Assembly: GCF_040295985.1 (NCBI RefSeq)
Contig: NZ_JBEOWK010000009.1
Location: forward strand, 61,755-93,754
Direction: 5' to 3'
DNA length: 32,000 nt
From: Streptosporangium sp. NPDC002524
GTDB lineage: Bacteria > Actinomycetota > Actinomycetes > Streptosporangiales > Streptosporangiaceae
The translations under genes were made by a program, and so were the position numbers. Every line of letters starts with the position of its first letter. The stretch's first letter is position 1. This document shows, piece by piece, positions 1 to 32,000 of the stretch. The notes under the pieces are model-generated. The model was not told the origin of the DNA. It saw only the letters and a list, made by a program, of their open reading frames with translations, and did not search any database.

Positions 1-302
1 TGCCGCCCGCCCAGCAGGAGGAGATGTTCACCACCGTCTCGACGGAGGGCTCGGGCTGGGTCCCGGACACCGAATACGGCCTCGGCGTCTATTCGCAGAG
101 GCTCCCGTGCGGGGTCACGCTCTGGGGCGGCGGCGGCTTCATCCACGGTTCGATGTCGTACGCGATGGGCGACCGTCAGGGCACCCGCGTGCTGGTGAGC
201 AATCTGAACGGCGACTGGAACGACTTCCTGGAGACGTTCGCCACGCTCTTCGAGACGCGCTTCCGCCCGGCCGCCTCGTCACCGGACGGCACGGACGTAT
301 GA
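1..302 (+). CDS. serine hydrolase / beta-lactamase-family (DD-peptidase-like) protein, C-terminal fragment; the 5' end lies upstream of the window
   Basis: Frame 3 is open from nt 3 to the TGA at 300-302 with high GC3. The translation (..EYGLGVY..LWGGGGFIHGSMSYAMGDRQGTRVLVSNLNG..) resembles the C-terminal YGLGW and WGHGG-x-G region of the class C beta-lactamase / R61 DD-peptidase fold. The ATG at 24 is probably internal. Confidence 0.5.
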   Translation, partial: PPAQQEEMFTTVSTEGSGWVPDTEYGLGVYSQRLPCGVTLWGGGGFIHGSMSYAMGDRQGTRVLVSNLNGDWNDFLETFATLFETRFRPAASSPDGTDV

Positions 303-359
303 CCGAAGGCCCGGCACCCCGCCGAGCATGTGATGTCCGGTTTGTCGAAATTAGTGGAA

Positions 360-399
360 CCCGGTTAGGCTAACTTTTCCTTAGGAAAGGCTAACCTAC
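360..399. promoter_or_regulatory. two adjacent IdeR/DmdR (DtxR-family) iron boxes
   Basis: 381-399 TTAGGAAAGGCTAACCTAC matches the 19-bp actinobacterial iron-box consensus TTAGGTTAGGCTAACCTAA at 16/19 positions. 360-378 CCCGGTTAGGCTAACTTTT matches the central 12 positions exactly (13/19 overall). The site is a locally AT-rich island just upstream of the next ORF. Confidence 0.65.
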
Positions 400-454
400 T
401 TCAGGCGAGCTCTCCGTCCCCGCCTCGCTCAAGAGCCGCCCGAAAGAGTGTTCC

Positions 455-691
455 ATGCCCCCCGCGCAGTCCCTCGCCCGCCGTACGGGCCGGCTCCGGG
501 TCTGCCTGGCCCTGGTGGCCACCGCGCGTGTGCTGAGTCTCGCCGTGAGCACCCGGAACATCGGCCCGCACACCGTCTGGGACGCGCTCTTCCGCTTCAC
601 CGGCACCGACGAGCAGGCGAGCGTCCGCGACCTGCGCGTCTCCCGCACCGTCCTCTCTTCTCCCCGGCACGACTACCGGTGGGAGTGGTGA
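455..691 (+). pseudogene. remnant (about the first 65 codons) of a FecCD-family iron-siderophore ABC permease
   Basis: The 78-aa ORF has high GC3. Its sequence ..LAVSTRNIGPHTVWDALFRFTGTDEQASVRDLRVSRTVL matches the conserved N-terminal region of FepD/FecC-type permeases (VW..L....G......R.PRT.L). It then diverges (SSPRHDYRWEW) and stops. A full permease is about 330-350 aa. Confidence 0.55.
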
Positions 692-850
692 CCGTGAGCC
701 TGGGCGGGGCCTGTTTCGCGTGGCCGCCGGCCAGACAGGCACCCGCATGACAGGGGCGGGCGTGATGGAGACGGGCGTGACGGAGACGGGCGGACGGGGA
801 CGGGCATGACAGGAGCGGGCATGACCGAGGCACGTACGGCCGGGACGAGC

Positions 851-2536
851 ATGACCGGGACGAACGTCCTGCGCAGGACCTTGAGGCGCAACGCCCCGCG
901 CCTGGGCGCGGGAACCCTGCTGCTCAGCCTGCACCAGGTGTGCGAGGCGAGCGTGCCGATCCTCATCGGGGTGATCGTCGACCGCGCGATCGGCCCGGGT
1001 GACGGCGGGTCGCTGCTGTGGTGGCTCGCCGCGCTGGCCGCGCTGTTCACCGCGCTGAGCCTGGCCTACCGGTACGGCGCGCGGACCCTCATGCGCGCCA
1101 TCGCCCACGAGGCCCACCTGCTGCGCCTGGAACTCGCCGCGAAGATCCTCGATCCGCGCGGCCTGGACACCGGCCTGCGCGCGGGCGAGCTGCTCACGAT
1201 CTCCTCCAACGACGCGGACAACACCTCCGAGCTCCTGGACTACCTGCCGCGCGCGGTCGGGGCGCTGGTCGCGGCGGCGATGTGCGCCGTGACGCTGCTG
1301 CTCATCGACCTGCCGCTCGGCGTGGCCGTCCTGGTGGCCACGCCGTTGACGCTGCTCGCGCTGCACGTCGGCACGCCGTACATCATCCGGCACGTCGCCG
1401 CCCAGCAGGAGCTGGCCGGTCAGGCCGCGTCGCTCGCGACCGACCTGGTCAGCGGCGTGCGGCCGCTGCGGGGTATCGGCGCCGAGACGGCGGCCTCCCG
1501 GCGGTACGAGCGGGTGAGCCGGCTCTCGCTGGCGGCCGCGCTGCGGGCCGCCCGTACCCAGGGGATCTACGCGGCCGTCTCCGGCGCGGGCGGCGCGCTG
1601 CTGGCCTGCGGGGTCGCGGTGCTCGCCGGGTGGTTCGCGTTGCGCGGCCAGATCTCCGCCGGCGAGTTCATCACGGTGATCGGGCTGGCGCAGTTCCTGA
1701 TGGAGCCCGTGGGCACGCTGACGCTGGTGCCCGGCTGGGTGGCCGAGGCGCGCGCCTCGGCCGACCGGGTGGCGCGCGTGGCCGGGGCGCCGCCGCTGCT
1801 CCCCGGCGACCCGCGGACCCGTGACAGCGACGCGGCGGGTCCGGCGGACGGGGGTCTCCCCGGACTGGAGGTCTCCGGGCTGAGCTACGACGCGCTCGCG
1901 GGGGTGGACCTGACGGCCGGGCCCGGCGAGTTCGTCGGGGTGATGGCCCACCGCCCCGCCGACGCCGACGCGCTGGTACGGGTGCTGTCCGGGCGGGTGG
2001 ACCCCGCCGAGTACGGCGGAAGTGTGCGGATCGACGGCAGGATCCTCGTCGAACCCCACCGTACCGACCTGTTCGAGGGCACCCTCGCCACGAACCTGAC
2101 CGTGGGAGGCGAGCCGGGGAGTCCCGAGGAGCTCGCGGCGGTCCTGGCCGCCTCGGCGGCCGACGACGTGGTCGCCGCCCATCCCGACGGCCTGGAACAT
2201 CAGGTGGTGGAGCGGGGCGCGAGCCTGTCGGGCGGCCAGCGCCAGCGGGTGGCCCTGGCCAGGGCGCTGCTGGCCCGCCCGCCGATCCTGGTGCTGCACG
2301 ACCCGACCACGGCCGTGGACGCGGTCACCGAACAGGGCATCGCCCGGGGCCTGCGCTCCCTGCGCCACGCCGGGGACGGCGCCACCTTCACCACCGTGGT
2401 GGTGACCAGCAGCCCCGCCCTGCTCGCCGCCGCCGACCGGGTGTTCGTGCTGGACGACGGCAAGGTGGTCGCCGAGGGATCACACGCCGAACTGGGTGCC
2501 ACCGACGACGACTACAGGCGGGCGGTCCAGCGATGA
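851..2536 (+). CDS. ABC transporter, fused permease + ATPase (exporter fold), with a degenerate nucleotide-binding domain
   Basis: The ORF 806..2536 has an N-terminal six-helix ABC exporter-type membrane domain. The C-terminal NBD has an intact signature LSGGQRQR. Walker A is lost (GEFVGVMAHRPADADAL in place of GxxGxGKS/T). Walker B plus the catalytic Glu read LVLHDP instead of LLDE. The H-loop His is replaced (VVTSSP). The start is uncertain: ATG at 851 (MTGTNVLRR..) is preferred, with 806 and 821 also possible. The stop overlaps the next gene's start as ATGA at 2533-2536. Confidence 0.85.
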   Translation: MTGTNVLRRTLRRNAPRLGAGTLLLSLHQVCEASVPILIGVIVDRAIGPGDGGSLLWWLAALAALFTALSLAYRYGARTLMRAIAHEAHLLRLELAAKILDPRGLDTGLRAGELLTISSNDADNTSELLDYLPRAVGALVAAAMCAVTLLLIDLPLGVAVLVATPLTLLALHVGTPYIIRHVAAQQELAGQAASLATDLVSGVRPLRGIGAETAASRRYERVSRLSLAAALRAARTQGIYAAVSGAGGALLACGVAVLAGWFALRGQISAGEFITVIGLAQFLMEPVGTLTLVPGWVAEARASADRVARVAGAPPLLPGDPRTRDSDAAGPADGGLPGLEVSGLSYDALAGVDLTAGPGEFVGVMAHRPADADALVRVLSGRVDPAEYGGSVRIDGRILVEPHRTDLFEGTLATNLTVGGEPGSPEELAAVLAASAADDVVAAHPDGLEHQVVERGASLSGGQRQRVALARALLARPPILVLHDPTTAVDAVTEQGIARGLRSLRHAGDGATFTTVVVTSSPALLAAADRVFVLDDGKVVAEGSHAELGATDDDYRRAVQR

Positions 2537-4290
2537 GCGCATCGGGAGAGCGGGACCTGCTGCCGGTCGCGAGCGGCGCGGAGACCTGGCGCTGGCTGCG
2601 CGCCCAGCTGCGCGAGCGCCGCGGCACGGTGGCCGTGACGCTGCTCGTGGGCGTGCTCGGCGCGACGGCGTCGGTCGTCCCCGCGTACGTGATGGGCATC
2701 CTCGTCGACCGGGTGCGCGAGCAGTCGGGCACCTCGGTGATCGTCGCGGTCGCCGTGGTCATCACGTTGTCGGCCCTCGCGGGCGGCGCGGCCACCGGGG
2801 TGACGTCCTACCTCGTGGCCAGGCTGGGCGGCCAGGTCCTCGCCGCCCTGCGCGAGCGCACGGTCGCCCGCGCCCTCACGCTCCCGCTCACCCGGCTGGA
2901 GCGCGCGGGCAAGGGCGACCTGCTGTCGCGCGTCAGCGCGGACGCCGCCGAGGTCACCAAGGCCGTCTCCGGCGTCATCCCCGGTGTGATCGCCTCGGTC
3001 CTGCTCGGCACGCTGAGCCTGGCCGCGATGGTCGGCCTCGACTGGCGGCTCGGCCTGGCCGGTGCCGTCTCGGTGCCGCTGTACGCGCTGGCGCTGCGCT
3101 GGTACCTCCCCCGGGCCGCCCCGTACTACGCCAGGCAGCGCGTCGCGGTCGCGCGCTCGTCGCAGCGGCTGGTGGAGAGCATGCAGGGCGTGCGGACGGT
3201 GCACGCCTACCGCGTGGAAGAGGGGCACCTGCGCGCCATCGACACCGCCTCGCGCGACTCGCGGGAGGTGTCGGTGGGGGTGCTGGACCTGTTCACCCGT
3301 TTCGTGGGACGGGTCAACAGGGCCGAGTTCTTCGGCCTGACCACCATCCTGGTCGCCGGTTTCCTGCTGGTCCGCGCGGACGCCGTCACCGTCGGTGAGG
3401 CCGCCGCCGCGGCCGTGCTGTTCCACCGGCTGTTCAACCCGATCGGCATGTTGCTGTTCGTCTTCGACGAGGTGCAGGCGGCCGGGGCGAGCCTGGCCAG
3501 GCTGGTCGGCGTCGCCCACCTGGAGTCCGACCCCGAGCCCGAGGGGGGAACGGCTCCGGCCGACGGCTCGCTCGACCTGGTCGACGTGCGGTTCGGCTAC
3601 GACACCTCCGCCGAGGTCCTGCACGGCGTCACCCTGCGCGTACCGGCCGGGGCCCGGGTGGCGCTGGTCGGCTCGACGGGCGCGGGCAAGTCGACCCTCG
3701 CCGCCGTCGCGGCCGGGTCGCTGCGCCCGACCGGCGGCAGCGTGCTGATCGGCGGGGTGCCGCCCTCCTCGCTGGACACGGCGAGGCTGCGCGGGCACGT
3801 GGCGATCATCACGCAGGAGACCCACGTCTTCGCCGGGCCTCTCGTCGAGGACCTGCGGCTGGCCCGCCCCGACGCGACGGCCGGGCAGGTCACCTCGGCG
3901 CTGGAGACGGTCGGGGCGCTGCCGTGGGTGCTGGCGCTGCCCGAGGGCCTCGACACCGTGGTCGGGGAGGGCGGTCACGAGCTCTCGCCCGCCCAGGCGC
4001 AACAGCTCGCCCTGGCCCGCCTGGTACTGGCCGACCCGGCCGTCGCCGTGCTGGACGAGGCCACCGCGGAGGCGGGCAGCATGGGCGCCCGCGTGCTGGA
4101 GGAGTCGGCCGCCGCGGCCACCCGCGGCAGGACCACCCTGGTCGTGGCGCACCGGCTGACCCAGGCCGTCACCGCCGACCGGGTCGTCGTCCTGGAGGAC
4201 GGGCGGATCGTCGAGGAGGGGCCCCACGAACGGCTGGTCGCCGCCGGAGGCCGCTACGCCCGTCTGTGGGAGGCCTGGGAGTCGCGCTGA
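2533..4290 (+). CDS. ABC transporter, fused permease + ATPase (exporter fold), with a catalytically competent NBD and a degenerate signature motif
   Basis: 585 aa. The membrane domain is followed by an NBD with canonical Walker A (GSTGAGKST), Q-loop (ITQE), Walker B (VAVLDEAT) and H-loop (VVAHRL). The signature is LSPAQAQQ instead of LSGGQ. The gene is ATGA-coupled to the upstream partner. Confidence 0.9.
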   Translation: MSASGERDLLPVASGAETWRWLRAQLRERRGTVAVTLLVGVLGATASVVPAYVMGILVDRVREQSGTSVIVAVAVVITLSALAGGAATGVTSYLVARLGGQVLAALRERTVARALTLPLTRLERAGKGDLLSRVSADAAEVTKAVSGVIPGVIASVLLGTLSLAAMVGLDWRLGLAGAVSVPLYALALRWYLPRAAPYYARQRVAVARSSQRLVESMQGVRTVHAYRVEEGHLRAIDTASRDSREVSVGVLDLFTRFVGRVNRAEFFGLTTILVAGFLLVRADAVTVGEAAAAAVLFHRLFNPIGMLLFVFDEVQAAGASLARLVGVAHLESDPEPEGGTAPADGSLDLVDVRFGYDTSAEVLHGVTLRVPAGARVALVGSTGAGKSTLAAVAAGSLRPTGGSVLIGGVPPSSLDTARLRGHVAIITQETHVFAGPLVEDLRLARPDATAGQVTSALETVGALPWVLALPEGLDTVVGEGGHELSPAQAQQLALARLVLADPAVAVLDEATAEAGSMGARVLEESAAAATRGRTTLVVAHRLTQAVTADRVVVLEDGRIVEEGPHERLVAAGGRYARLWEAWESR

Positions 4291-4292
4291 TC

Positions 4293-4440
4293 CCCGGGAA
4301 CCGGGCCGGACCGGGAGCCGGGCCGGACCTGAAGCCGGGCCGGACCTGAAGCCGGATCGGGCCGGGAATCGTGCCGGGCCCGGAAGGCGTGCCGGGTCCG
4401 GAAGCCGCGCTGAGCCCGGAAGCGGTTCCGGGGCCGCGAA
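4293..4440. repeat. low-complexity CCGGGCCGGA-type repeat tract, including an exact 17-bp tandem duplication
   Basis: GCCGGGCCGGACCTGAA occurs at 4317-4333 and again at 4334-4350. Degenerate ccgggccgga/ccggaag units surround it. The tract begins immediately after the ABC stop codon. Confidence 0.6.
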
Positions 4441-4571
4441 CCGCGCCGGACTCGGGAGGCGTGATCGGGAGACGGTCCGGGCCCGGGAAGCGTACTCGGA
4501 AGGCGTCCTTACGACAGGTCGCCGACCGCGGTGGCCGGGGAGCCCGGGGCGCCCGGGGCACGGGCCGGGTC

Positions 4572-5234
4572 ATGGGCCGGGTCATGGGCCGCGATACCGT
4601 TCCATCCGTGATTCAGAACGACGGAACCGAAGGAACCGAACAGGCCTCGACGATCGAGCCGTTCCCCCTGGACCGGCCGGGAGACTCCGCTCGCGTGATC
4701 CTGCGTCCGATCGCCGGCCACGACCGGGACGAGTTCCTCGGACTGACCCGTGCCAGCGTCGATTTGCACCATCCGTGGATGTCCATGCCCACCACGGCCG
4801 ACGAATTCCAGACCCTCCTCACCCGCTACGACCAGTCGGACGAGGAGTGCCTGCTGGTCTGCCTGCGCGACACCGGGGCCATCGCCGGCACGGTTTACAT
4901 CAACAGCATCATCCGCGGGCGCCTCCAGGGCGGATCCATCGCCTACGCGGCCTTCGCCCCCACCGCCGGCCGGGGCTACATGTCCGAAGGTCTCCGGCTG
5001 CTGCTGCGACACGCCTTCGAGGAACTGCGGCTCCACCGCCTGGAAGCCCAGGTCCAGCCCGGCAACACGGCGTCCCTCAAGCTGCTCCGGCGACACGGCT
5101 TCAGGCAGGAGGGCTACTCCCCCGATCTCCTGTTCATCGACGGCGCCTGGCGAGACCACGAACGGTGGGCCATCACCGCCCCGATGGCCGGGACCCGGCC
5201 GACCCCTCCGCACCACACCCAGCCCGCCCACTGA
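4572..5234 (+). CDS. GNAT family N-acetyltransferase (RimJ/RimL-like)
   Basis: The homology region is ..ILRPIAGHDRDEFLGL..HPWM..AGTVYINSIIRG..GSIAYAAF..GRGYMSEGLRLLLRHAFEELRLHRLEAQVQPGNTASLKLLRRHGFRQEGYSPDLLFIDGAWRDHERWAI. The ORF opens at 4371, but the first about 67 codons lie in the repeat tract, so ATG 4572 or 4584 is the likely start. Confidence 0.8.
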   Translation: MGRVMGRDTVPSVIQNDGTEGTEQASTIEPFPLDRPGDSARVILRPIAGHDRDEFLGLTRASVDLHHPWMSMPTTADEFQTLLTRYDQSDEECLLVCLRDTGAIAGTVYINSIIRGRLQGGSIAYAAFAPTAGRGYMSEGLRLLLRHAFEELRLHRLEAQVQPGNTASLKLLRRHGFRQEGYSPDLLFIDGAWRDHERWAITAPMAGTRPTPPHHTQPAH

Positions 5235-5469
5235 CCCGCCACCCCCTCCCGCTCACCCGGCCCACCCGGCCCACCCGTCACCGCCCCTTGGCTCCGGTAC
5301 GCCCCCCCCGAACCTCTCCCCCCGCCACCCGGGACCCGGCCCTCCGAACCGTCACTCCCTCCGGCACCCCGGCACGGTCCGCCGGACCTCTCCCCCGCCT
5401 CCGGCACGGCCCGCGAGCCCGGTGACGGCGGTCATCACCGCGCCCCGGCGCGGTGGACGCCACCCCGCG

Positions 5470-5497
5470 TTGCATGACCATGCGGCGTAATGCATAA
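5470..5497 (+). promoter_or_regulatory. candidate ArgR operator (ARG-box-like) / argG promoter region
   Basis: TTGCATGACCATGCGGCGTAATGCATAA lies 10-37 nt upstream of the argG ATG in a locally AT-rich stretch. It contains the TGCAT/ATGCA half-site motifs typical of actinomycete ARG boxes. This is a motif-level resemblance only. Confidence 0.3.
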
Positions 5498-6955
<1,458 letters not shown>

Positions 6956-6974
6956 CCGGCCCTCCCCGCCGGGA

Positions 6975-7063
6975 GCCTCCGCCTCCGGGCACCCGCCACG
7001 GACGAGCTCGTTCCCGGCGAACGCGGCGGGGGTGGCCTCCGCCCCCGGGCGCCCGCCACGGAC
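6975..7063. repeat. 29-bp direct repeat, two copies 60 bp apart
   Basis: GCCTCCGCCTCCGGGCACCCGCCACGGAC (6975-7003) and GCCTCCGCCCCCGGGCGCCCGCCACGGAC (7035-7063) differ at 2 of 29 positions. The pair starts 20 nt after the argG stop. Confidence 0.7.
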
Positions 7064-7096
7064 CGGCACCGGCCGGACCGGGCCACCGGCGGATGA

Positions 7097-7135
7097 TCGA
7101 CGGCCCCGCTCGGCACCACCGAGCGGGGCCGTCGA
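7097..7135 (+). terminator. perfect 17-bp-stem hairpin (factor-independent terminator candidate for argG)
   Basis: TCGACGGCCCCGCTCGG (7097-7113), loop CACCA, then CCGAGCGGGGCCGTCGA (7119-7135). There is no U-tract, which is common in actinomycetes. Confidence 0.5.
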
Positions 7136-7521
7136 CGAACGGCCGACATCCGGCCCGCACCCCCACGACCGGCCTCCGGCGGGCCGATGAGAATCCCCAT
7201 CGGCCCGCGCGGTGGGCCGGGCCGCCGTCACCGGCGAGCGGCACACCGGCCAGGGTCGCGACGCTGAAACTTTCAGCCCCTCCAGGCCCTCCCGACGGAC
7301 CGCTGAGACGATGCCCCGGGCAGCACCGGGCCCCGGGAAGACGCAGGTCGCGTACGACCGGCCGCCGGTCGGGAACGGCCGGGAAGGCCCCGCGGGACAT
7401 CGATCCCGCGCGGCAGGGCCTCGCGGGGATCCCACCCGCCGCTTGACGGCCCCGGCGACGCTGTCGAAACTTGGCACACCTCCGCCTTCACGACTGTGAG
7501 GCCCCGGACACGCGACGGAAA

Positions 7522-7535
7522 TGTTAACGCTAACA
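7522..7535. promoter_or_regulatory. LacI/GalR-type operator candidate
   Basis: TGTTAACGCTAACA is a 14-bp palindrome with a central CG (12 of its 14 positions are self-complementary). It lies in an AT-rich island 170 nt upstream of the rhamnogalacturonan lyase start. Confidence 0.4.
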
Positions 7536-7560
7536 ACACTCGTAACACGTCCGTGGAGCC

Positions 7561-7695
7561 ATCGCCCACAGAGCAACCGTCCGCAGAGTAACCGTCCATA
7601 GGGCAACCGTCCGCAGAAGCCGTCGTCCGCAGAGCAACCGCCTGTAGAGCCGTCGTCCGTAACGAATCGTCCCCGGCGAGTCGTCCGCAACGAGA
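7561..7695. repeat. about 9 tandem copies of a degenerate 15-bp unit (consensus CGCAGAGCAACCGTC)
   Basis: Units read cacagagcaaccgtc / cgcagagtaaccgtc / catagggcaaccgtc / cgcagaagccgtcgtc / cgcagagcaaccgcc / tgtagagccgtcgtc / cgtaacgaatcgtcc and continue. The array ends 12 nt before the GTG start at 7707. The plus-strand reading contains a stop, so it is not coding in the sense direction. Confidence 0.7.
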
Positions 7696-7706
7696 GGCAC
7701 CCCCCT

Positions 7707-10022
7707 GTGAACAGACCCGCAAGCCCTCCCCCGCGAGGCGCCCGCCGCCGTACCGGCGCCGTTCTCGCGGCAGCCGTCCTGGTACTGCTCGCGGTGTGCC
7801 AGTCGCTCGTGGCCGCAGGCCCGGCCTCCGCCGCGACGATCGACACCAACGCCTGGTACGTCCTGGTGAACCGGCACAGCGGCAAGGCCGTCGACGTCCT
7901 CGACCTCGCCACCGGCGACGGCGCCCCCATCGCCCAGTGGTCCCGCAACGACGGCGCCTGGCAGCAGTGGCAGTTCGTCGACTCCGGCAGCGGTTACTAC
8001 CGGCTGCGCTCACGCCACAGCGGCAAGGTCCTCGACATCCTCAACCACTCCACCGCCGACGGCGCCGAGGTCGTCCAGTACGGCGACCTCAACGGCGGCA
8101 ACCAGCAGTTCCGCGTCGTCGACACCGACAACGGCAACGTCAAACTGATCAACCGCACCAGCGGCAAGGCCCTGGAGGTGTGGGAGTGGTCCACCGCCGA
8201 CGGTGCCCGCCTGTCGCAGTACACCGACCTCGGCGGCGCCAACCAGCAGTGGCAGCTCGTGAAGCTCGGCACCACCGAACCGGTCCCCGGGGACGCCAAG
8301 CAGATGGAGGACCTGGACCGCGGCCTGATCAGCGTGCGCTCCGGCAGCGGCAACCTGGTCTCCTGGCGCCTGCTGGGCACCGAGTCCCGCGACACCACGT
8401 TCAACGTCTACCGGGGCGGCACCCGGATCGCCGGCGTCACGAACTCCACCAACTACCTGGACGCGGGCGCCCCGGCCGACGCCTCGTACACGGTGCGCGC
8501 CGTGGTCGGCGGCGGCGAGCAGGCCGACTCGGGGACCTCGCTGCGCTTCGGCAGCGGCTATCTGGACGTGCCGATCAGCCCGCCCAGCGGCAACCACACC
8601 GCCGGTGACGCGAGCACCGGCGACCTGGACGGGGACGGCAGGCTGGACCTGGTGCTCAAGTGGGAGCCCAACGACGCCAAGGACAACTCCCAGTCGGGGA
8701 CCACCGGCCCGGTATACATCGACGGGATCAAACTCGACGGCACCCGGCTGTGGCGGATCAACCTGGGCCGCAACATCCGCGCCGGCGCGCACTACACCCA
8801 GTTCCAGGTGTACGACTACGACGGCGACGGCCGGGCCGAGGTGGCGATGAAGACCGCCGACGGCACGGTCGACGGCCGCGGCACCACCATCGGCAACGCG
8901 AGCGCCAACCACGTCAACTCCTCCGGCTACATCCTGAGCGGTCCCGAGTACCTGACGATGTTCAACGGCCAGACCGGCGCCGCGATGTCGACCGTCGCCT
9001 ACGAGCCGGGGCGCGGCACCGTCTCCTCCTGGGGTGACAACTACGGCAACCGGGTGGACCGGTTCCTGGCAGGCACCGCCTACCTGGACGGTCGGCGGCC
9101 GAGCCTGATCATGGCACGCGGTTACTACACCCGGTCGGTCGTCGTCGCCTGGGACTTCCGCAACGGCTCGCTGACCCGGCGCTGGACGTTCGACTCCAAC
9201 TCCTCGGGCAACAGCGGCTACGCCGGGCAGGGCAACCACCAGCTGTCCGTCGCCGACGTGGACGCCGACGGCAGGCAGGAGATCGTCTACGGCTCGGCCA
9301 CGATCGACGACAACGGCGCCGGCATGTACCGCACCGGGTTCGGGCACGGCGACGCGCTGCACGTGGGCGACCTGATCCCGGGCCGGTCGGGCCTGGAGGT
9401 GTTCACCATCCACGAGTCGGGCAACCAGCCCGCGGCCGACGTGCACGACGCCCGCACCGGGCAGGTCGTCTGGCAGCGTCCGGGCAACGGCGGCGCGGAG
9501 GGACCCGGCCGCGGCGTCGCCGCCGACGTCTACGCCGGCAGCCCGGGGGCGGAGTTCTGGGGCGCGGGGACCAACATGGGCAACCTGTACAACTCCTCCG
9601 GGGCCTCGGTCGGCCGTACCCCCTCCTCGGCCAACTTCCTGGCCTGGTGGGACGGCGACCCGGTCCGCGAGCTGGTGGACGGGACCCGCGTCGACAAGTA
9701 CGGCACCGGCGGGGAGACCCGGCTGCTCACCGCCTCCGGGGTGCACTCCAACAACGGCACCAAGTCCACCCCGTCCCTGTCGGGCGACCTGCTCGGCGAC
9801 TGGCGCGAGGAGGTCGTGTGGCCGACTTCCAACAACACCGCGCTGCGGATCTACAGCACGCCGGCCGTGACCACCACCAAGATCCACACACTGCTGCACG
9901 ACCCGCAGTACCGGGTGGCCCTGGCCTGGCAGAACACCGCCTACAACCAGCCGCCCCACCCGGGCTTCTTCATCGGCGACGGCATGGCCACCCCGCCGCA
10001 GCCGAAGGTCTACCTGCCCTGA
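7707..10022 (+). CDS. secreted rhamnogalacturonan lyase (PL11, YesW/YesX-like) with an N-terminal ricin-type beta-trefoil lectin (CBM13) domain
   Basis: 771 aa with a GTG start. The signal peptide carries an Arg cluster (RGARRRTGAVLAAAVLVLLA..ASAA). Three QxW repeats follow (AQWSRNDGAWQQWQF / VQYGDLNGGNQQFRV / SQYTDLGGANQQWQL). The PL11 beta-propeller blocks are GDLDGDGRLDLVLKWEP, RLWRINLGRNIRAGAHYTQFQVYDYDGDGRAEVAMKTADG, HQLSVADVDADGRQEIVYG and LLGDWREEVVW. Confidence 0.92.
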   Translation: MNRPASPPPRGARRRTGAVLAAAVLVLLAVCQSLVAAGPASAATIDTNAWYVLVNRHSGKAVDVLDLATGDGAPIAQWSRNDGAWQQWQFVDSGSGYYRLRSRHSGKVLDILNHSTADGAEVVQYGDLNGGNQQFRVVDTDNGNVKLINRTSGKALEVWEWSTADGARLSQYTDLGGANQQWQLVKLGTTEPVPGDAKQMEDLDRGLISVRSGSGNLVSWRLLGTESRDTTFNVYRGGTRIAGVTNSTNYLDAGAPADASYTVRAVVGGGEQADSGTSLRFGSGYLDVPISPPSGNHTAGDASTGDLDGDGRLDLVLKWEPNDAKDNSQSGTTGPVYIDGIKLDGTRLWRINLGRNIRAGAHYTQFQVYDYDGDGRAEVAMKTADGTVDGRGTTIGNASANHVNSSGYILSGPEYLTMFNGQTGAAMSTVAYEPGRGTVSSWGDNYGNRVDRFLAGTAYLDGRRPSLIMARGYYTRSVVVAWDFRNGSLTRRWTFDSNSSGNSGYAGQGNHQLSVADVDADGRQEIVYGSATIDDNGAGMYRTGFGHGDALHVGDLIPGRSGLEVFTIHESGNQPAADVHDARTGQVVWQRPGNGGAEGPGRGVAADVYAGSPGAEFWGAGTNMGNLYNSSGASVGRTPSSANFLAWWDGDPVRELVDGTRVDKYGTGGETRLLTASGVHSNNGTKSTPSLSGDLLGDWREEVVWPTSNNTALRIYSTPAVTTTKIHTLLHDPQYRVALAWQNTAYNQPPHPGFFIGDGMATPPQPKVYLP

Positions 10023-10037
10023 GCCCTCGACCCGGCT

Positions 10038-10060
10038 CCCGGCACCCCCTCGGTGCCGGG
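10038..10060 (+). terminator. hairpin downstream of the lyase gene
   Basis: CCCGGCACC (10038-10046), loop CCCTC, then GGTGCCGGG (10052-10060). It lies 16 nt after the stop. Confidence 0.45.
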
Positions 10061-10211
10061 AACCGGGTCCCCGGCCTTCGGCGACCTCACCCCCGGTCCA
10101 CGCGGTGACCCGCCCCCGGCCTTCGCGATGATCCACTCCCGATCTTCGCGGTGACCTGCCCCGGCGTTCACGGTGAGCGGTGATCCACTCCCGGCCAGAA
10201 AGGACAGCCCG

Positions 10212-11663
10212 ATGTCCCCCTCGTACAGGCGCCGTTCGCTGGTGGCCGCCCTGGCCGCGGTGCTCGTCATGATCGGCGGCCTGCTCCCGCCGGGAACGGC
10301 CCACGCCTCCCCCGCCGTCCAGTACACCAACCCCCTGGTCACCCAGCGCGCCGACCCGCACATCTTCCGCCACACCGACGGCTACTACTACCTCACCGCG
10401 ACCGTCCCCGAGTACGACCGCATCGTGCTGCGCCGCGCCACCACGATCCAGGGCCTGGCGAGCGCCCCCGAGACGGTCATCTGGCGCAGGCACACCAGCG
10501 GCGAGATGGGCGCCCACATCTGGGCACCGGAGATCCACTTCATCAACGGCAGGTGGTACGTCTACTTCGCCGCCGGCCGGGCCGACGACGTCTGGCGGAT
10601 CCGCATGTACGTGCTCGAAAGCCCGGCGGCCAATCCCCTGACCGGCGGCTGGACGGAACGCGGCCGGATCACCACCCCCTGGGACACCTTCGCCCTGGAC
10701 GCCACCACCTTCGTCACGAACGGCGTGCGCTACCTGCTCTGGGCCCAGCAGGAGCCGGGGATCGCCACCAACTCCAACCTGTACATCGCCCGGATGGGCG
10801 CCAACCCCTGGACGATCACCGGCGCCACCACCCGCCTGACCGTGCCCACCCTGGCGTGGGAGACCCGCGGCTTCAAGGTCGCCGAGGGCCCGGCCGTGCT
10901 CCAGCGCAACGGGCGGCTCTTCCTCACCTACTCCGCCAGCGCCACCGACGCCAACTACTGCCTCGGCATGCTGACCGCCCCCGCCTCGGCCGACCCGCTG
11001 CGGGCCTCCTCCTGGACCAAGAGCGCGAGCCCCGTCTTCGCGAGCAACGCCTCGACCGGCCAGTACGGCCCCGGCCACAACTCCTTCACCACCTCGGAGG
11101 ACGGGCAGAGCGACATCCTCGTCTACCACGACCGCAATTACCGCGACATCACCGGCGACCCGCTCAACGACCCCAACCGCCGCACCCGCGTCCAGAAGAT
11201 CTACTGGAGGGCGGACGGCACCCCCGACTTCGGCATCCCGGTCCCCGACGGCGCGACCCCCGTACGGCTGATGTCCCACGACACGCCGGGCTTCGCGGTG
11301 CGCCACTGGGAGTACCGGGCCCGCCTGGAGGCGAACGTCTCCCCGCTGGCCGACTCCCAGTTCAAGCTCGTCACCGGCCTGTCCGGCTCGGGCACCGTGT
11401 CGCTGGAGTCCACCAACTTCCCCGGCTACTACCTGCGGCACCGCGACCACGAGGCCTGGGTGGAGAGGAACGACGGCACGAGCCTGTTCAGGGCCGACGC
11501 CGGCTTCATCCGCCGCGCCGGGCTCGCCGGCTCGGGCACGCTGTCGCTGGAATCGGCCAACTTCCCCGGCTACTACCTGCGGCACCGTGCCGGCCAGGTA
11601 TGGGTCGAGCAGAACGACGGCACCGCCACCTTCAGGGGCAACGCCGCCTTCGTCCAGGAATGA
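10212..11663 (+). CDS. secreted GH43 alpha-L-arabinofuranosidase with a C-terminal AbfB/CBM42 arabinose-binding domain
   Basis: A GAAAGGA RBS precedes ATG 10212. The signal has a twin-arginine motif (SYRRRSLVAALAA). The GH43 N-terminus reads YTNPLV..RADPHIFRHTDGYYYLTAT...IWAPEIHFINGRWYVYFAA. The C-terminus has duplicated beta-trefoil segments SLES(T/A)NFPGYYLRHR typical of the AbfB domain. The architecture matches known Streptomyces exo-1,5-alpha-L-arabinofuranosidases. Confidence 0.9.
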   Translation: MSPSYRRRSLVAALAAVLVMIGGLLPPGTAHASPAVQYTNPLVTQRADPHIFRHTDGYYYLTATVPEYDRIVLRRATTIQGLASAPETVIWRRHTSGEMGAHIWAPEIHFINGRWYVYFAAGRADDVWRIRMYVLESPAANPLTGGWTERGRITTPWDTFALDATTFVTNGVRYLLWAQQEPGIATNSNLYIARMGANPWTITGATTRLTVPTLAWETRGFKVAEGPAVLQRNGRLFLTYSASATDANYCLGMLTAPASADPLRASSWTKSASPVFASNASTGQYGPGHNSFTTSEDGQSDILVYHDRNYRDITGDPLNDPNRRTRVQKIYWRADGTPDFGIPVPDGATPVRLMSHDTPGFAVRHWEYRARLEANVSPLADSQFKLVTGLSGSGTVSLESTNFPGYYLRHRDHEAWVERNDGTSLFRADAGFIRRAGLAGSGTLSLESANFPGYYLRHRAGQVWVEQNDGTATFRGNAAFVQE

Positions 11664-11763
11664 GATCCGGCGAGCGGGCGGCGACCCGGGCGCAGCGTTC
11701 CTCGCGGGGTCCGGGCCTCCACGGGTCACGACCCCGCCCACGCCCCGCCCCGCCGAAAACCGG

Positions 11764-11873
11764 GGGCGGCGGAGAAAGGACCGCGCGGGCCGTGGGAGAA
11801 CCCGGTGGATCGCGGGCGGCGGAGAAAGGAGCGCGGGCCGGGGAAAAACCCGGTAGATCGCGGACGGCGGCGG
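11764..11873. repeat. 50-bp tandem repeat, about 2.2 copies, each containing a GGAGAAAGGA Shine-Dalgarno-like motif
   Basis: Copy 1 is GGGCGGCGGAGAAAGGACCGCGCGGGCCGTGGGAGAACCCGGTGGATCGCG (11764-11813). Copy 2 is GGGCGGCGGAGAAAGGAGCGCGGGCCGGGGAAAAACCCGGTAGATCGCG (11814-11861). A partial third copy follows. Confidence 0.65.
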
Positions 11874-11888
11874 ACCTATCCTGGCCGG

Positions 11889-12230
11889 ATGGCCCCGTCG
11901 AACACCTCGTACGTCTGCCTGCCCTGCCGGGCCTCGTACAAGCAGGCGCGCCTCGCCCCCGGTGAGGGCCGCTTCGAGCGGTCCTGCCCGCGCTGCGCCG
12001 GCTCGCTGACCCATGTCGGTTCCGCGTTCGCCGCGCCGCGCAGGCGCGACACGGCGGCCTGGCGGACGCTCTCGCTGCTGCTGCACGCGGGAGTCGGCTT
12101 CCACCAGGGGTGCTGCGGCGGCCCCGGCTGGCGCCCGCGCACGCCCGCCGATGTGCGTGCGCGGATGACGTACGCCCGCAGGACCGGGGAGTCGTACGCC
12201 CGGGCCCTGGTGCTCCGCGACCTGCCCTAG
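11889..12230 (+). CDS. hypothetical Cys-rich protein with a CxxC...CxxC zinc-ribbon-like N-terminus
   Basis: 113 aa from ATG 11889 (MAPSNTSYVCLPCRASYKQ....SCPRCAGSL..GCCGGPGW..). GC3 is very high across the whole ORF. The listed ORF start at 11805 lies inside the tandem repeat and is unlikely. No family was recognised. Confidence 0.55.
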   Translation: MAPSNTSYVCLPCRASYKQARLAPGEGRFERSCPRCAGSLTHVGSAFAAPRRRDTAAWRTLSLLLHAGVGFHQGCCGGPGWRPRTPADVRARMTYARRTGESYARALVLRDLP

Positions 12231-12296
12231 CCGTCCCGCCGCCCGCCGTCGGCCGGGGCAGGCCCGAGGCCGGGGCGGTGACGGACGCGCGTCGCG

Positions 12297-13358
12297 TCAC
12301 GGTCGGGGCGTCGTGGTCCCGCGGAGGCGCCGCGCGGCGAGGGCGAGGATCGCGACGGCGATCAGCGTGTAGACCACGTTGCCGACGCGGGCGACGACCG
12401 GATCGGTCGTGCCGACGATGGGCGTCAGGAAGAAGCTCGACCACGCGTAGGCGACGACTGCCCCCGACGCGGCGGCGAAGACCTGCGGCGGCCCCCACCC
12501 TCGCCGGCGGCCGTACCACCAGAGCGCGGCCACCGCCACGATCTCGGCCGACAGGCAGACGGCGACGCTCACCCAGCCGTGCAGGTGATGAGCGCTCTGC
12601 CGGACGGCGCTCGCCGCCACCAGCGATCCGGCGAAGACGAGCAGGGGCGAGGGGACGAAGCCGGACGGGCGGGAGGCCGTGGCGTTCGGCCGGACGGCGA
12701 AGGCGGCGACGACGAGCGCCACGGCGGTGACCGCGGTCGCGATCATCTGGGGCGCGGAGGGCCGGAACACCGGCACCCCGGGGGTCGTCCCCGCCGCGTA
12801 GAGCGCCCCGGCCCAGTAGAGCGCGACGGTGATCAGGAACACGACGGACGTGACGACCAGGCCGCGAGTACGCAGCCACGGCACCCGTGCCCGGCTCGGG
12901 AACAGGGTCTCGGCGAGCGCGATCGACGTGCAGACGCTCCAGATGACGTGCAGCGACAGCACGTAGACCGTCCATTTCGCCCCCATGCCGAGGAAGGGCA
13001 GGGGTGATTCGTCGAGCAGGCGGTGCCCGGCAAAGTCCGGGTTGAACAGGGACATCGTGGCGAAGCCCTCTTCCAGCACGCCGTAGGCCCCGGCCAGCAA
13101 CGCGATGGTGGGCCAGCCCCGGCCGGTGCGCCGCGCGAGCTCGCGGACGAGCAGTGCCCCGCAGCCGTACAGCGGGACGAAGACCACCACGATGCCCACG
13201 CTGGGCAACGCGACGTCGCCGAGCAGCAACTCCGCCACGAACGGCGCGAGCAGCAGCAGGGAGACGACGGGGGCCCATCGCCGCCACCTCGGCTCCGGCC
13301 GGTCTCCGGCCGGTCCGGGGTGCGGGACGGGATCGGATGGGTGCGTGTTTTTCCACAT
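12297..13358 (-). CDS. polytopic integral membrane protein of unknown function
   Basis: 353 aa with about 8-9 hydrophobic segments and high GC3. It is divergently arranged to the histidine kinase / response regulator pair. No family was recognised. Confidence 0.75.
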   Translation of the reverse strand: MWKNTHPSDPVPHPGPAGDRPEPRWRRWAPVVSLLLLAPFVAELLLGDVALPSVGIVVVFVPLYGCGALLVRELARRTGRGWPTIALLAGAYGVLEEGFATMSLFNPDFAGHRLLDESPLPFLGMGAKWTVYVLSLHVIWSVCTSIALAETLFPSRARVPWLRTRGLVVTSVVFLITVALYWAGALYAAGTTPGVPVFRPSAPQMIATAVTAVALVVAAFAVRPNATASRPSGFVPSPLLVFAGSLVAASAVRQSAHHLHGWVSVAVCLSAEIVAVAALWWYGRRRGWGPPQVFAAASGAVVAYAWSSFFLTPIVGTTDPVVARVGNVVYTLIAVAILALAARRLRGTTTPRP

Positions 13359-13616
13359 GCCGATCTCCTTGTGTGGAGTGGTTTACGGCGGTGAGGACGG
13401 CGGTTCGACCTGCGCGCGACCGCGACCGGACGCCACTGGCATCGGCACGCTGACCTGCCGAATTGCCGTACGGACAATGACCAATCTATCGGCTGAAAGC
13501 CCTGCGACCCCGGCAACCGAGTTGCGTTGTACGACGCCGATGTTGTCTGTTCGGCGGCCCGCTTCCGGCCGCCGCCACGAGGTGACGGCGTCTCCTGACG
13601 GGGAAGGTGGGCGGTC

Positions 13617-15119
13617 ATGACGTCACGATCGGCGCCCGCCCGCGACCGGGACCCCGGGCGGGCGGGGTACGCCGCGATGTTCGCCGTCGTCGCGGCCTAC
13701 GCGTGCCTGCAGGTGCTGCTCCACGCCGGGGGGCAACGGACCTCGGGAGCGCTGGGACCGGCGGCCGAACTGGTGTTCAACCTCGCCGTCGACGGGCTCC
13801 TGCTGCTCATGCCGGGCCGCCCGCGGACGGCCGGCGTTCTCGTCGTCCTCGGCGCGGTGGTCGCGCAGGTCGCAGCTGTGGCCGCGCCGGGGCTGCTGAC
13901 CTCCACCGACACGCTCTTCGCGGGCCCGGTGCCGCTGGCGACGCCCGTCGCGGTGTGGATCCTGGCCTACCTGCGGCCCACGCCCACGGCGTTCGCCTGC
14001 GTCGGCGCGCTGGCGCTGCTGAACGCCCAGCCGTGGGCGCCGACCTGGACCGGCCTCTACGTCGCCGCGGTCTACACCGTGCTGCCCGCCGTGATCGCGA
14101 TGTACCTGCGGGCGCGGGCGCGGCTGCTGCACTCGCTGCGCGAGCGGGTCGAGATCGCCGAACGTGAGAGGCATCTGCTCAACGAGAGGGCCATCGCGGC
14201 CGAACGCCAGCACCTGGCCGCCGAGATGCACGACGTCGTCACCCACCACGTCACCGAGATCGTCCTGAGCGCCGGGGCCCTGCGGACGTCCACCGAGGAC
14301 GAGGCCGTCAGGGCCGCGGCACGGCGGATCGGGGACCTCGGCTCCCGGACCATGGTCGAGCTGCGGGACCTCATCGGCGTCATGCGGAGCGGCGAGCGGG
14401 CCACACCGGAACGGGGGACGTACGACCGGGACGGCCACCGGACGGCACCGCGGGGCACGGACGACCGCGGCGGCGACCTGGCCGAGCTGACCGTCGCCAC
14501 CGGGGCGTCGCTGCGCGTCGGCGGCGATCCCGGCACGGCGTCCCCTGTGATCTCCCGTGCCGCGTACCGGGTGGTGCAGGAGGCGCTGACCAACGTCCGC
14601 AAACACGCCCCGGGAGCCCGTACGACCGTCGACCTGCGCTACCGCCCCGAGGCGGTGAGCATCGAGATCCTCAACACCGCGCCCACCGAGTCCGCCGACC
14701 CGTCGCTGGTCGCGAGCGGGTCGCGGGCGGGGCTGGCCGGTCTGCGACGCCGGGTGTCCCTGCTCGGCGGCACCCTGCGGAACGGGCCCACCGAACAGGG
14801 CGGATACCTGGTCACGGCGAGCCTCCCGGCCTCGGTCCCAGCCGACGACCACCAGGAGCGACCGGTGCTCGTTCCGGTCGGAAACCACCAAGAGCAACCG
14901 GTGCCCGTCCCGACCGAGGACCACCGTGAACAGCCGATGCCCGTTCCGGCCGAAGACCCTCAAGAACGACCGGCACCCCTCCCGGCCGAAGACCACCGTG
15001 AACAACCGGCACCCGTCCCGGCCGAAGACCACCAAGAACGACCGGCGCCCGTCCCGGCCGAGGACCACCATGAGCGAGCTGTTCCCCCGGCCCCGCTTCC
15101 GCCGCGAGCCCCCGCGTGA
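13617..15119 (+). CDS. sensor histidine kinase (NarL/DesK class, HisKA_3 type) with a tandem-repeat C-terminal tail
   Basis: The N-terminus is multi-helix and membrane-embedded with no obvious extracytoplasmic domain. The H-box is LAAEMHDVVTHHV. The HATPase region reads QEALTNVRKHAPG...GSRAGLAGLRRRVSLLGGTL. A VPAEDHQERPAP x7 tail follows. An alternative start at 13676 is possible. Confidence 0.9.
   Translation: MTSRSAPARDRDPGRAGYAAMFAVVAAYACLQVLLHAGGQRTSGALGPAAELVFNLAVDGLLLLMPGRPRTAGVLVVLGAVVAQVAAVAAPGLLTSTDTLFAGPVPLATPVAVWILAYLRPTPTAFACVGALALLNAQPWAPTWTGLYVAAVYTVLPAVIAMYLRARARLLHSLRERVEIAERERHLLNERAIAAERQHLAAEMHDVVTHHVTEIVLSAGALRTSTEDEAVRAAARRIGDLGSRTMVELRDLIGVMRSGERATPERGTYDRDGHRTAPRGTDDRGGDLAELTVATGASLRVGGDPGTASPVISRAAYRVVQEALTNVRKHAPGARTTVDLRYRPEAVSIEILNTAPTESADPSLVASGSRAGLAGLRRRVSLLGGTLRNGPTEQGGYLVTASLPASVPADDHQERPVLVPVGNHQEQPVPVPTEDHREQPMPVPAEDPQERPAPLPAEDHREQPAPVPAEDHQERPAPVPAEDHHERAVPPAPLPPRAPA
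14835..15086 (+). repeat. 36-bp in-frame tandem repeat x7 encoding (V/L)PAEDH(Q/R)E(R/Q)PAP
   Basis: The units are VPADDHQERPVL / VPVGNHQEQPVP / VPTEDHREQPMP / VPAEDPQERPAP / LPAEDHREQPAP / VPAEDHQERPAP / VPAEDHHERAVP. The frame was checked against the kinase start ((14835-13617) is divisible by 3). Confidence 0.9.
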
Positions 15120-15201
15120 GCGACGGGCCCGGCCGGGCCCGGCCCGCCGCCCCCCCGTCGCGTCCGGTGTGGGGACCGGCGCGGATGGATACGCTTGGGA
15201 C

Positions 15202-15951
15202 ATGACCACCCCCCGGTCGGCCGAGCCGCCGGACGACGCCGGTCAGGCCGGTGCCGACGGCCCGTCACCGGCGATCAGGGTCCTGCTCGTCGACGACGAC
15301 CCGATGGTCCTCGGCCACCTGCGGACCATCCTGGGCTCGACAGCGGAGATCGACATCGTCGGCGTGGCGCACGACGGCGCCGAGGCCGTCGAAGAGGTGC
15401 TGCGCAACCGCCCCGACGTAGTGCTGATGGACATCAGGATGCCCGGTGTCGACGGGGTCACCGCCACCAGGGAGATCGGCCGGCTGCCCACTCCGCCCGC
15501 CGTCGTGGCGCTGACCACCTTCGACTCGGACGCCCATGTGCTGGGCGCGCTGGAGGCGGGCGCGATCGGCTTCCTGGCGAAGACGACGCCCCCCGAGGAC
15601 CTGCTCGGCCTGATCAAGGTGGCCGCGAGCGGGCACAGCGTGCTGTCGCCCGGCGCCGCGCGACGCCTGCTGGATCGCTCGGCCCGCGCGGCGGACGACC
15701 GGGACGCCGCGCGAAGCAGGATCACCGTGCTGAACGACCGGGAGCGCCACCTGCTGGGCCTGGTCGGGCGGGGCCTGACGAACCGGGAGATCGCCGCGGA
15801 CCGCTTCCTGTCCGAGACGACGGTCAAGAGCTACGTCTCCAGGTTGCTCGCCAAGCTCGACCTGGCCAACCGGGCCAACGCGGTGCTGCTCGCGCACGAG
15901 GCCGGTTTGGTGGACGACCCCGGCACGGAGGACGACCCGTCTCCCGGATGA
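15202..15951 (+). CDS. NarL/LuxR-family response regulator
   Basis: The receiver domain reads IRVLLVDDDPMV..VVLMDIRMPGVDG. The C-terminal LuxR HTH reads LNDRERHLLGLVGRGLTNREIAADRFLSETTVKSYVSRLLAKL. ATG 15202 (MTTPRSAEPP..) is preferred. The longer ORF from 14926 reads the kinase repeats in another frame. Confidence 0.92.
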   Translation: MTTPRSAEPPDDAGQAGADGPSPAIRVLLVDDDPMVLGHLRTILGSTAEIDIVGVAHDGAEAVEEVLRNRPDVVLMDIRMPGVDGVTATREIGRLPTPPAVVALTTFDSDAHVLGALEAGAIGFLAKTTPPEDLLGLIKVAASGHSVLSPGAARRLLDRSARAADDRDAARSRITVLNDRERHLLGLVGRGLTNREIAADRFLSETTVKSYVSRLLAKLDLANRANAVLLAHEAGLVDDPGTEDDPSPG

Positions 15952-16135
15952 CGTACCCTCCCCCGGCGTGGAGGGACGTTCCTGGTGGACGACCCCGGCA
16001 CGGAGGACGGCCCGCCTCCCGGATGACGTCTCCCTCCCTGTGTGGAGGGACGTTCCTGGTGGACGACCCCGGCACGGAGGACGGCCCGTCCCCTGAATGA
16101 CTCCCCCTCCCGGATGGCGCTCCTCCCCCGGTGCG
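15908..16135. repeat. tandem repeat of about 75 bp x3 spanning the response-regulator stop codon, each unit with an internal hairpin
   Basis: Units start at 15908, 15983 and 16057 (TGGTGGACGACCCCGGCACGGAGGACG..CCCGGATGACGT.CCCTCC....GGAGGGACGTTCC). Copy 1 encodes the last 14 codons plus the TGA of the regulator. Each unit carries the inverted repeat ACGT(n)CCCTCC / GGAGGGACGT. The third copy is more diverged. Confidence 0.8.
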
Positions 16136-16278
16136 GAGGAACGGTCCCGGCTCCCCGGTCATCGGTACGCGCCTCGGGACGACCCGCTGTCGCGCGTACC
16201 GGCTGCCGATATGGTGACAACGTCAAGACGCGGGACGCGTCACAGCCGGTCTTCGTGTTCCGAGGAGCCTGTCCCGGT

Positions 16279-16803
16279 ATGAACACCGCCACCAGCGCCA
16301 CCTGGATCACCCGGACCGAGGCCGACGCCGACCTCGCCGCGATTCGCGCGGTCAACCTCGCCGCCTTCCCCACCTCGGAGGAGGCCGACCTGGTGGAGGC
16401 CCTGCGCGCCGACCCCGCGGCCTGGCGCCCCGGCCTGTCCTGGCTCGCCCAGGCCCCCGACGGGACCGTCGCCGGGTTCGCGCTGCTCACCCGGTGCCAT
16501 GTCGGCGACGTCCCCGCCCTCGCCCTGGGCCCGTGCGCCGTCCTGCCCGGCCACCAGAGGCGGGGCGCCGGTTCGGCCGCCATCCGCGCCGCCCTGCGAG
16601 CTGCCCGTGACCAGGGCGAGAGCCTCGTCCTCGTCCTCGGCCACGCCGGGTACTATCCCCGCTTCGGCTTCACCCCGGCCTCGGGTCACGCCATCCGGCC
16701 GCCGTTCGACGTCTCCGACGAGCACATGATGGCGCTCGTCCTCGACCCCGCGCGCCCGGTCCCCTCCGGTGTCATCCGCTACCCGGCGGCATTCGGCGTC
16801 TAG
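16279..16803 (+). CDS. GNAT family N-acetyltransferase (YhbS-like)
   Basis: A GAGGAG RBS lies 11 nt upstream of ATG 16279. The acetyl-CoA binding motif is VLPGHQRRGAGSAAIRAAL. The C-terminus LVLGHAGYYPRFGF is typical of this subgroup. Confidence 0.85.
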   Translation: MNTATSATWITRTEADADLAAIRAVNLAAFPTSEEADLVEALRADPAAWRPGLSWLAQAPDGTVAGFALLTRCHVGDVPALALGPCAVLPGHQRRGAGSAAIRAALRAARDQGESLVLVLGHAGYYPRFGFTPASGHAIRPPFDVSDEHMMALVLDPARPVPSGVIRYPAAFGV

Positions 16804-16874
16804 CTGCCGGGCGGCCCCGGCGCCCACGACCGGTCACGGCGTGGGCGCCCGCACCGGGGCCCGAGTGTTCGCCG

Positions 16875-17306
16875 TCAGGAGGCGAAGACCTGGGAGTCGT
16901 CGGCGAACGCCTTGAACTCCAAGGCGTTGCCCGCCGGGTCGAGCAGGAACATCGTCCACTGCTCACCGGTCTGCCCCTCGAAGCGGACGTAGGGCTCGAT
17001 GACGAACTCGGTACCCGCCGCGCGCAGCCGGTCGGCGAGCGCGTGGAACCCCGGGATCGTCAGGATCAGGCCGAAGTGCGGTACGGGGACGTCGTGGCCG
17101 TCGACGGGGTTGTGCACGCGCCGCGCGCGGCCGGGTGCCAGATGCGTGACGAACTGGTGGCCGCGCAGGTTCCAGTCGACCCAGGTGTCCGAGCTGCGGC
17201 CCTGCTCCAGGCCCAGCACCTCGCCGTAGAAGTGGCGCGCGGCGGCCAGGTCGTCGACCGGCACGGCCAGATGGAACCTGGGGATCGGGGAGTCGAGAAC
17301 GGTCAT
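16875..17306 (-). CDS. VOC (glyoxalase/bleomycin resistance/dioxygenase) family protein
   Basis: 143 aa, with FHLAVPVDDLAAARHFYGEVLGL...HFGLIL...FLLDPAGNALEF, the typical paired beta-alpha-beta-beta-beta VOC signature. Confidence 0.85.
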   Translation of the reverse strand: MTVLDSPIPRFHLAVPVDDLAAARHFYGEVLGLEQGRSSDTWVDWNLRGHQFVTHLAPGRARRVHNPVDGHDVPVPHFGLILTIPGFHALADRLRAAGTEFVIEPYVRFEGQTGEQWTMFLLDPAGNALEFKAFADDSQVFAS

Positions 17307-17404
17307 GGGCTGCCTTCCTGGACGCGGGCCCGGCGGGTCACCGGACCGGAAGCGGTTGCCCCAATGGTGACATCACGACAGCGGGGAGAGCCCGCCGCCG
17401 GTGA

Positions 17405-17890
17405 TCATCGTGACAGGGAGGGCGGACCGGACTCGGCCGCAAGGTGGTCGAGGAGGACCCGGCTGATGTCCTCCAGGTGCCGGACCTGCTCCGGGGTGAG
17501 CAGGTCGATCAGGTGTTCGCGCACGCTGGCCACGTGCGGGGGGGCCGCCTCCCGCAGCGTGGCGAGCCCGTCGTCGGTCAGGACGGCGAGCCAGCCGCGC
17601 CGGTCGTCCGCGCAGTGCTGCCGGCGCACCCACCCCTTCTGTTCGAGCTTGTTGATCGCGTGGGAGATGCGGCTGGGCTTGGAGTTGGTCCAGTGCGCCA
17701 GCTCGCTCATGCGCAGGGTCCGCCCGGGTGCCTCGGAGAGCAGCACCAGCAGCTCGTAGTAGGTCGGAGGCATGTCGGCCGCGGCCTGCAGATCGCGGTC
17801 CAGCCGGTCGTTCAGCAGGCGGGTGGCGAGCGCGAAGGCCCGCCAGGCGCGCTGTTCGTCGTCGGTGAGCCATCGTGTCACGGAAGTCAT
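17405..17890 (-). CDS. MarR family transcriptional regulator
   Basis: The winged-helix region reads YELLVLLSEAPGRTLRMSELAHWTNSKPSRISHAINKLEQKGWVRRQHCADDRRGWLAVLTDDG. ATG at 17890 is preferred over the TTG at 17899. The gene is divergent to the YceI gene. Confidence 0.9.
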   Translation of the reverse strand: MTSVTRWLTDDEQRAWRAFALATRLLNDRLDRDLQAAADMPPTYYELLVLLSEAPGRTLRMSELAHWTNSKPSRISHAINKLEQKGWVRRQHCADDRRGWLAVLTDDGLATLREAAPPHVASVREHLIDLLTPEQVRHLEDISRVLLDHLAAESGPPSLSR

Positions 17891-17974
17891 CGTACTCAAA
17901 AGTTGCGCGCTGAAATAAGCGGAGGTACTGTCCTGCTAAATATTCCAGCACTGAACTAAAAGGAGCGGCGCGGC

Positions 17975-18520
17975 ATGTACCCCAGCGAACTCACCGGCAC
18001 CTACACCCTCGACCCCGCGCACAGCCGGTTCGGCTTCGCGGCCCGACACGCGATGGTCACCAAGGTCCGGGGCAGCATCCCCGTCCGGGAGGCCACCGCC
18101 TCCCTGGACGCCGGCGACCCGGGCGCCTCCAGCGTCCACGTGGTCCTCGACGTGGCCGGCATCGAGACCGGCAACGAGAACCGCGACGCCCACCTGCGCA
18201 CCGGCGACTTCCTCGACGCGACCGGCCACCCCTTCATCACCTTCGACTCCACCGGCGTCAAGCAGGCGGGCGACGACGACTTCGAGGTCACGGGCGATCT
18301 GACCATCCGCGGCGTGAGCAGGCAGATCACCGTCCCCCTCCGGTACACCGGGACGGCGGTCGACATCCAGGGCATGACCCGGGTCGGCTTCGAGGGCAGC
18401 ACCGTGATCAACCGCAAGGACTTCGGCATGACCTACAACGCCGTCCTGGAGACCGGCGGCGTGATGGTCTCCGAGAAGATCACGCTCGAGTTCGACCTGT
18501 CCGCCGTGAGGACCACCTGA
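17975..18520 (+). CDS. YceI family (polyisoprenoid-binding-like) protein
   Basis: An AAAGGAG RBS is present. The sequence TYTLDPAHSRFGFAARHAMVTKVRGSI...RDAHLRTGDFLD....ITF.S......GDLTIRGVSR is the typical YceI signature. Confidence 0.9.
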   Translation: MYPSELTGTYTLDPAHSRFGFAARHAMVTKVRGSIPVREATASLDAGDPGASSVHVVLDVAGIETGNENRDAHLRTGDFLDATGHPFITFDSTGVKQAGDDDFEVTGDLTIRGVSRQITVPLRYTGTAVDIQGMTRVGFEGSTVINRKDFGMTYNAVLETGGVMVSEKITLEFDLSAVRTT

Positions 18521-18695
18521 GCGCTCTCGCCACCCCCTCCCCGGCACGGGGGAAGAAGGGATCGACGTCCCGCTCACCACGCCACTGTTGACGCGGTGCG
18601 CGGTCATCACACAGACTACGAGCCAACCGGACGAGACCGTCCGGTTGTGGGGAGGCGCCTTCCGAGCCGTCCCCCGCGAATCGAAGGACGCTGTG

Positions 18696-19025
18696 ATGAC
18701 CGATCAGTGGGACACCGCCGTCGACGTGCTCGTCGCGGGTTCCGGCGCGGCGGGCCTGACCGCCGCCATCACGGCCGCCGACCTCGGGCTGGACGTCCTC
18801 GTGGTGGAGAGCACCCCCCGGCGGGGCGACACCACCTCCGCCTCCGGGGCGGGCCGTGGATGCCCGCCGGCCCGCTCATGCTCCGGGCCGGCGTACGGGA
18901 CTCCGCCGAGGAGGCCCTGCGGTACACGGACGACGTCATCGGCGACGCCGGTCCCGCCTCCTCCCCCGAGCGCAGGACCGCCTTCGTCCGGACCGCCCCC
19001 GAGGTCGTGGCCTTCCATCGCCCCC
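18696..19025 (+). pseudogene. frameshifted, 3'-truncated FAD-dependent dehydrogenase (KstD / fumarate-reductase flavoprotein family)
   Basis: ATG 18696 has an RBS and opens a dinucleotide-binding N-terminus (DVLVAGSGAAGLTAAITAADLGLDVLVVEST..TTSASG). Near 18850 the family-like sequence moves to another frame (..PWMPAGPLMLRAGVRDSAEEALRYTDDVIGDAGPASSPERRTAFVRTAPEVVAF). No similarity remains after about 19025, whereas full-length relatives are about 550 aa. Confidence 0.65.
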
Positions 19026-19278
19026 GCCGTCGTCTTCGGTTACCGTGCCGCACAGCACGCCGCCGCGTCACGGTGACCCCGGGAGCCGGGCCGCGGGCAG
19101 GCGCGAACGCGCTCTCCCCGCCCCCCGGCGGCCTCACCACCGAAGCGGGCGACACCCCCACGGCCCCGGCAGCCCCGACGGCTCCACCGTCACCGAAGCG
19201 GGCGACACCTCCCACGGCCCCGACGACCTCGACGGCCTCGCCGTCACCGGAGCGGATAACGCCCCCGCCGCACCGCGC

Positions 19279-19845
19279 TCAGGGCTCGATCCCGTGGCGG
19301 AGCAGCGTCCACATCCGCTCGGCGGTCGTACGCCGCTCGGCGGCCGGGAGCCTGGTGAGGAGCCCGGCGAGCATGCCGACGGCCAGGAGCAGGTCGTCCG
19401 CGGTGACGTCCTCGCCGAGCCTGCCGGTCCGCCGGGCCTCGGGGAGCGTGCCCGCCAGCAGATTCCCCACCCGGTCGCGCACCTCGATGACGCGGGGATC
19501 GCTGGCCGAGGCCAGGGTCACCATGTCGACGAACGCGGTCGAGGCGATGGTCTGCTCGGTGAGCAGGTCCAGCACGTCGTCGAGGGTGGTGCCGGGCCTG
19601 GCGGCCAGCGTCTCCAGGTCGGCGACGCTGTCCTTGAACACGGCCAGCGCCAGGCTGATGCGGTCGGGAAAGTGCCGGTAGAGGCTGCCCTGCCCGACCC
19701 CGGCCGCCCGCGCGACCTCGGTGAGCGGCGCGTCGTATCCGGTGGCGGAGAAGGCCTCGCGGGCCGCGGTGATCAGCGCCGCCCGGTTCGCGGCCGCGGC
19801 ACGAGGCCCTCTGTTGGGTCGACGCGTGGCAGTCACAGCGGTCAC
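19279..19845 (-). CDS. TetR family transcriptional regulator
   Basis: The HTH region reads ANRAALITAAREAFSATGYDAPLTEVARAAGVGQGSLYRHFPDR. The likely start is GTG 19845 or 19836, since the ORF N-terminus from 19971 is Gly/Arg-rich non-homologous sequence. The gene is divergent to the SDR gene. Confidence 0.85.
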   Translation of the reverse strand: MTAVTATRRPNRGPRAAAANRAALITAAREAFSATGYDAPLTEVARAAGVGQGSLYRHFPDRISLALAVFKDSVADLETLAARPGTTLDDVLDLLTEQTIASTAFVDMVTLASASDPRVIEVRDRVGNLLAGTLPEARRTGRLGEDVTADDLLLAVGMLAGLLTRLPAAERRTTAERMWTLLRHGIEP

Positions 19846-20071
19846 GTTACCAACCGGAGAATGACGTCCGATGGGCGCCGAAGGCGCCGCGACCGCTCGG
19901 CGGACCACACCCCCCACGGGGTACGGCGACCCGCCCCCGCCACCAAGGCCACGGCCCCTACCCGCCACCACCCCGGCCGCGGGCCGCGCCCGTGGACACC
20001 TGAACCACGGCAGCCCTCACTCCATGGGAATCCCGGCGCCCGGCCGCCGCTCCGACCGAAAGGACCACCTC

Positions 20072-20821
20072 TTGAGCACCTTCGACGACAAGGTCGCCCT
20101 GATCACCGGCGCGGGCTCCGGGATCGGCAGGGCGATGGCGATCGCCTTCGCCAAGGCCGGCGCCCGCGTGGTGGTCTGCGACCTCGACCCCGACCGCGCC
20201 GGGCTCACCGCCTCCGGCATCGGTGACGCCGCCCTCGCCGTCACCGCCGACGTCTCCTCCGAGACCTCGGTGGCCACGCTGGTCGAGACCGCGATCGGCG
20301 CGTACGGCCGCGTCGACGTCCTGTGCAACAACGCCGGGATCATGGACAGCATGGCGCTGCCCGCCGACATCACGCTGGAGCAGTGGGACCGGGTCATGCG
20401 CGTCAACCTGACCGGGGCGTTCCTGGTCACCCGCGCCGTGCTGCCGCACCTGCTCCGCCAGGGCGGCGGCGCCATCGTCAACACCGCCTCCGAGGCCGGG
20501 ATCCGCGGCGGCGCGGCCGGGGCCGCCTACACCGCTTCCAAACACGGTGTCGTCGGCCTGACCCGCAACGTCGCCTGGGCCTACGCCAAGGAGGGCGTCC
20601 GCTGCAACGCCATCCTGCCGGGCCCGACCATGACCGGCATCGCCGACGGCGCCTCCTTCGACCCGATCGGCGCGGCCCGCCTCGCCCCCGTGCTCAGCCT
20701 GGGGGAGCGCCTCGCCCAGCCGGAGCAGATGGCCGAGGTCGCCCTCTTCCTCGCCTCCGACGCCGCCTCGTTCGTCAACGGCGCGATCGTGCCGGTGGAC
20801 GGCGGCTGGTCGGCGGCCTGA
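20072..20821 (+). CDS. SDR family oxidoreductase (classical short-chain dehydrogenase)
   Basis: A GAAAGGA RBS precedes TTG 20072, which is in frame with the ORF. The cofactor motif is TGAGSGIGRA, followed by NNAG and the catalytic YTASKHG. The C-terminus is VPVDGGWSA. Confidence 0.9.
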   Translation: MSTFDDKVALITGAGSGIGRAMAIAFAKAGARVVVCDLDPDRAGLTASGIGDAALAVTADVSSETSVATLVETAIGAYGRVDVLCNNAGIMDSMALPADITLEQWDRVMRVNLTGAFLVTRAVLPHLLRQGGGAIVNTASEAGIRGGAAGAAYTASKHGVVGLTRNVAWAYAKEGVRCNAILPGPTMTGIADGASFDPIGAARLAPVLSLGERLAQPEQMAEVALFLASDAASFVNGAIVPVDGGWSAA

Positions 20822-21182
20822 GACCTTCGCGCGGGGGCGCCGGGGTCGAGGAACACCGGAACGGCTCGACGGCGCCGAAGGAGCGTTTGGCGGCCCGGAC
20901 CGAACCCGAGGTGACGTTCACGATCCGGCTCTGCCCCGCGGCCTGCGCCTCGTGGACGAGCTGCTGAAAGCGTTCCGCCGAGAGCGCTTCCAGCAGCGCG
21001 TGCCGGTTGGGGAAGTGCCGGTACACCATCCCGACGCCCACTCCCGTGAGCCGGGCGATGGTGTTCAGCATGAGCGAGTCGTCACCCGTGGCCAGCTGCT
21101 CCCTGGCGACCTGCAACACCCGTGCGCGGTTGCGCGCGGCGTCCGCGCGCAGCGCCGGCGCCCGCTCAGCATTCGGTGTCAC
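20775..21182 (-). pseudogene. TetR family regulator, probably truncated (HTH domain only)
   Basis: The first about 85 aa form a good TetR N-terminal domain (RNRARVLQVAREQLATGDDSLMLNTIARLTGVGVGMVYRHFPNRHALLEAL). The total is only 135 aa, against about 190-210 for the family. The last about 50 aa are unrecognisable, and the 3' end overlaps the convergent SDR gene by 47 nt. Confidence 0.5.
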
Positions 21183-21300
21183 GGTCCCAGCCTAGGCCAG
21201 GCTCGCCGGGCACCGCCCGGCCGGTCGCCGGGCCGCGGGTGCCGGAGTCTCGCGAGGCCGGGCCCGGGTGTCCGGCCGTTGCCGCCCTCGTGGACACCGG

Positions 21301-22035
21301 CTACAGCCGGTTGGTGAAGTGGTAGAAGGCGTAGACGACCAGCCGTCCGCTCCGGCGCAGCCGGGCCGGCCGGGAGAGCAGCCGGTAGAGCCATTCGAGG
21401 TTGGCTCTGCGCCAGCCCGCGGGGGCGCGTTTGACGTATCCGGCCACCACGTCGAAGGTGCCGCCGACGCCCATGTAGAGCGCGCCGGGATACACCTGGT
21501 GGCACTCGTGCATGAAGATCTCCTGCGCGGGGGAGCCCAGCGCGACGGTCACGATGGCCGCGCCGCTCCGCCGGATCCGTTCGAAGATCGCGTCGCGTTG
21601 GTCGTCGTCGAAGTAGCCGTCCTGGCCGCCGACGACGTCGACCCCCCACTCGTCCTTGAGCCGCCGCTCGACCTCGGTCAGCACCTCCGCCCGCGCTCCG
21701 AGCAGGAAGACGGGGATCCGCTCGCGGCCGGCGCGGCTCATCATGGCCTGCCACAGGTCGATGCCTGCGATGCGGGGCAGGCCGTCGGCGTACTTGCGCC
21801 TGATGGACCGGACGACGCTGATGCCGTCGGCGTAGGTGTAGGCGGCCTGTTCGGCGATGCGGCGCAGCGCGGGGTCCCGATCGCAGACGACGACCTTCTC
21901 GGCGTTGAAAGCGATCATGAGGCCGGTCTTGACCCGGCCGTCGGCGAAGAGCTCGTCGAGGAACTCCTCCTGGCTGCCGAAGCCGAGGATGTCCAGGCCG
22001 CGCAGGCGGTAGGTGGGCACGGGGGTGGTCGTCAT
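21301..22035 (-). CDS. wecG: WecG/TagA/CpsF-family glycosyltransferase, WecG-like (UDP-ManNAcA:lipid I transferase type)
   Basis: 244 aa from ATG 22035. The blocks match my recollection of E. coli WecG: PTYRLRGL, AFNAEK, YADGISVVRSIRRKY, AIVTVALGSPAQEIFM, ALYMGVGGTFDVVAGYVKRAP and LEWLYRLLSRPARL. The start overlaps the wzyE stop as ATGA (22032-22035). Confidence 0.9.
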   Translation of the reverse strand: MTTTPVPTYRLRGLDILGFGSQEEFLDELFADGRVKTGLMIAFNAEKVVVCDRDPALRRIAEQAAYTYADGISVVRSIRRKYADGLPRIAGIDLWQAMMSRAGRERIPVFLLGARAEVLTEVERRLKDEWGVDVVGGQDGYFDDDQRDAIFERIRRSGAAIVTVALGSPAQEIFMHECHQVYPGALYMGVGGTFDVVAGYVKRAPAGWRRANLEWLYRLLSRPARLRRSGRLVVYAFYHFTNRL

Positions 22036-23597
22036 GGCGCCGCCGTTCGTCCTCGGATGTTCCCGACCTTGCGCGACAGGCGGGAGGAGCCCTTGGCCGC
22101 CAGCGCGGACAGGCCGAACCCGGCGCCGTGGAAGGCGAAGCGGGAGACGAAGGAGTCCGGGCCCTCCCGTACCAGCACGGCGATGTTGAACAGCGAGCCG
22201 AAGCAGAACGCCTTGACGACCGCGCGGGTGCCCGGGTCGTCGGCGCGGCGGGCGGTGTCGTAGAGCCGGTCGTACCAGCGGATGAGGCGCCCGCAGGCGA
22301 GCGCCCCCACCGGGAGGGCGAGCAGGCCGCCCATGATGAGGCACGAGCTGATCAGCGTCGGTGAGATGGTCACGCCGGGCCCGCGTCCCAGCACGTTCCT
22401 GGTGAAGTAGTTCGGTGTGTTGAGCACCAGGTCGGGGCGGCCGGGCCAGAGTCTTCTGGGGATGTGGACGTAGAAGTCGCGCACGATCGGGGCCAGGCCC
22501 TGGCGTTCGATCCGCGGCAGGTGCCGCAGGGTCAGGGCCAGGTTCTCCCACGGCGAGAGCGTGTCGCGGGTGAAGAGCACGGCGTGGTGCACCTGCTGGA
22601 CGGCCGGGCCGGGCAGCCGGTAGCGGGCCAGCGCGAGCAGCGCCATGCCGGTCACCCCCAGGGCCGCGAGCGGCGGCAGGTGCCGGGGGTGAAGGTGTCC
22701 CTCGGCCAGTCCCACGGCGACGAACAGCGCGAGGGCCATGGCGAGGTTGGCGCGCGTGCCGCCGACGGCGACGTAGGTGAACGCGCCGAACCCGGCGCAG
22801 GCCGCCAGGAACATCAGCCAGCTCCCGACGCCCGGACGCAGGAAGTAGGCGATCAGCATGCCGGGTAGGAAGAAGGAGAAGAAGCGCCGCAGGGCGAACC
22901 CGGACACCTGCCGGGAGAACGTCTGGCTGTAGGTACGGAGCTTGAACAGCAGCAGCCCGTTCCTGGCGACGAACGCCGTCAGGGCGGCCAGCGCGATCAG
23001 TGCCAGCACGGCCGCCGTCGCGACGGCCTCGCCTTCGTCGAAGCCCTGGCCGAAGGCCGGCCCCGGGATGCCCCGGGAGGAACCTCCGGCGGTGTAGGCG
23101 TCGTGGTAGGCGAGGTAGAAGGCGAGTGCCAGCAGCAGCGCGCCCGCCAGGTAGGGCGACTCGACGATGGGCGACCGGAACCGGAACACCAGCACGGCCG
23201 ACAGCGGGAAACCGGAGTAGAACGTCAGCAGGTAGGCCAGTGAGAAGCACAGGTGGAAGCTGAAGCCGGTGGCGGCGAACGACCGGCACATGAGGGCGAT
23301 CATGATCAGCGTGCAGGCCAGCCAGATGGCCAGCAGAACGGCGAACTCCTCGACCGACATCGCGGTCCGGCCCTCCCCCTCCTCCCCTCCGACCTCCTCT
23401 CGGATCTCTCCGGCCGCCCGCTCGTCGCGCGCCCGCTCATCGGCCGTCTGCTCGTTGGCCGTTTGCTCATCGGCCGTTTGCTCATCGGGCGGCGTGGGTT
23501 CGCGTGCGTCGCCGCCGCTGTCGTTGTCGCCGTCGGTGTCGTCGCCGTCGGTGTCACCGCTTGTGCCGTCGTCGGGTGGCATCGGCTCTCCTCTCAT
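22032..23597 (-). CDS. wzyE: WzyE-like (enterobacterial common antigen polymerase family) polytopic membrane protein with an acidic N-terminal extension
   Basis: From MSVEEFAVLLAIWLACTL (23360) onward the protein is collinear with WzyE. Shared blocks are FPLSAVLVFRF, LLLFKLRTYSQTFSRQVSGFALRRFF, VGGTRAN, TRDTLSPWENLAL, QGLAPIVRDFYVHIP, LWPGRP, ISPTLI and REGPDSFVSR. Three starts are possible: ATG 23597 (ATGA overlap with the wecF stop), ATG 23582 (AGAGGAGAG RBS) or ATG 23360 (the homology start). Confidence 0.85.
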   Translation of the reverse strand: MRGEPMPPDDGTSGDTDGDDTDGDNDSGGDAREPTPPDEQTADEQTANEQTADERARDERAAGEIREEVGGEEGEGRTAMSVEEFAVLLAIWLACTLIMIALMCRSFAATGFSFHLCFSLAYLLTFYSGFPLSAVLVFRFRSPIVESPYLAGALLLALAFYLAYHDAYTAGGSSRGIPGPAFGQGFDEGEAVATAAVLALIALAALTAFVARNGLLLFKLRTYSQTFSRQVSGFALRRFFSFFLPGMLIAYFLRPGVGSWLMFLAACAGFGAFTYVAVGGTRANLAMALALFVAVGLAEGHLHPRHLPPLAALGVTGMALLALARYRLPGPAVQQVHHAVLFTRDTLSPWENLALTLRHLPRIERQGLAPIVRDFYVHIPRRLWPGRPDLVLNTPNYFTRNVLGRGPGVTISPTLISSCLIMGGLLALPVGALACGRLIRWYDRLYDTARRADDPGTRAVVKAFCFGSLFNIAVLVREGPDSFVSRFAFHGAGFGLSALAAKGSSRLSRKVGNIRGRTAAP

Positions 23598-24667
23598 CGG
23601 GGGGCGTCCGTCTGTCCACGGGTCAGGGCCCGGCGCCATCCGGCCACGCAGTTGTGCGGCGCGAAGGAGATGTCGTCCCAGGACAGGGCGGCCAGCCCGG
23701 CCCTGGTGCGCGCGACGGCCCGCGCGTCCAGGTCGCCGCCGTGCAGCAGGAAGGGGATCCGCTGGCCGGCGAGGTCGAGCGCGAAGGGATTGTCCGGGCT
23801 GATGACGAACGGCACGTGCGAGCGGATCAGCAGGCACAGGGTGCCGATGCCCTGCTGGCGCCGGAAGATGAAGTAACCCAGATCGCATCGGGCCAGCGTC
23901 GCCGCGTACCGGTCGAGATCCTGCGTCTCCTCCAGCAGCTCGACGCGCTCGGGCGCGAAGAGCCGGTGCGCGGCGGCGCGCACCCGGCGGGCGTAACCGT
24001 CGTTGCCCGGCGGGTAGCCGAAGGGGATGACGACGCGCGTGTCAGGGCCGAACCGCTCGCGGACGGCGTGCAACGCCTCGACGTGCCGGTTGCCGCGATC
24101 GCCCGAGTTGCCGATCACGACGGTGAGCGGATCCCGCCCGGAGGGTGCCGGTGCGGGGCGGATGTCGCCGTCCGGCATGCGGGTGGGGAAGTACAGCGGC
24201 TGCGACGGGGTGCCCGGGTGCCCGCGCCGGTAGTGGGCCAGATCGCCGCGGGTGCCGAAGACCTGTCCGACGCGCCCGTGGGCCGCCCTGCGCAGCGAAT
24301 AGGCGAGCCAGGCCCGCGGGCCGGAGACGTTCTCGTACAGGTCCGCTCCCCAGATGTGCCACAGGACCTGCGAGCCGTGGACGGCCCCGGTCAGCAGGGC
24401 CAGCCAGATCCACGGGGAGAACTGGCCGTGCAGGAAGAAACGCTCCCCACGCGCTCGCCGCGCCCTCGCCACCAGGGCCCTGGCCAGTGCCCGCCGGTCG
24501 GGGTAGGCGACGACGTCCAGGCGCGGGTGCGTGCCGAGCCGCTCGGGAGCCGCGGACACCACCCAGAACAGCGGCCGCCCGGGCAGCTCGGCCGCCAGCA
24601 CGTCGTTGAAGAACCGCAGCACGGTCGGGTTGTGGTGCGCGATGTCGGATCCGAGGACGTGAATCAC
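23594..24667 (-). CDS. wecF: WecF-like TDP-Fuc4NAc:lipid II Fuc4NAc transferase (GT56 family)
   Basis: 357 aa with a GTG start. The protein is collinear with my recollection of E. coli WecF. Shared blocks are IHVLGSDIAHHNPTVLRFFND, RFFLHGQFSPWIWLALL, WHIWGADLYE, LYFPTRM, IGNSGDRGNRH, PFGYPPGN and CDLGYFIFRRQQGIGTLCLLI. Confidence 0.9.
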   Translation of the reverse strand: MIHVLGSDIAHHNPTVLRFFNDVLAAELPGRPLFWVVSAAPERLGTHPRLDVVAYPDRRALARALVARARRARGERFFLHGQFSPWIWLALLTGAVHGSQVLWHIWGADLYENVSGPRAWLAYSLRRAAHGRVGQVFGTRGDLAHYRRGHPGTPSQPLYFPTRMPDGDIRPAPAPSGRDPLTVVIGNSGDRGNRHVEALHAVRERFGPDTRVVIPFGYPPGNDGYARRVRAAAHRLFAPERVELLEETQDLDRYAATLARCDLGYFIFRRQQGIGTLCLLIRSHVPFVISPDNPFALDLAGQRIPFLLHGGDLDARAVARTRAGLAALSWDDISFAPHNCVAGWRRALTRGQTDAPR

Positions 24668-24706
24668 GGCGGCGCCTGCCTGGACGCTGTGCGGGGGCCG
24701 GCCGGG

Positions 24707-24832
24707 TCAGGCCGGGACGACGGTGAAGTGCGCTTCCCCGGGGACCCGCGGCACGCTGGGCGAGCCTTCCTCCGAGGTCGCAGGAGAGGCCGGGGTGACT
24801 ACCGGCGCCGCGATCGCGGGGAGAGTTCTCAT
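24707..24832 (-). CDS. candidate small ORF (41 aa) upstream of wecF
   Basis: It is absent from the supplied ORF track and I found it by hand. An AAGGAAA RBS lies 8 nt before ATG 24832, and the TGA is at 24707-24709. The translation is MRTLPAIAAPVVTPASPATSEEGSPSVPRVPGEAHFTVVPA. About 85% of its codons end in G/C. It ends 40 nt before the wecF GTG. No homology was recognised. Confidence 0.35.
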   Translation of the reverse strand: MRTLPAIAAPVVTPASPATSEEGSPSVPRVPGEAHFTVVPA

Positions 24833-24870
24833 CGGGGCGTTTCCTTACGTGCGGGGAACCGACCGCCCAG

Positions 24871-24900
24871 ATATTACTCTGCGTAGCGACTCATGTCTTT
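24871..24900 (-). promoter_or_regulatory. candidate sigma70-type promoter for the smORF-wecF-wzyE-wecG transcript
   Basis: On the minus strand AAGACA (24900-24895), 18 nt of spacer, then TAATAT (24876-24871). The site lies in the only AT-rich stretch between the AraC gene and wecF. Confidence 0.35.
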
Positions 24901-25073
24901 GTGTGACCGAAGAATGACCGACCCTTTCCCGTGTCCGGTTCCTGCCATACCTCCGGCACCCACAGCGCTCGCGGCGCTCGTGGGAAACATCTCCGGCACT
25001 TGGGAGGAACGGGGCCGCGACGGCCGGCGTCCGTTCCGGCTGGACGCCTCCCGCGTCGCCCCACCGGCCGGGC

Positions 25074-25997
25074 CTAGACCACCGCGACCCGGCGGCGGTA
25101 GCGGCCGGGCGCCACGCCGAACTCCCGCTTGAAGGCGTTGCCGAAGGCGAATTCCGATCCGTACCCCACCCGCTCGGCGACCTCCGCCACCGACGCGTCG
25201 GACTCGCGCAGGATGCGCGCCCCGCTCACCAGCCGCCACCAGGTCAGGTACGCCAGCGGCGGCTGCCCGACCAGCCCGGCGAAGCGGCGGGCGAAGCCCG
25301 CGCGCGACATGCCCGCGTGGGTGCCGAGCGACTCGACCGTCCAGCGGCGGGCCGGGTCGCGGTGGATGGCGTCGAGCGCGCGGCCGACGGCGGGGTCGGC
25401 CAGCGCGGCGGCCCAGCCGGACAGCGTGCAGGGCTCGTCCTGGGTGTCGAAGTAGGCCCGCAGGACGTACAGCTGCAGCATGTCGAGCAGGGACGACACG
25501 ACGGTGTCCGTGCCGGGGCGCGGGGTGTCGATCTCGGCGGCCAGCAGCTCGACGGCGGCCCGCAGCTCCGGACGGCCGCCGAGCGTCGCGGGCAGGTGGA
25601 TCACGCCGGGCAGCGAGCTCAGGATCGGGTGGGTCCTGTCGAGGTCGAGCCGGTAGCCGCAGGACAGGATCACCGTCTCGGCCCCGGTGCCGCCGAAACC
25701 GGCCGAGGCGAACAGCTCGGAGTGCGGGCCGCAGTCCGACTCGGCCAGCGGCCTCGCGGGGTCGTCGGCCAGCCCGAACGGGTCGCTGTGCGGCATGAAC
25801 ACCACATCGCCCACGCTCAGCGGGACGGGCTCGCCCTGGGAGGGGATGAGCCAGCAGGACCCGCGCAGCACGACCTGGAACCCCGCGGATTCGGGCACCG
25901 CGCGGAACGACACCCCCCAGGGCGCCCGCCAGGAGATCCGGGCGGAGGTGGGGCGCCCGCACCGCATGAAGGCCACGACGTCGCTCAGCATGTCCAT
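25074..25997 (-). CDS. AraC family transcriptional regulator with an N-terminal cupin-type sensor domain
   Basis: 307 aa. The N-terminus resembles the AraC-associated cupin domain (FQVVLRGSCWL...GDVVFMPH). The C-terminal double HTH reads WTVESLGTHAGMSRAGFARRFAGLVGQPPLAYLTWWRL...SVAEVAERVGYGSEFAFGNAFKREFGVAPGRYR. Confidence 0.9.
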   Translation of the reverse strand: MDMLSDVVAFMRCGRPTSARISWRAPWGVSFRAVPESAGFQVVLRGSCWLIPSQGEPVPLSVGDVVFMPHSDPFGLADDPARPLAESDCGPHSELFASAGFGGTGAETVILSCGYRLDLDRTHPILSSLPGVIHLPATLGGRPELRAAVELLAAEIDTPRPGTDTVVSSLLDMLQLYVLRAYFDTQDEPCTLSGWAAALADPAVGRALDAIHRDPARRWTVESLGTHAGMSRAGFARRFAGLVGQPPLAYLTWWRLVSGARILRESDASVAEVAERVGYGSEFAFGNAFKREFGVAPGRYRRRVAVV

Positions 25998-26110
25998 GGG
26001 CCGAGTCTATGGCCTGAGACGCTGGCGTATAAATGTTGGACAGGAGCGCATTCAGTATCTCAGCGGGTCCCCCTAGCGTGGTTCACGTAACCGACTGAGG
26101 GAGTATCGAC

Positions 26111-26662
26111 ATGCTGAGGGTAGGCATCATCCTGGGCAGCACCCGTCCCGGCCGCAACGGCGAGGCGGTGGCGCACTGGGTCCGCGATCTGGCGGTCAAA
26201 CGAGGCGACGCCGAGTACGAGCTCGTCGACCTGAAGGACTACGACCTGGGCAACCTGGACGAGCCCGAGCACCCCGCCATGGGCAACTACACGCACGAGC
26301 ACACCAAGCGCTGGTCGGCCAAGGTCTCGTCCCTGGACGCGTTCGTGATCGTGACCCCCGAGTACAACAACTCGTACCCCGGCGCGCTCAAGAACGCCCT
26401 CGACTTCCTGTACGCGGAATGGAACAACAAGGCGGCCGGTTTCGTCGGCTACGGCGTGGACGGCGCGCCCCGGGCGATCTCGCACCTGCGGCACGTCCTG
26501 GGCCTGCTCAGCGTGGCCACCGTGTCGAACCAGGTCGGGCTGTCGATCCACACCGACTTCGCGGACGGCTTCAAGCCCGCCCCCGCCCACGAGGACCGGC
26601 TGAACCTCGTCCTCGACCAGGTCCTCTCCTGGGGCTCCGTCCTGCGCCCGCTCAGGGGGTAG
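26111..26662 (+). CDS. NAD(P)H-dependent FMN reductase family oxidoreductase
   Basis: The sequence reads MLRVGIILGSTRPGRNG......AFVIVTPEYNNSYPGALKNALDFLYAEW..K..GFVGYG. A GAGGGAG RBS is present. The gene is divergent to the AraC gene. Confidence 0.9.
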   Translation: MLRVGIILGSTRPGRNGEAVAHWVRDLAVKRGDAEYELVDLKDYDLGNLDEPEHPAMGNYTHEHTKRWSAKVSSLDAFVIVTPEYNNSYPGALKNALDFLYAEWNNKAAGFVGYGVDGAPRAISHLRHVLGLLSVATVSNQVGLSIHTDFADGFKPAPAHEDRLNLVLDQVLSWGSVLRPLRG

Positions 26663-27078
26663 CCGGCGACGGGCGTCCCCGCCGGTCGCCGTCGGGCGAC
26701 CGGCCCGGTCCCACCGGCCGGCAGGCGCGCTCGATCACGGCCGTACCACCCCGGTCCGACGGTCCGGCAGGGGCGCTCGATCACGGCTGTACGTCCGGTT
26801 CCGGTGCGGGCGCTCGGTCGCGCCGATGCCGGGCCCGGGTTCGCGGGGCGGAGGCCCCGGCCGTCGAAGCCCGGGAAAATCGTCCTCAAATCACCTTCAA
26901 AACCCCCAAAACCCCCTCAAATCCCCATGTACCGTTGATTCAGTACACTCAAGTCACATCCAAGTCGCGCATCCGATGCGTCCGCGAACGACTCGCGCCA
27001 CCTCCCGCGTGGCGGCCGACCACGAATATCCGTCACCCCCCGCGCATCCGCTGAAAATCAACCGAACCATGCGATGAC

Positions 27079-29574
27079 ATGCACGGCGACATGCACGGCG
27101 CGGAGGTTCTGGTCGTGGAGCAATGGTCAAGGCGTGAGGACGAACGGCTGCTCACCGGTGAGGGCCGCTACGTCGCCGACATGGACGTGCCGGGCTGCCT
27201 GGACGCCGTGTTCGTGAGGAGCGACGTCGCCCACGGCACGCTGCGCGAGGTGGACTGCTCCGCCGCCTACGAGGTGCCGGGAGTGGTGGGTGCCTGGTCC
27301 GCCGCCGATCTCTCCGAGATGCCGCCGTGCGCGCAGTCGGCCGCCACGCTCCAGGACCTGCCTCCGGTTCCGTACGTGCTGCTCGCCCAGCTGTCCACGG
27401 AGGAGGCCGTGGCCGGACGGGAGTGGCCGGTGCTGGTGAGGGACCGGGTGCGCTACCCGGGCGAGGCGCTGGTGGTGGTCTTGGGCGAGGACCGCTACCG
27501 GGCCGAGGACGGGGCCGCGAAGGTCACCTTCCGGATCGACCCGCTGCCCGCGGTGGTGACGCCGTCCACCGCCGCGGACGACTCCGTCCGCCTGTTCGAC
27601 GGCCTGAGCAACGTCGCCCTGCGGGGGGAGACCGGCGAGCCGATCGAGGAGTCGGTGTGGCGGGAGGCGGCGGTCGTGGTGGAGGCCCGGTACCGCCAGC
27701 AGTTGCTGATGCCCACCCCCATGGAGTGCAGGACGATCCTCGCCGTACCCGAGGGAGACGCGCTGACGGTGTGGTCGGGCCATCAGGCACCGCACCGGTT
27801 GCGCCGGGAGCTGGCCACGCTGCTGGGCGGGCTGGTCGAGCGGGTACGCGTGGTCGTCCCGGACACCGGGGGCGCGTTCGGGTCGAAGAGCGCGACCTTC
27901 CCCGAGTTCATCGCGGTCGCCTTCCTCGCGGTGAAGCTCGGGCGTCCCGTCCGGTGGATCGAGGACCGGCTGGAGTCGATGACGGTCGCCAGCCGGGGCC
28001 GGGGCCAGGACCAGCGGGTCCGGCTCGCCGCCGACGCCGACGGGCGGCTGCTCGCGTACGAGCTGAACATCGACGCCGACATCGGCGCCTACCCCCACCT
28101 CGGGGTCGGGCTGCCCATGCAGACCGCCTGGATGGCGACCGGTCCGTACGCCACCCCGCGGGTGCACGCCACGGTCCGCTCGATGGTCACCAACACCATG
28201 GTGACCTACCCCTACCGAGGCGCGGGGCGCCCCGAGGCGGCGATCGCGCTGGAGCGGTCGATGGACACGCTCGCCCGCGAGCTGGGCATGGACCCGGCGG
28301 AGCTGCGGCGGCGCAACTTCATCCCGCCCGAGGACTTCCCGTACGAGACGCCCACCGGGCGGCGCTACGACAGCGGGAACTACGCCGCCGCGCTCGACCT
28401 GGCGCTGGAGACCCTCGACTACGACGGGTGGCGGGCCGAGCGGGCCCGCCGCCGGACGGACCCGGACGCCCTCCCCCTGGGGATAGGCCTGTCCTGCTAC
28501 GTGGAGCGCTCCGGTGGCGAACCGGGAGGGCTGCACGAGTTCGCCAGCGTCGAGGCGCACGAGGACGGGACGCTCACCGCCCGCTGCGGCACGGCCTCCA
28601 GCGGCCAGAGCCACGAGACGGTCTTCCCCGCGCTGGTCGCCGAGACCCTCGGCGTGGACGGGACACTGGTCCGGCTGGTCGAGGGCGACACCGGCGAGCA
28701 GCCGGAGGGGGTCGGCTCCTTCGCCAGCCGGTCGGCACAGGTGGGCGGCGCGGCGCTGCGGGAGGCCGCCACGCTGCTCGTCGAGGAGGCGCGGGCGCGG
28801 GCGGCGGCCCTGTGGGAGGTGCCGGAGGCGGAGGTGGCGTGGTCCGGCGGCACCGTGCACCCCGTCCACGGCGGCCACGGCGGCCATGGCGGCGCGGCGG
28901 CGATGGACCTGGCCGAGCTGGTGAAGACGACCGGGCCGATGCGGGTGGGCGGCCGGTTCGAGTCGGGCATGGCGTTCCCGTTCGGCGCCCACGCGGCGGT
29001 GGCGGAGGTCGATCCCGAGCTGGGCACCGTGCGCGTGCTGCGGCTGGTGGCGGTGGACGACTGCGGGGTGGTGCTCGATCCGGCCATGGTGCACGGGCAG
29101 GCCTTCGGCTCGGCCGTCCAGGGAATCGGCCAGGCGCTGTACGAGGGCATCCCCTTCGGGGAGAACGGCGTGCCGCTGCTCGCCGAGGGGCTGCTGGACT
29201 ACCTGCTGCCGACGTTCGCCGAGATCCCGCCCATCGAGATCAGGGACACCCGCACGCCGAGTCCCAGCACGCCGCTGGGCGCCAAGGGGGCCGGGGAGTC
29301 GGGCTGCATCGGCACCCCGGCCGCGATCGTCAACGCGGTGGCCGACGCGCTGCGGGTGGCCGACCCCTGCCTGCTGCAGATGCCACTCACCCCGGACGTG
29401 GTGTGGCGGGCGGCTCGCGCCCCGAAATTCGGGGAGGTCGGGCAAGCCGGGGAGTTCGGGAAGACCGGGGAGTTCGGAGAGGCCGGGGAGTTCGGAAAAG
29501 CCGGGGAGTTCGGGAAGGCCGGGAAGTTCGGGGAGGCCGGGGAGGCCGGGGAGGCCGGGGAGGGGGGCCGGTGA
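27079..29574 (+). CDS. xanthine dehydrogenase-family molybdopterin-binding large subunit (CoxL form-II-like / aldehyde oxidase type) with a C-terminal hexapeptide-repeat tail
   Basis: 831 aa, with RREDERLLTGEGRYVAD at the N-terminus. The YPYRGAGRPEA motif is of the AYRGAGR type, not the VAYRCSFR motif of true CO dehydrogenases. The C-terminal blocks are PLGAKGAGESGCIGTPAAIVNAV. An unusual KFGEVGQAGEFGKTGEFGEAGEFGKAGEFGKAGKFGEAGEAGEAGEGGR tail follows. The exact start is uncertain. Confidence 0.9.
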   Translation: MHGDMHGAEVLVVEQWSRREDERLLTGEGRYVADMDVPGCLDAVFVRSDVAHGTLREVDCSAAYEVPGVVGAWSAADLSEMPPCAQSAATLQDLPPVPYVLLAQLSTEEAVAGREWPVLVRDRVRYPGEALVVVLGEDRYRAEDGAAKVTFRIDPLPAVVTPSTAADDSVRLFDGLSNVALRGETGEPIEESVWREAAVVVEARYRQQLLMPTPMECRTILAVPEGDALTVWSGHQAPHRLRRELATLLGGLVERVRVVVPDTGGAFGSKSATFPEFIAVAFLAVKLGRPVRWIEDRLESMTVASRGRGQDQRVRLAADADGRLLAYELNIDADIGAYPHLGVGLPMQTAWMATGPYATPRVHATVRSMVTNTMVTYPYRGAGRPEAAIALERSMDTLARELGMDPAELRRRNFIPPEDFPYETPTGRRYDSGNYAAALDLALETLDYDGWRAERARRRTDPDALPLGIGLSCYVERSGGEPGGLHEFASVEAHEDGTLTARCGTASSGQSHETVFPALVAETLGVDGTLVRLVEGDTGEQPEGVGSFASRSAQVGGAALREAATLLVEEARARAAALWEVPEAEVAWSGGTVHPVHGGHGGHGGAAAMDLAELVKTTGPMRVGGRFESGMAFPFGAHAAVAEVDPELGTVRVLRLVAVDDCGVVLDPAMVHGQAFGSAVQGIGQALYEGIPFGENGVPLLAEGLLDYLLPTFAEIPPIEIRDTRTPSPSTPLGAKGAGESGCIGTPAAIVNAVADALRVADPCLLQMPLTPDVVWRAARAPKFGEVGQAGEFGKTGEFGEAGEFGKAGEFGKAGKFGEAGEAGEAGEGGR
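29425..29568 (+). repeat. 18-bp in-frame tandem repeat x6 followed by a 9-bp repeat x3 (GEFGKA / GEA units)
   Basis: The units are aaattcggggaggtcggg / caagccggggagttcggg / aagaccggggagttcgga / gaggccggggagttcgga / aaagccggggagttcggg / aaggccgggaagttcggg, then gaggccggg x3. The array ends 2 nt before the GTG of the next gene. Confidence 0.85.
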
Positions 29575-30497
29575 AGCCCGCCGCCTTCGACTACGTCGTG
29601 CCGCGCACGGTGCGCGAGGCCGTCGGCGCGCTCGGCACTGGGCCGGGCGCCCGGATTCTCGCCGGTGGCCAGAGCCTCATCCTGGAGATGCGCCTGCAGC
29701 GCGTCCGCCCGGACCTGGTGGTCGACATCAACCACGTCGCCGAACTCGGCCACCTGAGCGCCGACGACGGCACGCTGCGGGTCGGCGCCCTGGTCCGTCA
29801 TGCCGCCTTCGAGCGGGAGGGGGCCGTGCCGGGCCCGCTCGGCACGCTGTTCTCCCGCGCCGTCGTCAACGTCGCCCATCCGCCCATCCGCTCCCGCGGC
29901 ACCCTGGTGGGCAGCCTCGCCTGGGCGCATCCGGCCGCGGAGTGGTGCGCCCTCGCCCTCGCCCTCGACGCCGCCATCGAGGTGCACGGCCCCGGCGGCC
30001 CGCGCGAGATCGCGGCTCGCGACTACTTCCTCGGGCCGTTCCTGACCTCGCGCGCGCAGGACGAGCTCATCGCCGCCGTACGGTTCCCGCTGCTCGCGGA
30101 CGACACCGGTGTCGGCTTCGTCGAGCACCGGCGCACGCACTTCTGCTTCGCCCAGGTGGCCGTGGCGGCGACGCTCACCGCGTCCGACGGAGTGATCACC
30201 GAGGCGAGGATCGGGCTCGTCAACTGCGCCGACCGGCCGGTGCGGGCCCACGCCGCCGAACGGGCGCTGATCGGCGCCGAGATCACGCCCCCGGCCGGGC
30301 ACCGGGTGCCCGGCGACCACCCGTTCGCCCGCGCGGGCCGCGCCGCCGCCGAACGGGACGCCGCCCCCCTGCCCGAGCCGTACGCCGACGTGGAGTACCG
30401 GCGCCAGGCCGTCGCCGTCCTGGTCGGCAGGACCCTGTGCGAGGCGGCCCGGGATCGGCTGTCGCGGACCGGCACATCCGGAGGAGGCCACCGATGA
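29571..30497 (+). CDS. xanthine dehydrogenase-family FAD-binding (medium, CoxM-like) subunit
   Basis: GTG 29571 overlaps the large-subunit stop as GTGA and is in frame with ORF 27327..30497. The sequence FDYVVPRTVREAVGAL....RILAGGQSLILEMRLQRVRPDLVVDIN is the typical FAD_binding_5 N-terminus, and a CO-dehydrogenase flavoprotein-like C-terminal domain follows. Confidence 0.88.
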   Translation: MKPAAFDYVVPRTVREAVGALGTGPGARILAGGQSLILEMRLQRVRPDLVVDINHVAELGHLSADDGTLRVGALVRHAAFEREGAVPGPLGTLFSRAVVNVAHPPIRSRGTLVGSLAWAHPAAEWCALALALDAAIEVHGPGGPREIAARDYFLGPFLTSRAQDELIAAVRFPLLADDTGVGFVEHRRTHFCFAQVAVAATLTASDGVITEARIGLVNCADRPVRAHAAERALIGAEITPPAGHRVPGDHPFARAGRAAAERDAAPLPEPYADVEYRRQAVAVLVGRTLCEAARDRLSRTGTSGGGHR

Positions 30498-30976
30498 GGA
30501 TCACCGTCACGGTGAACGGCGAGGAGCGCGCGCTCGACGTGGAGCCCCGGCGCGTTCTGGCCGACGTGCTGCGTGAGGACTGCCGCCTCACGGGCACGCA
30601 CCTGGGCTGCGAGCACGGCGTCTGCGGGGCCTGCACGGTGCTGGTCGACGGCGAGGCCGTCCGGTCGTGCCTCGTGCTGGCCGTGCAGTGCGACGGCGCC
30701 TCGGTCCGTACCGTCGAAGGGCTGTCCGGTCCCGGCGGCGAGCCCCACCCGCTGCAGCGGGCCTTCTCCGCCGAGCACGCCCTGCAGTGCGGTTTCTGCA
30801 CGCCGGGCTTCCTGATGGTGGCCGCCGGGGCGCTGGAGGCGGACCCCTCCGCCGGAGACGACCCGGAGCGCGTCGCCGCCCTGGTCGGTTCCAACATCTG
30901 CCGGTGCACCGGCTACGAGCCCATCCGGCGCGCGATCGCACGCGCCGCGAGCGAGTGGCCGCGAACCCCGTCCTGA
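30494..30976 (+). CDS. (2Fe-2S)-binding small subunit (CoxS-like)
   Basis: The start overlaps the previous stop as ATGA. The plant-type cluster motif is GCEHGVCGACTV. The second cluster motif is QCGFCTPGF...CRCTGY. Confidence 0.92.
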   Translation: MRITVTVNGEERALDVEPRRVLADVLREDCRLTGTHLGCEHGVCGACTVLVDGEAVRSCLVLAVQCDGASVRTVEGLSGPGGEPHPLQRAFSAEHALQCGFCTPGFLMVAAGALEADPSAGDDPERVAALVGSNICRCTGYEPIRRAIARAASEWPRTPS

Positions 30977-31000
30977 GGTGATCCTCGGCCCCGGGGTGAT

Positions 31001-31197
31001 CTCCGTGAGAGCGGCGGGTGAAAGCGGCGGACAGGGTGACCCCGCGAGAGCGGTAAGCGAGGGCGACGAGCGAGGAGACCTCCGCGAGAGCGGCAGGCGA
31101 GGGCGACGGGCGAAGGGACTCCCGCGAGAGCGGTAGGCGAAGGTGACGAACGAAGGGACTCCCGCGAGAGCGGTGAAGGTGACGAGCGAGGAGGGGA
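31001..31197. repeat. tandem repeat of about 40 bp x5 filling the intergenic region; the last unit supplies the downstream RBS
   Basis: Units begin near 31001, 31041, 31080, 31120 and 31160 (consensus (T)CCCGCGAGAGCGGTAGGCGAGGGCGACGAGCGAAGGGAC). Each ends in a purine-rich SD-like GAGGAG/GAAGGG motif. The final GAGGAGGGG lies 5 nt before ATG 31201. Confidence 0.8.
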
Positions 31198-31200
31198 ACG

Positions 31201-32000
31201 ATGGCTGTGACAGGTGACATCCGCGCGGGGATCGTCGATGTCCACGCGCACTGGCTGCCGCGAGAGCTGTTCGCCCTCCCGCCCGGCACCCCGCTGGGGG
31301 GCATGAACGAGCGCGACGGCGAGCTGTTCCTCGGCGAGCTTCCGTTGTCGTTCCCGGCGGCGGCGATGAGCGACGTCGGCAGGCTCGTCGCCGACACCGC
31401 GAGAGCCGGCCTCGGCGTCCGCGCCATCTCGGCGCCGCCCTTCGCCTTCCCCGTCCACGCGCCGGCCGAGGCGGACGACTACGTCGCCTCCTACAACGAA
31501 CGGCTCACCGAGACCGTGTCGTCCGCCGGCGGGGCACTCGTGGGACTCGGGCTGGTACGGCTGGACAACGTGGACGCCGCCCGGCGGGAGATGACGCGGC
31601 TGGCGGCGGCGGAACGCGTCGCCGGCATCGCCGTCCCGCCGCTCGTGCGGGGACGGTCCTACGGCGAGGGCGTCATGCGCGAGGTGCTCGGTGTCGCCGC
31701 CGAACTGGACCTCGCGGTCCTGGTGCACCCCATGCAGACGCCGCGCCCCGAGTGGGCGGACCACTACCTGGCCAACCTGATCGGCAACCCGGTGGAGACC
31801 GCCACCGCCGTGGCGTCGATGCTCCTGGGCGGTGTCATGGAGACGCTGCCGGACCTGCGGATCTGCTTCGTCCACGGCGGAGGCTGCGCGCCGTCCCTGC
31901 TCGGGCGCTGGGAACACGGCTGGCGGACGCGGGCGGAGGTACGGCGGGGGAACAACCGCCCGCCCGCCGAATCATTCGCCCTGATGTACTTCGACACGGT
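31201..32000 (+). CDS. amidohydrolase-2 (ACMSD / non-oxidative decarboxylase) family protein, 3' end beyond the window
   Basis: The ORF is absent from the supplied track because it has no stop inside the window; I translated it by hand. The sequence reads MAVTGDIRAGIVDVHAHWLP...VLVHP...ANLIGNPVETATAVASMLLGGVMETLPDLRICFVHGGG. It has the HxH metal motif and the NP.ET / HGGG blocks of the family. GC3 is high and the RBS is strong. Confidence 0.8.
   Translation, partial: MAVTGDIRAGIVDVHAHWLPRELFALPPGTPLGGMNERDGELFLGELPLSFPAAAMSDVGRLVADTARAGLGVRAISAPPFAFPVHAPAEADDYVASYNERLTETVSSAGGALVGLGLVRLDNVDAARREMTRLAAAERVAGIAVPPLVRGRSYGEGVMREVLGVAAELDLAVLVHPMQTPRPEWADHYLANLIGNPVETATAVASMLLGGVMETLPDLRICFVHGGGCAPSLLGRWEHGWRTRAEVRRGNNRPPAESFALMYFDT

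Follow-up and report, generated by a model that had tools for sequence, protein, structure and literature searches.

Enterobacterial common antigen-type genes in an actinomycete

What would three genes for the late steps of enterobacterial common antigen (ECA) assembly do in a soil actinomycete? In Escherichia coli K-12, ECA is made by the wec (rfe-rff) cluster, wecA-wzzE-wecB-wecC-rffG-rffH-wecD-wecE-wzxE-wecF-wzyE-wecG, and the searchable literature still gives the antigen as restricted to Enterobacterales. ECA-type genes have nevertheless been reported or annotated in Pasteurellales (CAZy GT120) and in Aeromonas hydrophila 209A (PMC10920833, PMC7439462), and WecF of Mycoavidus spp. matches at 50-53% identity; wec genes can therefore cross orders by horizontal transfer. 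These hosts are Gram-negative Proteobacteria, unlike the host considered here, Streptosporangium sp. NPDC002524. The reading favoured below, with modest confidence and from sequence comparison, is that its gene trio is a core module for a wall polymer resembling ECA (GlcNAc-ManNAcA-Fuc4NAc), relying on unlinked precursor, flippase and ligase genes. As part of that reading, the three proteins are taken as genuine orthologues of the enzymes of late ECA assembly, within a rare actinomycete wec-like clade.

Identity and structure of the gene trio

The window, a 32-kb stretch of DNA, contains three consecutive minus-strand open reading frames with a coding GC pattern (21301-24667) that encode full-length homologues of WecF (GT56), WzyE (ECA polymerase) and WecG (GT26). 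The families, their order (wecF-wzyE-rffM in K-12) and the coupled junctions are those of E. coli, and the proteins share 45-53% identity with their counterparts and retain nearly all family-invariant residues. All three frames are intact and full length, with no frameshifts or stops. Families were assigned by Pfam and NCBIfam profile searches, and the best NCBIfam match of each protein is an ECA equivalog. The identities that an earlier note had read from the DNA are confirmed by full-length family matches with high scores, and the gene order it gave is confirmed as well. No paper discussing these actinomycete WecF/WzyE proteins was found in the searchable literature, but NCBI automatic annotation already names them WecF/WzyE, and they belong to a sparse actinomycete clade rather than being an isolated oddity.

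The wecF-like gene (23594..24667, minus strand; 357 aa, GTG start) encodes a putative TDP-Fuc4NAc:lipid II Fuc4NAc transferase, 48% identical to E. coli WecF and 100% identical to the NCBI entry 'TDP-N-acetylfucosamine:lipid II N-acetylfucosaminyltransferase' of Streptosporangium sp. NPDC002524. Its GT56 assignment stands along the whole protein (PF07429 Glyco_transf_56, E=2e-126, profile positions 4-355 of 358), and all but one of the 69 residues invariant among the other aligned sequences are kept (68/69). The wecG-like gene (21301..22035, minus strand; 244 aa) encodes a putative UDP-ManNAcA:lipid I transferase with 53% identity to E. coli WecG and a match to Pfam PF03808 WecG/TagA/CpsF (E=1e-49). 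It scores 338 bits against the WecG equivalog NF002980, above the cut-off of 323, and just 112 against the TarA equivalog. All nine functionally important TagA residues are present (N44, D70, Y141, Q171, E214, W215, R218, R225 and R228).

The middle protein is of the WzyE type and not a generic O-antigen polymerase. It matches PF06899 over profile positions 1-441 of 447 (E=6e-131) and shares 45% identity with its E. coli counterpart over 444 aa. Its gene (wzyE-like, CAZy GT120-like; 22032..23582, minus strand) encodes 516 aa from an ATG at 23582, or 521 aa from an alternative ATG at 23597 that overlaps the wecF stop (ATGA, 23594-23597). The start at 23582 is likelier because it follows, at a distance of 5 nt, a GGAGAG Shine-Dalgarno sequence (~23587-23592), agrees with the 100% identical NCBI-annotated 516-aa protein (P0001) and is conserved in L001, the closest relative. 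WecF and wzyE are therefore separated by a gap of 11 nt without overlap. Two ATGA overlaps had been proposed for the operon; the one at 22032-22035, where the wecG ATG overlaps the wzyE stop, is real, while that at 23594-23597 is probably not a start.

WzyE keeps 82 of the 90 residues invariant in the other aligned sequences, including seven Arg common to all Enterobacterales and all actinomycete copies. Ahead of its first transmembrane helix lies an N-terminal extension that E. coli WzyE lacks (23361..23582, minus strand; 74 aa, or 79 aa from the alternative start). The extension is acidic (net charge about -20 over 79 aa), of low complexity and encoded by short tandem repeats with periods of 15, 27 and 30 nt; the in-frame GC1/2/3 values, 0.81/0.54/0.82, are consistent with a coding sequence. 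It recurs only in L001, where the start motif M[RK]GE[PA]MP is kept and the internal Met is replaced by Leu, and is missing from every other aligned WzyE.

Related clusters in other actinomycetes

The same genes occur in Amycolatopsis panacis and A. sulphurea, Actinosynnema, Kineosporia babensis and several high-GC metagenome contigs. These clusters fall into the same WecF/WzyE/WecG clade as the window, with 49-73% identity over the concatenated proteins; they share its gene order, and none encodes Wzz. A. panacis carries wecB-wecD-wecE-wzxE-wecF-wzyE-wecG with a nucleotide-sugar dehydrogenase gene at the wecC position, and its WecD, WecE and WzxE exceed the NCBIfam equivalog cut-offs. In relatives, the whole wecD-wecE-wzxE-wecF-wzyE-wecG block is collinear with that of E. 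coli, and contigs L003/L004 and L010/L011 also combine sugar-donor genes with the trio. L001 has wecD-wecE-wecF-wzyE-wecG.

In Kineosporia, WecF and WzyE are fused and preceded by rmlB-wecD-wecE and followed by wecG; in Actinosynnema, wecB-wecD-wecE precede a single gene for a 1023-aa WecF-WzyE-WecG protein, and the wecC position after it is taken by a dehydrogenase gene. Both fusions have lost the first WzyE transmembrane helix, whereas the window keeps separate genes and the helix. Such fusions argue that exactly WecF, WzyE and WecG work together in actinomycetes. Like the window, L001, Actinosynnema and Kineosporia lack wzxE, and four divergent lineages without this gene suggest that the flippase can come in trans.

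The window differs from the other actinomycete loci in its missing donor genes. Every one of them has wecE directly upstream of wecF, most have wecD, and several have wecB, a dehydrogenase gene in place of wecC, or rmlB; all of these are missing from the window, and the lack of wecE and wecD beside wecF was counted against a functional core module. It is the most reduced member of a sparse, apparently undescribed actinomycete wec-like clade, with the three membrane-step genes only.

Could the trio instead use other host donors and so make a non-ECA repeat? WecG might, for example, take ManNAc or a different uronic acid, and WecF a different TDP-6-deoxyhexosamine. The cognate donor genes are absent from the 32 kb, the acidic WzyE extension is unusual, and eight otherwise invariant WzyE positions are altered. 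Two of the proteins also score under their NCBIfam equivalog cut-offs (WecF, 435 bits against 470 and 525; WzyE, 478 bits against 510 for NF002820), a shortfall that likewise counts against the favoured reading. Yet the eight substitutions are conservative and about as numerous as in A. panacis and Actinosynnema, WecG scores as a ManNAcA-type equivalog with its sugar-contacting residues unaltered, and the closest relatives all pair the trio with wecE, mostly together with the other partners listed above. A connection between sequence conservation in the WzyE family and an unvarying repeat unit (PMC10920833) also speaks against such repurposing, and we regard it as improbable.

Phylogeny and origin

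The actinomycete sequences form a single clade outside all sampled Enterobacterales. In the WzyE tree they are monophyletic (bootstrap 1.0), and the named Enterobacterales are split from actinomycetes and outgroups (1.0); the WecF tree gives the same picture (0.99), with Mycoavidus on the enterobacterial side. These trees are neighbour-joining only, and the actinomycete clade may be drawn to the outgroups by long-branch attraction. In the concatenated tree the four loci without wzxE cluster together (0.60).

The textbook use of ECA genes to mark Enterobacterales (PMC7439462) is the one point in favour of an artefact, be it contamination, chimeric assembly or very recent enterobacterial transfer. 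The position of the clade argues against contamination and recent enterobacterial transfer, as had been claimed from codon usage. GC3 of the wecF-, wzyE- and wecG-like genes is indeed host-like (0.92, 0.92 and 0.95, against 0.85-0.98 in neighbouring genes), and their total GC of 0.70-0.73 is in line with the flanks. Identity does not exceed 53% with the E. coli proteins and is 44-54% for enterobacterial sequences among the matches listed, the database records place the proteins on a 352-kb contig, and the same genes recur in several independent actinomycete assemblies. Contamination or recent enterobacterial transfer was rejected on composition and phylogeny, and an artefact of any of these kinds is very unlikely.

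Long residence does not follow from the host-like codons. The trio occupies a strain-specific position. Each of the two protein clusters has a single member, the closer matches include no further Streptosporangium protein, and neither flank shows synteny with a relative, the flanking genes being unrelated in every case. Horizontal acquisition of the core module is most likely, and another high-GC actinomycete is the likelier source.

Surroundings of the trio

The module had been described as stripped down, and this stands: tblastn with 12 E. coli wec proteins and actinomycete WecB, WecC, WecD, WecE and WzxE found no further wec gene in the 32 kb, and Pfam annotation of the remaining window genes agrees. 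Three of the 12 E. coli genes are thus represented, and the 32 kb hold no gene for UDP-ManNAcA or TDP-Fuc4NAc synthesis, a flippase (wzxE), a co-polymerase (wzzE), WecA or a ligase. The units on either side of the trio, an AraC/FMN-reductase pair and a TetR-like gene that is truncated, are unrelated to it; this setting fits partial transfer and was counted against the favoured explanation.

Homology to L001 starts exactly at the wecF start codon and stops at the wecG stop. The 406 nt upstream of wecF (24668..25073, minus strand) are a candidate promoter region, with an AT-richer stretch at ~24870-24960 as promoter candidate and a 41-aa ORF (24707-24832) with an AAGGAA ribosome-binding site. 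The region contains no sigma-70 consensus match and no Rfam family, and is not alignable with that of L001, where wecE ends ~50 nt before wecF. Right after the wecG stop, a GC-rich hairpin region (21185..21300, minus strand) may be a terminator or unit end, with a minimum free energy of -74.8 kcal/mol that is weak against shuffles (z=-1.9).

The main rival to a functional core module is that the trio is a non-functional remnant: of a larger actinomycete wec cassette, the strain would have received or retained just the 3' part, idle without donor sugars or a dedicated flippase and heading to decay. Three of seven to eight cassette genes are present, the homology boundary at the wecF start codon is sharp, the other wec genes are absent from the 32 kb, the presence appears strain-specific, and a truncated gene adjoins. 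With WecD of L001 as query, no Streptosporangium protein was matched, in a protein-database search of limited sensitivity that also failed to find WecD of A. panacis despite its 51% identity. NG86 dN/dS against L001 is 0.37-0.50, not very low and only modest evidence of constraint, with synonymous change probably underestimated at GC3 ~0.93.

Against decay, the frames are intact, invariant residues are kept as well as in the complete-cluster loci of A. panacis and Actinosynnema, the trio has, judged by branch length, evolved no faster than that of L001, which retains wecD-wecE, and the operon is tight with a good Shine-Dalgarno sequence. In E. coli, dead-end intermediates of ECA synthesis do harm. 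Idle WecG and WecF acting on polyprenol-linked GlcNAc would lock away carrier lipid (carrier sequestration is a subject of PMC12212991), and quick loss of such genes would therefore be expected. We regard a remnant as the less probable of the two readings.

Proposed pathway and implications

For the favoured functional core module, the steps of origin are deduced from the comparison of loci and those of the pathway from the characterised E. coli enzymes. An ancestral cassette, wecB-wecD-wecE-wzxE-wecF-wzyE-wecG(-wecC), would have spread among high-GC actinomycetes; one sub-lineage would have lost wzxE, with gene fusion in some members, and Streptosporangium sp. NPDC002524 would have acquired or retained just the membrane-step core at a strain-specific site. 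A WecA/TagO-type host enzyme would supply GlcNAc-PP-polyprenol, to which WecG would add ManNAcA from UDP-ManNAcA and WecF Fuc4NAc from TDP-Fuc4NAc. The trisaccharide lipid would be moved outward by an unlinked MOP-type flippase and polymerised by WzyE. The host is Gram-positive and has no outer membrane, so the known forms of ECA (phosphatidylglycerol-linked, LPS-linked and periplasmic cyclic) cannot apply as such. The polymer may instead become a peptidoglycan-attached, teichuronic-acid-like wall glycopolymer, presumably via an LCP ligase.

Gram-positive TagA/TarA enzymes (GT26) share with WecG the first committed step, transfer of a ManNAc-type sugar to GlcNAc-PP-polyprenol, and the conserved catalytic Asp and C-terminal Arg residues. 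A peptidoglycan-linked anionic polymer would likewise be the expected fate in common with TagA/TarA and teichuronic-acid pathways. Teichoic-acid systems use cytoplasmic polymerases and TagGH-type ABC export; the window WecG, unlike in those systems, has a GT56 enzyme and a Wzy-type polymerase as its coupled partners, and its profile scores are of the WecG/ManNAcA and not the TarA type.

Taken as a whole, the interpretation in the earlier note is partly supported, and the observation behind it is confirmed: ECA-type late genes are present in an actinomycete, although the polymer has been thought confined to E. coli-like bacteria.

A late-acting ECA-type gene trio in a high-GC host

Judged by their sequences, three consecutive minus-strand genes of Streptosporangium sp. 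NPDC002524, called by GC-frame analysis and an ORF listing, are an assembly module of the enterobacterial common antigen (ECA) type in a Gram-positive lineage. The wecF-like gene (23594-24667, minus strand) encodes a protein of 357 aa with 48% identity to its E. coli K-12 counterpart, the wzyE-like gene (22032-23582 or 22032-23597, minus strand) one of 516 or 521 aa with 45% identity, and the wecG-like gene (21301-22035, minus strand) one of 244 aa with 53% identity. Their order, which an earlier note had likened to the E. coli wec cluster, is identical to wecF-wzyE-rffM of K-12. The window has a GC content of 70-77% throughout, and the GC3 of the trio (0.92, 0.92 and 0.95, respectively) is in keeping with that of the neighbouring genes (0.85-0.98), which bears out the host-like codon usage proposed in that note. 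The three genes are genuine and complete, and they show adaptation to a high-GC host.

Both junctions had been read as ATGA start/stop overlaps. The one at 22032-22035, where the wzyE stop overlaps the wecG start, is real. Another ATGA does lie at the wecF/wzyE junction (23594-23597), but a second wzyE ATG at 23582, 5 nt past a GGAGAG Shine-Dalgarno sequence, is favoured: its product equals the 516-aa protein of the NCBI annotation (P0001, 100% identity), and the start motif M[RK]GE[PA]MP is kept in the nearest relative, the metagenomic locus L001. The start at 23582 is therefore likelier and is taken as the start of wzyE; the resulting 11-nt gap between wecF and wzyE is near enough for coupled translation.

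Identity of the three proteins

Among NCBIfam models, the ECA equivalogs give each of the three proteins its highest score. WecF matches Glyco_transf_56 (PF07429, E=2.4e-126) with residues 1-350 on profile positions 4-355 of 358, so that the proposed GT56 assignment stands over the full length. It keeps 68 of the 69 columns invariant in the other sequences of a 27-sequence alignment, the sole change being Leu to Val. Its scores lie below the NCBIfam equivalog cut-offs (435.1 against 470 for NF002753 and 434.7 against 525 for NF052570), as do those of WecF from Amycolatopsis panacis and Actinosynnema. WecG belongs over its full length to the WecG/TagA/CpsF family (PF03808, E=1e-49), passes the equivalog cut-off of NF002980 (338.1 against 323), and scores 112 against a cut-off of 350 with the TarA model NF041710. 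Residues N39, D65, Y137, Q167, E210, W211, R214, R221, and R224 of the TagA structure 7mpk are identical in WecG of the window, which retains all nine residues important in TagA structures, including the catalytic Asp (D70) and three C-terminal Arg.

The middle protein is of the WzyE type, as had been proposed, by a PF06899 profile search (E=5.8e-131, profile positions 1-441 of 447), and scores under the equivalog cut-off of NF002820 (477.9 against 510). CAZy family GT120 has an identity floor of >38% to the E. coli seed over 414 residues (PMC10920833); with 45.3% identity to E. coli K-12 WzyE over 444 aa and a full-length PF06899 match, the window protein lies above it. It keeps 82 of 90 invariant columns (A. 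panacis and Actinosynnema, 82 of 88 each). Across 16 Enterobacterales and every actinomycete copy, seven Arg never vary (R160, R204, R247, R266, R295, R399, and R408 in E. coli numbering), and all seven are present here; a review describes seven functionally conserved WzyE arginines (PMC12212991), which may be the same set. No WzyE sequence was found in the PDB.

The window polymerase differs from other WzyE proteins in an unusual N-terminal tail. Its core, homologous from E. coli residue 1, starts at 23360, and the 74-79 codons ahead of it encode an acidic, repeat-built extension with a net charge of about -20, which is found in only one other WzyE protein, that of L001. The internal Met of the tail is Leu in the L001 protein, an argument for its translation.

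A locus reduced to three genes

The earlier description of the locus as stripped down holds: tblastn with all E. coli wec proteins and with actinomycete WecB, WecC, WecD, WecE, and WzxE found no other wec gene in the 32 kb. From the set wecA-wzzE-wecB-wecC-rmlB/A-wecD-wecE-wzxE-wecF-wzyE-wecG, only wecF, wzyE, and wecG occur there, and the same search found no remnants of wzxE, wecE, or wecD beside them. Compared with the E. coli wec cluster, the trio thus stands without co-polymerase, local flippase, or precursor genes. The window contains no MOP/Polysacc_synt flippase, leaving a Wzy polymerase without a local Wzx, and no genes for the TDP-Fuc4NAc donor (wecE/wecD with rmlA/rmlB); a Wzz homologue (the WzzE co-polymerase) is absent from the window and from every actinomycete locus examined.

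The main rival to a working module is that the trio is a stranded, not-yet-decayed fragment. It draws on a database search with WecD of L001 that returned no Streptosporangium protein, a search of limited sensitivity that also missed known 50%-identical homologues. As to constraint, NG86 dN/dS of the trio against L001 is 0.37-0.50; with GC3 at ~0.93, base composition constrains the synonymous sites, so that these estimates are probably too high and of limited value. In the trees, the window lineage shows no acceleration relative to L001.

The other genes of the window encode two ABC exporters, GNAT acetyltransferases, an argininosuccinate-synthase-like protein, a rhamnogalacturonan lyase, a GH43 arabinofuranosidase, a two-component system, MarR, TetR, and AraC regulators, an SDR, YceI, an FMN reductase, and a molybdopterin dehydrogenase with FAD and Fe-S subunits. 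The upstream AraC gene forms a divergent pair with the FMN reductase gene and is probably not a regulator of the trio. Around the trio, a promoter/terminator consensus scan gave nothing useful, Rfam gave no match above threshold, and neither a target-site duplication nor terminal repeats emerged convincingly from a repeat search. The three genes are flanked by an imperfect inverted repeat of 16 nt (88%; 21232-21247 and 24951-24966), which may be due to chance in GC-rich DNA.

Several further features of the window deserve mention. Immediately upstream of wecF, 3' of an AT-richer stretch, a 41-aa ORF (24707-24832, minus strand; MRTLPAIAAPVV...) with an AAGGAA ribosome-binding site has no counterpart in L001; it may encode a leader peptide or a small protein, or be a chance ORF. 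On the other side, a TetR-like ORF (20775-21182, minus strand) contains only the N-terminal HTH; its C-terminal half resembles out-of-frame sequence and overlaps the 3' end of the convergent SDR gene. The TetR-like gene has probably been truncated, which hints at rearrangement beside the trio. The large subunit of the molybdopterin dehydrogenase (27079-29574) ends in a GEFGxA hexapeptide-repeat tail (29430-29574, plus strand), unusual in its family, that produces a spurious Pfam 'Collagen' match. Two ORFs are without a Pfam match: a hydrophobic, multi-pass-looking one of 353 aa with a good coding GC pattern (12297-13358, minus strand) and one of 188 aa (11664-12227, plus strand).

Related clusters in other actinomycetes

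Pfam, NCBIfam, and residue comparisons show that the earlier note identified the three proteins correctly; what its interpretation lacked is the wider context, as related clusters occur in other actinomycetes. The WzyE and WecF proteins of the window, both 100% identical to entries for Streptosporangium sp. NPDC002524 from a 352-kb contig, each form a singleton 90% cluster, and among 5.8 billion protein clusters just a handful of matches are nearer than the enterobacterial ones. Look-ups placed these in actinomycetes or on high-GC contigs, with no other Streptosporangium among them. A search of 1.84 billion 50%-identity representatives gave just 140 clusters for the entire WzyE family at E<1e-3, of which 15 reach E<1e-30. 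A metagenome scan recovered only a contig already known (L004), and a plasmid collection yielded matches in enterobacterial records only, with no actinomycete plasmid carrying these genes. Species-representative genomes gave nothing in scans with an actinomycete-type WzyE DNA motif or a profile-derived pattern; since A. panacis, Actinosynnema, and Kineosporia were missed, both scans are uninformative and no evidence of rarity.

Several of the related loci hold nearly the whole pathway. In A. panacis (L002), wecB-wecD-wecE-wzxE-wecF-wzyE-wecG is followed by a nucleotide-sugar dehydrogenase gene at the wecC position, and its WecD, WecE, and WzxE score above the equivalog cut-offs; A. sulphurea falls in the same WecF cluster. 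The same seven genes, preceded by an integrase gene, occur on metagenomic contigs of 64% GC (L003/L004), and wecB-wecE-wzxE-wecF-wzyE-wecG on contigs of 67-69% GC adjoining an actinobacterial DUF1490 gene (L010/L011). In Actinosynnema (L006/L007), wecB-wecD-wecE is followed by a gene for a 1023-aa fusion of WecF, WzyE, and WecG; a dehydrogenase gene comes next, at the wecC position. Kineosporia babensis (L008/L009) has a dTDP-glucose dehydratase gene, wecD, wecE, a 747-aa WecF-WzyE fusion, and wecG. The locus nearest to the window, L001 (72% GC, 71-77% aa identity), has wecD-wecE-wecF-wzyE-wecG. A. panacis, L003, and L010 have the flippase gene wzxE; L001, Actinosynnema, and Kineosporia lack it. 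Flanking genes are unlike in every locus and share only generic family-level similarity with the window, and homology between the window and L001 runs exactly from the wecF start codon to the wecG stop.

The integrase of L003, a 483-aa phage-type protein (2311-3762), is encoded about 1 kb from the cassette, a hint that an integrative element carries the cassette. In L001 (ENA ERZ25039475, contig_36947), several frameshifts fall in wecE, in wecF, and in wzyE at its 5' end. Pseudogenisation was rejected as their cause: the whole contig is broken into short ORFs, as is typical of error-rich assemblies, and looks like an error-rich long-read assembly.

The Actinosynnema and Kineosporia fusions argue that exactly WecF, WzyE, and WecG act as a unit. 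In the fused proteins (L006 10001-13072, P0242, from Actinosynnema; L008 10001-12244, P0243, from Kineosporia; and the database protein P0024), the first WzyE transmembrane helix is missing and the WecF C-terminus joins at an FSFD.CFS motif. This arrangement suggests that native WzyE has its N-terminus outward and its C-terminus inward. A different fusion, WzyE-WecG (PF06899 plus PF03808), is found in proteins of 693-702 aa from 21 JGI/ENA contigs (P0090/P0414) that are 47% identical to the window WzyE.

Phylogeny and history

All trees were built by neighbour-joining on Kimura distances with bootstraps, so that long-branch effects are possible. In the WzyE tree, actinomycetes are monophyletic (1.0), and a split with support of 1.0 separates all named Enterobacterales from actinomycetes plus distant WzyE-like outgroups; the actinomycete clade is therefore not nested in the sampled Enterobacterales. 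The WecF tree separates actinomycetes and P0128, the WecF of an L010-type high-GC locus, from Enterobacterales and Mycoavidus (0.99). WzyE proteins of the actinomycete clade are on average 57% identical to one another, those of Enterobacterales 72%. Together with host-like GC3, the separate clade rules out the possibilities, discounted already in the earlier note, of contamination or recent transfer from an enterobacterial donor. Host-like codons are no proof of long residence.

In a concatenated tree of 987 columns, with E. coli and Proteus as the root, L010, L003, and A. panacis, all with wzxE, branch first in turn, and the four wzxE-less loci group at 0.60, a pattern that fits one loss of wzxE followed by persistence. 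The nearest relative of the trio belongs to another organism, of 72% GC, and lies among other genes. The history is most economically explained by transfer, among actinomycetes, of part of a larger cassette. The alternative is that the upstream genes were lost after transfer.

Further ECA-type genes outside Enterobacterales are WecF of Mycoavidus spp. (P0141, P0400, and P0401; 50-53% identity) and a distant WzyE-family protein in Shewanella xiamenensis (P0249/P0380). Mycoavidus are fungal endosymbionts of the Burkholderiales.

Proposed function and significance

By analogy with E. coli, WecG would add ManNAcA onto GlcNAc-PP-polyprenol, WecF would then add Fuc4NAc, and WzyE would polymerise the unit once exported by a flippase acting in trans. 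In a Gram-positive host, the polymer might end on peptidoglycan. It is possible, though less likely than not, that an old, separate actinomycete branch of ECA exists, sister to the enterobacterial one and more diverse internally, whose members, including the core-only Streptosporangium, put an ECA-like GlcNAc-ManNAcA-Fuc4NAc polymer in the Gram-positive wall without WzzE and often without WzxE.

According to reviews, ECA defines and is restricted to Enterobacterales and is absent from Gram-positives (PMC7439462). CAZy GT120 contains Enterobacterales and a few Pasteurellales (PMC10920833); a 2025 review leaves other orders, Pasteurellales included, unmentioned, and its mentions of Gram-positives are unrelated to ECA (PMC12212991). 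Full-text literature searches combining ECA or wec with Streptomyces, Actinobacteria, and actinomycete genera returned no paper on actinomycete ECA genes. NCBI already gives the proteins the automatic names WecF and "WzyE family", so that an annotation exists, and the biology is undescribed.

A distinct clade of the late ECA enzymes, joined in related strains by nearly the whole pathway, thus occurs in several Gram-positive actinomycete genera, with new architectures that include two- and three-enzyme fusions, no co-polymerase, and often no dedicated flippase. The Streptosporangium strain is the minimal case, with either three membrane-step genes and unlinked precursor genes or a stranded fragment. 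If an old actinomycete branch exists, the restriction of ECA chemistry to Enterobacterales would be overturned, and a minimal, partly fused (WecF-WzyE-WecG) system would be at hand for the study of Wzy-type polymerisation. Should the polymer be made, actinomycetes would have a wall glycopolymer of a new type, with consequences for ECA as a taxon-specific antigen, and the fused proteins would constrain the topology of WzyE and reveal which enzymes cooperate.
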